Of a DNA stretch of 64,000 bases, positions 1-64,000 are shown piece by piece. Source of the stretch: Candidatus Poribacteria bacterium (GTDB lineage Bacteria > Poribacteria > WGA-4E > WGA-3G). The translations under genes were made by a program, and so were the position numbers. The notes under the pieces were generated by a model, which ran no database searches, was not told the DNA's origin, and saw only the letters and a list, made by a program, of their open reading frames with translations. The DNA lies in the NCBI GenBank assembly GCA_963663765.2, contig CAXXUA010000002.1, positions 224,001 through 288,000 on the forward strand, written 5' to 3'. How positions within the stretch are numbered: position 1 is the first letter of the stretch; the number at the start of each line of letters is the position of its first letter.

Positions 1-701
1 CCAATTGTACTCATACAAGTAATATTTTGGTCTTCCAATCCATTATTTAAAGGTATCCATGGTTGTCCAAATCCGATTGAATGCACTACTCCCTCTTCGT
101 GTGCGAGGAATAATCCTTCCTGATTTATTACCAAATCAACAACATACAGATCTAAGTCTGGATAATATGAAAAAGTATTCCATGTAACACCATCATCACT
201 TGATGAATAAAGTTCTCGTCTATCAGCTAAATAGAGTAATCCCTTCCATTCAGTCATCGGTATTGTCTGATAGGATTCTAATGGAATGCTGTTGTTAATG
301 AGTTCCCATCCACTTTTATCCTCTAAGATTCTGTAAACCCCTGTTGATGATACAGCAAATAGTATCCCTTTTGATGAAACAAATAATTCCTTTAGTTCAG
401 TGTATTCAGGTCCCTGAACCTGAGTCCAGGTGTTTCCTGCAGTCTTGGGATTAGGTTGGTTTTTCTGTTTTTCAGCAGTTATGTTAAAATCGCTTTCCGA
501 CGGTTTCGTGACAATGGTTTGGGGTTTGCTGCATGCGTTTAACAGACATAAAACCAGTATTGCACCTGAACAAACTGTTATCCAAGACATTGATGTTTTC
601 TCTCTTGATGCAGTCAACGATGTGATAATTTCAATCTTTTCCAGAATTTTCTTAGCTAAACTTGAGGAATAATGGAAGCAGTTTAAATTCTTAATAAACA
701 T
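1..701 (-). CDS. Partial (runs off window start) membrane-anchored/lipoprotein beta-propeller protein; paralog of the C-terminal part of 983..3775 but without the sigma domain
   Basis: Manual translation from ATG at 701 (AGGAGG upstream): MFIKNLNCFHYSSSLAKKILEKIE...WITVCSGAILVLCLLNACSK...NTWTQVQGPEYTELKELFVSSKGILFAVSSTGVYRI, matching NNWIQVQGPESAEINDLFVSSKGTLFAVSSTGVYRI of the neighbour. Absent from the ORF track because it has no stop in the window. Confidence 0.8.
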   Translation of the reverse strand, partial: MFIKNLNCFHYSSSLAKKILEKIEIITSLTASREKTSMSWITVCSGAILVLCLLNACSKPQTIVTKPSESDFNITAEKQKNQPNPKTAGNTWTQVQGPEYTELKELFVSSKGILFAVSSTGVYRILEDKSGWELINNSIPLESYQTIPMTEWKGLLYLADRRELYSSSDDGVTWNTFSYYPDLDLYVVDLVINQEGLFLAHEEGVVHSIGFGQPWIPLNNGLEDQNITCMSTI

Positions 702-982
702 AGAATTTTCCTCCTTCGTCTATTAGAAAGTCTTTTTAAGTCGGTTGGAATTAGAATTAGTTTGAGATCTGTATAAGAATAAAGTTATAATAAAAAGAGA
801 GCATCTATGATAAAAGAATTTATAACTATCTGATATAATTGTGCTTTTCAATATGTATTATACAACAGTTTTGTTAAATTGACGACCTTTTAGACCTTTT
901 AATTGAATATGACGCAAAAATGGAACACAAACCAAGTTTAAAATAAAAATCGTGTAATAATGTTTGAGTTTATTGAAGGTTA

Positions 983-3775
983 TCATTCTCCAATAGGAAT
1001 TTTGAGAATGCCTTTTTCTCTTGTTACAATGTAAAATTTATTGTCATGGTTAATAAACTGACGAATAAAATAATACATTGCATGAGGAAGTGCAGGAGTA
1101 ATAAGTTTCCATACTTCTTGTTTTTCTAATCTATACACCCCTTTATTAGCGACTCCGTAGATGTTTTTTCCTTCTACAAAAAACATATCTATTCCAACAT
1201 TTCTACCTTCACTATCCATAATCACATGCCATTCTTCACCAGAATCTGATGAGATTACCCCTTTTTCAGTTGCAACGTATACGTATGATTCTAATATCGT
1301 TATGTCTCTAAAAAAGTTGAATTGAATAGGTAGATCAGATGTGATATCCTTCCAGTTTTTACCACCATCAACTGATTGAATGAGATGCGTGTCTCTTCTA
1401 CCAACATAGATATTCTTATCAGATACAGCGATCCTAACACCATAATTGGTATTGCTCTTTTCAAAATCAAATTCTGTATCTGTCCATTCAGTTGCACCCA
1501 TAGTTGCTTTAAACAATCTACCGTTAGATACCAGATAGAATGTATTATTACTGTTTTCCAAAGCAATAATTCTTGGTGTATTTTGACGTTTCGATGCAAT
1601 AGTAGGTAATCCAGGAATAGGTTTTAGATCGGTTCCATCAGAAGACAAACTACAAATACGGACATTGCCTACACTATCACGAGCAAGTGCAAAAAAGGCA
1701 TCATCTACGACAGTGAATTCTGAAGGGTAATGGTCGCTGCCTTTACCAGAATCAATCTGAACGGGTATCCAGGTCTCACCACCATCAGTAGAATAGACGA
1801 TTGTATCGGGAGTTTTCGCATATAATTTATTATTGTATGAGGCTAAATCATGAATATCTGATCCTATTATACCTTTCATAAATTTATGCCATGATTCACC
1901 ACCATCAATTGAACGGTTAATCTTATACCTTCCTTGTTTATAGAAAGTATTGTCGTTTAGTGCAATCATAGGAGAATCACTATATCCATCTGCATCTTTG
2001 ACTCTACCAAGATTGGTCCAAGATTTTCCACCATCCCTTGAACGAAAGGTTTTCATGCCAATTACAAATACCGTTTCACCAGAAACAAGCATGTTTAAAT
2101 CAAATACCCTTTCAAGTGGATTGCTTGATTTGGGTGTAATATTCTCCCAAGAATCTCCCAAGTCATCTGAGCGGAAGATTTTCCAATTCATAGAAGTTCT
2201 TGTAAGCATCCCTTTGATTACACCTATTGTTATTAGATTGAATTTGTCGTTATCAACAGTTGCAACATAAAGTTTATTCTTAGAAACTTCTATTGTAGTA
2301 ACCTCTGATTTTATATTGTCTTCATTCAACCTATGCCAAGTTTGTGCCTTTAGACGATAGAGGCCATCTTCCGTACCAACAAACAAAGTGTTACCAATTG
2401 TACTCATTGAAGTTATTTTTTTGTTTTCTAATCCACTGTTTAATTGTTTCCATGGTTGTCCAGGTCCAACTGAATGGAAAACACCATTATCATTTGCTAA
2501 GAAAAATCCATCCTGATTTATTAATAATTCAACAGTAGCTCCTTTTGGAAGATTGGAAACAAAATTCCAATTAACACCATCATCATTTGATCCATATATT
2601 CCTCGATAGGTAGTAATATATAGATTTTCTTCCCATTCTGCTATTGGCATTTTGTAATAACCAATTAAAGACTTGCTGCTCTCCATGTGTTTCCAACCAC
2701 TATTATCGTCGGCAATTCTATAAACCCCAGTTGAGGAAACAGCAAAGAGTGTTCCTTTTGATGAAACAAATAAATCATTGATTTCTGCGCTTTCTGGTCC
2801 TTGAACCTGAATCCAGTTGTTTGCTTGGGTATTGTCTTCGGGTAAGATTTCTTGTGCTTCAGCAGCTAACATTAAGTCATTGTGTTCTTTTCCCAAAAGG
2901 TTATCAACACCAAACGCAATAGCATTTCCAATTTTACGCTTATTATCAGGTTTTGACTGATAATCAAATATAACAGATGCATCAACGAGTTCTATAGTTG
3001 CTTCGGATTCTGATTCCAAATCATAAGGTTTGTTGAATCGGGTTTGGTATCGTGTACTCGCACCTAACAAGCAAATGATCAATACCGCGGCTGAACATAC
3101 TGCTGCCCACGGCAACAAAGGCTTACTATTTGGTGATGGTGTCGGTTTGATGTTAGCAATTTTCTCCATTACCTTTTCAGTAAAGTTAGTTTGGAGTTGA
3201 ACGTTATTTAGTGTTTCACGAATCATGGGTTCTTCCTCCTTAAGACGTTTACGTGCCCTTCTTAATCTGCTTTTGATCGTATTTATGGATACTCCTAATA
3301 ATCTACTGATCGCATCGGATGTCATTTCTCCGATATAATGTAGAGTAACAACAGTACGTTCACTTTCGGGTAATTTACCCAAAAGTCTTTTAACGAGTTC
3401 TTGTCGTTGTTCTGCAGCAGCTACTTCACGTTGTTTCGCTAAATATTCTTCATAAGCGTTTTTGTCTAAGACTTTCTTGTTTGTGTCTTCTATAGATTGC
3501 ATAATAGGTTTCTTCCTTCTGTGCCAATCTGCACAAAGTCGACTAGTAATGACATATAACCAACCCGCAAATTGATCCGGTTTCTTTAATGTTGCGAGTT
3601 TTTTGTAAGCTTGGAGGAAAGCATCTTGTGCAATTTCTTCTGCAATCTGAAAATCTCCAATTTTCCGCCATGCAAGGGCATGTATACCTTTTTGGTATTT
3701 TTCAACCAAGATACCAAAAGCTTTATCGTCACCAGATAGTATGTTGTGAATCAATGCAACATCGTCATTTTTCAT
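983..3775 (-). CDS. ECF sigma factor fused to a TM helix and an extracytoplasmic BNR/Ycf48-like beta-propeller
   Basis: N-terminal sigma region 2 (AEEIAQDAFLQAY...FAGWLY) and region 4 (LPESERTVVTLHY...SINTIKSRLRRARKRL); hydrophobic segment WAAVCSAAVLIICLLG; repeated S-x-D-G-G-x-x-W (BNR) motifs. Confidence 0.9.
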   Translation of the reverse strand: MKNDDVALIHNILSGDDKAFGILVEKYQKGIHALAWRKIGDFQIAEEIAQDAFLQAYKKLATLKKPDQFAGWLYVITSRLCADWHRRKKPIMQSIEDTNKKVLDKNAYEEYLAKQREVAAAEQRQELVKRLLGKLPESERTVVTLHYIGEMTSDAISRLLGVSINTIKSRLRRARKRLKEEEPMIRETLNNVQLQTNFTEKVMEKIANIKPTPSPNSKPLLPWAAVCSAAVLIICLLGASTRYQTRFNKPYDLESESEATIELVDASVIFDYQSKPDNKRKIGNAIAFGVDNLLGKEHNDLMLAAEAQEILPEDNTQANNWIQVQGPESAEINDLFVSSKGTLFAVSSTGVYRIADDNSGWKHMESSKSLIGYYKMPIAEWEENLYITTYRGIYGSNDDGVNWNFVSNLPKGATVELLINQDGFFLANDNGVFHSVGPGQPWKQLNSGLENKKITSMSTIGNTLFVGTEDGLYRLKAQTWHRLNEDNIKSEVTTIEVSKNKLYVATVDNDKFNLITIGVIKGMLTRTSMNWKIFRSDDLGDSWENITPKSSNPLERVFDLNMLVSGETVFVIGMKTFRSRDGGKSWTNLGRVKDADGYSDSPMIALNDNTFYKQGRYKINRSIDGGESWHKFMKGIIGSDIHDLASYNNKLYAKTPDTIVYSTDGGETWIPVQIDSGKGSDHYPSEFTVVDDAFFALARDSVGNVRICSLSSDGTDLKPIPGLPTIASKRQNTPRIIALENSNNTFYLVSNGRLFKATMGATEWTDTEFDFEKSNTNYGVRIAVSDKNIYVGRRDTHLIQSVDGGKNWKDITSDLPIQFNFFRDITILESYVYVATEKGVISSDSGEEWHVIMDSEGRNVGIDMFFVEGKNIYGVANKGVYRLEKQEVWKLITPALPHAMYYFIRQFINHDNKFYIVTREKGILKIPIGE

Positions 3776-4034
3776 CGAACTCCTCCAACATTTTTTGTTT
3801 ACGATATATAGTGACGTAAATTAGAAGTGAAAAAGGTGCAAAATCTAAAGAAAATACGTAAAATGATCCATACAATTATTCTGTAAATGCTAATTTAACG
3901 AATTGTGTTAGTTAACTTACGGTATGAATCATGCCATACGCGCATGCTTCTTTAGACATTCCCCACCTACTGTTTTTGCGTAAGTCCTGTTCAATATTCT
4001 ACTATAGTTTAATTCATTTGAAAGCATTTCAACA

Positions 4035-4994
4035 TCAGAGGTTATATCTCTGAACTGCGTGCAATGATACTCGTCGTATTTCATCTAACTCCTGCGGACT
4101 AAAGACACCAGCACGATAAAGATTTCTATACTCCTCAGAAACACTTTGACCAAAAATCATCAGATCGTCAGTATTAATTGTAACAGGGACACCATTGTCA
4201 TACAGAATTCGTATTGGATGACAAGCCAAGTTCTCCACACTTCCCAACATAACGTTACTGGTTGGACAAACATTTAATTGTACACTGTTATTAGATAGCC
4301 ATCGCATGACTTCCGATGATTCTGCTGCTGCAATACCATGTTGCACCTCATCTAACTCAAGAACTTCGATAGTACGACGAATTTCTTCAGCACCATTGAA
4401 TTCACCAACATGGGCTTTCAACTTCATATTTGCTACACGTGCTTTTGCATAAAGTGATTTTACATCTTCTGGACGACACGCTTCTTGATGGCTATATAAA
4501 TCTATTGACTTAAACACGTCAGTTTCAATTGCATTTTCTGCTAAGTTCGTCAACCTTAAATCACCAGCACATCCTCGAGCAAAACCAAGTTCTGGGCGCA
4601 AATCAATTCTTGAACTATACCTTACAACTAAGTCAGTCACAAAATTGCAAAATTCAGATAACCCATTAGCATAAAAATCTGATATACGGATGTCAAAACT
4701 CATTTCAAGCATTACGACACCATCCAGTATTGCATCATCTAAAGCAGATTTTACTATGAACTCAAAACCTTGTTGGTGTCTTATATGGGGCATAAGAACA
4801 CTTCCCGCGTATTCAAGCATTCTCTCAAGTCCGTCCATTGCAATAGGAGGTCTTGTTAGTTCTTTTCCTAACCAGCGCTGAACATTATCTAAACGCGTAC
4901 TGAACATTGCGTGGTTATGTACATCTGTTTTTGGAACAGCCTTAATAGCTTCGAGATCATCTGAAATCAGTGCTTCAATGAAATTATCGCTCAT
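4035..4994 (-). CDS. Adenosine deaminase-family amidohydrolase
   Basis: PKTDVHNH, AHVGE, QHG, VCPTSN, INTDD motifs; start moved to MSDNF, which overlaps the upstream stop. Confidence 0.85.
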   Translation of the reverse strand: MSDNFIEALISDDLEAIKAVPKTDVHNHAMFSTRLDNVQRWLGKELTRPPIAMDGLERMLEYAGSVLMPHIRHQQGFEFIVKSALDDAILDGVVMLEMSFDIRISDFYANGLSEFCNFVTDLVVRYSSRIDLRPELGFARGCAGDLRLTNLAENAIETDVFKSIDLYSHQEACRPEDVKSLYAKARVANMKLKAHVGEFNGAEEIRRTIEVLELDEVQHGIAAAESSEVMRWLSNNSVQLNVCPTSNVMLGSVENLACHPIRILYDNGVPVTINTDDLMIFGQSVSEEYRNLYRAGVFSPQELDEIRRVSLHAVQRYNL

Positions 4995-7257
4995 AGTTTT
5001 TGTAGTTATTGAAATTAACATAATACTCACGCGGTTCAGAGAAATCAGCAAGCACCTTTGATCCAACTCTTAGATATCTTGCATTGAGCAATATGAAATC
5101 ATTTCCCCGTAATAACAGGTATTCTCCCTCAAATTCTATTTCTCTATTTAAATCATTAACAGACATTTTTGCATACCCATCATCAGAAATCAAAATAGTA
5201 TCTGTAATTCCATTTGACTGAACTTGAAAGCCGGTAGCTAAAACATCCACATCAGAACAGACAGGAATTGGACAGATAGTAGGTTTATGGTCATCATTAT
5301 GTTTCATAGGATACATGAATGTATTCATAACAACAGGAAACTCACATCTGACATGATAAGTAAGTTTATTCCCATCTAAACTCACATCAAGATTGTCTGA
5401 GATTGCTGGTGCCATGAAAAGATTACTACAGTCTTTTTCTTGCGTCCAGAACTGTCCGTTTTTTTGTAGAACATAAGGTGTTGTTTGCTTTTCCTGTGAT
5501 GTTTCAATATGGAAAACCTGTTCCAGTGAATGTTCCCCGTCCCCAAGTATCAAATCATGTAATATGTAGTATTCACCTTTAATGTAAAAAATGGAACGTC
5601 TATGATGAAAATCTTCTGATTTTTTTTCGCCTGCTACAAAGTCAAATGAAGTGTTAGTAATCCAGCGCGTATCTGGATCAGGGATGTTTCTGGATTCTTT
5701 GTTTTCCCTTTGAGTCTGGCTTAATCCATCAATTAAAACAGTGTTAATGAATGCATCATCAGCATTTCCAATATCTTTTTGAATGTTCTCAGTTATCACC
5801 TGTCTACCATGTGCAAATAGTGTAAAACTCAGCCTATTATCATATCTCTGTTTACCTATTGGACCGCTGTGAAAACAGAGGTATTGTGCATTAGGATTCC
5901 AACTATCTCTCATGACAAAAATACCCGAAAAGAGAAAGGCATAAGATTTTTCAGACGGTTCAATTCCATGTTTTCTTAAAGAATGAATGTATTGGAATTC
6001 GCTGAGATTAGATAATTTGCTGTTACCTAATACAACAGCATCTAAATTGTCACAAACAGGGGTAGTAACCCATTTTGGAAAAGACAGATTGGGTAGAGAT
6101 ATGTAAATGCTTGCTTGTAACTGCTTTTCCAAGCAAGTCTTCATTTCTGAAACACATTCAGTTTTGTTAGGATGCTTTACTTGATCATAAATATACAAGA
6201 ACCTTGAGAAACTGTTAATTGAATCTATTTGAGTATTAAGGAGTTTGTCTTTATGAAATCCGTCAGGATAGAAGAACGACTCTACTATCCACTTGAAACG
6301 TCGTAATGCAAATGTTAGTAACTGTTCACTAACGCGAAATTCGGGGAATAGCAAGGCAGCAATGCCTATTTCTGTCGTAGAATATAAAGCTGGTGACGGG
6401 TAGATTGATGTTTTCAGCAAGCATTCAAGATATGTTTTGGCTGCACTATATGATAATGTATTATTAACATAAGATATATCTACAAGCACATTTTTATGTT
6501 CATTTCTGTAGTTCGTATATGCAAATTTTGCTTCAGTATACTTCCCTTTTGATATTGCTGATTTGACATCTTCTAATCCATCATAATCCAAATTGAGATA
6601 ACGAAAAAAGTCAGTATCTTCTAAAGGAAAGGTGCGTATATTTTTGTGTCTAAATTTTCGTTCCAATACTTTGTTATAGTTTTCAATTGCAGATTCAAGA
6701 ATTTGCAGGTTCAAACTACTACCAAGTGAAAACGCTACATCAATTGGTATCGTTATGTGAGTATCTGATGATGTTGGATGTACTTCAGAAAGATTAGCAG
6801 CAATACGTCCAAAACCAGCAAGTCTCCATAGTACTGCTTGTGGCAACACTGAGCAGACACAACCTGCTAAAGCCAAACTGCTACCTGCTACCAATTTTTC
6901 ACGAGGTGTTGATGCTATCGGATATGTCCATAAGTATTCTATGTGTTCAAAGAGGATTCGGCTAAGTTGTACCAAATCAGTTTCATCCAAAGTCTCATGA
7001 GCAGCAATTGCAAGTGCTTCAATTATGCGTGCTGAAACAGATTCTATTTGCCATGCTGAATATTGTTTAGAAAAAACAACAGGAGTATGATGTTCCTCTG
7101 AAAAGGTCAAGAGTTCTTCGAAGTCTGCAATCGGCTGAAACTGATCAATTATAGGTATCTCTCTTTTAGCAAGTATTGATGCTAAAAGTGAAATATCTTC
7201 TGTTTCAAACGTCGTAAATTTTCCTGACAACATAATTGTACACGCTCTTGACTTCAT
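4984..7257 (-). CDS. Heparinase II/III-like protein, degenerate (start may be 7233)
   Basis: C-terminal SGIFVMRDSWNPNAQYLCFHSGP...LSFTLFAHG...NTVLIDG...HRRSIFYIKGEYYILHDLI pattern of the heparinase II/III C-terminal domain. Confidence 0.7.
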   Translation of the reverse strand: MKSRACTIMLSGKFTTFETEDISLLASILAKREIPIIDQFQPIADFEELLTFSEEHHTPVVFSKQYSAWQIESVSARIIEALAIAAHETLDETDLVQLSRILFEHIEYLWTYPIASTPREKLVAGSSLALAGCVCSVLPQAVLWRLAGFGRIAANLSEVHPTSSDTHITIPIDVAFSLGSSLNLQILESAIENYNKVLERKFRHKNIRTFPLEDTDFFRYLNLDYDGLEDVKSAISKGKYTEAKFAYTNYRNEHKNVLVDISYVNNTLSYSAAKTYLECLLKTSIYPSPALYSTTEIGIAALLFPEFRVSEQLLTFALRRFKWIVESFFYPDGFHKDKLLNTQIDSINSFSRFLYIYDQVKHPNKTECVSEMKTCLEKQLQASIYISLPNLSFPKWVTTPVCDNLDAVVLGNSKLSNLSEFQYIHSLRKHGIEPSEKSYAFLFSGIFVMRDSWNPNAQYLCFHSGPIGKQRYDNRLSFTLFAHGRQVITENIQKDIGNADDAFINTVLIDGLSQTQRENKESRNIPDPDTRWITNTSFDFVAGEKKSEDFHHRRSIFYIKGEYYILHDLILGDGEHSLEQVFHIETSQEKQTTPYVLQKNGQFWTQEKDCSNLFMAPAISDNLDVSLDGNKLTYHVRCEFPVVMNTFMYPMKHNDDHKPTICPIPVCSDVDVLATGFQVQSNGITDTILISDDGYAKMSVNDLNREIEFEGEYLLLRGNDFILLNARYLRVGSKVLADFSEPREYYVNFNNYKNYER

Positions 7258-7300
7258 TTATCCTGTGTGGTATAATAGCAATATTCAGAAGATTTGTCAA
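7248..7300. promoter_or_regulatory. Overlapping divergent sigma70-type promoters sharing a -10 region
   Basis: + strand TTGACT(7248)-N17-TATAAT(7271); - strand TTGACA(7300-7295)-N17-TATTAT(7277-7272). Confidence 0.6.
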
Positions 7301-7386
7301 AGTACGCTTGGATTCTGATTGATTTGATGATCTTACATTTTTTTCAATGAACTTACTAACTTTGGCATACATATTAGGAGTTTTAC

Positions 7387-7758
7387 ATGGCATATACATT
7401 TCATCATATACATCTCAGATGTGAAGACCTTGACGGTGCTATAGACTACTATCAAAAAATGTTTGATGGCGAAATAATTGATACTGTTGAAGTTCGCGGT
7501 TTAAAAATAGTTAAAATGGAAGTAGGGGGACAAAACATTTTCCTTTCACCAAAATTTGGAGAAATGGACGTAGAAGCCACAAGCGGCAAGCCCCGTTGGG
7601 GAGTCTATCAACTTGCATTTACAGTAGAAGACCTTGATGCTGCGGTTGCTGAACTACAGAAAAAAGGGGCAGAACTTGAAGACCTGAAACCAGAAGGACT
7701 CATGATGGCGTTTTTCAAAGGACCAGACAACGTTCAAATTGAACTCATTGAAGTATAA
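7387..7758 (+). CDS. VOC/glyoxalase-family protein
   Basis: FHHIHLRCEDLD...YQLAFTVEDLDAA...FFKGPDNVQIELIE. Confidence 0.85.
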   Translation: MAYTFHHIHLRCEDLDGAIDYYQKMFDGEIIDTVEVRGLKIVKMEVGGQNIFLSPKFGEMDVEATSGKPRWGVYQLAFTVEDLDAAVAELQKKGAELEDLKPEGLMMAFFKGPDNVQIELIEV

Positions 7759-7813
7759 AGAAAGTGATTGATTCCAGTTGTGATCTTACAACCGATTTTC
7801 GTTGAGTATCCCG

Positions 7814-8494
7814 ATGAAATACAGCGAAATATTCCATACAATTCAAGGGGAAGGTATACTAATAGGAGTTCCGTCTGTTTTCTTTCGGACAAGTTACTGC
7901 AATTTAAGATGTTCGTGGTGCGATACGCCTTACACTTCGTGGACGCCAGAAAATAGGGATATTTCTATTGCAGAAAGCGTACAATCAATAGCAGAATTCA
8001 ATTGCAAGCATGTCGTTATTACAGGTGGAGAACCGTTCATCCAAACTAAGGAACTAACAGACTTATGTCGTGAATTATATAAATTAGAACACCACATAAC
8101 AATTGAAACGAATGCGACCGTCTTTGCTGATGTTGATGCACACCTAATTTCAATGAGTCCCAAGTTGCGAAACTCAAATCCTCCTATTGACAATCGGTTT
8201 TACAAAATGCACGAACGCGAACGTATCTGTCCTGATGTTATCCGTATGTTCTTAGATTCTTATCCTTGCCAGGTGAAGTTTGTCGTTGATTCACCAGACG
8301 ATCTCGCGGAAATACGTTTACTGCAGAAGAATATCCAAATTCCGACTGAAACAATTCTGCTAATGCCGCAAGGAAAATCAACCAAAGTCTTGAATCAAAA
8401 ACAGGAGTGGTTAGTTGATATCTGTAAAGAAAACGGTTATCGTTATTCTCCACGTGTGCATGTTGACATCTGGGGTGAAAAGCGCGGTGTATAA
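7814..8494 (+). CDS. queE: 7-carboxy-7-deazaguanine synthase (radical SAM)
   Basis: EIFHTIQGEG, CNLRCSWCDT, VVITGGEP, IETN, SPK motifs. Confidence 0.9.
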   Translation: MKYSEIFHTIQGEGILIGVPSVFFRTSYCNLRCSWCDTPYTSWTPENRDISIAESVQSIAEFNCKHVVITGGEPFIQTKELTDLCRELYKLEHHITIETNATVFADVDAHLISMSPKLRNSNPPIDNRFYKMHERERICPDVIRMFLDSYPCQVKFVVDSPDDLAEIRLLQKNIQIPTETILLMPQGKSTKVLNQKQEWLVDICKENGYRYSPRVHVDIWGEKRGV

Positions 8495-8542
8495 AATCAT
8501 TTACAATATAAACTTGAACTGAAGTGAAGGAAAAGACTATAT

Positions 8543-8950
8543 ATGTCTCTCATAGCACAAAAAATAAGTGGTTGTTACAGGCGAGTTCTTGTTTTTCTTG
8601 TCCTGATTCTCTTTGTCGGTGTAGGTCTCGGTTTCATCGTTTACAATCGCGTTGGTGGTCCTGTAGGATTCAGATATTGGACTGCAATACGTGCGTTAAA
8701 TGGCACTGAAAAACTGCTAATTAAAAACAGACCTGACGGTGTCTCGCAAGAGGAAGTAGAAGAACAATTTGAGACAGTGAGAGAAGCAATTCATAGCAGA
8801 GAGATTGACTTAATTTTGTTGTATGAGACACTCAATACATTTGCTATTAAATTTCGCACGCCAGGATTAGCCTCTGACACTAAACCATCTACACCGGAAG
8901 TAGAAGCATTTCTTACAGAACTTGAAAATACTGTAATCCCAGAAGAATGA
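8543..8950 (+). CDS. Hypothetical single-TM protein
   Basis: 135 aa ORF with an N-terminal hydrophobic helix, same strand as queE. Confidence 0.65.
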   Translation: MSLIAQKISGCYRRVLVFLVLILFVGVGLGFIVYNRVGGPVGFRYWTAIRALNGTEKLLIKNRPDGVSQEEVEEQFETVREAIHSREIDLILLYETLNTFAIKFRTPGLASDTKPSTPEVEAFLTELENTVIPEE

Positions 8951-8987
8951 TTACTTGGTGAACAATCCAATTGTAATGAGAATAGAT

Positions 8988-10061
8988 CTATGTTATATCC
9001 ATACAAAATTCCGCGATCATATTACGAATTTGGTTAATGTAAATATCATCACTCAATGCAGTGTTTATCAACAATGAAATTGCACGTTGTATCCTCAATC
9101 GTAAATCTCCCCATGCATCCACTAATAACTGACTTTCAGTTGCATCTGGTCTTGTTTGTGCGTGTAAAATCCTATTAATTATAGTAAGATAGGATAGTAA
9201 ATGATGACCATCTACGCGCGCAGAAACCTCATTTGTATAACATTTTTCTCGATTGTGGATTACCCATTCCGAATAAGTTCTAACTAATTCACGGTTCAGT
9301 AAGGATATAAAGTTACCATCCTCTTGAAATGCGCCAATACTGGTAAAATGTTGTACTAACCTGCGTTCCTGCCAATCCCACCCAATGCTTGCAAAATCTA
9401 TTAAATAAGGCACATCACCATTGATGACGATATTATTTCCTTGGTAGTCAAGACTGTCCAATGTTGTAGGTGCTTTCAGAAGAGTATTTGAAAGATTGTT
9501 CCATGCGGAATCAAGGTGGTCTAATTGTGAAGCAGTGAGTGGATTCTTCTGTAGATGTGCAAGATATCCAACTGTTTTCCTTCCCTGATCCAGTAAACTC
9601 TGCAGAATACTATGTGCATCAAATTGAAAAACATACGGCAAATACTGTGTCTTATTCTCAACAAAATGGGTTTCAATACGACATAGTTGTTTAATGATAT
9701 TATGCAACAATGGAGTAAGGTTTGATGTTGAACAATTCTGTGCAAAAGAATCAAGTGTCTCATCTCCAACCCATTCCAACAAGAGTGTCCGATGATTTTC
9801 CGATTCCCAAATCAGTTGCGGCACAGCACAGTCGCCGTTATGAAGCGAAGAAAGTGTAAACTTCTCAATCTGAAATGGAGTCATACCTGCTTTAGTTACC
9901 GGTTCAGTATTATCATGTTGTTTAAGTAGAAAATGCTTGTCTCTGATTCTCAGTCGGTGGACGTTCTGCTTTTCACGATTCCCGTGTAGAATCTTTTCAA
10001 TAATAATTTCAGTAGGTTTTATTTGAAAGTGATTCGCGATTTTATGTAATACTTCCTGCAT
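8988..10061 (-). CDS. Aminoglycoside phosphotransferase/choline kinase-like protein
   Basis: FLLK, LDYQGNNIV (Brenner-like) and LIDF motifs; GGAGG RBS. Confidence 0.65.
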   Translation of the reverse strand: MQEVLHKIANHFQIKPTEIIIEKILHGNREKQNVHRLRIRDKHFLLKQHDNTEPVTKAGMTPFQIEKFTLSSLHNGDCAVPQLIWESENHRTLLLEWVGDETLDSFAQNCSTSNLTPLLHNIIKQLCRIETHFVENKTQYLPYVFQFDAHSILQSLLDQGRKTVGYLAHLQKNPLTASQLDHLDSAWNNLSNTLLKAPTTLDSLDYQGNNIVINGDVPYLIDFASIGWDWQERRLVQHFTSIGAFQEDGNFISLLNRELVRTYSEWVIHNREKCYTNEVSARVDGHHLLSYLTIINRILHAQTRPDATESQLLVDAWGDLRLRIQRAISLLINTALSDDIYINQIRNMIAEFCMDIT

Positions 10062-10081
10062 ATCTGTCCTCCAGATACGTA

Positions 10082-10399
10082 TGGTAAATTATGGAATTAA
10101 TTACACACTTGCACAGGTAGGAGCGACCTCCCGGTCGCGACCGTCCACTGAGTAGGTAGGAGCGACCTCCCGGTCGCGACCGTCCCCTGAGTAGGTAGGA
10201 GCGACCTCCCGGTCGCGACCGTCCACTGAGTGGGTAGGAACGACCTCCCGGTCACGACCGTATGGAGACCATGTATAAAAACAGTCGTGACAAGTAAATC
10301 AACGGTATGAATGCGCCTATGGCATTCCCCGGGTCGCTCCTACCAAATAAAAGAATAGAATACTTAGTAGAAATGTAAACTTATTTTCAAATTTCACCA
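10082..10399. mobile_element. MITE-like element G (imperfect TIRs, TA flanks) carrying a REP tandem array
   Basis: Left end TGGTAAATTATGGAATTAATTACACA vs reverse complement of right end TGGTGAAATTTGAAAATAAGTTTACA; TA at 10080-81 and 10400-01. Confidence 0.55.
10116..10260 (+). repeat. Tandem array of about 3.7 x 39-bp GTAG-type REP unit
   Basis: GGTAGGAGCGACCTCCCGGTCGCGACCGTCCACTGAGTA units start at 10116, 10155, 10194, 10233; inverted partial copy ends at 10344. Confidence 0.9.
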
Positions 10400-10514
10400 T
10401 AATTTTGACGTGAACTATTGCTATCTGTTGAGTTTATATGTAAACATAAGAATTGAATTGTTTGTCGTAATTGTGATATAATATATTAACAATAAAGAAG
10501 AGTGAGATCAATAA

Positions 10515-11195
10515 ATGCACCTTGACTACCAAAAAGTTCTGGATCTGTCTTACATCGTTGATGAAAACAGTCCGCGCGAATTACCTATTGATCCTGTACG
10601 TATTTATGATCAGGCGACATTAGAAAAGGACGGTTATTTTGAAAGTAGAGTAGACATGTCTGGTCACTGTTCAACCCATATTGACACCCCTTGTTTGATG
10701 TATCCAGATGGCTATACTGTAGCAGAAATACCCAAAGAAAAACTAACAGGAAACGCCGTTTTAATGGATTTTTCTTCGGTCAAAAAACCTAAAGATGCTG
10801 TTACCGCAGAGGATGTTAGCGAATGGGTAAAAGCAAACGGAGAGATTCCTAAAGAGAGTATTGTTTTTATGCGGACTGGGATGGATAGGTTTGTCTATCA
10901 AGACAACTTCAACCGCGAATGGATTGGCTTTAGCGAAGATGCTGCAGAAATGTTGGTAGAAATGGGAATAAAGGTAATTGGCACGGATGCTTGTAGCATT
11001 GATTCAGTCGCAGGACATCCACCGTTACATGATGGTCTTCCCCCCGCGCACCTCGTTTTTCTTGGTGCAGGAATTCCACATGTCGAGGATTTATGTAACC
11101 TAAGCCAACTTCCAACACGTTTTTTTGTCGTAATAGCTCCACTTAAGTTAGCACGAAGTTCTGGGGCGCCAACACGTGTACTCGCTTTTGTATAA
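10515..11195 (+). CDS. Cyclase/kynurenine formamidase (KynB-like) metal hydrolase
   Basis: HCSTHIDTP, IGTDACSID, VEDLCNL, SGAPTRVLA. Confidence 0.85.
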   Translation: MHLDYQKVLDLSYIVDENSPRELPIDPVRIYDQATLEKDGYFESRVDMSGHCSTHIDTPCLMYPDGYTVAEIPKEKLTGNAVLMDFSSVKKPKDAVTAEDVSEWVKANGEIPKESIVFMRTGMDRFVYQDNFNREWIGFSEDAAEMLVEMGIKVIGTDACSIDSVAGHPPLHDGLPPAHLVFLGAGIPHVEDLCNLSQLPTRFFVVIAPLKLARSSGAPTRVLAFV

Positions 11196-11256
11196 TACTA
11201 TTGTGCTGCAACTCACCTTAAGCATACCGCAACCTTTGCTATATCTGAAATAAAAA

Positions 11257-12735
11257 ATGGAACTAAACATACCAGAGATGCTATCAGATTTGTTACGTGA
11301 AATCGGTCAGATAGGTGGCAAGCATGTTTATCTTGTTGGTGGATCAGTTCGTGATATAATACTTAAACGAAAAACTATTGACATTGACATTGTTGTAGAA
11401 GGGGATGCAATACGGATTGCACATGAGTTTCAAGATCGTTGGAATGGAAAACTGCAGACATATCCAGAATTCGGTACTGCAACCGTCACACGTTCTGATC
11501 CCATACTACCGAAGGTGGATTTCGCAACCGCACGAAGTGAAACGTATCAAAAGCCCGGAACGTTACCTAAGGTAAAACCTAACACGATAAATGAGGATTT
11601 ATTGCGGAGAGATTTTTCCATAAATGCATTAGCTATGCGTTTAGACAAAGATGCATTTGGAACATTTATAGATAAGACTGATGGACTTGACGATCTAAAG
11701 TCAGGAACTATTCGCGTTCTACATAACAAGAGTTACACAGACGATCCGACACGTATATTTCGCGCATGTAGATACGCAGCACGTTACAACTTCCACATTG
11801 CAGATGCGGATATAGAATTGATTCAAAAAGCAATACCTCAAATTGCATTTCTTAGTGGTGAGCGAATTCGGAATGAAATTGACCGCATATTTCTTGAAGA
11901 TTGTACATCCACAGTTATTCACCAACTTTCTGATTGGGGTGTCTTCAATACTATAATTCCAGGATGGGTGGTCTCTTCAACATTTTCAAAAGACTACAAG
12001 ACTTCTCAAAAAGCAATTTCGTGGGCATCACAGAATCTTACTGACATAGATTTTCAAACGAATATAGTTCAATGGATGACTCTATTCGGATTAAGCAATT
12101 CATTGAGTATGCCAAAATATATGATTGAAGCAATCTGCTTCAGACTTGTTTTATATCAACAACTTCGCAAGGTTGCAAGCATACCTTCAATAGCGGAACA
12201 GAATACCGATAGTCATAGCCAACTCATAAAAGTTTTTGAAAAACTTGATATTCCGCTTTCAAACGATGTTAGTTTTGACTATCAGAACGGAAAATGGTGC
12301 ATTGTTGATAATGAAAACAAGGCAACCTATGTCTATGGAGATGGAAACTTATACAATGTTCATACGCCTTTAACTGTTTTTCGTCAATTAATGCACATTT
12401 TGGATTCGTTGAATAACAGATTACCAACAAGCAGAATATATCAGTTATTGAAACCCATTCCAGTGGAAGCTCTTGTTTTGGGTTATACAGATACGAATAT
12501 AGCTAAACTAAAACGTAATATAATTGCAGATTACCTTATAAGCTTGCGACAAGTAAAACCAATTATTAACGGAGATGACCTGATCCAATGGGGTGAAATA
12601 CCTGGTAAGAAATTTGAGACAATTCTTTGGAAACTTTTCGCTGCTCAATTAGATGGAAAAATCAAAACAAAATCCGAGGCATACACACGGTTTTTAACTA
12701 TTATTAATCATTCTAAGAAACAATTCGAAAATTAG
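11257..12735 (+). CDS. cca: Class II tRNA nucleotidyltransferase (CCA/A-adding)
   Basis: VGGSVRD, DIDIVV, DFATARSE, DLLRRDFSINAL, DDPTRIFRACRY, SGERIRNE. Confidence 0.9.
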   Translation: MELNIPEMLSDLLREIGQIGGKHVYLVGGSVRDIILKRKTIDIDIVVEGDAIRIAHEFQDRWNGKLQTYPEFGTATVTRSDPILPKVDFATARSETYQKPGTLPKVKPNTINEDLLRRDFSINALAMRLDKDAFGTFIDKTDGLDDLKSGTIRVLHNKSYTDDPTRIFRACRYAARYNFHIADADIELIQKAIPQIAFLSGERIRNEIDRIFLEDCTSTVIHQLSDWGVFNTIIPGWVVSSTFSKDYKTSQKAISWASQNLTDIDFQTNIVQWMTLFGLSNSLSMPKYMIEAICFRLVLYQQLRKVASIPSIAEQNTDSHSQLIKVFEKLDIPLSNDVSFDYQNGKWCIVDNENKATYVYGDGNLYNVHTPLTVFRQLMHILDSLNNRLPTSRIYQLLKPIPVEALVLGYTDTNIAKLKRNIIADYLISLRQVKPIINGDDLIQWGEIPGKKFETILWKLFAAQLDGKIKTKSEAYTRFLTIINHSKKQFEN

Positions 12736-12758
12736 AAATATTGGAATTTACATAGTTT

Positions 12759-13445
12759 ATGTTGACACCAGAAACCATCTATTCAGCAATTCTTACAATT
12801 ACACAGTTCATCATCTTATTAACTTTTCACGAATGGGGACATGCTAAATCAGCATATATGTTAGGAGATTCAACTGCGCGTGATCAAGGACGACTTTCGT
12901 TAAATCCGGCTGTGCATATTGATCCTATTGGAACGCTTCTTTTACCAATGATTGGATCGTTGATGGGAGGAGGATTTTTCGGATGGGCAAAACCAGTACC
13001 CGTTAACCCGTATAACCTGAAAAAACCGAGAAGAGACCTTATGCTGATCGCGGCAGCAGGTCCTTTTATGAATATTGTTTTAACTTTTGTAATTTTTGGA
13101 TTAATCCATGTATTTGAACTAATCCATGGTTATCGTTCATTTGATGCAAACACTTACGTAGGTATAAAGACATTTCTAATTAATTCTGGAATTATAAGTG
13201 TATTCCTTGCAGCCTTTAATATGCTACCACTTTTTCCTTTAGATGGTTTCAGTGTTGTAAATGGTATTTTACCCGAAAGTTTATCTCGAGAATTCTCTAA
13301 ACTTGCTACGTATGGCATGCCTATTCTAATGGCAATTATTTTTCTTCCAATTATTTTTGGAATTCCAAATTATGTTTTCATTTTTCTTTTTGATATAACA
13401 ATGGAGACATTCAATTTAATAGGAAAAATCATGGGAATCCGATAG
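12759..13445 (+). CDS. Site-2 protease (M50) family
   Basis: HEWGH, AAAGP, FNMLPLFPLDG. Confidence 0.9.
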   Translation: MLTPETIYSAILTITQFIILLTFHEWGHAKSAYMLGDSTARDQGRLSLNPAVHIDPIGTLLLPMIGSLMGGGFFGWAKPVPVNPYNLKKPRRDLMLIAAAGPFMNIVLTFVIFGLIHVFELIHGYRSFDANTYVGIKTFLINSGIISVFLAAFNMLPLFPLDGFSVVNGILPESLSREFSKLATYGMPILMAIIFLPIIFGIPNYVFIFLFDITMETFNLIGKIMGIR

Positions 13446-13483
13446 TACATTTCATTTAACTAATGCTATAGACAAAGACATCA

Positions 13484-14263
13484 ATGTTAGAACAAATTTC
13501 ATCGACCAATTCATCATTACATCCTATATACTCTATAAAAATAGATGGTTTTGAGGGACCACTTGACCTTCTTCTTGAACTAATACAGAAGGAGGAGATG
13601 GATATACGCGATATTCAGATATCTATAATTACAGATCGCTATCTTGAATATGTAAATCTAATGGAACAGTTAGATCTGGATCTGGCATCTGAATTCTTGG
13701 TAATGGCAGCAAGACTGTTACATATAAAATCAGAAAGCATTCTTCCACAAATTGCTGAAAAGACTAAGTATCCGATTGGCAATCAAGCTCAACTTGTTCA
13801 ACAACTACTGGAATATAAACGGTATAAGGAAGCAGCACAAGTATTGGATGTTTATGCAGAAAAACGCACTTTAATTTACAATCGAAGTTCCAAGTTGCAC
13901 TCTGATTTAGATGGAACACGTACCTATGAAATAAAAGCGACACTTTTTGATCTACTTACTGCCTTTAAGAACATAAATGACAGAATATCAAATATTGAAC
14001 AGGATGAGGAATACCATACAGTTGAAGAAGAAACCATTACTGTTGAGGATAAAATTGCTTTCATAGAAAGGCAATTAGCCAACGATGACCAACTACTTTT
14101 TGATGATTTATTTCATTTCACATCAAGTAAATTAGACCTCATTGTTACTTTTCTTGCTATATTAGAACTGATAAGATTAGGCACAATCGTCACTGTACAA
14201 ACTGGATTGTTTGAAAGTATTTATATCGTCAAACCAGTCACAGAAAACAGCGGTTCTATTTAA
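13484..14263 (+). CDS. scpA: Segregation and condensation protein A
   Basis: FEGPLDLLLELI, EFLVMAARLLHIKS, IVTFLAILEL. Confidence 0.95.
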   Translation: MLEQISSTNSSLHPIYSIKIDGFEGPLDLLLELIQKEEMDIRDIQISIITDRYLEYVNLMEQLDLDLASEFLVMAARLLHIKSESILPQIAEKTKYPIGNQAQLVQQLLEYKRYKEAAQVLDVYAEKRTLIYNRSSKLHSDLDGTRTYEIKATLFDLLTAFKNINDRISNIEQDEEYHTVEEETITVEDKIAFIERQLANDDQLLFDDLFHFTSSKLDLIVTFLAILELIRLGTIVTVQTGLFESIYIVKPVTENSGSI

Positions 14264-14284
14264 AATATTCTGGGAAATCCCATA

Positions 14285-14923
14285 ATGGAAACAGAAGATA
14301 TAATTACTGACAATAATACATACCCGCAGCAAGATCGATCAAAGAACAATCCAAAATCTATATTGGAGGCGATACTATTTGCTGCAAGCGAACCAATCAC
14401 TGTAAAGCAGTTTCAACATGCACTACCAGCGATGAATGTACGCGAGATAAGAAAAGCACTCACAGAAATTCAAGATGATTATCAAAGTACTAATAGAAGT
14501 TTTCGGTTAATGGAAATTGCAAACGGATATCAAATATGTACTCGTCCAGAATTCTCTGATTGGATACGAAAGTTTTACATCCAACAAGTACGTGTAACCT
14601 TGTCACCATCCGCTTTAGAAACGCTTGCAATAGTCGCATACAAACAACCAGTAACTCGGAATGAAGTATCAACTATTCGCGGGGTCAACAGCGACAGCGT
14701 TATCAGTTCTCTCGTTGAAAAAGAACTTGTCTGTGTTTCAGGGAGAAAAGAAGGGGCTGGTCGTTCGCTCTTGTTTTCTACTACAGATACATTTCTTCAG
14801 CAATTTGGATTGAAAGACCCTTCCGAATTACCCTCTCTTGAGGAAATTGAACAACTCCTTTCCCCATCAAATGGACTTGAGAATCTTCCCACCGGTCAGG
14901 AGGAAGCTGAAAATGAATTATAA
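14285..14923 (+). CDS. scpB: Segregation and condensation protein B
   Basis: LEAILFAA, LSPSALETLAIVAYKQPVTR, IRGV, FLQQFGL. Confidence 0.95.
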   Translation: METEDIITDNNTYPQQDRSKNNPKSILEAILFAASEPITVKQFQHALPAMNVREIRKALTEIQDDYQSTNRSFRLMEIANGYQICTRPEFSDWIRKFYIQQVRVTLSPSALETLAIVAYKQPVTRNEVSTIRGVNSDSVISSLVEKELVCVSGRKEGAGRSLLFSTTDTFLQQFGLKDPSELPSLEEIEQLLSPSNGLENLPTGQEEAENEL

Positions 14924-16235
14924 TGCTTGGTTTGAATGTGATTCAGGATGTACCTATCCACTCACTGAAGTCATCTATCGTTGCAAAAACTGCGATGGTC
15001 TATTAAAGGTCAATCACGACTTAGATGTGTTGAAGCAAAGAAGTGCGGATGATTGGAAAACTCTTTTTGAACAACGTTATATGCGAACACAATACCCGTA
15101 TGGTAGCGGTGTTTGGGGGAAAAAGGAACTTGTTTGTCCTATAGTTGATGATAACAACATTATCTCAATGTATGAGGGTGGCACGAACTTGTTCTGGGCA
15201 GAACGTTTCGGTGAACAACTTGGACTCCCAGACCTTTGGATAAAACAGTGTGGTAATAGTCATACCGGTTCATTCAAAGACCTTGGAATGACAGTGTTGG
15301 TTTCTATGGTGAACCAGATTATATCAGATGGTGGAAATATACGAGCTGTCATGTGTGCTTCTACGGGTGATACTTCTGCCTCTTTAGCAGCTTATACTTC
15401 TGCAGCGGGAATCCCAGCTATTATCCTGCTACCTAAAGAGAAGGTTACCCGCGAACAACTTATCCAACCGATTGCTAACGGTGCATTGACCCTATCACTT
15501 GAAACCGACTTTGATGGATGCATGGATATCGTTCAAAAACTTGCTGCACGAAATGATTTCTATTTAGCAAATTCAATTAATTCACTTCGTATTGAAGGAC
15601 AGAAAACTATTAGTATTGAAATTGTACAGCAGTTTGATTGGGATGTACCTGATTGGATAATCATCCCTGGCGGTAATCTTGGAAATGTCTCTGCACTCGG
15701 TTTAGGTTTCCTAATGATGAAGCAACTTGGGATAATAGACAGACTACCACGTATCGCATGTGCCCAAGCAGAGCGCGCCAACCCACTCTATCGCAGTTAT
15801 AAAACTGGGTTCACGGAGTTTAAAGCCATCACAGCACAATCAACACAAGCAACAGCTATCCAAATCGGTAATCCTGTTTCAATTCACCGAGCAATACGTG
15901 TCTTGAAGCAGTTTGATGGCATTGTAGATCAAGCATCTGAAGTAGAATTAGCAGACGCCGCCGCAAGAGCTGATAGAACTGGACTCTTCAACTGTCCACA
16001 CACAGGCGTAGCATTAGCTGTACTCATAAAAATGATAGAACGAAAACAGATACAAAAAACTGAAAAAGTCATTGTCATTTCAACTGCTAATGGCCTCAAA
16101 TTTCCTGATTTTAAAGTTGCATATCATAATGTTGTTCCTAATGAATCCGCCCCGAAATATTATAACGCCCCAATTGAATTAGAAGCGAACTATGACAATG
16201 TACTCAAGCAAATAGACAAACAACTGAATGTGTAG
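14913..16235 (+). CDS. thrC: Threonine synthase
   Basis: HTGSFKDLG (PLP Lys), CASTGDTSAS, NSINSLRIEGQKT, PGGNLGN; ATG 14913 follows AGGAGG. Confidence 0.9.
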   Translation: MNYNAWFECDSGCTYPLTEVIYRCKNCDGLLKVNHDLDVLKQRSADDWKTLFEQRYMRTQYPYGSGVWGKKELVCPIVDDNNIISMYEGGTNLFWAERFGEQLGLPDLWIKQCGNSHTGSFKDLGMTVLVSMVNQIISDGGNIRAVMCASTGDTSASLAAYTSAAGIPAIILLPKEKVTREQLIQPIANGALTLSLETDFDGCMDIVQKLAARNDFYLANSINSLRIEGQKTISIEIVQQFDWDVPDWIIIPGGNLGNVSALGLGFLMMKQLGIIDRLPRIACAQAERANPLYRSYKTGFTEFKAITAQSTQATAIQIGNPVSIHRAIRVLKQFDGIVDQASEVELADAAARADRTGLFNCPHTGVALAVLIKMIERKQIQKTEKVIVISTANGLKFPDFKVAYHNVVPNESAPKYYNAPIELEANYDNVLKQIDKQLNV

Positions 16236-16284
16236 GGTGTGCAAAGTTTTGGTTGCTGGACGTAGGGGCGGGGTCTCCCTGCCC

Positions 16285-16427
16285 CATAGGCGTCAATTTA
16301 AGAAAAAAGTGTTGGCATTTTCTCTTTTGGGAGGGGTTTTCAACCCCGATTTTATGTTCATTTTCTCTCAAATCGGGGTTGAAAACCCCTCCTACAAGAG
16401 GTCAAAACCCTTAAATTGACGCCTATG
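16285..16427. mobile_element. MITE C1 (TIR CATAGGCGTCAATTTAAG) inserted in a REP hairpin, 19-bp duplication
   Basis: Perfect 18-bp TIRs; GGGCGGGGTCTCCCTGCCC at 16266-16284 and 16428-16446. Confidence 0.85.
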
Positions 16428-16545
16428 GGGCGGGGTCTCCCTGCCCGAACAGAAGTTTTACGCGGGCGAGGAAACCTCACCCCTACGATGTCCACAGTTC
16501 CCTAACGTCAAGTAAGCTTTGATAGTAACTGGACGGACTTCTTTT

Positions 16546-16667
16546 CAGAACTTACGCACCCAACGGTAGGCGCGCTTTGTAAGCGCGCTGGAAACCGAAA
16601 AAATGCTGAAAATTACACCATTTTCGTCATAATTCTTCATCAAATCATGAAAACTGCGTAAGTTCTG
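16546..16667. mobile_element. MITE D1 (TIR CAGAACTTACGCA), 5-bp TSD CTTTT
   Basis: TIRs; CTTTT at 16541-45 and 16668-72; the A copy starting at 63834 shows the empty site with one CTTTT. Confidence 0.85.
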
Positions 16668-16714
16668 CTTTTAATATCAGAGTTTCTACAAAAACTTTAC
16701 ACACCCGAATGTGT

Positions 16715-17075
16715 CAGGGTTATTCAGTTTTAGGAGTTTTCTGTTATTGAGACTTACTGAAAGTTAATACCCAAATGAGGTTTCCTAACTGCCCCTTATA
16801 CATCAATTTTAGATTATTCAAACATGAACATCGCTCTTTAAGTCCCGTAGGGACGACATGTTTATAGAAAACGAATACCCTCCCCAGCTCTTTAGTCCCG
16901 TAGGGACGATATGTTTATTCTTCTATGCCGTTCCTACGGAACTCAAGAGAGTTAGATAACATTTTTCTATAAACATATCGTCCCTACGGGACTAAAGACA
17001 CGGACAAGATGGCAACACATAAAATTAACGTCATAGCAAAAAATCATCAAAAACACCTAGAACTAAATAACCCTG
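16715..17075. mobile_element. MITE B1 (TIR CAGGGTTATTYAGTT), 9-bp TSD CGAATGTGT
   Basis: TIRs; CGAATGTGT at 16706-14 and 17076-84; internal AGTCCCGTAGGGACG repeats. Confidence 0.85.
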
Positions 17076-17091
17076 CGAATGTGTAAAAACT

Positions 17092-17121
17092 TTGTAAAAA
17101 TAATTGAAATTGTGCTATAAT
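17092..17121 (+). promoter_or_regulatory. Putative sigma70 promoter of xylA
   Basis: TTGTAA-N18-TATAAT with TGn extended -10. Confidence 0.5.
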
Positions 17122-17154
17122 CCAATATAAACGACAATAAATAGGAGTTAATGC

Positions 17155-18324
17155 ATGTCAGATCAGTTTCAACCCAAACCTGAACACAAGTTTACTTTTG
17201 GGTTGTGGACGGTGGGAAACCCAGGGCGCGATCCATTTGGAGACGTTGTTAGACCCACATTGAAACCTACATATAGTGTCCAAAAATTGAGCGAATTGGG
17301 TGCGTATGGTGTCAACCTACACGATAACGACTTAGTTCCATTTGATGCTACTACAACTGAACGCGATCAAATCGTCAGTGAATTCAAGCAAGCTCTTGAT
17401 GATAACGGTATGAAAGTACCGATGGCTACTACCAACCTTTTTTATCATCCGATCTTTAAAGATGGTGCTTTTACCTCAAATGACCCAAAAGTTAGAGCAT
17501 TTGCTATTCAAAAGACATTAAACGCCATTGACCTCGGTGTTGAACTTGGTGCAACTGTGTATGTGTTCTGGGGTGGTCGAGAAGGAGCAGAGGTAGATGC
17601 CGCTAAACACGGTCCTGATACAATCAAATGGAACCGAGAGGCGATGAACTTCTTCACACATTATGTCAAAGATCAAGGTTATGATCTCAAATTCGCTTTA
17701 GAAGCCAAGCCAAATGAACCACGTGGGGACATTTACCTGCCAACAACCGGGCACATGCTTCATTTCATTGAAACACTTGATCATCATGAAATGGTCGGTG
17801 TCAATCCCGAATTTGCACATGAAACTATGGCAGGATTAAATTTTATTCACGGTGTTGCACAAGCTTATGAAGCTGGAAAGTTATTCCATATTGACCTTAA
17901 TGACCAGAAAATGAGTCGTTTCGACCAGGACTTACGGTTCGGTTCAGAAAATATCAAAAGTGCGTTCTTCCTCGTAAAATTCCTTGAAGATGTAAACTGG
18001 AATGGTAACAGACACTTTGATGCACACGCTTACCGAACCGAAGATGAACAAGGAGTTTGGGATTTCGCAGCAGGATGTATGCGTAGTTACCTAATATTGA
18101 AAGAAAAAGCTGAACAGTTCAATGAAGATAAAGAGATACAAGGAATTCTCGCTGAACTTCGATCACGGGATCCTGAACTTGAATCACTCATGGCAAATTA
18201 TAGTTCTGAAAACTCTGAAAAAATTAGAAAGATTGATTTCAAACCTGAAGTGATAGCACAAAAAGGACTGGGATACGAAAAGTTAGATCAACTTACATTT
18301 GAGATCTTAACAGGAGTTCGATAA
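17155..18324 (+). CDS. xylA: Xylose isomerase (class I)
   Basis: [50 protein letters not shown]. Confidence 0.95.
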
Positions 18325-18370
18325 TTTCTGGTCATCTGTGCACTTTTCTATGATTTGATGGAATCTAATT

Positions 18371-20290
18371 ATGAGTACGCTAATAATTGCTATATTGAGT
18401 TTTGTAGGTTTCATTGTCGCATACAATACCTATGGTAAGTGGTTAGCAAAAAGAATTTTCGGTTTAGACCCACAAGCAAAAGTACCAAGTCAAGAACTAA
18501 AAGATGATGTAGATTATGTTCCTACAAAAAAAGAGATTATTTTTGGTCATCATTTTACAAGTATAGCGGGTACAGGTCCAATCGTAGGACCAGCAATCGC
18601 AGTGTTTTGGGGATGGCTTCCTGCTCTGTTATGGGTCGTTCTCGGTTCCGTTTTCATCGGTGCAGTCCACGATTTTGGTGCATTGGTTGTTTCTCTCCGA
18701 AACAGAGGACAAAGTGTCGGTGAAGTCGCAGGCAGGATGATTGGACCTCGCGCAAAATTTCTATTCCTCTTTGTTCTCTTTATGGGTTTGACCATCGTCC
18801 TCGCAATATTTGGTTTGGTCATTGCCCTAATCTTTTCATATTATCCTGAGTCTGTCCTATCTGTCTGGATTGAAATCCCACTTGCTGTCGTTATCGGTGT
18901 TTGGATTCATCGTCAAGGTAAGAATATCCTCATACCGTCTATCGTTGCTCTCGGTATCATGTATATTGCAATGGCAGTCGGTGCGTATATTCTGCCAATT
19001 GACTTAGCCAAGTGGCTTGACATCGACTTACTTGGCAAAACTTACCTTAATGCTGTAGTTATTTGGACATTAGTGCTGTTTGTTTATTGTTTTATCGCTT
19101 CAGTGCTACCAGTTTGGACTCTTTTACAACCCCGTGATTTTATCAATAGTCATGAATTGGTATTAGCATTAGTGTTGTTAGTACTGGGTCTTGCTGTTGC
19201 AGGATTCACAGGAAAAGCAGACCTATTTGCATCCGCACCTGCAATAGCAAAAGACATTCCTCCTGATGCACCTCCGATATGGCCCTTCCTTTTCATTACG
19301 ATAGCGTGTGGGGCAGTCAGTGGTTTTCACTGCATGGTGAGTTCTGGCACTTCCAGCAAACAGGTGGAATCCGAAGATGATGCACAATACGTCGGATACG
19401 GTGCAATGTTGTTAGAGGGAGGTCTTGCAGTTGTTGTGATTATGGCTTGTTGTGCTGGAATCGGTATGGGGATCTTCGACCGTGATAATTCCGACACTGC
19501 AAGTGCTGGAGGCTATAGATTCCAAGCTGTACTCAAGGAGGGAAGTACAGAACCCATTGTGAATCAAGATGCTTGGCGGACCAGATATGCAACAGGTGAA
19601 AGTATAACAAATCCAGACGGTACTAATACAATAGTTGGAGGTGGATGGGAAAGCCACAAACTCAGAGAGAAAGTCAGTGCATTTGTTGATGGTGGTGGTA
19701 ATTTTCTTGCATCACTGGGGATTCCACTAAAAATGGGGATTGCGATTATGGCAGTACTGGTCGCAAGTTTTGCAGCGACCACACTGGATACTGCAACTCG
19801 TTTACAACGGTACGTTATACAGGAACTCGCTCAAACAGCGAATATAAAACCCCTAACAAACCGGTATATTGCAACTGCTTTTGCATTAATACTCGCTGCT
19901 GCAGTTGCCTTATTTCAAGGTCAAGGCGGTCCCGGTAGTGGTGGAATGACTCTATGGCCCCTCTTCGGCGCAACAAATCAACTATTAGCGGGTTTAGCAT
20001 TTATGGTGATCGTCTTCTATCTCGTCCGTAGAAACAAACCCATCTGGTTTGCTTTTCTGCCTATGGTAGTGATGCTTCTAATGCCTGCATGGGCAATGTT
20101 ACATCAAATGTTCAATCCGAACACTGGTTGGCTGTTTGAAGGCAAGTATCTTCTTTTCAGTTTCGGTGTTGTCATTGAAGCCTTGCAAATTTGGATGATC
20201 GCAGAAGGATTCATCGCATGGCAAAATGCGCGCGGAAATTATCCAGAATTACCTCCATTACAAACCGCAGTATCAAAAAGCAGTGCTTAA
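18371..20290 (+). CDS. cstA: Carbon starvation protein A peptide/pyruvate transporter
   Basis: DDVDYVPT, FGHHFTSIAGTGPIVGP, LLQPRD, ITIACGAVSGFH, TTLDTATRLQRY, WPLFGATNQLLA. Confidence 0.92.
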   Translation: MSTLIIAILSFVGFIVAYNTYGKWLAKRIFGLDPQAKVPSQELKDDVDYVPTKKEIIFGHHFTSIAGTGPIVGPAIAVFWGWLPALLWVVLGSVFIGAVHDFGALVVSLRNRGQSVGEVAGRMIGPRAKFLFLFVLFMGLTIVLAIFGLVIALIFSYYPESVLSVWIEIPLAVVIGVWIHRQGKNILIPSIVALGIMYIAMAVGAYILPIDLAKWLDIDLLGKTYLNAVVIWTLVLFVYCFIASVLPVWTLLQPRDFINSHELVLALVLLVLGLAVAGFTGKADLFASAPAIAKDIPPDAPPIWPFLFITIACGAVSGFHCMVSSGTSSKQVESEDDAQYVGYGAMLLEGGLAVVVIMACCAGIGMGIFDRDNSDTASAGGYRFQAVLKEGSTEPIVNQDAWRTRYATGESITNPDGTNTIVGGGWESHKLREKVSAFVDGGGNFLASLGIPLKMGIAIMAVLVASFAATTLDTATRLQRYVIQELAQTANIKPLTNRYIATAFALILAAAVALFQGQGGPGSGGMTLWPLFGATNQLLAGLAFMVIVFYLVRRNKPIWFAFLPMVVMLLMPAWAMLHQMFNPNTGWLFEGKYLLFSFGVVIEALQIWMIAEGFIAWQNARGNYPELPPLQTAVSKSSA

Positions 20291-20417
20291 ATTTTTACCA
20301 AAAAACTTCAATATTTATTGGCAATTGTGTTATACTTGCATGCTATACTTTAATTTATATGCATCTAAAAAGACAGATGTATAAAAACATTATTTGTTCA
20401 CACTCTCGGAGGAATGC

Positions 20418-21218
20418 ATGGAACAGCATATAACAGATGAACAGTGGGAACATTTCTCGGAATACGGCTATGTTCATATCGGTCAGGTAGCAACAGATGA
20501 CGAATTATCAGAGTTACAACAACACATGGACGACATCATGCTTGGAAAAGCCCCCATAGATTATAACAAAATCATGATGCAACTGGATAGAGCGCCGGGA
20601 ACAAACGCACCCGGACCACAATCTGCTGGACATAAAGGGGTTACTTTACTTTATAGAAAAATTCAGAATCTTGAATTGGATCCATACTTCTTAAAATATC
20701 TTCAAAATACTACTTTCAAAGAAGTCTGTGCAAACATCTATGGAAAAGATGTGCCTATTCTCTGTTTCCGCGCAATGTTTATGAACAAACCCGCAGGAGA
20801 AGGTACATATCTCGTCTGGCATCAAGATAGATGGACAGACCTTGACCGAGATCCTCAGATTACAATCTATACAGCATTAGATCCCGCAACGATTGAAAAT
20901 GGATGTGTACATATTATCCCCGGCTCACATAGCGAACTCATTAATCCATCTCACGGTTCTGGTTTTCTTAATCAAGAACAGATAGATGACATCGTTGCGA
21001 ATTCAACGCCACTGCCGCTGGAATTAAAAGCAGGCGAGGTAGTCCTACTACACAATTGGATGCTACACAGTTCGGGGACAAACCAAACGGAAATTCCGCG
21101 TAGAGCTTTCAGCGTGTGCTATATGCATGGAGATACAAAATCCCATCGCGGTTCAACCTTTAGACGCGTATTCGGTGAGGGTGCTTTGACAGTTGAAGAT
21201 TTAGCGAAAACTGCATAG
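20418..21218 (+). CDS. PhyH-family Fe(II)/2-oxoglutarate dioxygenase
   Basis: WHQD, LDPATIENGC..IIPGSH, LHSSGTN, RRAFS; GGAGG before ATG 20418. Confidence 0.88.
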   Translation: MEQHITDEQWEHFSEYGYVHIGQVATDDELSELQQHMDDIMLGKAPIDYNKIMMQLDRAPGTNAPGPQSAGHKGVTLLYRKIQNLELDPYFLKYLQNTTFKEVCANIYGKDVPILCFRAMFMNKPAGEGTYLVWHQDRWTDLDRDPQITIYTALDPATIENGCVHIIPGSHSELINPSHGSGFLNQEQIDDIVANSTPLPLELKAGEVVLLHNWMLHSSGTNQTEIPRRAFSVCYMHGDTKSHRGSTFRRVFGEGALTVEDLAKTA

Positions 21219-21273
21219 AAAAAAGTTTATACACATACTTGAACAAAACTTAATATTGAATAGGGAGAATGGA

Positions 21274-22278
21274 ATGTCAAAAATTCGACTCGCCATGATT
21301 GGTTGTGGCGGTAACTCTTCAGGACATGCTCGGAGAATGAACGGAAATCCTGACGTGCAAATCGTTGGTACATGCGATGTCAATACCGATATAGCAAACA
21401 ATTACATTGACCGAAATCTATCAGACCTGACCCCGCGTCCGAAGGCTTATGATGATATAGCAAAAATGCTTGCAGATGTAAAACCGGATGCTGTCGTAAT
21501 TTCTACACCACATACATTACACTTTGAACAAGGCATGCAAGCACTTGATGCAGGATGTCACGTCTTGATGGAAAAACCGATGGTCACCTCCTCTGAAGAC
21601 GCATATACACTGGCTGAGAAAGTAGAAGAAACTGGTCGTATTTTGACAATCGGTTACAACACACCATGTTCAGCAAACTTTCACTATATCAGGGAGATTG
21701 TACGTAACAAAGAATTCGGCAAGTTAGAATTGGTCGTTGGGTACATTACACAAAACTGGAAACGTGCTACAACCGGTAAATGGCGGCAGAAACTTGCACT
21801 TTCTGGAGGTGGACAAGCTTATGATAGCGGCGCACATCTCCTAAACAGCCTGTGTTGGGCAGTGGAAGCAAAGGTTGAAGAAGTTTATGCATATACAGAC
21901 AATATGGACACCGAAGTAGATATTAATTCATCAATCAACATCAAATTTGAAAACGGTGTTCTCGCTTCAATGGTGATCAGTGGAAACTGTCCAAGTCCTG
22001 GTGGCACACACATGTCACTCATCTTTGACAATGGTAGAATTGAAGTTGATGGTTGGGGTGGTGGATGGATTCGGGTATGGAAAGGCGGAGAAGCCTTAAA
22101 TCCTCCTCCAATTTCACCTGAGATGTCAGCTGGAAATCCAGATACCAATTTCATTGATGCTATCTTAGGAAGAGCAGAACCGCGCACAAACCCATTCAAC
22201 GGCATCATTCAATCTGAACTGATGGACCTGATATACGAATCTGCAGAAAAGAAAACACCTGCGCGCCCGAAACGGTGA
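21274..22278 (+). CDS. Gfo/Idh/MocA oxidoreductase
   Basis: IGCGG, STPHTLH, HVLMEKPM, GGGQAYDSGAH. Confidence 0.9.
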   Translation: MSKIRLAMIGCGGNSSGHARRMNGNPDVQIVGTCDVNTDIANNYIDRNLSDLTPRPKAYDDIAKMLADVKPDAVVISTPHTLHFEQGMQALDAGCHVLMEKPMVTSSEDAYTLAEKVEETGRILTIGYNTPCSANFHYIREIVRNKEFGKLELVVGYITQNWKRATTGKWRQKLALSGGGQAYDSGAHLLNSLCWAVEAKVEEVYAYTDNMDTEVDINSSINIKFENGVLASMVISGNCPSPGGTHMSLIFDNGRIEVDGWGGGWIRVWKGGEALNPPPISPEMSAGNPDTNFIDAILGRAEPRTNPFNGIIQSELMDLIYESAEKKTPARPKR

Positions 22279-22339
22279 AAAGAGAATACCTTGTAATGCT
22301 TCACAAAGCGAATTCAAATTCAATTGAAGTAGGAAAATA

Positions 22340-22600
22340 ATGGATACTTTCTTTTCGTTTCACCAAATATCATACGTAGTTTTCTTAATCTTTTTTATTA
22401 TAATGGCTTATCGTGTATTTAACTATACTGAAACTGATAAGCATGGTCGTCGTTATCGTAGACCGTTGTTCTATCCAGGGAGAATCTGTCCAGGATGCGG
22501 GTTGAAAGTTATTACGAGAATACCGTCTTGTCCTTCATGTGGTCGTGATTTCTCCCAAGACAGTGAAGGTGCAAATGTTCAGCATAAGGATAATTTCTAA
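22340..22600 (+). CDS. Small membrane protein with a C-terminal zinc ribbon
   Basis: TM helix then CPGCG...CPSCG; AGGA RBS. Confidence 0.7.
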   Translation: MDTFFSFHQISYVVFLIFFIIMAYRVFNYTETDKHGRRYRRPLFYPGRICPGCGLKVITRIPSCPSCGRDFSQDSEGANVQHKDNF

Positions 22601-22689
22601 AATCGAATTTATACATTTTTAATTGAAACTAAATCATTACCTTATTTTTTAACTATATGCCAAAAACCACAACTCAAGGTGTAGAAAAG

Positions 22690-23610
22690 ATGTCTGATCA
22701 ACTAAATTTTAAATCTGGATACATAAGTATTATTGGAGCTGCTAATGTTGGAAAATCTACCCTACTTAACACTATCTTAGGGCAAAAATTAGCAATAGTC
22801 ACGCCAAAACCGCAAACTACACGAAACCAAATTCGTGGGATTGTCACAACTGATACACATCAAATGGTTTTTGTGGATACCCCTGGACTAATGGACCCAA
22901 AATATCGACTGCAGTCAGAAATGGTACGAACTGCTTACGGAGCTTTACGAGACGCAGATGTTGTACTATTCGTAATAGATGTCACAAATCAGAATGAAAA
23001 GATTGATGAAAAAATCTTAGAACGACTCAATGCTGAAAAAAACACCAAAAAAGTTCTCATTCTAAATAAGGTAGACTTAATAAATAAACGAAAACTACTG
23101 CCAATAATTGAAAACTACAGTGAAGAATTAGACTTTGACAATATCATACCCATCTCAGCGAAGACAGGTGACGGAGTACCAGAACTACTCATTCAGATAA
23201 AATCTTTTCTACCACCCGGACCGAGATACTTTCCAGATGACCAACTGAGCGACTTACCGGAACGTTTCTTCATCTCAGAAACTGTCAGAGAAAAAATTAT
23301 GTTGATTACACAACGGGAAGTTCCCTATGCATCAGCTGTGATCATAGAGGAATTTGAAAAAAGAAAACGACGTAAAACTGAAGATATTGTTTATATCCGA
23401 GCTATTGTATATACCGAAAAACAGACACAAAAACAGATAATAATAGGTAAAGGTGGAAAGTTAATTAAACGTGTTGGGGAATTAGCACGTCTTGAAATTG
23501 AGGAATTCTTGGACTCACCAGTCTATTTGGAATTGTATGTGACAGTAAAAGAAAATTGGCGGAGAGATGTACGGAAACTTAAAGAATTAGGCGGATTCTT
23601 AGATTTGTAA
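22690..23610 (+). CDS. era: GTPase Era
   Basis: GAANVGKST, KPQTTR, DTPG, NKVD, ISA, C-terminal KH domain (IIIGKGG). Confidence 0.95.
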   Translation: MSDQLNFKSGYISIIGAANVGKSTLLNTILGQKLAIVTPKPQTTRNQIRGIVTTDTHQMVFVDTPGLMDPKYRLQSEMVRTAYGALRDADVVLFVIDVTNQNEKIDEKILERLNAEKNTKKVLILNKVDLINKRKLLPIIENYSEELDFDNIIPISAKTGDGVPELLIQIKSFLPPGPRYFPDDQLSDLPERFFISETVREKIMLITQREVPYASAVIIEEFEKRKRRKTEDIVYIRAIVYTEKQTQKQIIIGKGGKLIKRVGELARLEIEEFLDSPVYLELYVTVKENWRRDVRKLKELGGFLDL

Positions 23611-23674
23611 ATACGGCTGATTAGAACTGAATAACTCCTAAAAAACTTAACTTAATAATAGAGGGAAACATACA

Positions 23675-26600
23675 ATGGCAGAAGCGTCAATTGAAATATA
23701 CGGCGCAAGAGAACATAATCTAAATAATATTGACGTGAGACTCCCCAAAGATAAACTCATTGTCTTCACAGGGGTAAGTGGTTCTGGTAAATCATCACTT
23801 GCAATTGATACACTCTATGCAGAAGGTCAAAGAAGATACATTGAATCACTTTCTGCGTACGCGAGACAGTTCTTAGGACAACTCGGTAAAGCTGAAGTAG
23901 ATAGAATTGTTGGGTTGTCACCTTCCATAGCAATTGATCAAGGTTCAACGGGTCATAATCCGCGTTCAACGGTTGCAACCGTAACCGAAATCTACGATTA
24001 TTTTCGTGTGCTTTTTGCGCGCGCAGGTGAATTCCACTGTCTTGAATGTGGTCAGAAGGTGGGATCGCAAACAATCGCGGATATCGTTTCAAACATCATG
24101 AACCTACCCCAACGTACCCGCATTATGATCTTAGCACCTATCGTCAAAGGCAGACGGGGCGAGTACAGAAAAGAGTTATCAGACGCTCGAAAAATGGGAT
24201 TTATTCGCGCCCGTATTGATGGGGAAATCCACGAAATCAACGCCAACATTGCACTTAATCCAAATCAAAGACACACCATAGACTTGGTAATTGATAGAAT
24301 CATTATTAAGGACGATGTTGAGAGCCGTGTTGCTGAAGCCGTTGAAACGGCTCTCAACATAGGAGACGATATACTCATTGTCAATGTCGTTTCCTCAGAT
24401 AATCCTTCTTCCCGAAAGCAATCAAAAGGTGAAGACTTGCTGTTTAGTCGGCAGTATTCTTGCACGAACTGTCAAGTAAGTTATAATATCCCTGAACCCC
24501 GTCATTTTTCTTACAACAGTCCTTACGGTATGTGTGAGCAGTGCCGAGGATTAGGAGTACAAATGGCAATCTCTCCGAAGTTGATTGTTGTTGATGATAA
24601 CTTACCAGTCATGAAAGGTGCTTTACTATTATGGGAAAAACCCGATTTAAACGAGAAGATGATTTTGCAAACGTTAGCAACACACCTCGGATTCAAACAA
24701 AATACGCCATGGAAGGAACTTACACACGAACAACAACATGCAATATTGTATGGTACGGGTGATACATTACTCACTTTTCGTCAACCAACTGTGAGTAATA
24801 GACGTAAGGGAAAACGTGTACGTGGAAGATTTCAAGGACTGATACCAGCACATGAACATCGATACTTATGGTTAGACGTTAATGAAGAGGGGCATGGAAA
24901 CCCTCATTTACCCGATTACTTTGTCAAGTTGCCGTGTAGAGATTGTGACGGAACCCGTTTGAACAATGTAGTAAAAGCAATTACTATAGCAGGTAAAAAC
25001 ATCACGGAAGTCCTTGATATGTCTATACAGGACTCAGCATCTTTCTTCAATACACTTGAACTACCTGAAAAACAAGCTTTCATAGCTACAGAACTCTTGA
25101 AAGAAATTCGTTCACGTCTCGGTTTCCTACTGGATGTGGGATTAGGTTATCTCACACTGTCCCGTTCCGCACCAACCTTGTCTGGTGGAGAAGCACAAAG
25201 AATACGTCTTGCAAGCCAAGTTGGTGCAGGACTACGGGATGTTACTTATGTCCTTGACGAACCAAGCATCGGTTTGCACCCTCGCGACCACGCAGGACTA
25301 CTAAAGACTTTAATGAACCTACGCAATCAAGGAAATACCGTTATCGTCGTTGAACATGACGAAGCAACTATGTTGGTAGCCGATTGGATAGTAGATTTCG
25401 GTCCCGGTGCAGGAATAAGAGGCGGGGAAATTACCGGTATGGGAACACCTGAGCAAATTATAAATGATAACGACTCACTAACAGCACAATATCTAAGGGG
25501 TGATAAAAAAATTATCCATCCTGAATCACGAAGACCAACAGGCGAAAGATGGGTACAAATCTGCAAAGCACGACAGAATAACCTAAAAGATATTAGTCCT
25601 AAAATTCCACTCGGAACGCTATGTTGTGTAACAGGGGTTAGCGGTTCTGGGAAAAGTTCTCTTATTCATGACATCCTTTACTGTGCACTCGCAAGAGACC
25701 TGATGAGAGCAAAAACTGTACCCGGAGATTACGGTACAATACAAGGTGTTGTTGATGACAAAGACGTTCCTGTCCCTGAAGTCGTGGACAAAATCATCAA
25801 CATTAATATGGCACCTATCGGACGCACACCACGTTCAAATCCTGCTACATATACAAAGGTATTTGATGCTATCCGAGCTTTCTATACAAACCTACCAGAT
25901 TCCAAACTTCGCGGATATAAACCCGGTCGGTTTAGTTTCAATGTACCCGGTGGACGATGTGAAGCATGCACTGGTAATGGTGCTAAAAAAATTGACATGG
26001 GGATACTCGCAGATGTATGGGTGGAGTGTGATGTCTGCAGTGGAAAAAGATATAACAATGAAACACTTAATATCAAATTTAAAGGGAAAAGTATTTCTGA
26101 TGTCTTACAAATGGACATTGCAACCGCTCTTGAGCATTTCGCAGACATACCCAAAATTGCAAGAGGCTTACAACTGCTTCACGATGTGGGTTTAGATTAC
26201 ATAAAACTTGGACAACCGGCACCAACCCTTTCTGGTGGGGAAGCACAACGAATTAAACTCTCAAAGGAACTTTCAAAAAGAAGTACCGGTAAAACTCTTT
26301 ATATCCTTGATGAACCTACAACAGGTTTGCACTTTGAAGATGTCAATAAGTTGTTGTCTATTCTGCACAGATTAGTTGATGAAGGCAACACAGTCGTCGT
26401 GGTTGAACACAACCTTGAAGTAATCAATTCTGCAGATTATCTGATCGATTTAGGACCAGAAGGCGGTATGGAAGGCGGAGAAATTGTAGTTGTCGGCACT
26501 CCTGAAGAAGTTATGAATATACCTGAGTCTTATACAGGACAAGCATTGCGTGGAGAATTCGATCTCTGGAAAAACATTGATAAAAAATCCACCATTGCTG

Positions 26601-29395
26601 AAAATGGCGGCATACCCAAAAACATCCTTGAGGAAACTATTTTCAATGACACTAAGACTATTTCGGTTCAAGGAGCAGAAGAAAATAATCTAAAAAATAT
26701 TGACATAGACATACCCCACCAAAGGTTAACCGCATTGACTGGTGTTAGTGGATCAGGTAAGACCTCACTCGCACTTGATACAATATATGCGGAAGGACAA
26801 CGCAGGTATATTGAGACACTCAGCACTTATGCACGTCAATTTATCGGAAGCATGGAGAAACCGAAAGTTTCAAAAATAGAAGGACTTTCACCAGCAATAG
26901 CAATCACACACTCAAGTCCAAGCCAAAACCCGCGTTCCACTGTCGCTACAATAACAGAAATACATGACGGTCTCCGTACACTATATGCCCGATGGGGACA
27001 ACCACACTGTCCAGATTGCAATGTTGAAGTCCGACCACAAACAGCGCAACAGATAGTTGAATACGTCTTTAGTCTCATGAAGAATAAACGGGTTGATGTG
27101 ATGGCACCGCTTACAAACTTCAAATCTTTTGAAGGTAATGCTGAGGTATTAATAGGCGCAGAACGTACTCCCGGACTAAAAGGTAACGAAGATTATGCAG
27201 ACGCTTTTCGTAGGTTACAAAGAATAGGTTTCGCAAGGGTACAAATTGATGGAGAGATCTTTAGACTTGATGAAACGCCAGAAATCCATAAACGTCGCAG
27301 GCACGAAGTTTTTCTCGTAATTGACCGCATTCAACTCAACGTTGATGAAAAAAGTAGACTCACAGAAGCAGTAGAATTAGCTCTGATTGAAAGTGAAGGA
27401 TTTGTTATTTTAGAGGAAAAAATAGATAAAGAAATACCTAATAGAGTTTTCTTCAGTGAACACGCAATGTGTTCAAACTGTGGACGCAACTTCCCACAAC
27501 TTACACCCAGACATTTCTCCTTTAACAATAAATTAGGAGCATGCAGTTCCTGTGATGGTATTGGAAGATCCTCTATAGATCAACAAAACACTTGTCAAAG
27601 ATGTAATGGAACACGATTAGATGAATTTCCACGCAACGTCCAATTCTCTGACAAAACAATCGCAGAACTTATGGCAATTTCAATATCTAAGACAATAGAA
27701 TTCTTTGGCACACGAATAAATACAATTGAGAAGCATCTCACGACAGCCGCTGGTTCAAAGGAAGCAAAAGCAGCAATGGAACAAGTCCGAGACGTATCTA
27801 CATCAAGAGCAACACATCCAAAACTTCACTCCCATACTTCACCCGAATTTGAAGCACAACTGTTACGTCAATTACAAATCCGCCTAAAATTCTTAGAAAA
27901 TATCGGACTCGGATACCTCGGTTTAGACCGACCCGCACCAACACTTTCTGGGGGAGAAATTAGAAGAATTCGACTCGCAAGTCAACTCGGAACTGGTCTA
28001 ACTGGTGTAACATACATACTTGACGAACCCAGTATCGGATTACACCCACGCGACCAAGAACAACTGATCCTCGCAATGAAGGATTTGCGCGATATAGGAA
28101 ATAGTGTACTCGTCGTTGAACACGATAAGGATACAATTCTATCAGCAGACCATATCATTGATTTCGGACCAAAAGCAGGAAAACAGGGTGGTGAAATAAT
28201 CGCTACCGGTACACCTGAAACCTTCACTGAATCACAACCTATTCCAATTCCTAATTCTAAAAAAACAAACAGCAACTCTGATAAGACAAAGACAAAAGCA
28301 TCTGAAAAGGGATTAACACAAGCTTATCTTTCCAATGAATTGCAAATTCCTGTACCTGCAGTCCGGCGAAAAGGTTCTGGAAAATGGTTGAAACTTTTCG
28401 GAGCAAAAACAAACAATCTAAAAGACATTGATATAGAAATCCCTTACGGAACGTTTACTTGTGTAACTGGTGTTTCAGGATGTGGAAAAAGTTCACTGAT
28501 TGAAGGTACACTCCGACCCGCACTGGAAGACAAACGCTCAATTAGAAAAGGAAACCAAAGTTCAACCAATACTTTTGGGACTCCATTGTATGATAAAATC
28601 CAAGGAATAACGCCAATTGAACGAATGATACACATAGACCAAAAACCTATAGGTGAAACACCACGGTCTAACCCAGCAACTTACACCGAACTATTTACCA
28701 AAATCCGTGAAATGTTTGCTGAATTACCTGATGCAAAACGTCGTGGATTTAACAGAGGAAGGTTTAGTTTCAATCTATCTTATGGGCAGTGTGAAGAGTG
28801 TGACGGACACCGTTACAATCGCATAGAGATGCATTTCTTACCAGATGTATGGATACCGTGCGAAAACTGCAACAGCACAGGATACAACGCTGAAACGCTT
28901 GAAGTAAGGTACAAAGGTAAGAATATCGCAGAAGTTCTACAAATGACGGTACAAGAAGCTCTTGACCTATTTAGTAATATTGCAAGAATAAAACGACCAC
29001 TTCAAACATTAGCAGATGTCGGTTTAGACTATATTCAATTAGGACAAGCAGCCACTACACTCTCCGGTGGAGAAGCACAACGCGTCAAACTCGCAAAAGA
29101 ATTAGCACGTCGTCAAACAGGTACCACGCTCTATATCATGGATGAACCAACAACGGGTTTGCATTTTGATGACGTTCAAAAGCTGCTCAACGTACTCAAC
29201 AAACTTGTTGATGCAGGCAACACGATTGTTGCTATAGAACACAATCTGGATGTTATCAAATCTGCTGATTGGCTAATAGATTTGGGACCAGAAGGAAGTG
29301 ACGCCGGTGGTTATATTGTTGCAATGGGTACTCCTGAAGAAGTTGCAGAGAACAAAGAATCACACACCGCACGTTTCCTCAGTAAGATATTATAG
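23675..29395 (+). CDS. uvrA: Double-length UvrA (two fused UvrA units, four ABC nucleotide-binding sites)
   Basis: Four Walker A motifs (GVSGSGKSS/GVSGSGKTS/GVSGCGKSS), four LSGGE signatures, repeated AEGQRRYIE and RSNPATY; 1906 aa. Confidence 0.95.
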   Translation: MAEASIEIYGAREHNLNNIDVRLPKDKLIVFTGVSGSGKSSLAIDTLYAEGQRRYIESLSAYARQFLGQLGKAEVDRIVGLSPSIAIDQGSTGHNPRSTVATVTEIYDYFRVLFARAGEFHCLECGQKVGSQTIADIVSNIMNLPQRTRIMILAPIVKGRRGEYRKELSDARKMGFIRARIDGEIHEINANIALNPNQRHTIDLVIDRIIIKDDVESRVAEAVETALNIGDDILIVNVVSSDNPSSRKQSKGEDLLFSRQYSCTNCQVSYNIPEPRHFSYNSPYGMCEQCRGLGVQMAISPKLIVVDDNLPVMKGALLLWEKPDLNEKMILQTLATHLGFKQNTPWKELTHEQQHAILYGTGDTLLTFRQPTVSNRRKGKRVRGRFQGLIPAHEHRYLWLDVNEEGHGNPHLPDYFVKLPCRDCDGTRLNNVVKAITIAGKNITEVLDMSIQDSASFFNTLELPEKQAFIATELLKEIRSRLGFLLDVGLGYLTLSRSAPTLSGGEAQRIRLASQVGAGLRDVTYVLDEPSIGLHPRDHAGLLKTLMNLRNQGNTVIVVEHDEATMLVADWIVDFGPGAGIRGGEITGMGTPEQIINDNDSLTAQYLRGDKKIIHPESRRPTGERWVQICKARQNNLKDISPKIPLGTLCCVTGVSGSGKSSLIHDILYCALARDLMRAKTVPGDYGTIQGVVDDKDVPVPEVVDKIININMAPIGRTPRSNPATYTKVFDAIRAFYTNLPDSKLRGYKPGRFSFNVPGGRCEACTGNGAKKIDMGILADVWVECDVCSGKRYNNETLNIKFKGKSISDVLQMDIATALEHFADIPKIARGLQLLHDVGLDYIKLGQPAPTLSGGEAQRIKLSKELSKRSTGKTLYILDEPTTGLHFEDVNKLLSILHRLVDEGNTVVVVEHNLEVINSADYLIDLGPEGGMEGGEIVVVGTPEEVMNIPESYTGQALRGEFDLWKNIDKKSTIAENGGIPKNILEETIFNDTKTISVQGAEENNLKNIDIDIPHQRLTALTGVSGSGKTSLALDTIYAEGQRRYIETLSTYARQFIGSMEKPKVSKIEGLSPAIAITHSSPSQNPRSTVATITEIHDGLRTLYARWGQPHCPDCNVEVRPQTAQQIVEYVFSLMKNKRVDVMAPLTNFKSFEGNAEVLIGAERTPGLKGNEDYADAFRRLQRIGFARVQIDGEIFRLDETPEIHKRRRHEVFLVIDRIQLNVDEKSRLTEAVELALIESEGFVILEEKIDKEIPNRVFFSEHAMCSNCGRNFPQLTPRHFSFNNKLGACSSCDGIGRSSIDQQNTCQRCNGTRLDEFPRNVQFSDKTIAELMAISISKTIEFFGTRINTIEKHLTTAAGSKEAKAAMEQVRDVSTSRATHPKLHSHTSPEFEAQLLRQLQIRLKFLENIGLGYLGLDRPAPTLSGGEIRRIRLASQLGTGLTGVTYILDEPSIGLHPRDQEQLILAMKDLRDIGNSVLVVEHDKDTILSADHIIDFGPKAGKQGGEIIATGTPETFTESQPIPIPNSKKTNSNSDKTKTKASEKGLTQAYLSNELQIPVPAVRRKGSGKWLKLFGAKTNNLKDIDIEIPYGTFTCVTGVSGCGKSSLIEGTLRPALEDKRSIRKGNQSSTNTFGTPLYDKIQGITPIERMIHIDQKPIGETPRSNPATYTELFTKIREMFAELPDAKRRGFNRGRFSFNLSYGQCEECDGHRYNRIEMHFLPDVWIPCENCNSTGYNAETLEVRYKGKNIAEVLQMTVQEALDLFSNIARIKRPLQTLADVGLDYIQLGQAATTLSGGEAQRVKLAKELARRQTGTTLYIMDEPTTGLHFDDVQKLLNVLNKLVDAGNTIVAIEHNLDVIKSADWLIDLGPEGSDAGGYIVAMGTPEEVAENKESHTARFLSKIL

Positions 29396-29472
29396 AATAT
29401 TATCGGTCTGCCACTTGTGAAATTTCCAACCTTAAGAAACGAAAGAGTTGATAGACTGTATTTATGTCTAAT

Positions 29473-29837
29473 CAGGGTTATTTAGTTTTAGTAGTTTTTG
29501 CAGATATTTATAACATTCGTGAATTAGATGTGTAGGTCGGGTAGAGCGATAGCGAAACCCATAGGTGTCAACTTAAGAAAAAAGTGTTGGCATATTCTCT
29601 TGTGGGAGGGGTTTGTAACCCCGATTTGAGTGGAAATGAACATAAAATCGGGGTTGCAAACCCCTCCCACAAGAGGTCAGAATCCTTAAGTTGACACCTA
29701 TGGGTAGAGCGATAGCGAAACCCGACATGTATTGATTGTAGTTGTCATGTCGGGTTTCGCTATCGCTCTACCCGACCTACGATATAAACTTAAAGTAACA
29801 CCCATCAACTGATAATTCTTAAAACTAAATAACCCTG
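29473..29837. mobile_element. MITE B2 with REP doublet; hosts C2
   Basis: CAGGGTTATTTAGTTTTA...TAAAACTAAATAACCCTG; flanks ATGTCTAAT / CTGTCTAAT; body matches B3 at 55887. Confidence 0.85.
29560..29702. mobile_element. MITE C2 (TIR CATAGGTGTCAACTTAAG) inserted in a REP hairpin, 20-bp duplication
   Basis: GGTAGAGCGATAGCGAAACC at 29540-59 and 29703-22; uninterrupted REP in B3 near 55947-55978. Confidence 0.85.
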
Positions 29838-29854
29838 CTGTCTAATTCTATTAG

Positions 29855-29883
29855 TTGACCTAATTCTTCATTTGTGCTATGAT
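29855..29883 (+). promoter_or_regulatory. Putative sigma70 promoter of the ferredoxin-GGR operon
   Basis: TTGACC-N17-TATGAT with TGn extension. Confidence 0.55.
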
Positions 29884-29922
29884 TCTTACACTTACAAGGA
29901 TAATTAGAAAACAAAGCTGAAT

Positions 29923-30141
29923 ATGATACATATTAACGAAGAACTTTGCGTTTATTGTGGGGCATGCGTTGCAGTCTGTCCCGAAAATATTATTGACTTG
30001 ATAGACACACATCTGAAAATTGACCAACCCAAGTGCATTGACTGTATGAAATGCGTCAAAGGCTGCCCGATTGGTGTTCTTTCTATGGAACGGAACGGAA
30101 AGATTTATTCTTTCGATTATCCCGAGAGAGGACTTTTCTGA
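29923..30141 (+). CDS. 2x[4Fe-4S] ferredoxin
   Basis: CVYCGACVAVCP and CIDCMKCVKGCP. Confidence 0.92.
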   Translation: MIHINEELCVYCGACVAVCPENIIDLIDTHLKIDQPKCIDCMKCVKGCPIGVLSMERNGKIYSFDYPERGLF

Positions 30142-30168
30142 TAAAGAGTGCTGTAGAGAGAAGTATAG

Positions 30169-31362
30169 ATGCTACATTCAGAGTATGATGTCATTGCTGT
30201 TGGGGCGGGACCAGGTGGTTCTATCGCAGCAAAAGTTGCCGCTGAAAATGGTTTGCGGGTTCTCCTTTTAGAGAAACGGCAAGAAATAGGCGTACCACTC
30301 CGCTGAGCTGAAGGTATTGGCACAGAGGATCTGTGCGAATTTATTCAGCCAGACGCGGCATGGATATCAAATGAGATCCACGGGGCACGTATTTTCTCCC
30401 CTAACGAGACTGCAGTCACAATTCATCAACCAGGCGCAGGTTACGTCTTAGAACGAAAGGTGTTTGATCTCCGTCTTGCGGAGATGGCATCAAACTCGGG
30501 TGCCGAGGTTATGGTAAAGGCACGTGTTACAAATGTCACTTTCTCTGAAGCTGGTGCTGTGAACGGTGTCGTATTCCGACATTCAGGACGCGAATATACG
30601 TGCAAAAGCAAGATAGTTATCGCTGCGGATGGGGTTGAATCGCAAGTTGGACGGTGGGCAGGTATTGATACTACCCACCAACTACGTGATATTGGTGCTT
30701 GTGCCCAGTATCTCATTTCAAACATTGATATTATGCCTGAGTACTGTGATTTTTACTTCGGGCGCGAGGTTGCTCCACTTGGTTATGTTTGGGTTTTTCC
30801 AAAAGGGAAAGACATCGCAAACGTTGGGGTCGGCGTTAGGGCAAATATTTCAGGAAAAGACAGCAAACTTGCTATAGACTACCTAAACGCATTTGTCAAA
30901 CGGAAGTTCCCGGAGGGTAAAGTTTTAGGATTAGTGTGCGGTGCGGTTCCTGTCGGACAAGGTTTGCCGCGGATTGTCGGGGATGGCATTCTGCTTGTTG
31001 GCGACGCAGCACATCACAGCGATCCAGTCTCTGGAGGAGGTATCCCTAACGCAATGTATTCTGGGAAATTTGCAGCGGAAGCAGCGGTCAAGGCTATACA
31101 CATCGGTGATGTCTCACGAGATATTCTCAGCGCATATTCAAAACGTTGGGACCGCGAAATCGGTAAACACTTTAAGCATATCTGTCGCATCCGCGATGGA
31201 GTTTTAAAATTCAATGACGATACACTTGATAGATATGCAGAACTACTTTCTCAGATACATGGTGAACCGTTAACGTTGGCAAAGATCTTCCAAACAGTAC
31301 TTAAAAATCAACCAAGTTTGCTTCTTGAACTCCGACACCTCATTTTAGCTGGATGGGTTTAG
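30169..31362 (+). CDS. Geranylgeranyl reductase / DGGGPL reductase-family flavoprotein, 397 aa, with in-frame TGA (codon 46) probably read as selenocysteine
   Basis: [21 protein letters not shown]...[20 protein letters not shown] continues in frame into ORF 30460..31362 ([31 protein letters not shown]). Confidence 0.88.
30307..30349 (+). promoter_or_regulatory. Candidate bacterial SECIS stem-loop
   Basis: GCTGAA(30307-12)/TTCAGC(30344-49) basal stem; GCACAGA(30320-26)/TCTGTGC(30330-36) apical stem; GGA loop starting 21 nt after the TGA. Confidence 0.75.
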
Positions 31363-31506
31363 CACCTCTCTTAAAAAGCGTAAAGGTAAACTTACTCTAA
31401 CATCCCCAATTTCTTTATTGGTTTATCAACTTCCAAATTTCCTCTTGACAAAACCTACAATACATGGAATTATAATAACTATATCATTCATATAGATTAT
31501 TTTACC

Positions 31507-32394
31507 ATGCAAATTCCAAACTACTATCAAATCTTAGAGATCAGTCGTGATGCGACTACGACCGAAATAAAAAGTTCATTCAGAAAACTGGCAAAACGAT
31601 ACCATCCCGATAAACAAAACCTCAACAATAACGCAGATGTTGTAGCAAAAGCAAAACAGATGTTCGGTAAGGTTTGCAATGCTTATGATGTGCTACATGA
31701 CGAAAAACGCAAAGCTGACTATGACCGTAAACTACAGAACCTTGAACGTCAGCAGCAATCATACAGCTCATATTTTGACAGACTCAATAAACTGAATCAA
31801 GATTATGCAAAAATAGAATTACTATTCCAAGCACTCTTACATCAGAACTACGAAACAGGTATCTCGTTATATGAGCAACTATGTAATAGACGTGCGCAAA
31901 ACGGGAAAAAATGGTGTATAGATGATTTTTTCAATTACGAAGATAGCAGAGATTGCGAATTTCTTATTGCAGAAGCATACCAATATCTCGCTTTTACAAA
32001 CGGAAATGGTTCTGATTCGGAACGACATCGAAAAATAGAATTAGCAATGCGTATCTATGAATCTTTGTTGTCTGCAGAAGGACGAAGACCCTGTTTCAAG
32101 CACTTCATAAATGAGGTAAAAGATCGTCTCAAGAAAATCTACCTCTATTATTATAGTGTTGAAGGATACCAACAAACACAACAAATTCCATTATCAAAGA
32201 TACGCACATTAAGACTTCCTAAACGAGAAACTGCATGGATGTATAAAAAGATTGCTGAATTCTATGTTGAAATAGACTTGTTCCCACATGCTCGACAGGT
32301 TCTGCTCATGGCATTTGAACTACAACCCAATCTTGCTGGTGCAAAGAAGATTTGTAGGATTTTAAACATTGCAAACCAGCAAGTAGTTTATTGA
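31507..32394 (+). CDS. DnaJ-domain protein with a helical (TPR-like) C-terminus
   Basis: NYYQILEI...FRKLAKRYHPDK...AYDVL. Confidence 0.85.
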   Translation: MQIPNYYQILEISRDATTTEIKSSFRKLAKRYHPDKQNLNNNADVVAKAKQMFGKVCNAYDVLHDEKRKADYDRKLQNLERQQQSYSSYFDRLNKLNQDYAKIELLFQALLHQNYETGISLYEQLCNRRAQNGKKWCIDDFFNYEDSRDCEFLIAEAYQYLAFTNGNGSDSERHRKIELAMRIYESLLSAEGRRPCFKHFINEVKDRLKKIYLYYYSVEGYQQTQQIPLSKIRTLRLPKRETAWMYKKIAEFYVEIDLFPHARQVLLMAFELQPNLAGAKKICRILNIANQQVVY

Positions 32395-32414
32395 AATGAA
32401 GGCTTTGGTGAAAA

Positions 32415-32600
32415 TTGAATGATAATAATATCTTATCATTTCTATCCATTTTAATTATACCTGTTTTATGGTTATTATTTTGGATGTATGCAAATCATAA
32501 AGGTGTAAGACGATTTTGTCCGAACTGTGGGCAGCGACAAACGGGATGGTCTACACAGTGTCCAAGATGTAATGTTGTCTTCAAGGATTGGAAAGAGTAG
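32415..32600 (+). CDS. Small membrane protein with a zinc ribbon
   Basis: TM helix followed by FCPNCG...QCPRC. Confidence 0.6.
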   Translation: MNDNNILSFLSILIIPVLWLLFWMYANHKGVRRFCPNCGQRQTGWSTQCPRCNVVFKDWKE

Positions 32601-32773
32601 GTACAGGTTTCGGGTATTTCCTCTTAAAGTCCCTCTGATAAGGGGGTAAACACTGAAATAGAGGCTTTTTTAACCCCTAACCCGTTTATATCAAAAGGGT
32701 GATGCATATAAAGTTCGTCCCTTATCAATAAGAAATGCGTAAGTCCTGATAGAAAAAACAAAAGAGAAAAATT

Positions 32774-35461
32774 ATGCCTTTACCTCCTGATTTTCCTGAA
32801 TCTCCACATGCGATTATTGACCCTTCAGTTCGTTGGACACCAGATGCTACCCAATTGTCCTTATTGGGTAGTGCCATGTTACTCCCTCCACTTGTTCAAA
32901 AACTACGGGAGGCGGTTAAGACATGGCGTAACGACAACTACAAAGGTGCCTCGGAAACAAGTAAAGCACTGCTCAATTGGTGGTTCAAGACACCACACCT
33001 GCAAGAACAGTCTGATGGGACAACATCAGAATTTCAATATTACTTTGCCCAACGTGAAGCACTTGAAACTATTGTTTACCTATATGATGTCATCAAGGTA
33101 AAGGACAAGTACGATTTGATGAGCTTTGACAGTTCAGGTTTTGTTTCGGCAGGAATGTTTGACGAAGATTGGAAACGGTTTGTCATAAAAATGGCAACAG
33201 GCACAGGCAAAACAAAGGTGATGAGTCTTGCTATCGCTTGGAGTTTCTTCCACAAGCTGTATGAATCCGACTCCGATCTCTCCCGCAATTTCCTTGTCAT
33301 CGCTCCTAATATCATTGTACTTGACCGTCTTTATAAAGATTTTAAAGGATTAGACATTTTTTTTCAAGACCCAGTACTGCCAAATAACGGTTTTGAAGGT
33401 CATGATTGGCGAAACGATTTTCAACTCACCTTGCATGTGCAGGACGAAGTGCGTACTATCCGATCTACTGGGAACATCTTTCTCACTAATATTCACCGTG
33501 TTTATTCCAGCGACCAAACCCCGCCTTCTCCCGACGATGAGGATAGTAAAGATTATTACTTGGGTGAAAAACCGACTGGAGCAACCACAGATTCAAAAGT
33601 AGACCTCGGAGATATAGTCCGTGATATTGACGAATTGATGGTACTTAACGATGAAGCACATCATATCCATGATCCTCGAATGGCATGGTTCAAGTCAATC
33701 GAGGATATTCATAATCGGCTTGTGCAGAAAGACAGTGAGTTATCATTACAGCTTGACGTAACTGCAACCCCAAAGCATAATAACGGTGCAATCTTTGTTC
33801 AAACTGTAGCAGATTACCCACTTGTAGAGGCTATTTCGCAAGATGTCGTTAAACATCCTATTCTTCCAAATGATGAAAGCAGAAAGAAACTTGAAGAGAA
33901 GCAGAGTGTGAAGTTTACAGAGAGATACGCGGACTATCTACACCTCGGTGTGGTTGAGTGGCGAAAAGCGTCCGAAAGACACGAAAAATTGGGTAAGAAA
34001 GCCATTCTGTTTGTGATGACCGATGATACCAAAAACTGTGATGAGGTAGCAACTTATCTTGAAAACCGTTACCAAGACTTAAGAGATGCTGTGCTGGTGA
34101 TTCATACAAAGAATAATGGTGAAATCTCTGAGGCGACATCTGGTAAGAAAAAGGAGGAACTTGAGGAACTCCGAAAGCAAGCGAATGAGATCGATTTAGC
34201 GATAGACAAAAACCCATATAAGGCAATTGTCTCCGTTTTAATGCTCAAAGAGGGGTGGGATGTAAAGAACGTTACCACAATTGTAGGGCTTCGCGCTTAT
34301 ACCGCAGCGAGTAATATTTTACCAGAACAGACGCTTGGACGTGGACTTAGACGAATGTATAACAATTCAGTGGATGAGTCTGTGAGTGTCATCGGCACTG
34401 AAGTCTTCATGGAATTTGTTGAAAAGATCCAAGAGGAAGGAGTTGAATTAGAACGTAAAGAAATGGGAGAAGGCACAGAACCCATAGCACCCCTTGTAAT
34501 TGAGGTTGACAAGGAAAATGTGGACAAAGACATTGGCGCGCTTGATATTGATATACCGATATTGACACGACGCGTCTATCGTGAATATAAGCATCTTGCA
34601 CACTTAGATGTTAACAGCCTTGACTTCAAACCTATATTGTATTTGACGTTTGGTGTAGATCAGTTACGAGAGATTGAATTCCATTATATGACAACAAGTG
34701 AGGTTGCACACACAACTATTTTGGAAAGTCCGGGGGCAGAAGACTACCGAAACGCTCTCGGTTATTTTGCACAAACTCTTATGAAGGAACTCCGACTCGT
34801 CGGCGGTTATGATGTACTTTATGCTAAGGTAAAAGAATTTGTTCAGCATTATCTCTTTGGTGAAACGGTGGCATTAGACGATCCCATCACCATAAAAAAT
34901 CTCGCTGAACTCCGCGCCACAAAAACAATTATTGAAACATTCAAACGTGCAATAAATGACCTTACAGTCCAGGACAAAGGAAATGCTAATCTAAGCGAAA
35001 CCACCAAAATTAGCAGCACAAGACCTTTTATGGTGAAAGACCAAGAACACTTAGTACCGAAAAAATCAGTGTTCAACATTATCACTGGCGATAGTCATTT
35101 GGAATTGGAATTTGCCAAATTTCTGGAGGAGTGCCCGGACGTTGTATCCTATACAAAAAACTATTATGGGGTGCAGTTTAAACTTGATTATGTGAATGCC
35201 GATGGTGATATTTCTAACTACTATCCCGATTTTATCGTTAAACTGATGGATGGAAGTGTGATTATCGTTGAAACTAAGGGATTAGAAGACTTAGACGTAC
35301 CGCTCAAGATGCAACGCCTGTCGCAATGGTGCAAGGATGTTAACAATATCTCAGAAGATGTGACTCATGACTTTGTTTATGTTGATGAGGAGAGTTTCAG
35401 GGTATATCAACCGACAACATTTCAGCAACTGCTTGATGGTTTTACCGAATACAAACCGTAG
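32774..35461 (+). CDS. res: Type III restriction enzyme Res subunit
   Basis: YFAQREA, KMATGTGKT, NDEAHH, TATP, LKEGWD, EQTLGRGLR; C-terminal YYPDF...ETKG PD-(D/E)xK nuclease. Confidence 0.92.
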   Translation: MPLPPDFPESPHAIIDPSVRWTPDATQLSLLGSAMLLPPLVQKLREAVKTWRNDNYKGASETSKALLNWWFKTPHLQEQSDGTTSEFQYYFAQREALETIVYLYDVIKVKDKYDLMSFDSSGFVSAGMFDEDWKRFVIKMATGTGKTKVMSLAIAWSFFHKLYESDSDLSRNFLVIAPNIIVLDRLYKDFKGLDIFFQDPVLPNNGFEGHDWRNDFQLTLHVQDEVRTIRSTGNIFLTNIHRVYSSDQTPPSPDDEDSKDYYLGEKPTGATTDSKVDLGDIVRDIDELMVLNDEAHHIHDPRMAWFKSIEDIHNRLVQKDSELSLQLDVTATPKHNNGAIFVQTVADYPLVEAISQDVVKHPILPNDESRKKLEEKQSVKFTERYADYLHLGVVEWRKASERHEKLGKKAILFVMTDDTKNCDEVATYLENRYQDLRDAVLVIHTKNNGEISEATSGKKKEELEELRKQANEIDLAIDKNPYKAIVSVLMLKEGWDVKNVTTIVGLRAYTAASNILPEQTLGRGLRRMYNNSVDESVSVIGTEVFMEFVEKIQEEGVELERKEMGEGTEPIAPLVIEVDKENVDKDIGALDIDIPILTRRVYREYKHLAHLDVNSLDFKPILYLTFGVDQLREIEFHYMTTSEVAHTTILESPGAEDYRNALGYFAQTLMKELRLVGGYDVLYAKVKEFVQHYLFGETVALDDPITIKNLAELRATKTIIETFKRAINDLTVQDKGNANLSETTKISSTRPFMVKDQEHLVPKKSVFNIITGDSHLELEFAKFLEECPDVVSYTKNYYGVQFKLDYVNADGDISNYYPDFIVKLMDGSVIIVETKGLEDLDVPLKMQRLSQWCKDVNNISEDVTHDFVYVDEESFRVYQPTTFQQLLDGFTEYKP

Positions 35462-35529
35462 TGATAAAGCTCTCAATAACCATTCTCATTTTTTGACAAA
35501 CACCACATTTTTTGATACAATAATAGATT

Positions 35530-36006
35530 ATGAAAAACTTAAATTGGGTTCTGGCCAGCTTGCTAGTACTTGTTGCTCTGGGGATATCAGTTTTAGTCGT
35601 GTACACAACAACCACAAGAACTTTAACCGCTGTAGAAAGTACCATTTGGCAGGTCTTTGTCCTTACTGCAGGACTTGCAGGTTCTTTTATTTTTGGTCGA
35701 CAGTCGGCTCGTGAAGCTGCAAGAGAAATGATTAAGCCACATGCCAAGTCTGCATTCAGACGACTTGTTTCTTTATACGAAAGTCTTTCCCGAGCTTCAA
35801 ATGAAATAGAATTGACAGAGAGTTCAGAATCTTCTGAAGACATTCGAGTAACAATTGCTAAACTTGACGCAATTGTTACTGAGCAACTAAACGCAGCAGA
35901 TGATGCGTTAGAAGATTGGAGAGACATTGTTCCAGAAGACGTAGAAGAGTTAAAACAGAAACTTGAATCAAAAATACAAGGAGGGATTGGTAGTGACACA
36001 AACTAA
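35530..36006 (+). CDS. Hypothetical protein with 2 TM helices and an acidic helical C-terminus
   Basis: 158 aa, two N-terminal hydrophobic segments, lies between res and mod. Confidence 0.75.
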   Translation: MKNLNWVLASLLVLVALGISVLVVYTTTTRTLTAVESTIWQVFVLTAGLAGSFIFGRQSAREAAREMIKPHAKSAFRRLVSLYESLSRASNEIELTESSESSEDIRVTIAKLDAIVTEQLNAADDALEDWRDIVPEDVEELKQKLESKIQGGIGSDTN

Positions 36007-36370
36007 ACCAATTCGTGGTAAAGTAGCACGAATTTTGACCGAAAGGGCACTCGTAATAAATATAGGTGAGGTAGATGGTGTAAATTACGGTATGGAGTTT
36101 TATATCTCAAACATTATTCCGGTAATAGATCCTGATACGTCTAAAGAAATAGGTAAGGTTGATTGGCCTATTGTTTATTTATACGTTAATGATGTTCAAG
36201 AACATATAACTGTTTTATTCTCAAAAGACAAACCTTTGTTCTCAGGAGACAAGGGTTCATTTAGTAAATCTCTATTATCTTCAAGTAGAGCATTTGTAAA
36301 TATTGGAGATCCTGTCGTACAAGTCTTTGAAACAGACGAACCAGAACAGAAAGACTCCAACGTGAATTAA
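35993..36370 (+). CDS. Hypothetical small beta-rich protein (FlgT C-terminal-like pattern)
   Basis: GTG start after GGAGGG, overlapping the previous gene; GKVARIL...VINIGEVDGV.YGMEFYI...DPDT.KEIG...IGDPV. Confidence 0.65.
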   Translation: MTQTKPIRGKVARILTERALVINIGEVDGVNYGMEFYISNIIPVIDPDTSKEIGKVDWPIVYLYVNDVQEHITVLFSKDKPLFSGDKGSFSKSLLSSSRAFVNIGDPVVQVFETDEPEQKDSNVN

Positions 36371-36382
36371 CGAAGGATATCC

Positions 36383-38518
36383 ATGCCACGACTCACCGAA
36401 TCAGAACAACAAGAAATTATCCGCTATCTTGAAGCAGACAAACCGCTGCCCGAAAAATACCGCTTTTTGCTGTTTGAAGATAAGCGCGAAGTAGAACTCG
36501 TTTGGAACGGCAAGACTAACGAAGTTTGCAACATCGTGCTTCCATTCCAGACTATTGAACACGTAGACGAACCCCGGACAGAAAAACCCACTGAAGATAA
36601 CCTGCAACTCGATTTATTTGACACGCGCGGCCGCCAACGCAAAGGCTGGACAAACAAGTTGATCTGGGGTGATAACAAATTAGTTTTATCATCACTCAAG
36701 AACGGACCGCTGCGTGAGGAAATTGAAGCACAAGGCGGACTAAAACTTATCTATATTGACCCGCCGTTTGACGTAGGTGCGGATTTTTCTATGGATATTG
36801 AGATTGGCGGCGAAACGCTTACCAAAAACGCTAATATCCTTGAAGAAATAGCCTACCGCGACACATGGGGTAAAGGTGCTGATTCTTTTATTGCCATGAT
36901 TTATGAGCGGTTGATTCTGATGCGGGATTTACTTACAGAGGACGGCAGTATTTATGTGCATTGCGATTGGCGTGTGAATAGTCACATTCGTTTAGCTTTA
37001 GATGAAGCGTTTAGAAATAATTTTGAACGGGAAGTAATTTGGTCATTTGATACAAAATCAGGATACAAATCTGCAGTTACGAATTGGGTAAGAAGTCATG
37101 ATACAATTCTTTTTTATTCAAAAAATCACGATAAAAAAATCTTCAATAAACAATTTACACCGTATGATGATAAGTATTTAGAGAGGTTCAAAAGTGTTGA
37201 TGCTGATGGCAGAAAATATCGAGATGACAGGGGAAATGGAAAAAAACAGTACCTTGATGAACTTCAAGGGATAGCCATTCCAGATGTATGGAGAGACATT
37301 AAATCTTTTCAACAAGATGCTACATCTGACGAATATTTGAATTATCCTACTCAAAAAAGGGAGGCCCTACTTGAACGCATCATCAAAGCATCTTCTAATG
37401 AAGGTGACCTTGTTGCAGACTTCTTCTGTGGTTCTGGTACTACCGCCGCTGTTGCTGAAAAACTTGGACGTAAATGGATTATCACAGACCTCGGCAAGTT
37501 TGCCATTCACACCACACGCAAACGGATGATCAGGGTGCAACGTCAACGCAAAGTGGACGGTGAAGACTATCGCGCTTTTGAGATTCTCAATCTCGGCAAG
37601 TATGAACGCCAACATTATATCGGTGTTAATCCAAATCTGCGCGAAGTTGAACAGCAGAAACAGTTAGAGGAAAAGGAAAAGATGTTTATTGAGCTTATCC
37701 TGCGTGCTTATTCAGCCGAAAAAGCGGAAGGTTTTGCCAGTTTTCAGGGTAAAAAAGCGGGAAGGCTTATCGCAATCGGTCCTGTCAATTTACCTGTAAC
37801 ACGTCTGTTCATAGAGGAAATTATCCTTGAATGCCGTAAGCATCAGATTACCCGTGTTGACGTTCTCGGCTTTGAGTTTGAGATGGGGTTGTTTCCTAAT
37901 GTGTTGCAGGAAGCGAAAAACAAAGGTATTGACCTTGCACCGAAATATATCCCTGCCGAAGTATTTGATAAGCGTGCAGTGGAGCAGAAGCAGGTTGTTT
38001 TTCACGATGTGGCGTTTATTGAAGTTAAACCTCATGTGACAGCAGCAGAAGGAGATAAACCCGCTACGGTAAAGGTAGAATTGACCGATTTTTCTGTCTT
38101 TTATTCACAGGATTCTATCTCACACGCTGAGCAGACATTAAAGAATAAGGGTAGTAAAATCGTTGTGGAGAAAGGGAAAGTCGTAAAAGTTAGCAAAGAT
38201 GCTGAAGGTAATACTACGCGAGAAACATTAACCAAAGAGTGGACAGACTGGATAGACTACTGGTCAGTTGATTTTGATTTTGAGAGCAAACGCGAAATTA
38301 TCCGTGTGCAGAATCCCGACACGGATGAGTGGGAAGAGCAGTGGTCAGGTGACTTTATCTTTGAAAATGAGTGGCAAAGTTTCCGCACCAAGAAGGATCG
38401 TTCTTTGGAATTAACGAGTATTGCTTACGAATGCGAACCTCGTCCCCGCAAAATCGCTGTTAAAGTTGTAGACATTTTCGGTAATGATACGATGACTATT
38501 GTAGAGGTGAACATTTGA
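36383..38518 (+). CDS. mod: Type III R-M Mod subunit (beta-class m6A methyltransferase)
   Basis: LIYIDPPF, YPTQK, DFFCGSGTT, C-terminal IAVKVVDIFGND. Confidence 0.92.
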   Translation: MPRLTESEQQEIIRYLEADKPLPEKYRFLLFEDKREVELVWNGKTNEVCNIVLPFQTIEHVDEPRTEKPTEDNLQLDLFDTRGRQRKGWTNKLIWGDNKLVLSSLKNGPLREEIEAQGGLKLIYIDPPFDVGADFSMDIEIGGETLTKNANILEEIAYRDTWGKGADSFIAMIYERLILMRDLLTEDGSIYVHCDWRVNSHIRLALDEAFRNNFEREVIWSFDTKSGYKSAVTNWVRSHDTILFYSKNHDKKIFNKQFTPYDDKYLERFKSVDADGRKYRDDRGNGKKQYLDELQGIAIPDVWRDIKSFQQDATSDEYLNYPTQKREALLERIIKASSNEGDLVADFFCGSGTTAAVAEKLGRKWIITDLGKFAIHTTRKRMIRVQRQRKVDGEDYRAFEILNLGKYERQHYIGVNPNLREVEQQKQLEEKEKMFIELILRAYSAEKAEGFASFQGKKAGRLIAIGPVNLPVTRLFIEEIILECRKHQITRVDVLGFEFEMGLFPNVLQEAKNKGIDLAPKYIPAEVFDKRAVEQKQVVFHDVAFIEVKPHVTAAEGDKPATVKVELTDFSVFYSQDSISHAEQTLKNKGSKIVVEKGKVVKVSKDAEGNTTRETLTKEWTDWIDYWSVDFDFESKREIIRVQNPDTDEWEEQWSGDFIFENEWQSFRTKKDRSLELTSIAYECEPRPRKIAVKVVDIFGNDTMTIVEVNI

Positions 38519-40092
38519 AAATAAAATCAATTCATTTACAGAATTTCAAGCGGTTTACGGACTTGATAATTCAAAACATACCCGCGACAGCAAAATTGGT
38601 GGTTCTTCTCGGACCTAACGGTTGTGGAAAATCATCTTTGTTTGATGCGTTACATTATAAGTCTTATGGATATAGAAATGTGTCACGTGGTAGTGACGAT
38701 CTTGATTATTATTCCAAAAAATATTCTCCTGAAAGAAGACGCATTGAACCAATAGATGTTAAATTTTATGACGACTCACAGTCCAATTTAAGTAAAGCGA
38801 TTTATGTGCGAACCGCCTACCGTAATGACCCTGTTTTAAATATTGGTGCGATACAAACAATGCCATCGGTAATTCAAGAGACAAGGTTCAGGTCTATGAT
38901 TGAAAATGATGCAGCTGTTACTGTCAATTATCAAAGACTCGTTTCTAATGCGGTGGAACGCGCATTTAACAGGGAGGATCGAGCAAAAACTTTAGGAGAC
39001 TTTCAGGACGAGATACTTGGTGAAATTCAAGCAGCTATGAAACGTCTCTTTCCTGATTTAGTTCTCAATAGTTTAGGTAACCCACTTAATGAGAAAAGTT
39101 TTACTTTTGACAAGGGAACGAGTAAAAAATTTCTTTATAAGAATCTCTCAGGGGGAGAAAAATCTGCTTTTGATCTACTTCTTGATATTTTTGTCAAAAA
39201 AGTAGAATATGACGACACTGTTTTTTGTATAGATGAGCCGGAAGCACACATGAATCCGAGATTACAAGGAAGGCTCCTCAAAGAGCTCTTCCACCTTGTG
39301 AATGATAAATCACAATTGTGGATCGCGACACATGCAATTGGAATGATGCGGAAGGCATTCCAGTTGCACGAGCAGCATAAGGAGCAAGTTGTATTTCTTG
39401 ATTTCACTGATGGGAAGTTTGATAAGTCAGAGGTTATAGAACCTACTAAACCTAATCGTAGATTCTGGGAACAGACTCATGAAATTGCTTTAGACGATTT
39501 AGCTGCCCTCGTCGCTCCAGATCAAATTGTTATTTGTGAAGGGAGTCATGGAGATGAAGGTTTTGATGCCGAATGCTACAATCAAATCTTTTCTGAAAAA
39601 TTTCCCAATGTGAAATTCATTTCAGCAGGTGGAAAGGGAGGTTTACAAAATTACATTCCGGTAATTGGCGCGGTTACGAAAGGCGCAAACGTTTTTGGAC
39701 TCAGAGATTTTGATGATGACACTTCACCTGCCGATGTGGTCCGGTTAGAAAAAGAAGGAATAAAGGTTTTAAAACGTGGAAAAATCGAAGACTATCTGCT
39801 TGCGGATGATGTATTGCAGGCACTATGTCAGGATAAAAAGTTAGAACCTTGTAATGAAAAAATAGTCGAATTGATAAAATTGCGAGGCAGTGTTGCAGAT
39901 ATAAAAAGTGCTTCTAATCAAATCCGTAGACAGGTAATTGAGTGGGGAGTGCGCGGAGCAGGTGAGACTCGTGAAGGATTTCTGCGTGATACACTTGCTC
40001 CGTTAATCAAGCCCGGAATGCAAACTTACAATGAATTGAAGGAAATAATTTTTGGTTGTGACACGATGACGATTGATGAAATAAACGTGTGA
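38515..40092 (+). CDS. ABC-ATPase + TOPRIM-like nuclease fusion (OLD / fused PARIS-like)
   Basis: NFKRF, GPNGCGKSS, LSGGEK, IDEPEAHMNP, IATH; C-terminal VICEG and GLRDFD; 4-bp overlap with the mod stop. Confidence 0.8.
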   Translation: MKIKSIHLQNFKRFTDLIIQNIPATAKLVVLLGPNGCGKSSLFDALHYKSYGYRNVSRGSDDLDYYSKKYSPERRRIEPIDVKFYDDSQSNLSKAIYVRTAYRNDPVLNIGAIQTMPSVIQETRFRSMIENDAAVTVNYQRLVSNAVERAFNREDRAKTLGDFQDEILGEIQAAMKRLFPDLVLNSLGNPLNEKSFTFDKGTSKKFLYKNLSGGEKSAFDLLLDIFVKKVEYDDTVFCIDEPEAHMNPRLQGRLLKELFHLVNDKSQLWIATHAIGMMRKAFQLHEQHKEQVVFLDFTDGKFDKSEVIEPTKPNRRFWEQTHEIALDDLAALVAPDQIVICEGSHGDEGFDAECYNQIFSEKFPNVKFISAGGKGGLQNYIPVIGAVTKGANVFGLRDFDDDTSPADVVRLEKEGIKVLKRGKIEDYLLADDVLQALCQDKKLEPCNEKIVELIKLRGSVADIKSASNQIRRQVIEWGVRGAGETREGFLRDTLAPLIKPGMQTYNELKEIIFGCDTMTIDEINV

Positions 40093-40133
40093 AACAAACA
40101 ATTGAACCGTCAGCGTTAGCTAGGAGATAGATC

Positions 40134-41021
40134 ATGCAAAGAGAAGTCCGTTGGGAACGCATGTTCCCTGATGAATTAGAAGCAGCCTTTGACGCATGTC
40201 CAGGCGTTTATTTCACCTACGGTCTGTGTGAACCACACGGACCACAGAATGCCGTTGGACTTGACACACTCAAGGCACATGCAATTGCTTGTCGTGCAGC
40301 AAAAACTCACGGTGGCATTGTCGCACCACCCGACTACTGGCACATACATGAACACGGTACGTATGCGAATTGGGCACAGCAGAACGTCGGTGAAGTGCGA
40401 AGTTGGATGACAGCAATGCCCGCATGGCAACACTTCAAAAATGTGTGTTATCACGTCCGTGCAGCCGATGCACTCGGATTCCACGCTGCCATCTTCCTCA
40501 CAGGACACTATGGACCGAATTGGCAAGACCTCAAAACACTCTTGGAGTTAATTCAACCGCACTTTTCAATGCGCTTTTACGGACTGCCGGATTTTGAAGC
40601 AAACTCCCCAGGATTCGACAAACAAGGTAACAGTGGCGACCACGCAGGTAGAGTGGAAACTTCGCTATTATGGGCGTTAGAACCAGATTGTGTTGATATG
40701 TCTCGGATGCCAGCAAAAGATGAACCAGGACCGCACTTCGCAATGGGATCAAATGCTTATGACTCAGACCGACGAATCGGTGAACGTATGGTCAACGATG
40801 AAGTCACTTGGCTTGGCAACAAGATGCAAGAAGTGCTTGATGATTATTCACAACAGAACATCACCAAACGCCAACCTGTAACCTTTGAAGAAGTTGAAAA
40901 GATTTGGAAAGAACAGATAACCCCTGCTTTGAAAACCTTCAAGACCATGCAAAATGCAGGTGAACCACCTCCCGAAAATTCACAATGGTTTCGTCAGTGG
41001 AAAATTCCTGACATTTCATAA
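40134..41021 (+). CDS. Creatininase-family amidohydrolase
   Basis: EPHGPQNAVGLD, GHYGPN, DHAGRVETS. Confidence 0.8.
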   Translation: MQREVRWERMFPDELEAAFDACPGVYFTYGLCEPHGPQNAVGLDTLKAHAIACRAAKTHGGIVAPPDYWHIHEHGTYANWAQQNVGEVRSWMTAMPAWQHFKNVCYHVRAADALGFHAAIFLTGHYGPNWQDLKTLLELIQPHFSMRFYGLPDFEANSPGFDKQGNSGDHAGRVETSLLWALEPDCVDMSRMPAKDEPGPHFAMGSNAYDSDRRIGERMVNDEVTWLGNKMQEVLDDYSQQNITKRQPVTFEEVEKIWKEQITPALKTFKTMQNAGEPPPENSQWFRQWKIPDIS

Positions 41022-41033
41022 AAAGGACATCTC

Positions 41034-41795
41034 ATGACGTCAATAAACAAACAATTTTTAGAAACATATCAAAATGATGGGTTCTTGACCGGAATACGTG
41101 TCGCAGACGATTTGGAAGCAAAACATTTTCGCAAAGAATATGATGCATTAGAAGCAAAAGTTGGAGCAGAAAAATGCGAAATTGGACTCATTGATTGGCA
41201 TTTTGACTACAAATTTATATGGGAACTCGCATCACATCCTAAAATAATTGATGTTATTGAAGCACTTATCGGATCAGACATAATGTTGTTAGCCACGCAT
41301 TTCTTTTGCAAATATGGACCGCGCGAGAAATTCGTTGCATGGCATCAAGATGTAACCTATTGGGGACTTGAACCACCAGTTGCTGTTACCGCATGGTATG
41401 CCATTGATGACAGCGACATTGGAAATGGATGTATGCAGGTTATATCGGGTAGCCACAGTAAAGGCATTCAAGAACATGGAAAATCCGATCAAAAGGGTAA
41501 TTTACTCAGTATCAATCAAGAAGTTCCAGTCACTACATCAGAAGCAGAATCCGCTGTTAACCTCGTGCTCAAAGCAGGTGAAATGTCAATACATCACGGG
41601 ATGATAATTCACGGAAGTTTACCGAATCATTCAAAACGTCGGCGATGTGGTTTAACAATTCGTTATATCCCGCCATCAGTAAAACAAGCGGAGGACAATT
41701 CATTGAAACGTCCTTGGAAACCCATCCTCTTACGGGGTGAAGACCGATATCGGAACTTCGCAACCGAACCAAATCCCTTCCCACTACCCAAATAG
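41034..41795 (+). CDS. PhyH-family dioxygenase
   Basis: AWHQDVTYW, NGCMQVISGSH, IHGSLPN, RRCGLTIRY. Confidence 0.9.
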   Translation: MTSINKQFLETYQNDGFLTGIRVADDLEAKHFRKEYDALEAKVGAEKCEIGLIDWHFDYKFIWELASHPKIIDVIEALIGSDIMLLATHFFCKYGPREKFVAWHQDVTYWGLEPPVAVTAWYAIDDSDIGNGCMQVISGSHSKGIQEHGKSDQKGNLLSINQEVPVTTSEAESAVNLVLKAGEMSIHHGMIIHGSLPNHSKRRRCGLTIRYIPPSVKQAEDNSLKRPWKPILLRGEDRYRNFATEPNPFPLPK

Positions 41796-41820
41796 ACAAA
41801 ATTTCTATATAAGGATGACA

Positions 41821-42939
41821 ATGCAAACCCATAACTATGATGTAATTGTTATCGGAGCAGGTGGAATGGGAAGTGCAACCGCATATCACCTTGCCAAATC
41901 AGGTGCGAATGTACTTGTATTAGAGCAGTTTCATCGTGGACATAAATTCGGTAGTTCGCACGGTGAAACCCGTATCATCCGCTTCTTTTATGAAAAACCA
42001 TTTTACACTGAACTGATGAAGACCGCATATCAGGAGTGGCGCGATCTTGAAGCATCGTCAGGGAAACAACTACTGTTCATTACTGGAAGCGTCAATTTAG
42101 GAAAAAGTGGTAATGAATATGTAATGTCGGTTCGGAAATGTATGGAGGCAGCTGGAATACAATCAGAATGGTGGGACGCAAATAAATTAAGACAAGAATA
42201 CCCACAGTTCAATAACACAAAGGAAATGGATATTCTATGGCAAAAAGACTCTGGATTTCTTTATGCTTCCGAATGCGTTTCAACACATATTCAGTTAGCA
42301 GAAAAACTTGGTGCAGATATTCATGACAGAACTCCTGTCACCCATATAGATTGGCAAGCAGATATACCAATCGTTCATACCATAGAAAACCAATTCCGAT
42401 GCAACAAAGTAGTAGTGACTACAGGTGCATGGACATCCTCACTACTAACTGAGCTCACAATACCCCTAACAGTAACCAAACAACAGGTGTGCTTCTACAA
42501 ACCCTTGGATACAGCGTTCAGATCAGACCAGTTCCCGGTTTTCACTGAAGTAACTGAGCACGGAGAATTCCTTTACGGCATGCCTTACTATGGAAAAAAC
42601 GGAGTAAAAGTCGCACGACACGGTAAAGGAATACGTGTTCACCCTGATAGATGCAATCGGAAACCTGATGCAGACTATATCAATCATATAGATGCTTATG
42701 TATCTGAACGTATTCCAGAACTTGGAAATTCTACTCATGCTGAAGTCTGTTTATATACCGAAACACATGATGAAGATTTCGTCATTGATAAACACCCCAA
42801 TTGTCAAAATGTCCTAATTGCAGCTGGATTTTCCGGACACGGTTTTAAGTTTTGTTCACTCGTGGGACGCATTATGTCTGAATTAACACTGACTGGTGAA
42901 TCAGCATTTGACATTAGTCCATTTCGCATTGATCGTTAG
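41821..42939 (+). CDS. Monomeric sarcosine oxidase / N-methyltryptophan oxidase (SolA) family
   Basis: VIGAGGMG, GSSHGETRIIR, VCLYT (covalent-FAD Cys), GFSGHGFKF. Confidence 0.9.
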   Translation: MQTHNYDVIVIGAGGMGSATAYHLAKSGANVLVLEQFHRGHKFGSSHGETRIIRFFYEKPFYTELMKTAYQEWRDLEASSGKQLLFITGSVNLGKSGNEYVMSVRKCMEAAGIQSEWWDANKLRQEYPQFNNTKEMDILWQKDSGFLYASECVSTHIQLAEKLGADIHDRTPVTHIDWQADIPIVHTIENQFRCNKVVVTTGAWTSSLLTELTIPLTVTKQQVCFYKPLDTAFRSDQFPVFTEVTEHGEFLYGMPYYGKNGVKVARHGKGIRVHPDRCNRKPDADYINHIDAYVSERIPELGNSTHAEVCLYTETHDEDFVIDKHPNCQNVLIAAGFSGHGFKFCSLVGRIMSELTLTGESAFDISPFRIDR

Positions 42940-43110
42940 ACTATAAGAAAGGAATCCATTTATCCAAAAGAAAGACAAGTATAATAAAACATAACCGTAG
43001 TAAAAATAATTAAAAATGATACATGTGTTGATTGTCTAATACTTACAGATATCGCTGTGGGAATCTGATGAATAGAAAGTGGTAAATCATCAAAGAAAAA
43101 GGGTTGAATA

Positions 43111-43724
43111 ATGCAAAAGGACAAGTTATATCAATTCAAATAAATCTTGTCTCATTAAGGAATTCTACTGTTTACTGGCAGGGGGTTACTCTCTTCGGTA
43201 GGAGCGACCTCCCGGTCGCGACCGGGAGGTCGCTCCTACCAGATTTCCGCTGCTAATGAGACATTATCACATGAAAATGGTATAATACCAATTCAAATAA
43301 ATCTTGTCTCATTAAGGAATTCTACTGTTTACTGGCAGGGGGTTACTCTCTTCGGTAGGAGCGACCTCCCGGTCGCGACCGGGAGGTCGCTCCTACCAGA
43401 TTTCCGCTGCTAATGAGACATTATCACATGAAAATGGTATTATTTCTAATTCTAAGTGGGTGTGCAGTTTCTATTGGTGGAATATTTTATCTAAATTTCT
43501 TAGGATTTGAAGAAACCCGGTTTCGTGTTGATGTTCCCAGTTGACCAGGACCAAGTTGGGAAAAGCACAGTAAAGTTTTTGTAGCAGAATTAATCAATGT
43601 ATTTCTAAGTTTGATAGACTGAATAATACTTATTGGAATTGTCATCATTGTTGTCTTAATAGTTCTTAAGGTGGATCAAGCACTTATCGGTTCTTTTGTT
43701 CAACGAAAAAAACCTACTCCGTAA
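43111..43724 (+). pseudogene. Decayed small membrane-protein gene split by the F tandem element
   Basis: Removing F restores MQKDKLFLILSGCAVSIGGIFYLNFLG...; in-frame TGA at 43542 and 43620; ends TAA at 43722. Confidence 0.55.
43129..43439. mobile_element. Tandem pair of 154-bp MITE F units with TWA junctions, each carrying a perfect 44-bp REP palindrome
   Basis: TTA|F1 43129-43282|TAA|F2 43286-43439|TTA; period 157; TGTCTCATTA/TAATGAGACA subterminal IR; palindromes at 43197-43240 and 43354-43397. Confidence 0.85.
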
Positions 43725-43736
43725 GTACAGATATGA

Positions 43737-44105
43737 TTATATGTTTGTATCTAACAATATTCCATCCTTTATTAGCAACTGCATTTGACTTTGATTAATA
43801 AATGTAGGATTTTCGCTTTTCCTTTCAAATTGCATTAGATTTGTTATTCCTGATATGCCATCTAACGTATCATTTGTTTCAGATCGATTTTTCTCACGTG
43901 GTTTTTGCTCAATAGTGTCTTTTGTTTTGATTTTAGACATTTCTGAAGTTTTTTCCAAGTGTTCTACGCCAACGTTTCTATCAGTATATTGTTCATCTAT
44001 GGAAGCCATGACACTGTGAAACCAAAAATAGCATCCCAGTGTGAAAACGATGAGGAAACAGGTACCACCAATTATCCAGTTTTCTACGGAAAATTCTTTA
44101 AACAT
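43737..44105 (-). CDS. Hypothetical protein with an N-terminal TM anchor
   Basis: MFKEFSVENWIIGGTCFLIVFTLGCYFWF; GGAG RBS. Confidence 0.6.
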   Translation of the reverse strand: MFKEFSVENWIIGGTCFLIVFTLGCYFWFHSVMASIDEQYTDRNVGVEHLEKTSEMSKIKTKDTIEQKPREKNRSETNDTLDGISGITNLMQFERKSENPTFINQSQMQLLIKDGILLDTNI

Positions 44106-44523
44106 TTTTTCTCCCTTATATTTCCTTTGTCCATTTAGCATCTACGTGGTATTTCATATAATCTTGGATTTTCTCGGTTACAGAATTAGACACTCTGGTA
44201 AACAGATTGTTCTAAATAATTCAACCATCAATCTCAATTAACAATCAGACTTCAATAAATATTCACAACTAATAATACCTTTCTGTTATTAAAGAGACAA
44301 TAATAGCCAAAAAGGTTGCACTTTTTTCAAAAAAAATGCATTTATTTTGATTAACATCAATTATTACTTGTACTCAGACATAAGATCATGTAGGTAATGT
44401 CATGCTCTTGAAATATTTCCAACTTATTGGACATCAGTTTTGTACTCCGAGAATCTATTAAAATGAAGAAATGAATCCCTGTTCATTGCAAACAGGAACG
44501 TTACTTTACAATCTCATGTTTAC

Positions 44524-45036
44524 GGGTGTGTAAAGTTTTTGCACAGAGGTACTAACTTTTGTTCTCTTTAGTCCCGTAGGGACGCAATGTTTATAGAAAG
44601 ACGTTATCACATCCCTCTCTTTAGTTCCGTAGGAACGATATAGAAGGATAAACATATCGTCCCTATGGGACTGAAGAATATGGTTAATATTAACAATATT
44701 TCTTTATATTGACACCTAATGAGGTTTGACAATCAAAATCGGTAGTTGAATTCGTAGGGGTTGGGTTCCCCAACCCGTTGGTTTTTGAGTTTGCGTAGAA
44801 CATGTGTGGAAACCACGTCCCTACGAATACACAACTTGAACGTCAAAACTCATTAGGACTCTGTGTCCGCAATCTCTCATTTAATCAGTTGCGGCGGGGC
44901 ACAGAGACCCGGGGAATGCCAAAATGGCATTCATACCCGGGGAATGCCAAAAGGCATTCATACCGTTGATTTCTTGATTACTTGATTTCGCCCTACAATG
45001 GAGAGTGGGATGTTTGTGCAAAAACTTTACACACCC
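44524..45036. mobile_element. Composite MITE A2 containing element E (44715-44857) and a hairpin insert (44910-44988)
   Basis: TIR GGGTGTGTAAAGTTTTTGCACA; TCATGTTTAC duplicated at 44514-23 and 45037-46; inner TIR CCTAATGAG.TTTGAC; near-identical to A3. Confidence 0.85.
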
Positions 45037-45096
45037 TCATGTTTACATGTTTACTGAACGCTTGAAATTTTGACAAAAATACTGTAAACTAAATAT

Positions 45097-46461
45097 ATGG
45101 GACAATTGAGTATCATCCTAATTGCAGGTTTCTTATGTCTTTTTGCCTATGAAATACCTGAAGACATTGAAGAGATAAATACTGTGCAGACGCTTCTCTG
45201 GACTCTTCTTCTGACACTGGGTCCAGTATTGATAGCATATATTGTTACAAGTGTTGTTCCAAGAGTGCTTAAAGCTTACAAAATAATAACAGGCAAAGTT
45301 TTTTCTGATCTCGGAATATACCGTTTTGCTATAGAGTTGTTGTGTTTGGGCGGATTCATAATTAATCTTTTCATACTTGACCTGCCATTATACGTCCACC
45401 TGCATCTATTATTTTTTCCATTATATGAACTACGTCAAAGTTTATCAATAATTCCACTTATAATCAGTTTAATTGGTGTTCGTTTGGTATTTCACCAATT
45501 GAATCGTAGCAGTGGTATTCGTTATAGAGACCTTATTTCATTTCACTTGAAATTCCTGCTCATTCCACTCGTACCATTGCTAATTTATCTAACGACACTT
45601 GATGTATTGGTAAGACTTCCGGAGAATGTATTGGAGTTTCTTGGGGAACATTCCTATCTATTGTTCGGATTACTGGTTCCGGTGTTAGCGGGTGCATATA
45701 TTTTTGCACCATTGCTGATGCAGTTTATGTGGAAGACAACACCATTGAAGGATGTTGTGTTACGGGAGAAGTTGGAGAAATTGACAGAAAAGAGTAAGAC
45801 GAAATACAAAGATATTGCTGTTTGGCAAACAGGTTCTTTATTAATTGCAAATGCTGCTGTGGCGGGGACACTTCACTGGAATAGGCGTATCTTTCTCACG
45901 GACGCTCTACTACAATACTTTTCGGATGACCAAATAGAAACTATCGTCGCACACGAACTTGGACACATCCGTTATAGACATATTCCTACTTATGTTCTAT
46001 TTTCTCTATTGTACTTACTCAGTTATCCTCTTTTTTCTGTTTTTATAGAGCAACCGTTTTTGAGACTCTTTCCAGAAAATCTTGTTGAGAATTATCCAAT
46101 CGTAACTTCAATTGGTACTCTGATATTTTTTATATTGTATTTTATCTTTGGATTTAGATATGTTTCGCGGCGATTTGAACACCAAGCTGATTTATATGCA
46201 GTTTCTTTGACAAACAAACCTGAGGTGTTTATTTCTGCATTAGAACGATTAGCTATATTCAATAGCATTCCTATAACAGTTCGTCGGATTATTGAACTCT
46301 TCAATACACACCCTTCTATCCATAGACGCGTTGACTTTATAAGACGGCACATTAAAGGCGATGAATTAATTGCTCGTTACCAAAACTACCTGCTTGAAGC
46401 GAAGATTTTAGTCTTATTACTACCTATATTCTTAGCAGTAGTCCTTATTCTATTCTTATAA
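45097..46461 (+). CDS. M48 (HtpX/Ste24) membrane zinc metalloprotease
   Basis: ANA, AHELGH, RRFEHQAD, THPS, multiple TM segments. Confidence 0.9.
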   Translation: MGQLSIILIAGFLCLFAYEIPEDIEEINTVQTLLWTLLLTLGPVLIAYIVTSVVPRVLKAYKIITGKVFSDLGIYRFAIELLCLGGFIINLFILDLPLYVHLHLLFFPLYELRQSLSIIPLIISLIGVRLVFHQLNRSSGIRYRDLISFHLKFLLIPLVPLLIYLTTLDVLVRLPENVLEFLGEHSYLLFGLLVPVLAGAYIFAPLLMQFMWKTTPLKDVVLREKLEKLTEKSKTKYKDIAVWQTGSLLIANAAVAGTLHWNRRIFLTDALLQYFSDDQIETIVAHELGHIRYRHIPTYVLFSLLYLLSYPLFSVFIEQPFLRLFPENLVENYPIVTSIGTLIFFILYFIFGFRYVSRRFEHQADLYAVSLTNKPEVFISALERLAIFNSIPITVRRIIELFNTHPSIHRRVDFIRRHIKGDELIARYQNYLLEAKILVLLLPIFLAVVLILFL

Positions 46462-46474
46462 ATTCAGATTCCAT

Positions 46475-46786
46475 CTATTCAGGTTCAAGTACAAATTTCA
46501 ATTTGTCAATTGCACGATTGATTGGCAATTCGTAAAATTTTTGTAGTACCCGCAGCTCATTAGCTATGTCAAAAGCTACAAGTATTGGAATCCTTGATTC
46601 ATCATAACCCTTTTGCCGAAAACTCTCTATCCTGCTTTTTACATAAGTAACCAAGACATCAATATCCTCTGCAGTCAAGTCCTCAGTGGGTTTAATAGAA
46701 TAAGGGATACCTAATATTACAAAACGGATAGTAGACATATCTGAATCATCTTGTATTTCTTCTTCTGTCCGTTGTTCTTCTTGCAT
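46475..46786 (-). CDS. zapA: Cell division protein ZapA-like
   Basis: ILGIPYSIK...LVTYVKSRI...ILVAFDIANEL pattern, 103 aa. Confidence 0.65.
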   Translation of the reverse strand: MQEEQRTEEEIQDDSDMSTIRFVILGIPYSIKPTEDLTAEDIDVLVTYVKSRIESFRQKGYDESRIPILVAFDIANELRVLQKFYELPINRAIDKLKFVLEPE

Positions 46787-46890
46787 GCTTGTTCCTTTCA
46801 GTTATATTTCAATACTACGCCACTGCGTCTTGATTGCAAACTATGGTATTTCTAATTTAGTGAAAAAGTCATATATTTATTATTATTTAT

Positions 46891-47772
46891 TCACAAGAGT
46901 GCTTGTTGCATCGTTTCTACACACGGGGTTACACCTGTCCAACGTTCAAAGGCAATCACTCCTTGATGTACCAACATTCCGAGTCCACCCACGATGTGAC
47001 ATTGTTTTTCTGCAGCTACAGTTAATAACGTTGTCATTGGCGGAGTATATACAATATCATAAACAATAGTCTCCGATTGTAACCATTCCGGATTAATTAT
47101 CAATGGTAAAGAAGCATCCATGCTTGATGATGAAGTATTTACAAGTAAAGCACAGTTCTTAACTGCATTAGGTAATCGCGTATCTTGTAGACCCATACCA
47201 GTGAGTAAGGTCTTTTGTCCAACGTTGTTTCTAAGTGTATATGTTTTTTCAGATAGTTCTTCTGCTAACGAAATTGCTTTTGATAATGTTCGGTTTGCAA
47301 TCACAACTGAACGTACACCCGCAAATACCAATGCAACTACAATTGCCCGTGCTGACCCACCAGCACCTAATACAACAACATCCTTTCCAACTGGCACGGA
47401 TGCACCTGTTTCTTCTAATGCTCTTATGAAGCCTGGGGCATCTGTATTTTCACCATGTATCTTTCCTTCAGAAAAAGTTAGTGTGTTTACAGCACCTATG
47501 AGTTCTGCTTCCTGTGAGATAGATGAGAGAAATGGTATCACTGCTTGTTTGTGGGGAAGCGTAACATTTATACCGACAACGTTTAGTGCCTTAAATCCAT
47601 TCATTGCATCAGCAACTGCATGTTCTGATACGTTGAACGGTACATATACAAAATCGAGTCCTGCTTTTGCGAGTGCAGCATTATGCATCTGAGGTGAACG
47701 ACTGTGCTCAACTGGTGCACCGATGACACCGACAATGCAAGTACTTCCAGTGATAATATGTGACTTGTCCAT
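46891..47772 (-). CDS. aroE: Shikimate dehydrogenase
   Basis: HSRSPQMHN, NVTLPHK, GAVNT, NTD, LGAGGSAR, GMLVHQG. Confidence 0.95.
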   Translation of the reverse strand: MDKSHIITGSTCIVGVIGAPVEHSRSPQMHNAALAKAGLDFVYVPFNVSEHAVADAMNGFKALNVVGINVTLPHKQAVIPFLSSISQEAELIGAVNTLTFSEGKIHGENTDAPGFIRALEETGASVPVGKDVVVLGAGGSARAIVVALVFAGVRSVVIANRTLSKAISLAEELSEKTYTLRNNVGQKTLLTGMGLQDTRLPNAVKNCALLVNTSSSSMDASLPLIINPEWLQSETIVYDIVYTPPMTTLLTVAAEKQCHIVGGLGMLVHQGVIAFERWTGVTPCVETMQQALL

Positions 47773-47855
47773 TTGACAGATTGGAACTCTTTCAATTCTT
47801 ATTTTGATAAACTAATTATGTATTGCACATGAATAGAGTTTTTGAATTGTATTTA

Positions 47856-50800
47856 TTATGTCAACAATTTTTCAACTGTAGTTTTCGCTTCATCCATCGT
47901 CGGATAGCGAATTTCTCTATATCCACGTACGTTTTCAACACATTCTAAAGCTTTCACATGCTTTGAATAACTATCGTCGTCTGTAGGAGAAAATGTATCA
48001 ATTACTTCACGGATATACCATTCACGAAATTCTTTCTCTTTTGCATGCCATTTGGACAACCATCGTCGCAAAAACTTCATCCGTTTCATCAAGTGAAGCA
48101 TCCAATTACGTGCGTTCATGTCATGTTCAATTTCAAAACCCATCACGGTGAAATGTGGACGATTGAGATGTAGGTATTTGATTTTATCACCGTTTTTCTC
48201 ATCAACATTGTAACGAATTTTGTCCCGTGCAAGTTTTTCTTTGCTTGTCAATAGATGAGAAACATATACCTCATCCTTAATCAACATTACTTTATGTAAG
48301 TATTTTATTGCTGCTTTTGTAGCACGCAAATTATGGGAATCCTTTTCATATATCTGCTCAATTTTTTCAATATATCTTTGTGCATATTTTATATCTTCAA
48401 ACTGGATTAAGTCATAAACGTAGATTGCGAATAATCTGTTTGTGGCTTCGTCAAGACCGAGTCTTTTTACTGAATCTTCAACTATATTTTTGTATGTATT
48501 TGCGATTCTTTTTCCACGAGATTTTTCTGATAGGATAGTTCTTTTTTCTTCCAAAGTTTCCTCATAAGTCTTATTAGGAATATCGGAAAAATATTCTAAT
48601 GTTGCTTTTTCATTATTTTCGTTAATTGCAAGACGTCTACCAATCTCAAAAGCATTCATATTCTGTTCTAAATCTGAACGTTTCACCATTTGCTTCATTG
48701 CCAGTTGCATAGGTTTCAGTTCAATGGGGATCATTCCACGTTGGAATGCTACTCCCAATATCATAATATTTGCGTATAACTTAGTCCCAAACAATTGTTC
48801 TGATATATCAAATAGATTTATTCCCACATACTCATTTGTATTCTGTTGAATAGTGCTTTCCAACGAATCGGTTTCAAAACTATCTTTCCCGATGAGCGTA
48901 GACATCGTCTCATTTTTAGCAGTATTTACAACTGCATTTGTTCGTTTCATTGATGCAACTCGGAAAACAGAATCTGCAGAAATTCCTCTGACGGTTTCTA
49001 ATATATCAAGTCCTAACACCAAATCTGCTTTCCCATAAGGAATAATTGGAGATATCTTAGCATCTTTATGCGTGTAAGTAACGTGTGTATAGACCCCACC
49101 ATTGCGAATTGCTAACCCTTTCCTATCACAGAAATGAATTTCATAGCCTTGGATAAAGCCTGCAACTACGAGGATTTTTGAAATTGTTCCAATTCCCATA
49201 CCCCCAACTCCTGCAGCATAAACACTCCAAACCTTGTCAATGTTTCTTGGAGGCGGTGGTGGCAAAGGTTGACCACCATCCAAACCAATCTGCGCTAACA
49301 ATTTAGTCAATCCTGTTTCTTCCCAACTTTCATTTGATGCGTTACTTTTATCCGTGGGTTCTTCACTCAGCTGAATTGTTTGTGAACGTGGGGGACGTTT
49401 CCGTGTAACAACAACTTCTTCAAAGGATGGACAAGCATATTTAATCCTTGCACAAGCACCATCGGTAACACAGTTAGAACGGTCAATAGCAATTTTGTCA
49501 CCATAATCAGTATCAATGATTTTTAAGGCAGGGCAGCCGGTGGATTTTGTGCATTCTAAACAGAACTCACATACTTCTGGAGTAATGTTTATGTGTTTTT
49601 CTACCTTTAAAAAACCGTTTTTTTCTTTTATTGCTTGCTGCTCTCGTCTAAGCCGTCTGTGGAAAGTTATAGCACATTCTTTATCTGCTATAATAATTTT
49701 TACACCAGATTTTAAGATGGTTTTCTCAAGATATTTTTTATAGTTTACACGTTCTTCGGGATTAACCCTAACAATTGTGATTTCAGATTTCCCTGCTAAA
49801 CCTTGTGCAACTGTTTCAATATCCTGAGCAAACGTTGGATTTCCAAGAATATCCAATCCACCTGCAGGTGTCGGCTGGTGTCCTGTCATTGCTGTTGTTT
49901 GGTTATCTAATATAATGTAAGTTATATCTTGGTCATTTTTTATAGAATCGGAGATTGCTGACATTCCACCGTGGAAAAAGGTGGAATCCCCCATGAAAAC
50001 AATCTGTTTGTTGACAATGAATGGGTCAATTCCAGCACCTGCACCACCACCCAACGTCATCGCAGATAGATTATGCATCAAGCGCGGAAAGGGTTCATAC
50101 TTGAGCATTGAATAGCAACCAATATCACCATGAAAAACAAGATCCACTGGAGAAGACTTGTGGTGTTTTTCCATATAGTCTTCATCCAAGAAATGATCCG
50201 TTATTTCAAGTAGAACACTAGATGAATCTCTGTGTGGACAACCAGGACAGAAGGTAGGTGTACGTGTAGGAATGTCGGTCTTTATTTCAGCTACTTCTTG
50301 TTGTAACGCTGCTTCCTGCGAAAAAAGTTGGATATCAACAGGGGCAGTTGAAGTATAATTTCCGTTGTTTGATTTTTCTGTAAAGAGAGGTATAAGTCGT
50401 TGGATAAGAATTGAAGTATCTAATCCTGCTTCAATTGGTATACCGGACAATCCATTAGGGAACTGTTTACCCCACACATTTATATACTTCTTCAGTTTAC
50501 CTTCTTGAAACTTCTGTGTCAAATATGCCTTAATTTCATTTTCAAGGATTGGACGTTTCTCTTCAATAACAAATAATTCATCCAACTCTTGTGCAAACTC
50601 ATGAATTATATCTGTATCAAGCGGATGTGTCATACCGAGTTTCAAGATAGGAATACTGCCACTGATGTTTAATTCTGTTAGTGCATGTTCCAAATAGCAG
50701 TAACTAAATCCAGATGTAATAAACCCAATTTTCAAATTGCCGTTGTTTGTTGTGAAGTTTTCTTTGTTAGTTGTAGAATAAAGTATTTTGTTTAGACCTA

Positions 50801-51521
50801 ATCGTTTTGCTGTTTCAAGTGCGTTTGGGAGTCTTTCTTGAAGGGTTTCTATCTCAATTCGAGCAGTATCTGGTGGTAAGACCACGCGTTGCTCAGTAGA
50901 AATGAGTGTCGTATCTAATTCAGTTTGATCTATGTGACTAATTGAAGAATATTGATTTGGGTTTAATTCAACATTGCCACCACCATCTGCTTGATTCTGC
51001 GTTATTAAAAAGCATGAGTATAGATTTGCTTTTGTGGAGACTTCAAATGCAACATTTATCCAATTTTTTATCTCTTGCCAGGTCGCAGGTTCTATGAGTG
51101 GCATGTAAAGGTGACGTGCCAAAATACGTGAATCTGCAGGAACTTGTGTACTATATGACCATGTATCATCTCCAACTACGACAACGGCGCCACCTGTTGT
51201 ACCAGCAAGATTGCTAATAGCAAGAGCATCAGAAGCAACATGCATGCCGACACTTTTCATAAACGAGATTGCACGTAAATCTGCCATTTGTGAACCGTTT
51301 AAACGTGCAACACTCAATGCTTCATTGTTTGCTATTTGTGCGACAATTCCGTTTGATTTAAGGAGTTCCGCATTTCGTTGTAGAACGTCAAACACCTCAG
51401 CAAGAGGAGAACCGGGATAACCCGTCAATAGGCTAACACCGCTCTCCAATGCGCCTTTAACAAGTAACTCACAACCGGTAAAAACGTTGGTACCGTTTGA
51501 TTGTATAAACCTTTCATCCAT
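47856..51521 (-). CDS. Fused indolepyruvate:ferredoxin oxidoreductase (alpha+beta)
   Basis: GYPGSP, FCPGCPH, GDIGCY, GDSTFFHGG (TPP), CEFCLEC..GCP, GVGGMG, IKDEVYV. Confidence 0.88.
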   Translation of the reverse strand: MDERFIQSNGTNVFTGCELLVKGALESGVSLLTGYPGSPLAEVFDVLQRNAELLKSNGIVAQIANNEALSVARLNGSQMADLRAISFMKSVGMHVASDALAISNLAGTTGGAVVVVGDDTWSYSTQVPADSRILARHLYMPLIEPATWQEIKNWINVAFEVSTKANLYSCFLITQNQADGGGNVELNPNQYSSISHIDQTELDTTLISTEQRVVLPPDTARIEIETLQERLPNALETAKRLGLNKILYSTTNKENFTTNNGNLKIGFITSGFSYCYLEHALTELNISGSIPILKLGMTHPLDTDIIHEFAQELDELFVIEEKRPILENEIKAYLTQKFQEGKLKKYINVWGKQFPNGLSGIPIEAGLDTSILIQRLIPLFTEKSNNGNYTSTAPVDIQLFSQEAALQQEVAEIKTDIPTRTPTFCPGCPHRDSSSVLLEITDHFLDEDYMEKHHKSSPVDLVFHGDIGCYSMLKYEPFPRLMHNLSAMTLGGGAGAGIDPFIVNKQIVFMGDSTFFHGGMSAISDSIKNDQDITYIILDNQTTAMTGHQPTPAGGLDILGNPTFAQDIETVAQGLAGKSEITIVRVNPEERVNYKKYLEKTILKSGVKIIIADKECAITFHRRLRREQQAIKEKNGFLKVEKHINITPEVCEFCLECTKSTGCPALKIIDTDYGDKIAIDRSNCVTDGACARIKYACPSFEEVVVTRKRPPRSQTIQLSEEPTDKSNASNESWEETGLTKLLAQIGLDGGQPLPPPPPRNIDKVWSVYAAGVGGMGIGTISKILVVAGFIQGYEIHFCDRKGLAIRNGGVYTHVTYTHKDAKISPIIPYGKADLVLGLDILETVRGISADSVFRVASMKRTNAVVNTAKNETMSTLIGKDSFETDSLESTIQQNTNEYVGINLFDISEQLFGTKLYANIMILGVAFQRGMIPIELKPMQLAMKQMVKRSDLEQNMNAFEIGRRLAINENNEKATLEYFSDIPNKTYEETLEEKRTILSEKSRGKRIANTYKNIVEDSVKRLGLDEATNRLFAIYVYDLIQFEDIKYAQRYIEKIEQIYEKDSHNLRATKAAIKYLHKVMLIKDEVYVSHLLTSKEKLARDKIRYNVDEKNGDKIKYLHLNRPHFTVMGFEIEHDMNARNWMLHLMKRMKFLRRWLSKWHAKEKEFREWYIREVIDTFSPTDDDSYSKHVKALECVENVRGYREIRYPTMDEAKTTVEKLLT

Positions 51522-51546
51522 AATATAGATGATCCTTTAAATGGTA

Positions 51547-53253
51547 TTATCCATTCAATAATTCACGGGCATGTGCAAGACCGACTTCAGTCTCTTGGCC
51601 ACCGTGCATACGTGCGATTTCTGTCACGCGTTCAGAATCAGTTAGCGGTTTAGCTGTAATCAAAGTTCTTTCTTCCACGACCTTTTTTTCCACAATAAAA
51701 TGCCTATCCGCAAAACGGGCTATTTGTGGTAGATGTGTGATACATATTACTTGAGCGGTTTGTGAAAGTTCCTTCAGTTTTTTCCCTACAACATCAGCGA
51801 TTTTACCACCTATTCCACTATCTATCTCATCAAAAAGCACAGTTGGAATGTTGTCAACTTGAACCAAAACTGTCTTTAGGGCAAGCATGACACGAGAAAT
51901 CTCACCGCCAGACGCAATTTTTGTCAATGGACGCAATTCTGTCCCTACATTCGGGGCAATTAAGAATTCAACTTTATCCATTCCGTTTTCACGGAGTACA
52001 TATCGTTTGCCATCAATAAGTAATAAACCGTTTGAATCTTCAATGGGTCCAACAGAAGTTTGAAATTCTGCTTTTTCCATCCCTAACTCTTGAAGTTCTT
52101 TTTCAACTAACTTTGACAATCTCTCTGCTACAACCTTCCGTTTGTTAGACAAGGTAATACATAACTCTCGTATTACTTGTTTCATTTCCCTTATTTGTGA
52201 TTGAAGTAATTCTATCTTTTCTGAACCGAGTTCAATATTTTCTAATTTTTTCTCTGCTTCCCCTTGATATTCTAACATTTCTGAAATAGTGTTTCCGTAT
52301 CGGCGCTTGAATTTAGAAATAAGTTCAAGTCGATCTGATACTTCAGCAATTCGAGCTGGGTTAAATTCCACTGATTCTGCGTATTGAATTATCTGAGATG
52401 ATATATCTTCCAGTTCATATAACGATGAGTCTAATCTCTCACTCAAGTCAGATAAACTATCATCTACTTCAGATAGTTTCGCAACAGTTTTTGCTGCATC
52501 CCTAAGATTCTGTAATATTGAGACACTACTGGCTGAACCTATAGCACCAATATCCCCTTGTATATCACCATCCAGTTGTTCATATACAAGATTGGTTGAC
52601 TCATATAATTCTTCAGCGTTATTTAGGATTCCGATCTCTGCAGTCAATTCCTCCTCTTCACCGTTTCTGAGATTTGCCGATGAAAGTTCCTTTACCTCAA
52701 ATTCAAGTAATTCCTTTTCGCGTTCAGAAGTCCTTAATGTATGTATAAGTGTGTCTATTTCCCTTTGTAGATCAAGCAAACTACGATAGTTATCACTCAC
52801 TTGCTTACGTTCTGTATCAGTTTCGCCGAAATCATCCAATAGTTCCAAGTGTGTTTCTGTTCTAAACAAAGATTGATGTTGGTGTTGCCCATGAATATCA
52901 ACTAGGAATGAACCAATTTCTTCAAGGGATTTCAAGTTTGCCAATTCTCCATTGATACGACAACGACTTCTTCCGTTTGAACTGATATGCCTTGATAAAA
53001 ATAAAATATCCTCTGTGTCAGTATCAATTGGAAGGGGTATAGATGGAAAAACACTAATTTCAACCGATGCTGCATCAGCACCTTCGCGTACTATATCAGC
53101 AGAAGTACGTTCACCTAATACTAACGCAATTGATCTGAGAATAACGGATTTTCCTGCTCCTGTCTCACCAGTAAAAATGTTTAATCCAGGTGATAGTTCC
53201 AATTCCAATTCGTCAATCAGAGCAATGTTGCGGATAGAGAGTGTTTCTATCAC
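51547..53253 (-). CDS. recN: DNA repair protein RecN
   Basis: TGETGAGKS, HGQH, ASGGEISR, FDEIDSG, ITHLPQIA. Confidence 0.95.
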   Translation of the reverse strand: MIETLSIRNIALIDELELELSPGLNIFTGETGAGKSVILRSIALVLGERTSADIVREGADAASVEISVFPSIPLPIDTDTEDILFLSRHISSNGRSRCRINGELANLKSLEEIGSFLVDIHGQHQHQSLFRTETHLELLDDFGETDTERKQVSDNYRSLLDLQREIDTLIHTLRTSEREKELLEFEVKELSSANLRNGEEEELTAEIGILNNAEELYESTNLVYEQLDGDIQGDIGAIGSASSVSILQNLRDAAKTVAKLSEVDDSLSDLSERLDSSLYELEDISSQIIQYAESVEFNPARIAEVSDRLELISKFKRRYGNTISEMLEYQGEAEKKLENIELGSEKIELLQSQIREMKQVIRELCITLSNKRKVVAERLSKLVEKELQELGMEKAEFQTSVGPIEDSNGLLLIDGKRYVLRENGMDKVEFLIAPNVGTELRPLTKIASGGEISRVMLALKTVLVQVDNIPTVLFDEIDSGIGGKIADVVGKKLKELSQTAQVICITHLPQIARFADRHFIVEKKVVEERTLITAKPLTDSERVTEIARMHGGQETEVGLAHARELLNG

Positions 53254-53283
53254 GAGTCTTTCCTTAAATCACCTAACAATTTA

Positions 53284-54147
53284 TTATTTTATTCTTTCAC
53301 CTAACATCAACTTTTCACGTAATGCTTTGTAGTAACTATGACTCCTTGAACGGATTAGTTGAATTGTACGTTTTGCTTTACGGACTCTTATTTCTGCTTC
53401 TCTTGTCAATGTATGCGTTTCACGCATACCGTCAATAAATAGGTCAAGGCTTTCATAAGTGGAGTGCATCTCTACCTTTATCTCTGCATCCCCGTGTGCA
53501 ATAAAAGGACGCACTGTGAGACTATGAGGAGCGATTGGTGTTAATATCATTGCTTCTAACTGTGGTGCTACAATCGACCCTCCACAAGAAAGTGAGTATC
53601 CAGTTGACCCACTCGGTGTCGCTATAATCAAACCATCAGCATTATAAGGTATAAACAGTTCACCATCAACATAGGCGTTCAATTCAATTAGTCGTGTGTA
53701 GTGTCGTATAACGACATCATTCAATGCGTAAGCATGGAATGGAGAAGGACGCTGACTGTTAACAGAAACATCCAGCATCATTCTGTGCTCAATATGATAT
53801 TCACCTTTCAATGTAGCGATCAGCGACGGTTTTAATTCATCCAACGATGCGTCAGTTAGAAATCCCAGATGTCCTAAGTTAATAGCAAGAATAGGTACAT
53901 TTTCTATATTTGGCGTATGTGCTGCACTCAAAAGAGTGCCATCACCACCGAGAACAAGCACGAGATCAGACAACTCTACCATTTGTGAGATGTCTACTCC
54001 AGTTAGCGGAAATCCAAGGACTTCTGCTTGTTCATCAGGAATTATTGGAATAACATTTTCTTGCTTTAGCAACTGTGAAACTTCAACAACTACTTGTGGT
54101 GCCTGTTCTTTCGTGGTATTGACAAAAAAACCGACCTTTTTCGTCAT
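53284..54147 (-). CDS. nadK: NAD kinase
   Basis: GGDGT, GHLGFL, LND, DGLIIATPSGSTGYSLSCGG. Confidence 0.95.
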   Translation of the reverse strand: MTKKVGFFVNTTKEQAPQVVVEVSQLLKQENVIPIIPDEQAEVLGFPLTGVDISQMVELSDLVLVLGGDGTLLSAAHTPNIENVPILAINLGHLGFLTDASLDELKPSLIATLKGEYHIEHRMMLDVSVNSQRPSPFHAYALNDVVIRHYTRLIELNAYVDGELFIPYNADGLIIATPSGSTGYSLSCGGSIVAPQLEAMILTPIAPHSLTVRPFIAHGDAEIKVEMHSTYESLDLFIDGMRETHTLTREAEIRVRKAKRTIQLIRSRSHSYYKALREKLMLGERIK

Positions 54148-55142
54148 CCTGACTCCTTCTCTAATCTGCAAAACCCTAAGATTACAGCACAACCAACCAG
54201 AAATACACACAAGGTAATCAGAAAACTCATATTTAATTGTGGGAGTATATGTGCTGTATCATAACGTTTATCTCCAACCGACACAGAATCACGAAATGGC
54301 CACAAACCGTATAAAGAACCGACCATCAACCCAATTAGAAAGGAAATTGTTAAATTTCGAAAACGATCTAATAGATAGTTCAACAATCTTGTAAAAGCTA
54401 ATAGACCAAATAGACATCCCATTGAAAAAATTACGAGTATCATTAGATTGTTGACAAAAACTGAACTTGCTACTCCTTTGAATACCCCTGGAACATCATT
54501 TATGAAATCCTTGATCGCAGTCAACAGTGGAAAATAAACGCCGAATGCAAGCAAAAGAAACGAACCACTAACTCCAGGCAGAATCATTGCTGAAATTGCC
54601 AGCGCACCGCATACAAAATAGATAGTAAGTGTTCCAATTGATATTTCAATTCCATTTCCTGAAACCGTCGTTGAATCAGCAGCAGATTTTTTTAGTTCTT
54701 CTGCTATTACAATCAATCCTACTGCTACAAGTAATGTTAACAGTTCACGCCAACTGAACCCTTCCAGCATTCGTAAAGGAATCAATATAGATGTTAAGAC
54801 CAATCCGAAAAAGAAACCATAAGTCGCGTCATGGTGAGAGTCCAATAGAAAAACAATTAGTTTTGAAGAAACCAATACTGCGAAGACCGCACCTATCCCT
54901 AAAATCAACAAAAAATAAAAGTCAATACGATGCAACTCTGCGCGAAATGCTGTAAATGCTCTTTTTCTAAAACTAAAAACGCTAAGAAATCGCTTAACCG
55001 TTGATGTGCCAATGTTGTGCAAAGCTGCAATTAGTCGTTCATATATACCCAAGACAAGTGCAAGAGTGCCACCACTCATACCTGGTATTATGTTTGCAAT
55101 GCCTATCAGGAAGCCGTTAATAAAGTGGCGGATAGTTTTCAT
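54144..55142 (-). CDS. DUF368 membrane protein (undecaprenyl-phosphate translocase family)
   Basis: ANIIPGMSGGT and AMILPGVSGS repeated motifs. Confidence 0.85.
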   Translation of the reverse strand: MKTIRHFINGFLIGIANIIPGMSGGTLALVLGIYERLIAALHNIGTSTVKRFLSVFSFRKRAFTAFRAELHRIDFYFLLILGIGAVFAVLVSSKLIVFLLDSHHDATYGFFFGLVLTSILIPLRMLEGFSWRELLTLLVAVGLIVIAEELKKSAADSTTVSGNGIEISIGTLTIYFVCGALAISAMILPGVSGSFLLLAFGVYFPLLTAIKDFINDVPGVFKGVASSVFVNNLMILVIFSMGCLFGLLAFTRLLNYLLDRFRNLTISFLIGLMVGSLYGLWPFRDSVSVGDKRYDTAHILPQLNMSFLITLCVFLVGCAVILGFCRLEKESG

Positions 55143-55244
55143 ATATAAAAAGTAGCAAGTTTTATCAATTGATTAGTTTTTGATATAATCTGTCAAGAAT
55201 TATACTATATAACTAAAACTATGTCAAACGTATAAATATGAACG

Positions 55245-55432
55245 CGGGGTTATTCAGTTTTAGGCATTTAGGTATTTCCTGAGTAAATCGCGACCGGCAA
55301 AACAAGAAATCAACGGTATGCATGCCTTTTGGCATTCCCCGGGTATGCATGCCTTTTGGCATTCCCCGGGTCGTTCCTACCGCGGGATTTCTTTTTTGAA
55401 AATCCAAAAATTAGGAAAACTGAATAATCCTG
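55245..55432. mobile_element. MITE B4 (degenerate TIRs) with a REP interrupted by a tandem hairpin insert
   Basis: CGGGGTTATTCAGTTTT...AAAACTGAATAATCCTG; no clear TSD. Confidence 0.7.
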
Positions 55433-55440
55433 TTAAACTA

Positions 55441-55869
55441 GGGTGTGTAAAGATTTTGCACAGAGGTACAAACTTTTTTCTCTTTAGTCCCGAAGGGACG
55501 CAATGTTTATAGAAAGACGTTATCACCCCTCTCTTGAGTTCCGTAGTAACGACATAAAAGGATAAACATATCGTCCCTACGTGACTGAAGCGTATGGTTG
55601 ATATTAACAATATTTCCTTATATTGACACCTAATGAAGTTTGACAATCAATCGGTAGTTGAATACGTAGGGGTTGGGTTCCCAACCGTTTGGTTTTTAAG
55701 TTTGCGTAGATCGGGCGTGGCAACCACGCCCCTACGAATACACAACTTGAACGTCAAAACTCATTAGGACTCTGTGTCCCCGCAATCTCTTATTTAATCA
55801 GTTGGGGCGGGCACAGAGCCCCGCCCTACAATGAAGAATGAGTAGTTTGTGCAAAACTTTTGCACACCC
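55441..55869. mobile_element. Composite MITE A3 containing element E (55629-55768)
   Basis: TIRs; GTTAAACTA at 55432-40 and 55870-78. Confidence 0.88.
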
Positions 55870-55886
55870 GTTAAACTATTAAACTA

Positions 55887-56088
55887 CAGGGTTATTCAGT
55901 TTTAGATATTTTGGCAGATATTTATAACATTCGTGATTTAATATCGTAGGTCGGGTAGAGCGTGAGCGAAACCCGACATGATAGACAAAATCAATACATG
56001 TCGGGTTTCGCATACGCTCTACCCGACCTACTATATAAACTTTAAGTAACACCCATTAACTGATAATTCTTAAAACTAAATAACCCTG
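55887..56088. mobile_element. MITE B3 with REP doublet
   Basis: TIRs; ATTAAACTA at 55878-86 and 56089-97. Confidence 0.88.
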
Positions 56089-56105
56089 ATTAAACTATAT
56101 CTCAC

Positions 56106-56134
56106 TTGACAAGTTTTCAAAAGCCTGTTAGAAT
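56106..56134 (+). promoter_or_regulatory. Sigma70 promoter of the TPR gene
   Basis: TTGACA-N17-TAGAAT with TGn. Confidence 0.6.
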
Positions 56135-56165
56135 CTGATTGAAATTCTAATTCATAGTCTAAGAG

Positions 56166-57515
56166 GTGAAATTGATGAAAAAGTTGATCATCGTGGAAAT
56201 CTGCGTTGTTTTAGCAATTGCCGTTGGATTCTGGATCGGACGGTTCACGAGTCCGTATAATGATTATGCGCATTATTACGAAAATGCCGATATAGCGTGG
56301 TTAAAAGTTCAGGAAATGGACACACCTCCAATATCTTTTGATGAACCCGATAAGAATCGCTTGCGTAAAGTGCGCGCGGCATACCGTGCGGTTTTTGACA
56401 ATTATCCTGACAGTCGGTGGGCAGACGATGCAATTTACCAGTTAGCGTCACGCATACCCCGCACAGATGAGGAAGGATTTGCACTATTCCGCAGATTAAT
56501 CCGCGATTATCCCGACAGCGAATATGCAGATGACGCAATGTTTGCAGTTGCTATCGCAACCTATCAGATCGCAGAGGAATTTAAGAAAACCGGAACGCTG
56601 GAATCTCCAACTGCATATTACGACAGAGCGCTTACACTCTTTAACCAAATCATAACAATATATCCAGGTAGTGTCTTGCACGAAGAGGCGCTGTATAACG
56701 CAGCCATGTGTTACTATCGACGTGGAGATGTAAGTATTGCACTAAACCAACTTGAAAGTCTCAAGATAGAATATCGAAACCATCCAATTATTTATAAAAT
56801 CCGGTATACACTTGGATTGATCCATCTTGGACAGCAAGACTACGAGAACGCGAAAGCAGAATTCCTAAATGTTATAGATGCAGGCGATCCTGAATATGGT
56901 CCGATAGCGAATTTTGACATCGCTAACACTTATTTTAACGAAGGTAAAAAAAGAGAAATAGAAGCTAATTTTAAGGAAGTACAAGGAATAGGTCAGGAAG
57001 CAGCAGCAGAAAAAAAAGAAGCAATGGAAAAATACCAAGAAGCCGTTGATGGATACCAAAAAGTGATAGACCTATACCCTGATACAAAAGTCGGGAAGGA
57101 CGCACTTTTCTATATTGCATTACCTTTAGAGAAATTAAAAAAGTATGATGAAGCTATTACGCTATTAGAAGCTGCAATTGAGTCATATCCTGATAACGAG
57201 AACGCTACCTATTCCAAGTCTTTCATCGGTCAGCTTGCCTATCTCAATGACGACAAAGCAAAGGCAATTGAGGTATTTCAAGAATTTGCCGATGACCCTT
57301 CACACGCTTATGATGACAGACTACACGCACAATACCAAGTCGGTAAAATCTATGAAGAAATAGAGGATATGGAACAAGCTATTGATGCATTTGAAAAATT
57401 GGTTTCAAATGATTATCCTGAACCCCATAAAAACCCATCACATCCATCACGTAGCATTACTGAGAATTACGTTCAACAGTTAAAAGCAGAATTATTGGAT
57501 GAAGCGCTTGAATAA
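56166..57515 (+). CDS. Membrane-anchored TPR protein (BamD/CpoB-like repeats)
   Basis: N-terminal TM; repeated YPDS..ADDA / YP-x helical repeats. Confidence 0.85.
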   Translation: MKLMKKLIIVEICVVLAIAVGFWIGRFTSPYNDYAHYYENADIAWLKVQEMDTPPISFDEPDKNRLRKVRAAYRAVFDNYPDSRWADDAIYQLASRIPRTDEEGFALFRRLIRDYPDSEYADDAMFAVAIATYQIAEEFKKTGTLESPTAYYDRALTLFNQIITIYPGSVLHEEALYNAAMCYYRRGDVSIALNQLESLKIEYRNHPIIYKIRYTLGLIHLGQQDYENAKAEFLNVIDAGDPEYGPIANFDIANTYFNEGKKREIEANFKEVQGIGQEAAAEKKEAMEKYQEAVDGYQKVIDLYPDTKVGKDALFYIALPLEKLKKYDEAITLLEAAIESYPDNENATYSKSFIGQLAYLNDDKAKAIEVFQEFADDPSHAYDDRLHAQYQVGKIYEEIEDMEQAIDAFEKLVSNDYPEPHKNPSHPSRSITENYVQQLKAELLDEALE

Positions 57516-57544
57516 CCCACAAGTTCCCCAAAAGAGCAATTCTG

Positions 57545-58780
57545 TTAATTGGGTAACTTGCTTAATGCCAGATCAATATCTGCAATAATATCTTCAACAT
57601 CCTCCAGACCAATTGAGAAGCGGACTAATCCATCCGTGATGCCAGTTTTTTGCCGTATTTCGGAAGGGACGTGTGAGTGTGTCGTAGACGCGGGATGACA
57701 GACCAAGGTCCGCACATCACCAAGGCTCACTGCCAGTGAACAGATTTCAAGTTGATTCACAAATTTTTCACCTGCAGCCCGTCCTTCTTTGAGTTCTATC
57801 GTAATCATGCCGCCGAATCCATTCATTTGATGTTTAGCAAGGTCATGCTGTGGATGACCTGGTAAACCGGGATAACGAACCCATGCCACGGCTGGATGTG
57901 CTTCAAGAAATGATGCAACCTGCATTGCATTCTCGCAGTGGCGCGTAAACCGAAGTGGTAAGGTAGGGATACCCAACAGTGTTAGCCACGCATTAAATGG
58001 ACTGATGACTGCACCGAAGTTACGTAATGCCCCTTTTTTTGCTCGCTCAATAAACACATTTTCTCCTATGATTGCACCCGCAACAACTGCCCCGTTTCCG
58101 CTCAGATATTTTGTCATACTGTGCAGCACGACATCAATTCCCAGCGTAATTGGTTGTTGACTGCATGGCGTGGCAAAGGTATTGTCAATGATTGAGGTAA
58201 TGTTGTGTGTTTTTGCAATCTCTGCACAAGCAGCAAGGTCCACAAGTTTGAGTAACGGATTTGTTGGACTTTCAAGGTAGATGACTTTTGTGTCAGGACG
58301 AATCTCGCTCTCAACTTTGTTCGGGTCAGTAGCATCTACAAATGTAACCTCAATTCCATACTGTGTAAGATCGTCATTTAGCAAGTTATATGTGGCGGAA
58401 TAAAGTGTTTCCATAGCAACAACGTGTCCACCGTCTGCTAATGCAGTTAGTAGTGCGGTACTAATAGCACCCATCCCTGATGCGGTGGCTAAAGCGGATT
58501 CTCCTGCTTCAAGAACTGCAAGCTTCTGTTCTAATATCGCTTGTGTAGGGTTACCCCATCGGGTGTAGACGTAACCGCTTGCTTCATCAATGAATGCCGC
58601 AGCGCATTCCTCGGTATTATGAAACTGAAAAGTACTATTCTGATAGATAGGTGGAAGCAATGGGATACCGGTTTTTCTCATCTGATCTTTCTGTCCATCT
58701 GTAGGAGGCGTCGTTAATGTTTCACCTGCATGAATCGCTTCAGTGGATTTACCGTAATACTTCTTGTTTACCACAATCAA
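57545..58780 (-). CDS. Methionine gamma-lyase / trans-sulfuration PLP enzyme
   Basis: YTRWGNPT, SGMGAI, ESPTNP, DNTFATP, HSMTKY, AVSLGD, HPASTTH. Confidence 0.9.
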   Translation of the reverse strand: MIVVNKKYYGKSTEAIHAGETLTTPPTDGQKDQMRKTGIPLLPPIYQNSTFQFHNTEECAAAFIDEASGYVYTRWGNPTQAILEQKLAVLEAGESALATASGMGAISTALLTALADGGHVVAMETLYSATYNLLNDDLTQYGIEVTFVDATDPNKVESEIRPDTKVIYLESPTNPLLKLVDLAACAEIAKTHNITSIIDNTFATPCSQQPITLGIDVVLHSMTKYLSGNGAVVAGAIIGENVFIERAKKGALRNFGAVISPFNAWLTLLGIPTLPLRFTRHCENAMQVASFLEAHPAVAWVRYPGLPGHPQHDLAKHQMNGFGGMITIELKEGRAAGEKFVNQLEICSLAVSLGDVRTLVCHPASTTHSHVPSEIRQKTGITDGLVRFSIGLEDVEDIIADIDLALSKLPN

Positions 58781-59382
58781 GACCCCTTAAGCGTTTGTTG
58801 TAATGTTTCAACTGGATATCCTTCAAGTTTTAGCAGTTGCTGTTTTCGTTCAAGACCACCACCATAACCCCCTAAACTGCCATTGCTGCCAACTACTCGA
58901 TGGCACGGTATAATAATTGTAATCGGGTTGCTTCCAGTAGCAGTGCCGACAGCGCGAACTGCTTTGGGTCTACCAATCTGTTCTGCTATCCACTTGTAGC
59001 TGCGCACCTCACCATGCGGAATCTGGTGAATTGTATCCCAGACTAAATTCTGAAATTCCGTACCTGTATCTATACTAATCGGGATCTCTTTAAAATCTAC
59101 TGACTTACCATCAAAATACCGATTCAATATATGCTTTACCTTCTTTAACAATTCAGTCTGTGGGTTGAATGAAGGTTCATAATATGTGGAATTGTCGTTA
59201 AAGAATATTTGGGAAATATGTTGACGAGTTTGAATTATGTCTATATGACCAATAGGTAATTTATATCGGAGATTATCTGGACCGTAAAAATCTTGAACTG
59301 CTTTTGAAATTTGTTCTTTATCATAATCCTCCAATTTTTCATGAAAGTCATGAATGATATATTGTAACATTTGTTTTTTCAT
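58777..59382 (-). CDS. ogt: Methylated-DNA-protein-cysteine methyltransferase
   Basis: GTEFQ..VW, RAVG, IIIPCHRV, GGYGGG. Confidence 0.9.
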   Translation of the reverse strand: MKKQMLQYIIHDFHEKLEDYDKEQISKAVQDFYGPDNLRYKLPIGHIDIIQTRQHISQIFFNDNSTYYEPSFNPQTELLKKVKHILNRYFDGKSVDFKEIPISIDTGTEFQNLVWDTIHQIPHGEVRSYKWIAEQIGRPKAVRAVGTATGSNPITIIIPCHRVVGSNGSLGGYGGGLERKQQLLKLEGYPVETLQQTLKGS

Positions 59383-59430
59383 TTTTTATTTGACCTACAA
59401 TTTAATATAAGGTATGCTATATGGCAAACT

Positions 59431-59814
59431 ATGGCTATTTTTGAAACATCAGAACAACTTTTTAGATATATCAACGAACTTTTTGAAGAAATCGCTACGT
59501 TACCAGAGGCACAAGAGGCAATAAAATCGTTAACGTTATGCGTTAGATTTAATTATACCATACCAGACTGTGTGATGACGTTAACTGTCGTGAACGGTGG
59601 ATATGAAATTTCCCGCGATGTGTGTGATGATGTAACTCCAGACGTAGAACTGACGATGACAGGTGATGTTGCACACAAATTCTGGACAGGTGAACTTAAC
59701 GTTATGGGTGCGATCACGTCACGCGAGATCGATATTGCCGGTTCATTAGGCAAAATTATGCGACTTACACCGCTTATTAAGGCAGCTATTCGTCATAACA
59801 TAGAACGTAATTAA
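59431..59814 (+). CDS. SCP2 sterol/lipid-binding domain protein
   Basis: PDVELTMTGDVAHKFWTGELNVMGAI...IAGS pattern. Confidence 0.75.
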   Translation: MAIFETSEQLFRYINELFEEIATLPEAQEAIKSLTLCVRFNYTIPDCVMTLTVVNGGYEISRDVCDDVTPDVELTMTGDVAHKFWTGELNVMGAITSREIDIAGSLGKIMRLTPLIKAAIRHNIERN

Positions 59815-59829
59815 TTGTCATAACCTTAT

Positions 59830-59951
59830 CAGGACTTACGCAAAAACGGTAGACGTGCTTTGTAAGCGCGCTGGAAACCTATAAAAATACTGATAATTAT
59901 ATCATTTTCATCATTATTCTTGATTTAATCAAGAATAATGCGTAAGTCCTG
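59830..59951. mobile_element. MITE D2 (TIR CAGGACTTACGCA), 5-bp TSD CTTAT
   Basis: CTTAT at 59825-29 and 59952-56; body similar to D1; orphan right ends also at 3977-3989 and 32736-32748. Confidence 0.85.
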
Positions 59952-59971
59952 CTTATAAAAGAGGTGATAGG

Positions 59972-60763
59972 ATGTCTACAGACAATTTATCAGATACCAT
60001 TAAACCCTATGTAACGCAATTGTGTGAAGAGGGTTGGTGTGTGTTAGAAGATGTTATTCCCGCCGACGTTGTGGACTTGATTTGCAATGAGGTGGAAACA
60101 TCAGCAGTCGACTATAACCAATACAGCAAAGAAAACGGCAGATGGACACGAAATGTCATCAGTTTTATGCCGCGTTTTGCTGAACATCTTGCAAATGAAC
60201 GACTCCTTTCTGTCATCCGAGAATTATTGGGACCACAAGTACGCATCTCCCAGACCGAGTATAAGATTCGTCCGCCACATTACAAATTGGTTCGTGCATA
60301 CCACTCCGATTTTCCTTATGACTTGAACCAGAAATGGCACATTTCCCAACCTTTTCCGAGTGCTGTTATCGGTATCACGACGCTCTGGATGCTCACTGAT
60401 TTTACGACTGAGAACGGTGGCACTTGGATTGTACCGAAATCCCACATAGACCTCAGAAATCCGAGAGGAAAAGAGGATGGTATCGGTGATCGTAACCCGC
60501 TTTCTGGTGAAATGCAAGCCACTGGGAGTGCGGGGAGTGTACTGATCATGGACAGCCGAATTTGGCATTCCAACGCAGAAAATCCAAGTGATGGTCGTCG
60601 AACTGCTGTTGTTGTTCGGTATGCTCCGTGGTGGTTGAATCTGGAGCTCTTCGGTGTCAATACTGCTACGATTCCCGGCGAAACGTTCGATAAGTTTCCT
60701 GATGATGTTAAACTACTTTATGAACACCGTGCTGAAGACCGTGAACCTTCTGTCTGGGTTTAA
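59972..60763 (+). CDS. PhyH-family dioxygenase
   Basis: YHSDF, TDFTTENGGTWIVPKSH, IWHS, RRTAV. Confidence 0.88.
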   Translation: MSTDNLSDTIKPYVTQLCEEGWCVLEDVIPADVVDLICNEVETSAVDYNQYSKENGRWTRNVISFMPRFAEHLANERLLSVIRELLGPQVRISQTEYKIRPPHYKLVRAYHSDFPYDLNQKWHISQPFPSAVIGITTLWMLTDFTTENGGTWIVPKSHIDLRNPRGKEDGIGDRNPLSGEMQATGSAGSVLIMDSRIWHSNAENPSDGRRTAVVVRYAPWWLNLELFGVNTATIPGETFDKFPDDVKLLYEHRAEDREPSVWV

Positions 60764-60806
60764 ATCATAGGCACACACTGTGTGTCATCACAAAAGGAGA
60801 ACTCTT

Positions 60807-61235
60807 ATGTCAACAACGCTTGTACACATTGGTGTCCGCACAACGAATTTAGAAAAAAGCATCCGTTTCTGGCGCGACGCGCTCGGTTTGACCGTTGCGG
60901 ACGCTGTAGATGGTCGCTTTGACCTAACTGACGGATATCACAATTTCCGTGTATTTCAACACAATGGTCCTGACCGTCCTAAACATATCGGTGGAATGTT
61001 AGACTATCTCCACATCGGTGTCCGTGTTCCTGATCTGCGTGAAGCAGCAAAGCGGTGTGAAGACCTCGGTTTTGAAATTACTTGGGAAGGTTTAGATGGT
61101 ACTCAACCTTATGACCCAAATTCCGATGAATTGCCTTCAATAGCATTCAAGGTTGAAGACCCTGATGGGATTGTTGTTGATATTACCGAAAGGAATGATC
61201 AATGGCCTGGTGTTGATATTGAAAACAAAGGCTAA
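60807..61235 (+). CDS. VOC/glyoxalase-family protein
   Basis: LVHIGVRTTNLEKS, LHIGVRVPDL, EDPDGIVVDI. Confidence 0.85.
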   Translation: MSTTLVHIGVRTTNLEKSIRFWRDALGLTVADAVDGRFDLTDGYHNFRVFQHNGPDRPKHIGGMLDYLHIGVRVPDLREAAKRCEDLGFEITWEGLDGTQPYDPNSDELPSIAFKVEDPDGIVVDITERNDQWPGVDIENKG

Positions 61236-61288
61236 ATTTCATGCCTCCACAATCGGCGCGGTGGTACACCGCGTCCTCCACCAAATAC

Positions 61289-61981
61289 TTATTCGTCACC
61301 ACCTAAAAGCCCTAAGCGGAACAAGTAATAAAGAAGTGTCAGTAGACTTGTAACCGCTGCGGCGAGATACGTTAGAAACGCTGCATTTAGCACTTTACTT
61401 GCTTGACGATTCTCTTCGGGGGAAAGCATTCCTGCTTCGTCCATCGCAATTCTTGCACGTTTGCTTGCATCCCATTCAACTGGCAATGTTATCAAGGTGA
61501 ACACCACACCTACGGTAAACAATCCCACTCCGAATAATAGGAACGGTTGTATGAAAAAACCGACCATGAGTAAGATATAAGAAAACATTGAGCTGAAGTT
61601 GGTAATGGGAACAAGTGCAGTTCGTAGGTTCAGCATAGTGTATCCGTGTGCGTCCTGCATTGCGTGTCCTGCTTCATGACACGCTACACCTATTGCGGAC
61701 AACGATTTGTTTGAATACACATCGTTAGATAACCGTAGTGTTTTATTTCGTGGGTCATAATGGTCACTCAACCATCCACCCGTGAGTTCAATTTTGACAT
61801 TGTCGATACCGTTTCTTTGCAGCATCATTGATGCTGCTTGTGCGCCTGTTATCCCATTTCGAGAACCGACTTTAGAAAACTTTGAAAACGTTGATTTGGT
61901 TTTCCATGTAGCATACAATGACAGAGCAAAACCCGGCGCAAGAAAAACGAAATACATCGGGTCAAACCAACCTAACATCAT
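61289..61981 (-). CDS. YugP-like neutral zinc metallopeptidase
   Basis: LSDHYDP, ACHEAGHAMQ, TLPVEWDASKRA, AAFLTYLAA. Confidence 0.88.
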   Translation of the reverse strand: MMLGWFDPMYFVFLAPGFALSLYATWKTKSTFSKFSKVGSRNGITGAQAASMMLQRNGIDNVKIELTGGWLSDHYDPRNKTLRLSNDVYSNKSLSAIGVACHEAGHAMQDAHGYTMLNLRTALVPITNFSSMFSYILLMVGFFIQPFLLFGVGLFTVGVVFTLITLPVEWDASKRARIAMDEAGMLSPEENRQASKVLNAAFLTYLAAAVTSLLTLLYYLFRLGLLGGDE

Positions 61982-62133
61982 AAGGATTACCTCCAATCCT
62001 GTGTTCATAAGAATTTATCAATGTAAAAAAGCAATGTTTTTTATGGAATTATACAAGATTTCTGCTGAGATTTCAACTGAATTTCTTGTGGGAAAGAAAG
62101 GAGAGTTAGGATGTATTGGTTTTGAATTGGGTT

Positions 62134-62871
62134 TCAAGATGTCTCTGCAGAATTAAATTTGACGATTTCTTTCCAAAGCATATTACCTTCACTATCGCAA
62201 AAATGTCCAATAAATTCAGAGGTAAACTTGTTGATGACTCTTCCATACTCTTGCACGAATTGCTCGTTTCTTTGTTTCGCTTGATGTCCCAAAGGTTCAA
62301 TGATATCGGTGTAAAGATTGACATCACCAGATATAAACTCCCAAAATTTTTGTCCGCAGAACTTCCAGTAATCTCCCTTATTGGGCTTTCCATCTTTTCC
62401 ATAGCAGCAACCGTTGACAGCATTCACATTTATCAAGGATGTACTATCACCAATGGTTTGCTTAGCTTTTTTGAAGTTAATGAGCATCTTTTTCTTTTGG
62501 TCACTGTTTCCCCAATTTGGTCCAGATTTTATTGATACAATGTATCTTGTGTTGTCTTTCTCAAATTCCAAGTCAATTCCCTCTGCTGCAGATTTCCGAC
62601 CACCATATACCCTTGAACAGATAAAAATGGCAAGATCCTCCAGAAACCCGCCAAAAATCGTTTCTTCTTGTGAAGACAACCGTGCATCCAGAATAGTTTT
62701 TACAAAGTCCGATGCAGTGATTATATTTTTCGCTTTGAATAAATAAGGATTCTTTTTTTTAACGACATCCAACAATTTTAGTTTTTGCAGATTTTCTAAT
62801 CTTCTCTGATGAAAGACTTGAATATTCGCTTCAACATAATCAGTGATCTCTTGTTGTGTAATGGGTTTCAT
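62134..62871 (-). CDS. Type II restriction endonuclease (EcoO109I/PmeII-like)
   Basis: KKNPYLF, SSQEETIFGGFLE, GIDLEF, SIKSGPNWGN; start MKPITQ overlaps the MTase 3' end. Confidence 0.8.
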   Translation of the reverse strand: MKPITQQEITDYVEANIQVFHQRRLENLQKLKLLDVVKKKNPYLFKAKNIITASDFVKTILDARLSSQEETIFGGFLEDLAIFICSRVYGGRKSAAEGIDLEFEKDNTRYIVSIKSGPNWGNSDQKKKMLINFKKAKQTIGDSTSLINVNAVNGCCYGKDGKPNKGDYWKFCGQKFWEFISGDVNLYTDIIEPLGHQAKQRNEQFVQEYGRVINKFTSEFIGHFCDSEGNMLWKEIVKFNSAETS

Positions 62872-63709
62872 ATTCAGACTCTTCAAATAACGTAAATTGT
62901 GTCGGTTTGATATTCTCTCTTGCAAGCTGATAATACTGAGGAAAGACTTCAATACCGACAGAGTTTCTTGATAGTTTTTGAGCAACCTGACATGTTGTCC
63001 CGGAACCTGCGAACGGATCAAGCACCCAATCATTCTCTTTTGTAAACAACTTAATAAACCATTCGGGTAGTGTTTTTGGGAAAACAGCACTATGTTGTCG
63101 GTTTCCTGTTTCTGTGGCTAAGTGCAATACATTTGTCGGATACGCCATTTTTCTGTCCAACCAGTTTGATACGTTTTTACCGAATCCACTGCCGACTTTT
63201 GATGTGTCCCGACTTTGGTCGGTCTTACTGAGGTTTTTTAGTCTTTTCTCCGCCCAATCTCCCATTGGTACCATTACAGTTTCTTGATACATGTTGAACT
63301 TTTTGGTTTTGTTAAACTGTATACATCTTTCCCATGCATCTCTGAATCGGTTTGGCCATTTACCGGGATAGCTGTTCTTTTTGTGCCAGATAAATTCTTC
63401 TGTCCACAACCATCCTTGTTTTTTCATTTCAAGTATCAACTCAATAACATAAGTATGCCGTTCTCCGTTAACGGCTTTCTCTTTAATGTTAAGAATGAAT
63501 GTTCCAGATGGTTTGAGAACTCTCAAAAGTTGTTCGGCGCGCGGCATAAACCAATTGACATATTCATCAGGTTTGATTCCTCCGTAGGTTTTCGATCTGC
63601 GGTCTGCGTAAGGGGGAGAGGTCATTATCAGGTCAAATGAATCGGTGTCATAATTGGTGAGTACTTCTAAACAATCTCCAAGAAAAAGGTTTGTCTTTAT
63701 TGACTTCAT
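62840..63709 (-). CDS. Beta-class amino-methyltransferase (SPPY, probably m4C)
   Basis: TSPPY, HSAVFP, LDPFAGSGTT. Confidence 0.9.
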   Translation of the reverse strand: MKSIKTNLFLGDCLEVLTNYDTDSFDLIMTSPPYADRRSKTYGGIKPDEYVNWFMPRAEQLLRVLKPSGTFILNIKEKAVNGERHTYVIELILEMKKQGWLWTEEFIWHKKNSYPGKWPNRFRDAWERCIQFNKTKKFNMYQETVMVPMGDWAEKRLKNLSKTDQSRDTSKVGSGFGKNVSNWLDRKMAYPTNVLHLATETGNRQHSAVFPKTLPEWFIKLFTKENDWVLDPFAGSGTTCQVAQKLSRNSVGIEVFPQYYQLARENIKPTQFTLFEESEYETHYTTRDH

Positions 63710-63833
63710 TGAACGATTTACCTACTAAATAATTGTTTTGGCAAGTAGCAAAGAAATCTACCAAAAGTACAAAGCGGATTCTATAAAAATAGTAACATAT
63801 TTGCTTCAAAAAGGTCAAGGAAAAGATTTTGAG

Positions 63834-64000
63834 GGGTATGTAAAGTTTTTGTAGAAATCTGATATTAAAAGAAGTCCGTCCAGTTTCTATCAAACTTGAC
63901 GATAGGGGACTGTGGACATCGTAGGGGTGGAGGTATCCTCGTCCGCGCAAAACTTCTGTTCGGGCGGGGATACGAAATGTCCTCATTGTGATAGCACGCA
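63834..64000. mobile_element. Partial A-family MITE (inverted homolog of the A1 right half, lacking D1)
   Basis: GGGTATGTAAAGTTTTTGTAGAAA...AAGTCCGTCCAG...GTAGGGG matches the reverse complement of about 16440-16706. Confidence 0.8.

Follow-up and report, generated by a model that had tools for sequence, protein, structure and literature searches.

Two short elements in the intergenic DNA of a Candidatus Poribacteria genome raise the question of how an insertion can leave a REP stem-loop on each of its sides. Both lie in the 64,000-bp stretch analysed here (contig CAXXUA010000002.1, positions 224,001 to 288,000; hereafter the window). The initial annotation ascribed them to a transposase that recognises cruciform structure rather than sequence and yields unusually long, variable target duplications. 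We re-examined the two copies, their family in this genome, the elements with the same ends in other genomes and the sites into which they insert.

MITE copy 1 (16285–16427, + strand) is 143 bp long, intergenic and devoid of an ORF. Its ends, of the C type, are the left terminal inverted repeat CATAGGCGTCAATTTAAG (16285–16302, +) and the same 18 bases on the opposite strand at the right (16410–16427, −). The folding energy of the element is −47.8 kcal/mol (z −12.3). On either side lies a 19-bp copy of the REP stem-loop GGGCGGGGTCTCCCTGCCC (16266–16284 and 16428–16446), identical on the left and right, which folds into an 8-bp stem with a 3-nt loop. The GTAG tag of this hairpin was read at 16262–16265 (+), and GTAG and CTAC flanks recur at many targets. 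The interrupted REP (16262–16446) forms a doublet with an empty, inverted partner, GGGCGAGGAAACCTCACCC plus CTAC (16464–16486, −); the unoccupied sister of target 1 is at 16464–16482.

MITE copy 2 (29560–29702, +) is likewise 143 bp long and intergenic, and carries CATAGGTGTCAACTTAAG, the T-type end, at both termini in inverted orientation; the 18-bp repeats are perfect in both copies. No ORF of 80 or more aa overlaps either element. Copy 2 is flanked by two identical 20-bp repeats, GGTAGAGCGATAGCGAAACC (29540–29559 and 29703–29722), each consisting of an inner 3-bp stem half, a 14-nt loop and the other inner 3-bp stem half. The target is one arm, GTAG + GTCGGGT + 14-nt loop + ACCCGAC, of a two-armed REP doublet (29532–29780), with the GTAG tag and the outer stem half GTCG of the left arm at 29532–29539 (+). 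With cuts marked by a slash, the arm was opened at GTCG/GGT...ACC/CGAC, that is, at symmetric positions within the stem, as originally described. The intact right arm (29746–29780, −) holds an empty target at 29753–29772 (−). Two further empty copies, 55954–55973 (+) and 56004–56023 (−), are the arms of an uninterrupted doublet of the same family (55946–56031; −43 kcal/mol, z −14.7), and an empty site is therefore indeed visible in the window.

The coordinates of both elements, their 18-bp ends and their 19- and 20-bp flanking repeats were all reproduced. Between copies 1 and 2 the inverted repeat varies at positions 7 and 13, in each case with the matching change at the opposite end. The element boundaries, CATAGG...CCTATG, were settled from copies with a base other than G before the repeat; the 1-bp ambiguity noted earlier is genuine where a G precedes it. 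The end motif, with up to 3 mismatches, occurs 5 times in the window against 0.22 expected, and none of 100 shuffled sequences reached 5 matches.

Genome-wide, 519 matches to the ends were found, with 124 paired copies of 138–146 bp; all 107 unpaired ends belong to MITE fragments. Counting paired elements of up to 1300 bp and allowing at most 2 mismatches between flanking repeats, we found a repeat of 18–21 bp at 118 of 189 elements: 19 bp in 62 cases, 20 bp in 53, 21 bp in two and 18 bp in one. These repeats comprise 87 distinct sequences from 47 target families, which bears out their interpretation as true target duplications. Both ends are of one variant in 102 of the 118 elements. Clean duplications are absent from 45 of 144 short copies, which we read as putative recombinants because their flanks resemble halves of different targets. 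Of 15 adjacent MITE pairs, 13 consist of mutual best or near-best matches, 98–100% identical and in the same orientation, and form tandem arrays. The subtype of the MITE appeared linked to duplication length when copies were counted (odds ratio 5.5, p 1e-4); we claim no such link, since p is 0.54 by distinct target family. The mobile nature of the mini-element was thus upheld, and it has the properties of a MITE: 143 bp of noncoding DNA, perfect 18-bp inverted repeats, target duplications, 124 copies and ends equal to those of an IS.

That IS is not encoded here. A tblastn search of this genome (G000) for the partner transposase found nothing with an E value of 1e-3 or below, and a further search likewise gave 0 matches in G000; since the genome lacks a transposase gene of the partner kind, its MITE copies are orphans. 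Several candidates were discarded. The 1807-bp 'element' at C4:1180654–1182460 is a MITE split by an unrelated IS that encodes a transposase of 470 aa, has GCTTACTTTTACC as its ends and made a duplication of about 8–9 bp. The end pair at C13:433033–434587 encloses an ABC-transporter gene. Five other IS groups (388 aa, about 370 aa, 433 aa, 463 aa and a 472-aa DDE_Tnp_1_4 protein) were rejected on account of their different ends. A broad motif scan for the partner returned only noise, and the first public scan, with the 29-nt left end of a longer derivative, gave 0 matches.

The autonomous IS with the same ends, for which the initial annotation had proposed to look, is present in related genomes, 48 of the 151 Poribacteria genomes sampled. 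It is 1.45 kb long and has a single ORF coding for a transposase of 438–442 aa. The L066 copy (1451 bp, 438-aa ORF) lies inside a GTAG...CTAC REP with a 19-bp duplication; the L036 copy (1470 bp, 442-aa ORF) has a 20-bp duplication. The left end of MITE copy 1 is like the left end of the IS and its right end like the right one, and MITE and IS match over about 22 bp on the left and about 25 bp on the right.

The L066 and L036 transposases match Pfam DDE_Tnp_1 with 78–85 bits and the NCBIfam IS4 model NF033592 (transpos_IS4_1; curated cut-off 115 bits) with 210.1 and 201 bits; scores for NCBIfam IS1634 (36–44 bits) are under its cut-off of 100. An alignment of 26 transposase sequences shows no variation at D119, D191, R320, E324 or K331. 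The DDE spacings of 71 and 132 residues fit the D(60-110)D(100-150)E pattern given for the IS4 family in the available text of De Palmenaer et al. 2008 (PMC2266710), as do the single ORF without a frameshift and the short inverted repeats starting with 5′-CA (CATAGG...). The complete IS4 signature Y-(2)-R-(3)-E-(6)-K is broken at Y only: position 317 is V in L066 and I in L036 and is unconserved in alignment A1. Groups with a partial YREK motif were split off as separate families, according to the same text (PMC2266710). The predicted fold matches Tn5 transposase (1MUH) with E 4.8e-8 and a TM score of 0.44 over 414 columns, at about 9% sequence identity; this match came from the fold search only, and sequence searches of solved structures with the single protein and with a profile gave nothing meaningful. 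A tblastn search revealed homology over the full length, with about 24% of residues identical, to genes on Bacillus plasmids that carry the annotation IS231-type transposase. The end sequence CATAGGYGTCAAYTTAAG agrees with the signature of IS231-subgroup ends, CAT-------AA--TAA, at all 8 conserved positions. We conclude that the enzyme of the autonomous IS is a DDE transposase of the IS4 family, Tn5-like in fold and distantly homologous to IS231.

Duplications of 17–20 bp flank 67 of 90 full-length copies of the IS (20 of 30 copies from 30 genomes and 47 of 60 further copies). All ten duplications in G219 are 20 bp long and all seven in G241 are 18 bp; in G274 five are 17 bp and one is 18 bp. 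Lineage modes of 17, 18, 19 and 20 bp coexist within one genus. A relative at 41% identity makes duplications of 20 and 21 bp, and Chloroflexota relatives at 34–35% identity make duplications of 20 and 19 bp. Duplication length is thus nearly fixed (±1 bp) within each transposase lineage, with modes at 17, 18, 19 or 20 bp; of the earlier description, 'long' stands and 'variable' calls for qualification. According to the available text of PMC2266710, target duplication in the IS4 family is about one helical turn, 7–13 bp; the 118 MITEs and the 67 of 90 full-length copies, with 17–21 bp, do not conform to this.

Short duplications occur next to the same 18-bp ends in other phyla. Cyanobacterial mini-elements with these ends have 9 bp in 11 of 19 pairs, and mini-elements from other phyla have 9–10 bp in 3 of 7 pairs. 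A transposase homologue is absent from four of five genomes with such 9–10 bp mini-elements, and the fifth, of Bacteroidetes, holds a truncated transposase copy at 33% identity. One of 201 cyanobacterial genomes showed a weak transposase match (28% identity). In the Chitinophagales contig L073 the same end stands beside a different IS4-type ORF cut by the end of the contig; no further copies of this arrangement were found. As the transposase of the 9–10 bp relatives was not found, we only infer that they combine the same ends with a different enzyme.

The target sites share the symmetric motif TNG/GG...CC/CNA at their ends. Among 94 half-sites, G occupies position −1 in 69, +1 in 79 and +2 in 73, and T occupies −3 in 55; this pattern is common to hairpin and non-hairpin sites. 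GTAG-tagged REP hairpins fit the motif and are frequent targets, in agreement with the initial annotation, which also rightly stated that each insertion gains one hairpin copy. Such REPs are palindromes of 20–40 bp that bear an unpaired GTAG at one end, occur in high copy and often lie in inverted pairs. The targets show these features, as in GTAG/GGGCGGGG..., GTAG GTCGGGT...ACCCGAC and the doublets at 29532–29780 and 55946–56031, with copy number per REP family counted non-exhaustively. A precise orthologous empty site was not encountered; the nearest relatives lack entire intergenic repeat blocks.

From what was observed, namely the anatomy of the elements, the lengths of the duplications, the autonomous IS with its family assignment and the motif of the targets, we consider it likely that the elements are MITEs of the 1.45-kb IS231-like IS of Poribacteria, inserted with a lineage-set stagger of 17–21 bp into sites with a symmetric motif, REPs included. 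At least 120 non-autonomous MITEs form a family that carries nothing of the IS but its ends. The transposase (catalytic D119, D191 and E324) would bind the 18-bp inverted ends and, by analogy with the IS4 family, the element would move by cut-and-paste. Its ends would attack the target strands 17–21 bp apart, about two helical turns, where 8–13 bp (one turn) is typical of the family, and repair of the gaps would create the 17–21 bp duplication. The stagger distance would be a property of the transposase lineage. The preferred site is two-fold symmetric, (G)TNG/GGK...MCC/CNA(C), the form one would predict if the transposase acts as a symmetric dimer. REPs are often hit because their shape, GTAG/GGG-stem-loop-stem-CCC/CTAC, fits and because they lie in dispensable intergenic DNA. 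As the hairpin is then the stretch that is duplicated, every such insertion adds a REP copy and regenerates the target. Recombination or slippage between these long repeats also lets units of MITE and duplication grow into tandem arrays.

In the original proposal the transposase would recognise an extruded hairpin or cruciform and cut at the base of its stem, the stem-loop setting the duplication length and sequence being secondary. Hairpin-forming sites are indeed over-represented: they account for 61 of 104 copies (59%) and 10 of 37 target families, against 5% expected, and for 30 of 47 full-length IS copies with a duplication in related genomes. The cuts in REP targets are symmetric about the dyad, and duplications in REP families are 17, 19 or 20 bp long depending on the size of the loop, while the cuts always fall at TCG/GG...ACC/CGA, something that a rigid ruler alone does not predict. 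Relatives with 9-bp duplications, too, are centred in palindromes, e.g. ggacacGGCAGTGCCgtgtcc. Among noncoding motif sites of the 19-bp class, strongly palindromic ones are occupied about four times more often (12.2% against 2.8%), but in the 20-bp class there is no enrichment (1.3% of palindromic sites against 3.3%); both comparisons are confounded by REP-family sequence and a crude coding proxy. However, notable hairpins are absent from 27 of the 37 target families, which account for 43 of the 104 copies and whose folding energy is no better than that of random 36-mers. These families still carry duplications of 19–20 bp, so the long stagger belongs to the transposase and not to a cruciform. 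Non-hairpin sites also hold 17 of the 47 full-length copies in related genomes, including five of six recent identical copies in G222 (18–19 bp) and three of the ten uniformly 20-bp duplications in G219. In the CGGCGGGGTACAGAGACCC repeat family the hairpin is offset from the duplication and the cuts are asymmetric in the stem. A preference for palindromes is, moreover, known for IS4-family elements with normal duplications, according to the available text of PMC1525189. Most distinct sites are therefore non-palindromic, though a small majority of copies sits in hairpins, and recognition of structure rather than sequence, given the shared motif at the cuts, is improbable. Given that hairpin sites are over-represented and 19-bp palindromes more occupied, structure or a longer stretch of REP sequence may contribute something to targeting.

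Two other explanations have less in their favour. The two-turn stagger might be set not by the transposase but by a host factor, e.g. a REP-binding protein, through bending or wrapping of the target. The 9–10 bp duplications made next to the same ends in other phyla, as against 18–20 bp in Poribacteria, would fit a difference of host as well as one of enzyme. Such a factor is nevertheless very unlikely in view of the lineage-specific lengths within one genus, the 19–20 bp duplications made by the Chloroflexota relatives and the short duplications of other ISs in this same genome, such as the one of about 8–9 bp inside the C4 MITE. The flanks might, finally, not be made by insertion at all, the element travelling with the REP, or REP-associated tyrosine transposases (RAYTs) or REP recombination placing hairpins on both sides of an element already there. 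The genome does have six matches to the Y1 transposase family alongside many GTAG-tagged REPs, and tandem arrays grow by duplication of units rather than by insertion. The variety of the flanks contradicts this reading: the 87 sequences, unique non-repeat ones among them, always abut the element ends exactly. Full-length ISs show the same pattern at unrelated sequences in other genomes and on Chloroflexota plasmids, and intact single copies of targets exist, which makes it hardly credible. Duplication by a transposase with a lineage-set stagger accounts for the flanks in our preferred reading, and we compared it with known systems.

The closest of these is the IS231 subgroup of the Bacillus cereus group with its MIC231 cassettes, whose elements likewise have a single-ORF DDE transposase, homologous over its full length (about 24% identity) to the Poribacteria enzyme. 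The IS231B copy on plasmid pMC95 starts with CACATCCATCAACTTAAGG, identical to the T-type end at 13 of 18 positions. IS231A reportedly has a symmetric GGG-N5-CCC target consensus, a finding said to be due to Hallet et al. in 1994. The end signature CAT-------AA--TAA, fitted at 8 of 8 positions, is that of Table 1 of PMC2266710, whose available text also ascribes target specificity to IS231 elements. MIC231 non-autonomous derivatives are moved in trans (available text of PMC6199540), as proposed here for the MITEs. Membership of the subgroup is another matter, since many of its transposase pairs exceed 50% identity and its duplications are 10–12 bp (PMC2266710, same text), whereas the Poribacteria and Chloroflexota elements show about 24% identity and 17–21 bp, do not conserve the YREK tyrosine and live in other hosts.

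ISRm22, another IS4-family member, inserts symmetrically about the dyad of REP palindromes, with 10 of 10 copies in REPs, but duplicates 6 bp at the axis, and other REP-targeting ISs duplicate 0–3 bp (Tobes and Pareja 2006, available text of PMC1525189). Those insertions break the REP; here the whole stem-loop of 17–21 bp is duplicated and the REP is regenerated twice. Tn5 transposase (IS50; 1MUH), the best structural match, has the DDE triad and the R-x3-E-x6-K motif in common with the IS enzyme but makes 9-bp duplications. Long duplications are also made by the IS4 relatives IS1634 and IS1549 (available text of PMC2266710), with repeats of 8–514 bp and no fixed length, in contrast to the tight ±1 bp per lineage seen here. 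The best precedent for lineage-specific long duplications, as a functional analogy only, is the IS1202 family, with subgroups at 5–6, 16–17 and 27–28 bp, steps of about a whole turn (Siguier et al., bioRxiv 10.1101/2022.12.17.520857; Hall group, PMC10132070; available text of both). Its transposase family is unrelated, its ends differ and its short-duplication subgroup targets Xer sites; an IS1202 model was not among the Pfam and NCBIfam matches at E ≤0.01, from libraries that may hold no such model.

As far as our searches could tell, the long-duplication clade is undescribed: no description was found in the literature on cyanobacterial MITEs, small dispersed repeats, Poribacteria IS4 elements and duplications of 19 or 20 bp, the last of which led to CRISPR papers only (ISfinder lay outside the search). 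Neither Poribacteria nor IS4 appears in the 2024 MITE survey (PMC11602168). GTAG-tagged REPs and their doublets are described in the available text of Di Nocera et al. 2013 (PMC3733652) as small palindromes with GTAG at one end, often in opposite pairs. Here they are the targets and not the mobile element.

Target duplication length is treated as a constant of DDE families and is used for classification. On balance, it seems that the whole IS231-like IS4 clade of Poribacteria and Chloroflexota, down to 34% identity, has lengthened its stagger by a helical turn, to about two instead of one, with lineage 'rulers' of 17, 18, 19 or 20 bp and 18-bp ends like those of the 9–10 bp relatives. If so, the clade would be a natural allelic series in which to trace how DDE transpososomes determine the length of the duplication, and would include a transposon that copies REP hairpins rather than destroying them. 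Relatives by ends and fold differ two-fold in duplication length and sister lineages by single base pairs, which would make target-capture geometry directly testable.

The long duplication probably also drives rearrangements. Its direct repeats of 17–21 bp seed tandem arrays, such as those of the 13 of 15 adjacent pairs, and copies with flanks from two different targets are common in this genome and its relatives. These effects help to explain the build-up of repeat-rich intergenic regions in sponge-symbiont genomes. For annotation, tools that seek duplications of 2–15 bp will miss such elements or misplace their boundaries.

Two 143-bp miniature inverted-repeat elements (MITEs) without an open reading frame lie in intergenic DNA of the window, at the positions and with the 18-bp inverted ends and 19- and 20-bp flanking repeats that the initial annotation had given them. 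Copy 1 (16285-16427) has perfect inverted repeat ends CATAGGCGTCAATTTAAG and identical 19-bp direct repeats GGGCGGGGTCTCCCTGCCC on its left and right. Copy 2 (29560-29702) has perfect ends CATAGGTGTCAACTTAAG and identical 20-bp repeats GGTAGAGCGATAGCGAAACC. The end motif was matched five times in the window, against 0.22 matches expected, and the MITE folds as a single long hairpin (-47.8 kcal/mol, z -12.3). Target 1, a small repeated palindrome (REP), is a small hairpin directly preceded by GTAG; its empty sister hairpin lies in inverted orientation at 16464-16486. Target 2 is one of the two arms of a REP doublet at 29532-29780, in which an arm consists of GTAG, GTCGGGT, a 14-nt loop and ACCCGAC. 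It was cut at GTCG^GGT...ACC^CGAC (the caret marks the cut), and the empty site can be seen in an uninterrupted doublet of this family at 55946-56031.

The assembly (6.35 Mb in 15 contigs, 97.8% complete), in which the window is C2:224001-288000, was searched with the end motif, which gave 519 matches at no more than 3 mismatches. Inward-facing end pairs numbered 194, with 124 spanning 138-146 bp. A flanking repeat of 18-21 bp (up to 2 mismatches allowed) was present in 118 of the 189 pairs no longer than 1300 bp, so that the duplications are as unusually long as first proposed: 19 bp in 62 pairs, 20 bp in 53, 21 bp in two and 18 bp in one. These repeats fall into 47 target families with 87 distinct sequences and are therefore true target-site duplications of a mobile element. 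Two end variants, differing at positions 7 and 13, are subfamilies; 102 of the 118 elements carry the same variant at both ends, in line with the matched changes originally seen in the two copies, and both variants also occur in related full-length elements. Where a MITE copy lacks a clean duplication, its flanks usually resemble halves of two different targets, and such copies are read as putative recombinants. An identical twin was found for 34 of the 124 MITE copies, which makes the amplification recent, though the transposase is now missing.

The autonomous partner was not found in the window's assembly, and tblastn of the partner protein against this genome gave no match at E 1e-3 or better. 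Longer candidates in the genome were each a MITE hit by another insertion sequence (IS) or a chance pairing, and five other IS groups were rejected because their ends differ. One MITE copy, on contig C4 (C4:1180654-1182460), is split by an unrelated IS, which has ends GCTTACTTTTACCCATAAG and encodes a 470-aa transposase. This IS is present in 4 copies, and its duplication is of ordinary length (about 8-9 bp). Compared with the other three, the copy within the MITE has lost one base of its transposase reading frame.

A scan of public sequences with the 18-nt end motif returned at least 110 loci. Among the matches listed, complete elements were found in two loci of related Poribacteria, so that the autonomous IS with the same ends sought for the MITE does exist. 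The first (L066:2601-4051) is 1451 bp long with a 438-aa ORF and 19-bp flanks GGGTTAGGTTACCTAACCC within GTAG...CTAC; the second (L036:2601-4070) is 1470 bp long with a 442-aa ORF and 20-bp flanks GTGCGGTTTCCTAACCGCAC. The left end of the MITE matches the left IS end over about 22 bp, and the right end matches the right over about 25 bp. Copies 100% identical to the L066 protein are present in a genome of the window's own genus.

Both transposases are DDE enzymes of the IS4 family, scoring 78-85 bits with Pfam DDE_Tnp_1 and 210 and 201 bits with the NCBIfam IS4 model NF033592 (cut-off 115). In 26 homologues D119, D191, E324, R320 and K331 are invariant, and the YREK tyrosine is not conserved. 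The best match of an AlphaFold model (pLDDT 75) was Tn5 transposase (E 4.8e-8). In a plasmid search the nearest homologues were Chloroflexota genes (34-35% identity), followed by 674 Bacillus records that align over almost the whole length at about 24% identity; among these are genes whose annotation reads IS231-type transposase. The ends agree with the IS231-subgroup end signature tabulated in PMC2266710 (Table 1) at each of its eight conserved positions. The protein family comprises 1878 clusters at E 1e-10 or better, almost all unnamed; one bears the name 'IS4 family transposase [Candidatus Poribacteria bacterium]'. The MITE thus belongs to an IS231-like, Tn5-fold DDE insertion sequence.

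Of 151 genomes sampled from the phylum, 48 have homologues of the transposase, including 25 of 37 other genomes of the window's genus and 20 of 57 of a sister genus, and some Poribacteria genomes contain at least 11 copies. With one locus per genome and up to 2 mismatches, 20 of 30 loci had a duplication of 17-20 bp (17 bp in two, 18 bp in one, 19 bp in 12 and 20 bp in five); the others were degraded (four), lacked a duplication (four) or lacked a second end (two). Eight genomes supplied 60 more full-length copies, of which 47 had a duplication (17 bp in five, 18 bp in nine, 19 bp in 16 and 20 bp in 17), eight had none and five had no end pair. Duplication length goes with transposase lineage. 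In the lineages represented by genomes G219 and G241 it was 20 bp in 10/10 and 18 bp in 7/7 copies, respectively; in that of G274 it was 17 bp in five and 18 bp in one, and in that of G222 19 bp in four, 18 bp in one and 20 bp in one. A relative from another family of the same order (41% identity, ends CATAGGGATCAAGTTAAGG) made duplications of 21 and 20 bp, and Chloroflexota plasmid copies had 20 bp (Ca. Chlorohelix) and 19 bp (Herpetosiphon pHAU01). The two-turn target stagger therefore belongs to the transposase clade.

The initial annotation proposed a transposase that recognizes cruciform structure instead of sequence. A target logo was built from 94 half-sites of the 47 target families, with positions counted from the cut. 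G was found at -1 in 69, at +1 in 79 and at +2 in 73 half-sites, G or T at +3 in 83 and T at -3 in 55, giving the motif (G)TNG^GGK...MCC^CNA(C). GTAG-tagged REPs (PMC3733652) fit this motif exactly, and REPs are indeed targets. Sites were called hairpin-forming when their DNA folding energy was better than the 5th percentile of random 36-mers. Non-palindromic sites make up most families in this genome (27 of 37, with 43 copies) but not most copies, 61 of 104 lying in the 10 hairpin-forming families. In relatives, 30 of the 47 full-length copies with a duplication were in hairpin sites and 17 in non-hairpin sites, the latter including five of six in the G222 lineage.

Cruciform recognition in place of sequence is not supported, since the 27 families without a hairpin nonetheless have 19-20 bp duplications and the motif is shared at the cuts. 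In G219 the duplication was 20 bp at three non-hairpin sites, the same as at seven hairpin sites. At non-palindromic sites complementarity near the cuts barely exceeds that expected from independent half-sites. We conclude that insertion does not need a hairpin and that the long stagger is not caused by one. Among noncoding sites fitting the end motif, occupancy rose with palindromy from 2.8% to 12.2% in the 19-bp class and did not rise in the 20-bp class (3.3% vs 1.3%). Some extra preference for REPs remains and may come from structure, extended sequence or survivorship. In REP families the cuts track the stem motif as the loop varies, giving 17, 19 or 20 bp, which indicates a ruler with about 1-3 bp of give. 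This is like IS231 (10-12 bp) and IS4 (10-13 bp), as listed in Table 1 of PMC2266710.

Insertion of ISs into REPs is already known, including that of the IS4-family ISRm22, which makes 6-bp repeats at the palindrome axis (PMC1525189), in contrast to 17-21 bp in the Poribacteria clade. The IS1202 family has lineage-specific long repeats, as this clade does, about one helical turn apart (5-6, 16-17 and 27-28 bp; bioRxiv 10.1101/2022.12.17.520857), but is unrelated to it. IS1634 and IS1549 have long but erratic repeats, and the IS4 family is described with a duplication of about one helical turn (PMC2266710). The literature searches yielded no account of an IS4 or IS231-like clade that duplicates 17-21 bp and none of Poribacteria ISs; a prior record may exist in ISfinder or in the figures or supplements of PMC2266710. 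The MITE and its IS clade are relevant to transposon mechanics and to the build-up of repeat-rich symbiont genomes.

As originally suggested, REP hairpins are multiplied, since every insertion leaves two copies of its target, and they remain usable as targets. When adjacent copies shared one duplication between them, 13 of 15 pairs were mutual best or near-best matches (98-100% identical, same orientation); such arrays grew via unit duplication between long direct repeats. The two dissimilar pairs (72-83%) and arrays of mixed element sizes are independent hits on a regenerated target. In two loci of related genomes (L138 and L141) a full-length IS lies between two REPs with identical stems and a loop inverted between left and right (GTGCGGTTTCCCAACCGCAC vs GTGCGGTTGGGAAACCGCAC), as expected if recombination between IS copies in oppositely oriented REPs had inverted the segment.

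Mini-elements with the same 18-bp ends also occur outside Poribacteria. Among the matches listed, cyanobacterial pairs had a perfect 9-bp duplication in 11 of 19 cases and pairs from other phyla 9-10 bp in three of seven; Poribacteria pairs in the same scan had 18-20 bp in 14 of 24. The transposase moving the short-duplication elements was looked for and not found. In the cyanobacteria Tychonema, Microcoleus and Nostoc (L002, L016, L023, L029, L047 and others) such mini-elements measure about 197 bp and lie, with 9-bp duplications, exactly in the middle of 21-bp palindromes (ggacacGGCAGTGCCgtgtcc); a search of these genomes found no matching transposase.

Longer derivatives of 340-1148 bp (C2:50379-51526, C4:650664-651783 and C5:742802-743706, outside the window, plus about 12 shorter ones) have ends and 19-20 bp duplications as in the MITE, and inside them a hairpin unit of 32-50 bp is repeated in tandem. 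Their ends are slightly asymmetric (...TTAAG vs ...TTAGC). The minisatellite unit sets their size and includes the hairpin GCGCGCTTACAAAGCACGC, which is also one of the family's target types. Tandem arrays of 68-bp period at C10:12229-12992 and C5:1742809-1743155, built from the left third of the MITE (GATAGGTGTCAACTTAAG...GGGAGGGGTTTGTAACCCC), are in effect a satellite that arose from part of the element. A separate dispersed repeat with one end-like sequence (ATTAGGTGTCAATATAAAG/GG) lies in the window at 55617-55634 and about 44703-44720 (C2:279634 and C2:268720); it has at least 40 copies genome-wide, with a conserved flank TTCAACTACCGATTTTGATTGTCAAACTTC before the end-like sequence and GAAATATTGTTAATAT... 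after it. In another set, of at least 12 copies, CATAGGTGTCAATATAAGG is always beside one target-like flank, GGGCACAGAGACC. Both look like composite repeats with a fossilised half of a related element.

Shortly downstream of copy 1, at about 16715-17076, is a repeat of about 360 bp; this genome has at least seven further copies of it (92-96% identity), and genomes of the same genus have many (80-90%). Shortly upstream of the doublet containing copy 2, at about 29472-29504, is a terminal piece (CAGGGTTATTTAGTTTTAG...) of a different IS, which encodes a 388-aa transposase and is found complete at 10 other places in the genome. The two nearest relatives lack the entire intergenic block, with its REPs, MITE and further repeats, at about 16235-17080 and likewise at about 29471-29839; the genes on either side lie next to each other there (79-94% identity). 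These repeat clusters were therefore either acquired in this lineage or lost in that of the relatives.

Follow-up and report, generated by a model that had tools for sequence, protein, structure and literature searches.

A putative selenocysteine form of geranylgeranyl reductase encoded beside a ferredoxin gene in Poribacteria

Results

A reductase gene with one in-frame TGA

The window, which is the whole 64,000-nucleotide stretch of Candidatus Poribacteria DNA that we analyzed, contains on its forward strand a frame of the geranylgeranyl reductase (GGR) family at 30169–31362, running from an ATG at 30169 through 397 sense codons to a TAG stop at 31360–31362. Its sole in-frame stop is a TGA at 30304–30306 (codon 46, in the context EIGVPLR-TGA-AEGIG), which we read as selenocysteine (Sec) from the alignments and orthologue codons described below, giving a predicted flavoprotein of 397 residues with Sec46. 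The FAD-binding GxGxxG motif (GAGPGG, residues 12–17, 30202–30219) lies upstream of the TGA. With the RxxFD motif (RKVFD, residues 96–100), the YxWxFP motif of the GGR catalytic domain (YVWVFP, residues 206–211, 30784–30801) and the LxGD and GGG flavin/substrate motifs (LVGDAA, residues 276–281, and SGGG, residues 288–291; 30994–31041) the set is complete; passages of PMC6309074 and PMC10821996 name these motifs as features of GGRs.

An earlier note on this DNA had described an intact GGR frame with a GAGPGG motif and a single in-frame TGA, all of which we located, and had anticipated that automatic gene callers would truncate the gene. This is what has happened, as the entry for the gene in the protein collection (P0004, 100% identity, 74% coverage) is a 292-aa product without the FAD-binding N-terminus, and the open reading frame listed inside the frame is one of 300 aa from a GTG at 30460. 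Gene-caller products of the Sec form are shortened to 284–346 aa and none of the close homologues in the protein collection is full-length; annotation pipelines lose the FAD-binding domain of this enzyme in dozens of genomes. Across the whole window, an Rfam scan at gathering thresholds matched no family, including no SECIS model, and ARAGORN found no tRNA.

Family assignment and the catalytic cysteine column

The protein matched TIGR02032 at 237.9 bits (cut-off 158.8) and PF22578 (GGR_cat) at 90.8 (cut-off 27), and its match to the solved structure 3oz2_A covered residues 5–392, that is, its full length, at an E value of 2.1e-81. By these matches the protein is a GGR-family flavoenzyme with a predicted role in prenyl C=C reduction. 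Its top NCBIfam matches were generic GGR models, and MenJ (87.8 bits) and BchP/ChlP (146.3 bits) models matched as well. The scores for the three DGGGPL reductase equivalogs were below their cut-offs (NF041160, the Thermoplasmatales model, 300.6 vs. 780; NF041080, 180 vs. 580; NF041385, 95.7 vs. 700) and therefore the protein is not filed as an equivalog, and a role in ether lipids rests on gene neighbourhood.

In alignments, codon 46 falls on the Cys of PVRCGEG in 3oz2 and, in the Sulfolobus GGR chains (4opl, 3atq), on a Cys as well. The first of these alignments agrees with the earlier note, which had described PVRCGEG in archaeal DGGGPL reductases and the catalytic importance of its Cys beside the FAD. 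The latter point is borne out by passages of PMC10821996 and PMC6309074, in which the flavin-adjacent Cys is conserved in archaeal GGRs, located behind the flavin and essential in the Sulfolobus acidocaldarius enzyme. Hence the column of the conserved Cys (Cys47 of the Sulfolobus enzyme, behind the isoalloxazine ring) is occupied by the Sec codon here and by Cys in Cys-form relatives.

A ferredoxin gene directly upstream

A gene for a 72-aa 2x[4Fe-4S] ferredoxin, identified by Pfam Fer4 families, lies immediately 5' of the reductase gene on the same strand (29923–30141), and its two CxxCxxCxxxCP motifs are encoded at 29947–29982 and 30034–30069. About 40 nt 5' of the ferredoxin start is a promoter-like site, TTGACC-17-TATGAT with a TG element (29855–29883, forward strand), that we regard as a candidate promoter of the ferredoxin–GGR pair from its match to the consensus only, sites of this consensus having been found 10 times vs. 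4.9 expected in shuffles.

The arrangement recurs, with a separate ferredoxin frame just 5' of GGR in 11 of 13 inspected loci; one of the remaining two has the ferredoxin domain fused to the reductase and the other has no separate frame listed. In P0097 and many homologues of 465–480 aa, ferredoxin also forms the N-terminal part of a fusion with GGR, and because such fusions occur in other Poribacteria the ferredoxin is likely the electron donor of the Sec reductase. A passage of PMC10821996 provides a parallel, the GGR of Methanosarcina acetivorans requiring a ferredoxin from its own locus. In addition, a complex predicted for the ferredoxin and GGR of a Cys-form locus (L059) had an ipSAE of 0.93, with the best control at 0.00; 51 of 78 solved complexes attain the mark for this score, as do 2 of 108 mismatched pairs. 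Contacts agreed by at least 98% between runs, the partner pLDDT was at least 87 and the ferredoxin was placed beside the loop that carries the Cys/Sec column. The pass in this score may be due to likeness to the solved FixC–FixX complex, 7koe.

Ether-lipid genes and the probable substrate

In three families of the order to which this genome belongs (f2, f3 and f4), and in Cys-form loci of other orders, the pair is part of a cluster UbiA – ferredoxin – GGR – GGGPS. The best NCBIfam matches of the cluster UbiA are DGGGP-synthase models, and the cluster GGGPS (GGGP synthase) matches TIGR01769 at 226.3 bits (cut-off 161.55). As the pair is flanked by these two genes in sister families, the likely substrate of the reductase is an archaeal-type isoprenoid ether lipid, the step being assigned from the neighbourhood. 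Across 176 Poribacteria genomes GGGPS was found in 144, the DGGGP-synthase-like UbiA in 141 and GGR in 56, and 54 of those 56 also have GGGPS, the two exceptions being genomes that are 73 and 64% complete. In one genus (g6) GGR, GGGPS and UbiA each occur in one of 20 genomes, and a single genome, G075, has all three. The genome analyzed here, which is 97.8% complete, has no match to CarS (PF01864) and has four matches to PF13685 of 41–52 bits, at most candidates for a G1P dehydrogenase.

A different substrate for a real selenoprotein, such as a menaquinone side chain (MenJ-like), free GGPP/phytyl precursors or polyprenols, is in our view unlikely, but it has several observations in its favor. 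GGRs are described as promiscuous in a passage of PMC10821996, the MenJ and BchP/ChlP models also match, and the equivalog scores fall short as noted above. Moreover, f1, the family to which the window belongs, has the reductase gene unlinked from GGGPS and UbiA; in this genome those two genes are located elsewhere. GGR was identified in 15 of 111 f1 species, as compared to 101 of 111 for GGGPS and likewise for UbiA, which implies that the reductase is dispensable for whatever those genes make and renders the substrate assignment weaker in this genome. Against a different substrate stand the four-gene cluster in f2, f3, f4 and the Cys-form lineages of other orders, the identity of the best solved relative (the Thermoplasma acidophilum DGGGPL reductase) and the co-occurrence of the three genes, both in the GGR genomes at large and in g6. 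Ether lipids thus remain our preferred substrates.

TGA and Cys codons alternate at codon 46, and a SECIS-like hairpin follows the TGA

All 39 near-full-length GGR matches in one Poribacteria order (families f1–f4) carry one TGA, whereas full-length matches outside that order have no in-frame stop. A check of codons placed the TGA at codon 46 in 35 of 35 extracted orthologues, which span four families, while the same column is TGT or TGC in 9 of 9 loci of other orders and Cys in 18 of 18 full-length database proteins. The alternation of TGA and Cys for which the earlier note had proposed to search is therefore present. A quick maximum likelihood tree, for which SH-aLRT was the only support measure, grouped the Sec forms in one clade (SH-aLRT 99) nested within the Cys forms. 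Residue 56 is variable among the Sec orthologues (C, H or R) and there is no conserved partner Cys. Scanning with the pattern E[KR]RxExGxPxR-TGA-[AG]E[GA] recovered 35 genome-contig and 27 metagenome-contig stretches, all of Poribacteria-type sequence (61 of the 62 loci were parsed, L079 being left out); Sec forms with other flanks would escape this pattern, so that absence elsewhere is not proven. The titles of the 35 genome stretches name Poribacteria in 33 cases and an "uncultured bacterium" in two.

Codon 46 is followed, in Sec forms only, by a conserved and covarying SECIS-like hairpin. In the window it occupies 30320–30336 on the forward strand, with a 7-bp stem (30320–30326/30330–30336) and a 3-nt loop, GGA (30327–30329), whose first G is invariant. 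The hairpin begins 13 nt and its loop 20 nt past the TGA; the bSECISearch consensus reportedly has a UGA-to-loop distance of about 16–37 nt. A lower helix lengthens the structure in this genome (30307–30351), and the fold of 30295–30375 has a free energy of -32.7 kcal/mol (z -4.44). In a consensus of 16 sequences 98.2% of cells are paired, with compensatory changes at three of the seven pairs. The covariation score was 0.410 vs. 0.200 in shuffles, a control in which the relatedness of the sequences remains, with 0 of 500 shuffles reaching 0.410 and slid controls at 0.133 or less. Since the genes compared are related and the hairpin lies within their reading frame, some of its conservation reflects the protein. 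The mean minimum free energy of a 32-nt window was -10.3 in the 35 Sec forms vs. -5.4 in the nine Cys forms, none of which has this helix. The hairpin had also been flagged as terminator-like, a reading that we set aside in favor of a SECIS since it is inside a conserved frame with selection on both sides.

Sec machinery and the meaning of TGA in this genome

The genome has the four Sec genes for which the earlier note had suggested a search, with selA at 620.8 bits, selB at 361.6, tRNA-Sec at 78.5 and selD at 367.6, all above curated cut-offs. The tRNA-Sec and selB genes adjoin, and selD is itself of the Sec type, with an in-frame TGA and a hairpin behind it. A selA gene was found in 38 of the 39 genomes with a Sec-form GGR; G016, the only well-assembled genome with a broken GGR copy, had no selA match.

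Decoding of UGA46 as a standard amino acid (Cys, Trp or Gly), through near-cognate decoding or an alternative code, would have the attraction that a Cys at this site would be functional. We nonetheless consider it highly improbable. Ten of the window's 32 long open frames, that of the ferredoxin directly 5' of the reductase among them, end in TGA, which therefore is not a general sense codon. In addition, the hairpin is at a SelB-type distance and is restricted to TGA forms, and the adjacency of tRNA-Sec and selB, the near-complete match of selA to TGA-form genomes and the broken copy in a genome without selA all point to Sec.

Both parts of the frame are under purifying selection

Purifying selection is strong both before and after the TGA, as determined for 31 of the 35 Sec orthologues: dN/dS was 0.054 for codons 2–45, which include the GAGPGG motif, and 0.116 for codons 47–397, at a pS of ~0.72. 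Copies in decay do exist among relatives, one with an extra TAG (G134), two that are split (G016 and G028) and one with an early stop (L091). These few visibly decaying relatives, the status of TGA as a normal stop in this genome and the agreement of gene-caller annotations are what would be expected if the TGA were a true stop, leaving either a pseudogene or a 45-aa peptide and a reductase fragment of about 292–351 aa. That reading is so improbable as to be practically discounted, as the same codon has been retained in every one of the 35 orthologues from four families although synonymous sites are near saturation, and the 44 upstream codons, with their low dN/dS, encode an indispensable FAD-binding fold. 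The covarying hairpin, the alignment to the catalytic Cys and the full Sec machinery also contradict it. A TGA unique to one strain with pseudogene-like decay of the rest of the gene, which the earlier note had named as an observation that would speak against a Sec enzyme, was not seen; the gene in the window shows no decay, and the TGA recurs across the order.

Independent sequence data confirmed the codon. A DNA contig of another sponge metagenome spans the TGA with zero differences there, as do RNA-library contigs, which may include DNA and cover 15 of 30 bins of the gene; the three variants 5' of the TGA in independent contigs are all synonymous. Two of the data sets (X8 and X9) had identical figures, are probably one set filed twice and were counted once. 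The earlier note had recommended a check of raw reads for the TGA; contigs of other sequencing runs read it, and an error of sequencing or assembly can be dismissed, the codon being present in these contigs and in the 35 genome and 27 metagenome stretches of public collections.

Discussion

In this study, we analyzed a Poribacteria gene whose product is very probably a genuine selenoprotein: a GGR-family FAD enzyme that would depend on ferredoxin and in which UGA46 would be decoded as Sec. Such an enzyme had been proposed in the earlier note, and the proposal has gained support from the Sec/Cys alternation, the hairpin, the Sec machinery, the selection on the gene and the independent contigs. 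Taken together, these sequence data indicate that the Sec GGR is real and, within an established enzyme family, a new Sec variant.

Computational discovery of selenoprotein families is a regular occurrence, and a recent inventory of prokaryotic families (PMC13188914, Table 1, May 2026) has 119. There is no GGR or prenyl reductase among those 119, consistent with the earlier note, by which GGR is not known to be one of the standard bacterial selenoprotein families. The word "geranylgeranyl" also had no occurrences in the main texts of the BSepDB and deep-Sep papers, and no selenoprotein-specific NCBIfam model matched the protein. We found no report of a Sec GGR in the literature searched, although subscription papers and supplements could hold one. 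The Sec GGR is apparently, therefore, a selenoprotein family that has not yet been catalogued. Most known selenoprotein families act in thiol or redox exchange. The Sec GGR would add a family with an unusual chemistry, the reduction of unactivated C=C bonds in lipids.

Comparison with known systems places the Poribacteria enzyme among several partial counterparts. Its best solved relative, the T. acidophilum DGGGPL reductase (3oz2), has the same FAD-binding, catalytic and C-terminal domains and motifs, but has Cys in PVRCGEG where the bacterial enzyme has the Sec codon. A further difference is that the T. acidophilum enzyme uses NADP(H) as reductant according to a passage of PMC10821996, whereas a ferredoxin is encoded alongside the Poribacteria GGR. 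In the latter respect M. acetivorans is more similar, with a small ferredoxin and GGR encoded side by side, although its GGR is a Cys enzyme of an archaeon and the likeness is one of description only. As cited in PMC10821996 and PMC7852524, Isobe/Ogawa et al. in 2014 reportedly described this GGR with its locus-encoded ferredoxin. According to a passage of PMC10821996, it is specifically that ferredoxin which supplies the electrons for saturating DGGGP in vivo.

Among more distant counterparts, FixC of FixABCX (7koe, E 4.7e-15) is a GGR-like flavoprotein that is an ETF-quinone oxidoreductase, whereas the Poribacteria protein is a predicted prenyl reductase. The partner of FixC is presumably the small ferredoxin FixX, a pairing that may serve as a structural precedent for the way in which the Poribacteria ferredoxin is predicted to dock. 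FAD enzymes of the pyridine-nucleotide disulfide oxidoreductase type in which a Sec replaces a redox Cys at the flavin site are alike in the placement of Sec; however, they have other folds, belong to other families and perform sulfur chemistry, as opposed to the unactivated C=C bonds and lack of a conserved partner Cys in the GGR.

With regard to the lipid genes, Ca. Cloacimonetes has the same pattern in a different phylum, with a GGGP synthase, a DGGGP synthase and Euryarchaeota-like GGRs and no detected CarS in the relevant passages of PMC7852524, the main text of which has no occurrence of the word Poribacteria. Those passages make no mention of Sec. Poribacteria and GGGPS are both mentioned in PMC7203096, the terms not being linked in the passages available. 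We found no description of the archaeal-type lipid genes of Poribacteria in the literature searched, and the phylum represents a large bacterial reservoir of such genes.

How the enzyme may function can be proposed in outline. The SelB/tRNA-Sec machinery would decode UGA46 as directed by the SECIS hairpin 13 nt 3' of the UGA, placing Sec directly behind the isoalloxazine ring in lieu of the Cys that is essential in archaeal GGRs. The upstream 2x[4Fe-4S] ferredoxin would dock near the Sec loop and pass electrons to the FAD, and the reduced flavin would then saturate polyprenyl C=C bonds. The GGGP synthase and the DGGGP-synthase-like UbiA enzyme would make archaeal-type glycerol ether lipids, and the geranylgeranyl chains of these lipids would be the most likely substrates. 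As for the contribution of Sec, our guess is that it may provide a flavin partner that is more reactive and more resistant to oxidation in an aerobic sponge symbiont.

What the essential flavin-adjacent Cys does in GGRs is described as still speculative in a passage of PMC10821996; the natural swap to Sec, together with the predicted docking of ferredoxin by the Sec loop, offers a direct handle on its role. Potentially, this Poribacteria order saturates archaeal-type isoprenoid glycerol ether lipids via a selenium-dependent, ferredoxin-driven reductase, a proposal that we hold as tentative. If true, membrane-lipid or isoprenoid biosynthesis would gain its first selenoenzyme, and the flavin-adjacent Cys of GGRs would be a direct chemical participant, as an electron relay or in a flavin adduct, and not merely structural. 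It would also link selenium supply to the make-up of the membrane in sponge symbionts whose lipid genes span the divide between bacteria and archaea.

The reading frame and its enzyme family

Re-reading of the locus upheld the frame described in the earlier note: a forward-strand gene at 30169-31362 that starts at ATG 30169, runs through 397 sense codons to a TAG (31360-31362) and has as its sole internal stop a TGA at codon 46 (30304-30306, forward strand) in the context EIGVPLR-TGA-AEGIG, with no further lesion. The truncation by automatic callers that the note had predicted is also real, a standard ORF listing giving just a 300-aa fragment from GTG 30460. The read-through protein, P0001, scored 237.9 bits against TIGR02032 in a profile search (cut-off 158.8), was also matched by PF22578 GGR_cat and FAD_binding_3, and retains the GAGPGG, RKVFD, YVWVFP, LVGDAA and SGGG motifs, each in place. 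Its closest solved structure is the Thermoplasma acidophilum digeranylgeranylglycerophospholipid (DGGGPL) reductase 3oz2 (E 2.1e-81, residues 5-392). P0001 did not reach the archaeal DGGGPL reductase equivalog models (best 300.6 vs a cut-off of 780), and because these scores fall well below the cut-offs we assign it by sequence to the geranylgeranyl reductase (GGR) family and do not file it as a DGGGPL reductase equivalog.

Alignment placed TGA46 in the column of the Cys of PVRCGEG in 3oz2, as had been proposed, and of the corresponding Cys of Sulfolobus GGR chains. PMC10821996 and PMC6309074 describe this Cys as a conserved residue of archaeal GGRs that is essential to the enzyme of S. acidocaldarius and sits directly behind the isoalloxazine ring, in agreement with the flavin-adjacent, catalytically important residue that the note described; its role, electron transfer or flavin tuning, is still called speculative there.

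TGA46 as a very probable selenocysteine codon

We read TGA46 as a selenocysteine (Sec) codon because of six independent lines of evidence (machinery, recurrence, phylogeny, a hairpin, selection, and the absence of artefact or recoding), which together bear out the original proposal of a Sec-GGR and make the locus very probably a real selenoprotein gene.

Sequencing error is readily dismissed. A DNA contig from a different sponge metagenome (run X6) and RNA-library contigs of runs X8 and X9 all cross the TGA without difference, and their variants upstream of it (30183, 30252 and 30291) are all synonymous third-position changes; X8 and X9 are filed under different studies with identical contigs and figures, and are probably one data set deposited twice. 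TGA46 is therefore not a sequencing artefact. The runs containing the stretch include sponge metagenomes. Nor is the genome recoded for TGA, which terminates 10 of the window's 32 long open frames, among them the ferredoxin gene upstream of the GGR.

Profile searches of the window's own genome (6.35 Mb, 15 contigs, 97.8% complete) found all four of the sel genes that the note wished to see confirmed: selA (620.8 bits), selB (361.6 bits), tRNA-Sec immediately after selB (78.5 bits) and selD (367.6 bits). The last (G000:C2:220603-221529, reverse strand; locus L010), which lies ~2.5 kb ahead of where the window starts, also encodes a selenoprotein: its frame contains a TGA, in KCAG-U-ASK, and a 10-bp hairpin comes after it. 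It was used as an internal positive control of Sec decoding. Matches to selA were present in 163 of 176 Poribacteria genomes and in 38 of the 39 with a Sec-form GGR, the lone exception, G066, being assembled in 730 contigs. No selA was found in G016 (95% complete), whose GGR copy is split by a frameshift. Use of Sec by Poribacteria was already known, since PMC13582414 lists them as one of the phyla in which group 4 [NiFe] hydrogenases have Sec variants.

GGR matches were identified in 56 of the 176 genomes. Exactly one TGA was present in all 39 near-full-length matches (66-82% identity) from four families of one order, f1 (the window's own) to f4, and one of these copies, in G134, carries a TAG besides; full-length matches from other orders (48-64% identity) had zero stops. 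Codon 46 was TGA in 35/35 extracted orthologues, within the motif P[VLI]R-U-AE[GA], vs TGT or TGC in 9/9 out-of-order homologues, which is the TGA/Cys alternation sought and shows that the TGA is not unique to this strain. Cys also occupied the column in 18 full-length database proteins. A quick maximum-likelihood tree (62 rows) placed the Sec forms in one clade (SH-aLRT 99) that is nested within Cys forms and follows family taxonomy, a topology that fits a single Cys-to-Sec change in the order's ancestor and subsequent vertical descent with losses. In 31 of the 35 orthologues synonymous sites were almost saturated (pS about 0.72) and dN/dS came to 0.054 over codons 2-45 and 0.116 over codons 47-397, so that purifying selection acts on both sides of the TGA and the pseudogene-like decay considered in the note does not apply to the gene. 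Upstream of the TGA lie the 45 codons of the FAD-binding fold, which has no use on its own as a peptide.

Some individual Sec-GGR copies are decaying, namely those of G134 (L040, L104), L091, G016 (L036, L039) and G028 (L037, L038), the lesions among them being an additional TAG (codon 65), a stop lying 43 codons past the TGA, a frameshift and several stops.

The distribution was also searched with a degenerate DNA pattern of the Sec motif and its flanks, which would miss any Sec-GGRs having different flanks. It matched 35 stretches (33 titled Poribacteria, two 'uncultured bacterium') in a collection of 185,579 species with one genome apiece, and 27 in a metagenome collection. All 61 parsed stretches contain the hairpin and belong to this one Poribacteria-type gene; L091 and L104 have a further early stop.

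A SECIS-like hairpin

A SECIS-like hairpin (30320-30336, forward strand) starts 13 nt after the TGA and comprises a 7-bp helix and a 3-nt loop whose first base is an invariant G. Among 16 orthologues 98.2% of helix cells were paired and three of the seven pairs had compensatory changes; the covariation score was 0.410 vs 0.200 in shuffles (0/500 reached 0.410), and partner-slid controls gave a maximum of 0.133. RNA pairing, rather than protein sequence, appears to be what this region keeps, because some compensatory changes shift the encoded residues jointly (Thr...Cys to Ala...His or Ala...Arg). The helix was present in 35 Sec forms and in none of nine Cys forms (mean MFE -10.3 vs -5.4 kcal/mol), and in the window's own genome a lower helix lengthens it (81-nt fold -32.7 kcal/mol, z -4.44). 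A simple terminator scan flags the hairpin (30320-30345, forward strand), because the U-rich conserved GAATTTATT (codons Glu-Phe-Ile) comes next.

Novelty

The inventory table of PMC13188914, which covers 119 prokaryotic selenoprotein families, lists no GGR, prenyl reductase or lipid-biosynthesis enzyme, its only FAD enzymes being of the CoA-disulfide-reductase type and type III sulfide:quinone reductase. The word 'geranylgeranyl' is absent from the main text of both the BSepDB paper and the deep-Sep paper, NCBIfam release 20.0 has no selenoprotein-specific model for P0001, and among the main texts of the open literature no relevant publication paired selenoprotein or selenocysteine with GGR. 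The catalogues to which the note had pointed thus gave no prior description, and Sec-GGR appears from these comparisons to be a Sec-containing variant, not described before, of an established enzyme family. It is mis-annotated wherever present: every homologue of at least 66% identity in the protein collection, NCBI-sourced entries included, is a shortened 284-346 aa.

Gene neighbourhood and probable substrate

The order UbiA (a DGGGP-synthase-like prenyltransferase) - ferredoxin - GGR - GGGP synthase (GGGPS) is conserved in f2, f3, f4 and Cys-form lineages (Sec-form loci L024, L026, L031, L034 and L035; Cys-form loci L059, L064 and L065). The best NCBIfam matches of the cluster UbiA were DGGGP-synthase models (230 and 222 bits, under their cut-offs), and the cluster GGGPS exceeded TIGR01769 (226.3 bits vs 161.55) and NF003198 (295.7 vs 247). 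In f1 just the ferredoxin-GGR pair is linked, placed identically between a UvrA-like and a DnaJ-domain gene in the three loci inspected, and in the window's own genome GGGPS (G000:C4:104607-105269) and the UbiA gene (G000:C4:255775-256599) lie away from the GGR. GGR is an accessory, often lost add-on to the widespread GGGPS/UbiA pair, because these two genes are far commoner, both phylum-wide (GGGPS, PF01884, in 144/176 genomes, UbiA 141/176, GGR 56/176) and in f1 (101/111, 101/111 and 15/111, respectively).

Saturation of archaeal-type ether-lipid chains is the role that gene content best supports; for the sister families such a substrate is probable, for the window's own genome less certain, and action on other prenyl substrates instead is a possible alternative. 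CarS was not found in the own genome (97.8% complete), and PMC7852524 likewise reports it as not found in Ca. Cloacimonetes. The archaeal-type ether-lipid gene set is widespread in Poribacteria, often clustered with ferredoxin and GGR; the main texts of the open literature yielded no publication tying Poribacteria to GGGPS or archaeal-type lipids.

Other observations concern neighbouring or related genes. Four DGGGP-synthase-like UbiA matches of families f5 and f8 each have one in-frame TGA (G045:C81:21002-21820, G055:C657:1187-2032, G052:C7:26347-27192 and G050:C308:138-983), which may mark the edge of the gene, a lesion or a further Sec codon. The UvrA-like protein (23675-29395, forward strand; 1906 aa, ~2x normal UvrA length) combines UvrA interaction and DNA-binding domains with several ABC ATPase modules, and in the three inspected f1 loci a gene of this kind finishes immediately before the ferredoxin-GGR pair. 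An 895-aa protein (32774-35461, forward strand) has a ResIII helicase domain and matched the BPTD_3080 family restriction endonuclease model at 273.9 bits (cut-off 800).

The probable ferredoxin partner and the possible role of Sec

The 72-aa ferredoxin gene (29923-30141, forward strand), with two CxxCxxCxxxCP motifs, lies 27 nt upstream of the GGR start; its TGA is followed at once by an in-frame TAA (tandem stops, 30139-30144). A ferredoxin ORF was just upstream of the GGR in 11 of 13 inspected loci; L064 has the domain fused to its GGR, and L061 had no separate ferredoxin ORF listed. Other Poribacteria have ferredoxin fused onto the GGR N-terminus, as in P0097 (residues 6-55 58% identical to the window ferredoxin, residues 82-469 52% to P0001), and many GGR homologues of 465-480 aa contain Fer4 domains.

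Complex prediction, run on the homologous Cys-form pair of locus L059, gave an ipSAE of 0.93, a mark reached by 51/78 solved complexes and 2/108 mismatched pairs, vs 0.00 for the best control; runs shared at least 98% of contacts, with partner pLDDT of at least 87. The predicted interface joins both ferredoxin cluster-binding loops to GGR residues 35-37, 42 and 44, which adjoin the Cys (residue 45 in L059 numbering). Resemblance to the solved FixC-FixX complex may have contributed to the score, and we therefore take the prediction as support, not proof. According to PMC10821996, M. acetivorans GGR requires the ferredoxin of its own locus. Because of adjacency, fusions, the predicted complex and this precedent, the partnership, with ferredoxin as donor and GGR as reductase, is well supported.

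Ferredoxin would pass electrons to the GGR, Sec lying on the cluster-to-FAD route or next to it. Residue 56 can be C, H or R in Sec orthologues, so that no second conserved Cys is left for a selenenylsulfide, and Sec probably works with just the flavin, like Cys in the archaeal enzymes. Its advantage may lie in greater reactivity or, in an aerobic symbiont, in withstanding irreversible oxidation.

Follow-up and report, generated by a model that had tools for sequence, protein, structure and literature searches.

A very small hairpin repeat within the REPs and MITEs of a Candidatus Poribacteria genome: a candidate non-autonomous mobile element

The MITE at 44524-45036 and three copies of M

The stretch of DNA analysed in the present study (64 kb, hereafter the window) belongs to a Candidatus Poribacteria genome and contains a 513-bp MITE, within which lies a copy of a short hairpin element, referred to here as M. 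Two further copies of M are present elsewhere in the window, and all three were found where the first-pass annotation had placed them. The features considered are as follows.

44524..45036, no strand assigned: 513-bp MITE of family F, subfamily F1, host of the M copy at 44910-44988
44514..44523, plus strand: the left one of the two 10-bp target duplicates that flank the MITE (TCATGTTTAC, read directly); its right-hand partner is at 45037-45046
44910..44988, minus strand: M copy with three head octamers and two hairpin units
10296..10331, plus strand: M copy with one AAATCAAC head and one long-loop unit (GAATGC-GCCTAT-GGCATTC)
55299..55368, plus strand: M copy with the octamers AAAACAAG-AAATCAAC and two identical units

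The MITE is bounded by perfect 22-bp terminal inverted repeats (TIRs) at 44524-44545 and 45015-45036, and its interior is a mosaic in which REP-B hairpins are joined by another small element with inverted repeats (44715-44857). The host of the copy at 44910, previously taken for a bare REP, is really a GTAG-tagged hairpin within this TIR-MITE. The TIRs and the target duplication of the MITE are DDE-type features, and M has neither of them. The orthologous spacers of the genomes G045 and G016 do not contain the MITE.

Read on the minus strand, the copy at 44910-44988 consists of AAATCAAG-TAATCAAG-AAATCAAC, followed by the units GGTATGAATGCC-TTTT-GGCATTCCCCG and GGTATGAATGCC-ATTTT-GGCATTCCCCG, with the host sequences GTAGGGCG on one side and GGTCTCTGTGCCCCGCC on the other. 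The copy at 10296-10331 is directly preceded by a truncated octamer, CAAGT (10291-10295); its surroundings are of REP-E type (…GTCGTGACAAGT, M, GGTCGCTCCTACC), with a tandem array of REP-E upstream. A REP-E-like context (TCGCGACCGGC, M, GGTCGTTCCTACC) surrounds the copy at 55299-55368, whose two units share the arm variant GCATGCC, an indication of local tandem duplication. In the window, GGCATTCCCCGGGT was observed five times against an expectation of 0.14, and none of 100 shuffles reached five. Folded as DNA, the 79-nt copy gave -17.5 kcal/mol (z -4.4), and the single-unit copy at 10291 folded no better than shuffles (z -0.5). No Rfam family reached its gathering score in the 64-kb window, and only chance-level hits were obtained at 44500-45100. 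For the interval 43001-57000, the population was checked in four runs using Logan contigs only, which break at repeats: contigs of runs X3 and X6 crossed 55299-55368 without gaps and were identical there. A contig joint omitting 44911-44988 exists, its flanks are repeated, and it probably derives from empty paralogues. These contigs revealed neither polymorphism of M within a population nor an excised form.

Structure, abundance and distribution of M

The element can be written as (AAATCAAG)n-AAATCAAC-(GGTATGAATGCC-loop-GGCATTCCCCG)m, with a minimal form of about 35 nt, C/G-AAATCAAC-GGTATGAATGCC-loop-GGCATTCCCC, in which an invariant head, AATCAAC, is combined with a REP-like hairpin (GGTAT plus a 7-bp stem). 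The genome-wide search that had been recommended for this element revealed a family of about 488 loci in this genome. Between one and six head octamers were counted in 455 loci, and none was parsed in 33; a single hairpin unit is present in 381 of the 488 loci, two units in 91 and 3-11 units in 16. The multiples are arranged head-to-tail (107 of the 488 loci have 2-11 direct units), and a few inverted pairs occur in other genomes, for example L036. Longer versions carrying a gene, another recommended check, were not found in this search; where M is split, its halves enclose only other repeats or nested hairpins.

In an alignment of 43 sequences, the invariant block is AAATCAACGG, and the tetranucleotide preceding the stem on its 5' side is GTAT, with G and T invariant and A and T conserved at 90% or more; thus, GTAT stands at the foot of the hairpin instead of the GTAG (or CGTC) tag that was looked for. 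M is a short, imperfect, extragenic, high-copy palindrome, the stem variants of which are compensated: double changes exceed single changes for GAATGCT/AGCATTC (22 vs 7) and for GAATACC/GGTATTC (19 vs 10), and in the covariation analysis 96.7% of cells were paired and three pairs were changed on both sides, a result matched by none of 500 shuffles. A hairpin follows AATCAAC in 24.6% of its occurrences (577 of 2347), compared with 3.3-4.6% when four control heptamers were examined, and the stems behind AATCAAC are of at least four kinds. A T-run is absent 3' of the hairpin. Loop variants are biased by host family, as illustrated by TATT, present in 15 of the 19 D2 copies, and by ATTAA, present in 42 of the 71 B/I copies.

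M was detected in each of the 40 genomes of the genus that were searched, at 2-484 copies. A covariance model recovered it from every genome examined in two genera (28 of 28 and, in a sister genus, 21 of 21), from none of the four genomes belonging to three other genera of the family and from one of 47 genomes outside the family. The sequence of M is nearly invariant across genomes whose genes share only 68-88% identity. In the present genome, 470 of the 488 loci lie outside crude ORFs, the orientation relative to neighbouring genes is unbiased (157 vs 130), and tandem, divergent and convergent spacers contain M in keeping with their length. The same-strand fraction of M is 0.63-0.64 at 3-60 kb, compared with 0.52 for long ORFs at 20-60 kb, and this regional orientation polarity resembles that of the GTAG REPs. 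Orientation was concordant with GC skew at 160:114 clusters (58%, p 0.0065), the skew being weak in this genome and a poor, noisy proxy for replication direction, with four large segments mixed. The intergenic regions of this genome are modular mosaics. A link to a viral contig was also considered and rejected, since it consisted of one exact 19-mer match without the 3' hairpin half nearby, i.e. a chance match. A search of the literature on Poribacteria combined with REP terms returned no description of these repeats.

Junctions, host contexts and candidate enzymes

The lack of TIRs and of target duplication noted for the copies in the window was confirmed, as AAATCAA… at one end and …CATTCCCC at the other do not form an inverted repeat and filled/empty pairs are without duplication. 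The description of one precise and one ragged junction also stood: the right end is exact (…CATTCCCC, then G), and the left end varies in the number of octamers, in the first base and in the loss of one or two target bases. By contrast, the statement that one end always abuts GGTC or GGTA is correct within the window and does not hold genome-wide, where G follows …CATTCCCC in most copies and the sequences observed at this position include CCTAC, GGTC, GGAT, TATGG, TGTGG and others. The two REP types originally recognised as hosts were too few, because at least nine host contexts are present in this genome; among 94 loci in other Poribacteria, 63 distinct host contexts were counted. At least nine host repeat families carry M at fixed points, each with empty paralogues, and paralogous empty sites are available for every major host family.

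In six of nine contexts, C-AAATCAA…CATTCCCC represents a clean insertion at C^G, namely in REP-A (GCAC^GCCTAC), in REP-B (CCTAC^GGGAC, with the variant M3), in the loop of M3 (GCGC^GTATGG) and in the contexts C (CGC^GCTTAC), H (GGTC^GGGTAG) and I. The insertion in the F2 MITE is clean at G^G, and that in contexts E, D2 and G is accompanied by the loss of one or two bases of the target. The left flank is C in most contexts, and the bases preceding it differ (CAC, TAC, CGC, GTC, ATC). The ACC motif suggested as the target is not general; what recurs is that M is inserted 5' of a G, mostly at C^G. It is found within or at the foot of REP hairpins, in the loops of M-like hairpins and in a MITE, with an approximately twofold preference for hairpin apices (13.7% and 20.6% of contexts vs 8.2% of control CG sites). 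A rule placing M always in the loop of a host hairpin was rejected, as an enrichment of about twofold is a tendency.

Near-identical copies of the MITE of the sister subfamily F2, located at different unique loci, differ in M alone and provide three alleles. The tree of family F has two deep clades, both of which are mixed (13 empty and 5 filled; 20 empty and 13 filled), and at least two changes are forced. Independent filled/empty pairs therefore exist, contrary to the possibility, raised in the first-pass annotation, that the copies are a fixed part of one ancestral repeat spread by recombination. M was not encountered in DNA that is clearly unique; unique 14-mers flank it on either side at 21 loci, but these are mostly diverged members of the same host families. 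About 10-15 of 455 loci, as counted by reading through them, are hybrids with left and right flanks from different host families. Comparison with the genomes G045, G016, G044, G006 and G051 gave no clean orthologous filled/empty pair, the spacers being completely turned over; the orthologue of site 1 in G045 holds other repeats, together with an M that is reversed in orientation and embedded in a different host.

The proposal of non-DDE mobility was upheld in part. The lack of TIRs and target duplication and the combination of an exact and a ragged junction argue against DDE cut-and-paste, but every enzyme named as a candidate is unsupported. The IS110 recombinase domain (PF01548) had no match in this genome, with control genomes positive. 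Reverse transcriptase (RVT_1) had no match at E 1e-5 or better in this genome, which is 97.8% complete and has the most M copies; in the genus, RVT_1 is present in 18 of 40 genomes and missing from 22. The suggested IS200-like link is not borne out by the resident IS605-type elements, as the three copies (TnpA + TnpB) have ends with other hairpins that differ from M. Neither is the suggested RAYT link, as RAYT loci are flanked by GTAGG REP arrays (RAYT-D by REP-D arrays and RAYT-A by REP-A arrays) and M occurs within 1.5 kb at only 3 of 26 RAYT loci (19 genomes). With the query used, RAYT-like genes were detected in 19 of 40 genomes; in the present genome, one RAYT is complete (C4:621.6 kb) and another, at the end of C10, is a fragment, and one M copy lies within the REP-A array upstream of RAYT-A. 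Of the 40 genomes, four gave no Y1_Tnp match (completeness 92-97% in three and 73% in one) although they hold 47-191 copies of M, and Y1 counts were not correlated with M counts (rho -0.04). IS91-type Y2 enzymes gave no match, but the control genomes were silent as well, so that little follows from this result.

Proposed mobility of M and competing explanations

Among known repeats, M appears most similar in kind to REPs and to the SDRs of cyanobacteria. REP elements with RAYT transposases were reportedly the subject of Nunvar 2010, and SDR4-6 of the Nostocaceae (Elhai et al. 2008) are said to be hairpin-forming dispersed repeats of ~21-27 nt inside other repeats, proposed to be mobile. IS200/IS605 elements, with PATEs as their miniature derivatives, are without TIRs and target duplication, have hairpin ends, insert in an oriented manner by a short target and show orientation polarity along the chromosome, and E. 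coli BIMEs and pneumococcal BOX elements are modular mosaic repeats. In the published work, REPs and REPINs are presented as GTAG-tagged palindromic repeats with RAYT transposases (Bertels & Rainey 2011, PMC3116915; Di Nocera 2013, PMC3733652; Messing 2012, PMC3479197), some REP families as regularly inserted within other palindromes (PMC3733652), SDR5 as inserting at HIP1, a short palindrome (PMC5861425), and IS608 and ISDra2 as IS200/IS605 elements (discussion of PMC3479197). Like REPs and REPINs, M is a short imperfect extragenic hairpin with hundreds of copies in a restricted lineage, has a conserved single-stranded tag 5' of the stem and no TIRs or target duplication, and is found in clusters and mosaics. 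Unlike them, M carries AATCAAC (with GTAT by the stem) as its tag in place of GTAG or CGTC, flanks no RAYT gene, is present without a detectable Y1 transposase, follows the junction rule C^G and not C^T, and resides within the genome's own GTAG REPs; its multiples appear to be built head-to-tail, unlike the inverted doublets of REPINs. The likeness to SDR4-6 would be functional, in that M is also very small, hairpin-forming and located inside other repeats, whereas M is unrelated in sequence, belongs to another phylum and has a separate reiterated head in addition to a tandemly reiterated unit. M shares with IS200/IS605 and PATEs the lack of TIRs and target duplication, a hairpin-based end, oriented insertion by a short target and some polarity; however, single-unit M (381 of 488) has one hairpin and not a left and a right one, no fixed tetra- or pentanucleotide is apparent on its left flank, and its strand bias is weak (58%). 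M is modular, with a variable number of internal modules and several repeat types mixed per spacer, as in BIMEs and BOX elements, but it is a single module at exact positions in many unrelated hosts with empty paralogues, which is insertion-like and lacks a fixed mosaic grammar.

We tentatively hypothesize, with somewhat less than even confidence, that M, a very small non-autonomous element, moves into REPs and MITEs by a route that needs no DDE transposase and is subsequently spread along with its hosts. M enters DNA without target duplication or inverted ends, 5' of G and mostly at C^G; a putative trans-acting nuclease, comparable to HUH/Y1 enzymes reading a tag and a hairpin, would read the head and hairpin of M and cut and join it on single-stranded DNA. 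A two-base cleavage rule set by the tag has a precedent in E. coli TnpA-REP (PMC3479197). This enzyme is probably not one of the RAYTs owning the GTAG REPs. Within a host repeat, M would be multiplied as a passenger whenever the host repeat spreads, and the 8-nt head and the 27-28-nt unit would expand locally by slippage; an excised or tandem M is predicted to show the junction …CATTCCCC joined directly to CAAATCAAC. In other words, M would behave as a parasite of genomic parasites, and because the amplification of host repeats would explain most copies, the truly independent insertions in this genome may number only a few dozen. Several observations count against mobility: RAYT loci rarely hold M (3 of 26), M is present in four genomes without a Y1_Tnp match, it was not encountered in clearly unique DNA, neither population polymorphism nor an excised form was observed, the preference for hairpin apices is only about twofold, the junctions are not at C^T, the sole measured RAYT cleavage rule, and the strand bias is weak beside that of IS608-type elements.

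A somewhat unlikely alternative is that M is immobile by itself and represents a REP-derived module shuffled by rare recombination, gene conversion or strand transfer by RAYT, resulting in BIME-like mosaics with passenger spread only. The host-biased loop variants are consistent with composites that amplify as a whole, and the lack of M in clearly unique DNA, the hybrid flanks of about 10-15 of 455 loci, the mosaic intergenic regions and the resemblance of the M unit to the resident REP-E (GGTATGAATGCC vs GGTAGGAGCGACC) agree with this explanation, as does the in vitro strand transfer by TnpA-REP described in PMC3479197. However, shuffling does not readily account for the recurrence of exact boundaries across nine or more unrelated hosts here and 63 contexts in other Poribacteria, where the junctions share no homology beyond a single base, or for a near-constant M over two genera in which the hosts differ; the 47-191 copies in genomes without a Y1 transposase and the absence of C^T junctions also oppose it. 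These last two observations bear equally on the literal form of the HUH/RAYT idea of the first-pass annotation, in which M would be a genuine REP and one of the resident RAYTs (RAYT-A or RAYT-D) would move it in trans. We consider this improbable, as the Y1_Tnp-negative genomes and the rho of -0.04, the junctions at C^G, C^C or G^G, the stem-adjoining GTAT in place of GTAG, and the detection of RAYT-like genes in only 19 of 40 genomes, with M near 3 of 26 RAYT loci, are all against it, despite the complete RAYT and the RAYT fragment in this genome, the architecture G-GTA(T/G)-stem-loop-stem common to M and REP-E, the REP-like orientation polarity, the copy upstream of RAYT-A and, in context A, the abutment of M on CCTAC, the reverse complement of GTAGG.

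The constancy of M might instead reflect a cellular function, either as a site bound by a conserved protein (a nucleoid protein or a recombinase) or as a structural signal in RNA or DNA. Near-identity over two genera, presence in every genome searched of the genus, compensated stem changes and the location of 470 of 488 loci outside crude ORFs would be expected in this case, and the head includes ATCAA, which we take to be the core of the IHF consensus. Nevertheless, such a function is quite improbable given copy numbers from 2 to 484 within one genus, the lack of gene-orientation bias, spacer types that follow spacer length, and a hairpin without a T-run or an Rfam match, and a positional function is hard to square with placement in selfish repeats. 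Target-primed reverse transcription of a small RNA would leave the 3' junction exact and the 5' one ragged, and would produce octamer numbers varying from 1 to 6 at the end synthesised last; slippage is a simpler account of octamer and unit numbers, and with no RVT_1 in this genome or in 22 of 40 genomes of the genus, this already disfavoured mechanism is extremely improbable.

A more far-reaching version of the mobile-element hypothesis, which is unlikely at present, would be that M, M2, M3 and the GTCAGAAGCGC hairpin constitute a new superfamily of tagged hairpin transposons, in which AATCAAC would take the role of GTAG, the enzyme would lie outside the known Y1, RT and IS110 families, and the final two bases ahead of the paired region (…AACG) would set the C^G cut on single-stranded DNA. 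This role of …AACG is modelled on E. coli TnpA-REP, for which PMC3479197 reports cleavage at C^T dictated by A3 and G4 of GTAG. If true, M, at ~35 nt, would be among the smallest known transposable units and an obligate parasite of REPs and MITEs. Since M occurs without a detectable Y1 transposase or reverse transcriptase, phylogenetic profiling could reveal an unrecognised DNA-processing enzyme. For the question of how REPs, SDRs and similarly small repeats move in bacteria, M is an unusually clean natural data set, with an exact boundary, a simple target rule, many host repeats in filled and empty form and 2-484 copies per genome within one genus, and it would exemplify a second layer of parasitism in a sponge symbiont, that of a mobile hairpin within mobile repeats. 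In practice, short-read assemblies of Poribacteria break at M and its hosts, and masking or modelling of these repeats is advised. The intergenic DNA of this sponge symbiont is dominated by such elements.

Sequence, fold and distribution of M

All three copies of the hairpin element (M) claimed by the first-pass annotation are present in the window, which is C2:224001-288000 of a 15-contig, 6.35-Mb genome of ~41% G+C from Candidatus Poribacteria, which are sponge symbionts.

Copies of M in the window
10296-10331, site 1: one head octamer, one hairpin unit
44910-44988, minus strand, site 2: three head octamers, two hairpin units
55299-55368, site 3: two head octamers, two hairpin units

On its own forward strand, M reads [C/G]-AAATCAA(G-AAATCAA)n-C-(GGTATGAATGCC - loop 3-6 nt - GGCATTCCCCG)m. 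The 14-mer GGCATTCCCCGGGT occurs five times in the window against 0.14 expected, a count reached by none of 100 shuffles. DNA folding of the 79-nt copy gave -17.5 kcal/mol (z -4.4), that of the single-unit copy at 10291 was no different from shuffles, and no Rfam family matches M. Genome-wide, a pattern search tolerating up to two mismatches per arm found 488 loci, with one hairpin unit in 381, two in 91 and 3-11 in 16; one head octamer was counted in 245, two in 158 and three to six in 52, and no head was parsed in 33.

For the stem GAATGCT/AGCATTC, 22 compensated against 7 half-changed cases were counted, and for GAATACC/GGTATTC 19 against 10. In a cross-genome alignment, which was seeded with the exact 5' pattern and leans to the consensus, 96.7% of cells pair and three pairs are changed on both sides, a result matched by none of 500 shuffles. 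Of 2347 AATCAAC heptamers, 577 (24.6%) precede a hairpin, compared with 3.3-4.6% for four control heptamers, and at least four different stems stand after AATCAAC (M, the M-like variants M2 and M3, and GTCAGAAGCGC). Such a conserved head with co-varying stems is common to M and tagged REPs. The four bases adjoining the M stem are GTAT, and the unit resembles that of the resident family REP-E (GGTATGAATGCC vs GGTAGGAGCGACC). In all M copies the head AAATCAAC includes ATCAA, a putative match to the core of the consensus bound by IHF (WATCAANNNNTTR); taken together with the bases after it, ATCAA misses one specified position.

All 40 genomes searched in the genus contain a 19-mer of M (at most one mismatch), in 2 to 484 copies, and none of 16 genomes from seven other genera of the order contains a 20-mer of M. 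A covariance model built on 43 copies matched in 28/28 genomes of the genus and 21/21 of a sister genus, in 0/4 from three further genera of the family, and in 1/47 outside the family. M-bearing genomes do not vary in AAATCAACGG or in most of the stem, and their orthologous genes are only 68-88% identical. The match outside the family, a single one at full score in a genome of another genus and family of the order (88% complete, 5% contamination), could be contamination or transfer.

Nearly all loci (470 of 488) lie outside crude ORFs. No orientation preference relative to flanking genes was observed (157 same, 130 opposite), and the split among tandem, divergent and convergent spacers (287/127/47) tracks spacer length. 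Along the chromosome, orientation forms long one-way stretches with switches; those at ~760 kb (C4) and 300 kb (C6), for example, coincide with turns in the cumulative GC skew. With clusters collapsed, M pairs 3-60 kb apart share orientation in 63-64%; this fraction is similar in GTAG REP families (0.56-0.74) and is 0.52 for long ORFs beyond 20 kb. Clusters concordant with local GC skew outnumber discordant ones (160 vs 114; 58%, p 0.0065), and four large segments gave mixed results. These patterns hint at a weak link of M orientation to replication, common to REPs.

Host contexts and junctions

M lies nearly always inside another repeat, and flank sorting distinguished at least nine host contexts in this genome.

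Host contexts of M
A: hyper-abundant REP-A (15-mer GCGCTTACAAAGCAC, 1633 occurrences), M in ~190 copies
B: loop of the M-like hairpin M3, with M inside
REP-B: bears M3 itself, filled in 124 of 796 motif hits
C: second M site within REP-A
D2 and REP-D loop: host contexts
E: REP hosting window sites 1 and 3
F: MITE hosting window site 2
G, H, I: further host contexts

REP-A (GCGCTTACAAAGCAC plus GCCTACC or GCCTGCAG) often forms long tandem arrays with periods of ~31-46 nt, for example at 10110-10260 of the window and at 900-1310 of locus L100. Among 94 M loci of other Poribacteria, 63 distinct contexts were found, many of them not known from this genome. Unique 14-mers on both flanks were found at only 21 loci here; in our reading most of these are probably diverged members of known host families, and thus no copy was seen in clearly unique DNA.

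Empty paralogous sites exist for every major host, so that the inserted string can be read. The string C-AAATCAA…GGCATTCCCC is inserted exactly between C and G in six contexts.

Exact C^G insertions
REP-A: GCAC^GCCTAC
REP-B, variant M3: CCTAC^GGGAC
M3 loop: GCGC^GTATGG
Context C: CGC^GCTTAC, one substitution
Context H: GGTC^GGGTAG
Context I: filled copies read in this genome, empty form only at another genome's locus

The REP-D loop of other species (AATC^GGAG) obeys the same rule. In the MITE subfamily F2, M is inserted exactly between two G's and the string has no leading C. At E, D2 and G, either insertion went with a loss of one or two bases of the target or the string begins with a different base. 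As read in these host contexts, the right end (…CATTCCCC, then G) is constant and the left end varies by one or two bases and in octamer number; the earlier description of one precise and one ragged junction, with neither TIR nor TSD, was borne out, no duplication or inverted terminal repeat being present. M is a discrete ~35-nt unit with an exact right end; it inserts on the 5' side of a G, mostly at C^G, and its hosts are REPs, M-like hairpins and a MITE. Whole modules also stand head-to-tail (joint …CCCC|CAAATCAAC), and the loop of M can hold further hairpins, so that the palindromes are layered like an onion. At ~37 loci the loop of M units is occupied by a 32-nt hairpin (CATGGAGCATGCCATACGCGCATGCTTCTTTA), inside which GAAT(G/A)C-type hairpins are in turn nested (e.g. 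C3:7998 and C7, minus strand, 41349).

Gain and loss of M within its hosts

The M copy at site 2 lies in a MITE, which also holds a second element.

44524-45036: host MITE, 513 bp, perfect 22-bp inverted ends (GGGTGTGTAAAGTTTTTGCACA)
44715-44857: second small element nested in the host MITE, 22-nt inverted ends (CCTAATGAGGTTTGACAATCAA), 86% complementary

The host is bracketed by a 10-bp direct duplication, TCATGTTTAC, and, judged by its sequence, is a classical MITE; at least seven full-length relatives occur elsewhere in the genome (84-97% identity). Because the two closest genomes lack the whole MITE in the orthologous spacer, both flanking genes being kept, M at 44910 arrived as a passenger. 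Copies of the nested element elsewhere are 93-95% identical, and the F family recurs at 55441-55823, 70 bp beyond the M copy of site 3, as a partial copy ~91% identical to its left 390 bp.

Inside the F family, M is gained or lost separately from its host. Members of the sister subfamily F2 that stand at different unique loci agree almost completely over ~400 bp and differ in M alone; some lack it, and others carry it in one of three alleles, with one unit after one short head, one unit after two heads, or two units after two heads. A tree computed solely from the flanks of 51 F copies has empty and filled copies in each of its two deep clades (13 + 5; 20 + 13), and branches with good support require at least two changes. 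At the locus orthologous to window site 1, the close relative G045 has different repeats, and M lies there in another host and in opposite orientation. These independent empty and filled pairs argue against M being a fixed part of one ancestral repeat; its gain or loss was repeated and independent of the host.

That M is a mobile element is a reading we hold tentatively, at a little short of even confidence. The main rival appears rather unlikely to us: recombination or strand transfer by RAYT would have shuffled M as a module, and M would then only have hitch-hiked. Bearing on it from one side, loop variants are strongly biased by host family, so most copies must descend from composites multiplied whole; passenger amplification and local reiteration of head and unit are observed, and primary insertions in this genome may number a few dozen, not hundreds. 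On the other side stand the exact insertions and the F2 copies.

Candidate enzymes and comparison with known systems

Three IS605-type copies (TnpA and TnpB) and one broken copy are resident, and were rejected as the source of M since their ends are unlike it. One copy (L098, C5:351559-354873) is interrupted after tnpA by a 387-aa DDE-transposase-like ORF, which looks like an insertion sequence inside an insertion sequence. A complete RAYT (225-aa ORF; L099, C4:620161-623487) has dozens of REP-D/D2 hairpins (GTAGGAGGGAACTCCGATTCCCGAC, GTAGGAGCGATCTCCGAATCGCGAC) in arrays on either side and is a very large REPtron; a RAYT fragment with an apparent frameshift lies at the very end of C10, behind a REP-A array.

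The movers suggested by the first-pass annotation were not supported. Neither IS110 nor a reverse transcriptase (RVT_1) matched in this genome; of the 40 genomes in the genus, 18 do have RVT_1. Searching for Y2 gave no match here, nor did it in the control genomes. Y1_Tnp was found in 36 of 40 genomes, and the four without it (three 92-97% complete, one a single contig) hold 47, 137, 191 and 122 M copies; Y1 and M counts are not correlated (rho -0.04, p 0.81). A RAYT query found genes in 19 of 40 genomes, and only 3 of 26 RAYT loci have any M within 1.5 kb, GTAGG repeats being plentiful there. No REPtron-like link between M and an enzyme emerges from this survey. According to PMC3479197, A3 and G4 of GTAG direct E. 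coli TnpA-REP to cleave at C^T; M junctions are not C^T.

If M is mobile, it would be cut and joined on single-stranded DNA by a trans-acting protein which, modelled on HUH enzymes, might read the AATCAAC head and the hairpin. In M, CG stands directly before the paired region (…AACG-G…) and by the RAYT rule would specify C^G; we regard this as a testable coincidence and not as evidence.

M works like a REP, but two of the defining features tested are missing from it: the tetranucleotide tag (GTAG/CGTC) and a RAYT that is cognate to it. M differs from DDE MITEs in its missing TIR and TSD, and from IS200/IS605 derivatives by the two-hairpin test. Literature searches that combined Poribacteria and REP terms turned up no account of these repeats. 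We rate M as belonging with small dispersed hairpin repeats, a known kind. The SDRs of Nostocaceae, reportedly tiny hairpin repeats for which mobility was proposed, are the nearest functional analogue, compared by description only. PMC5861425 reports the HIP1 palindrome as a site used by SDR5, and PMC3733652 describes REPs inside other palindromes for three species.
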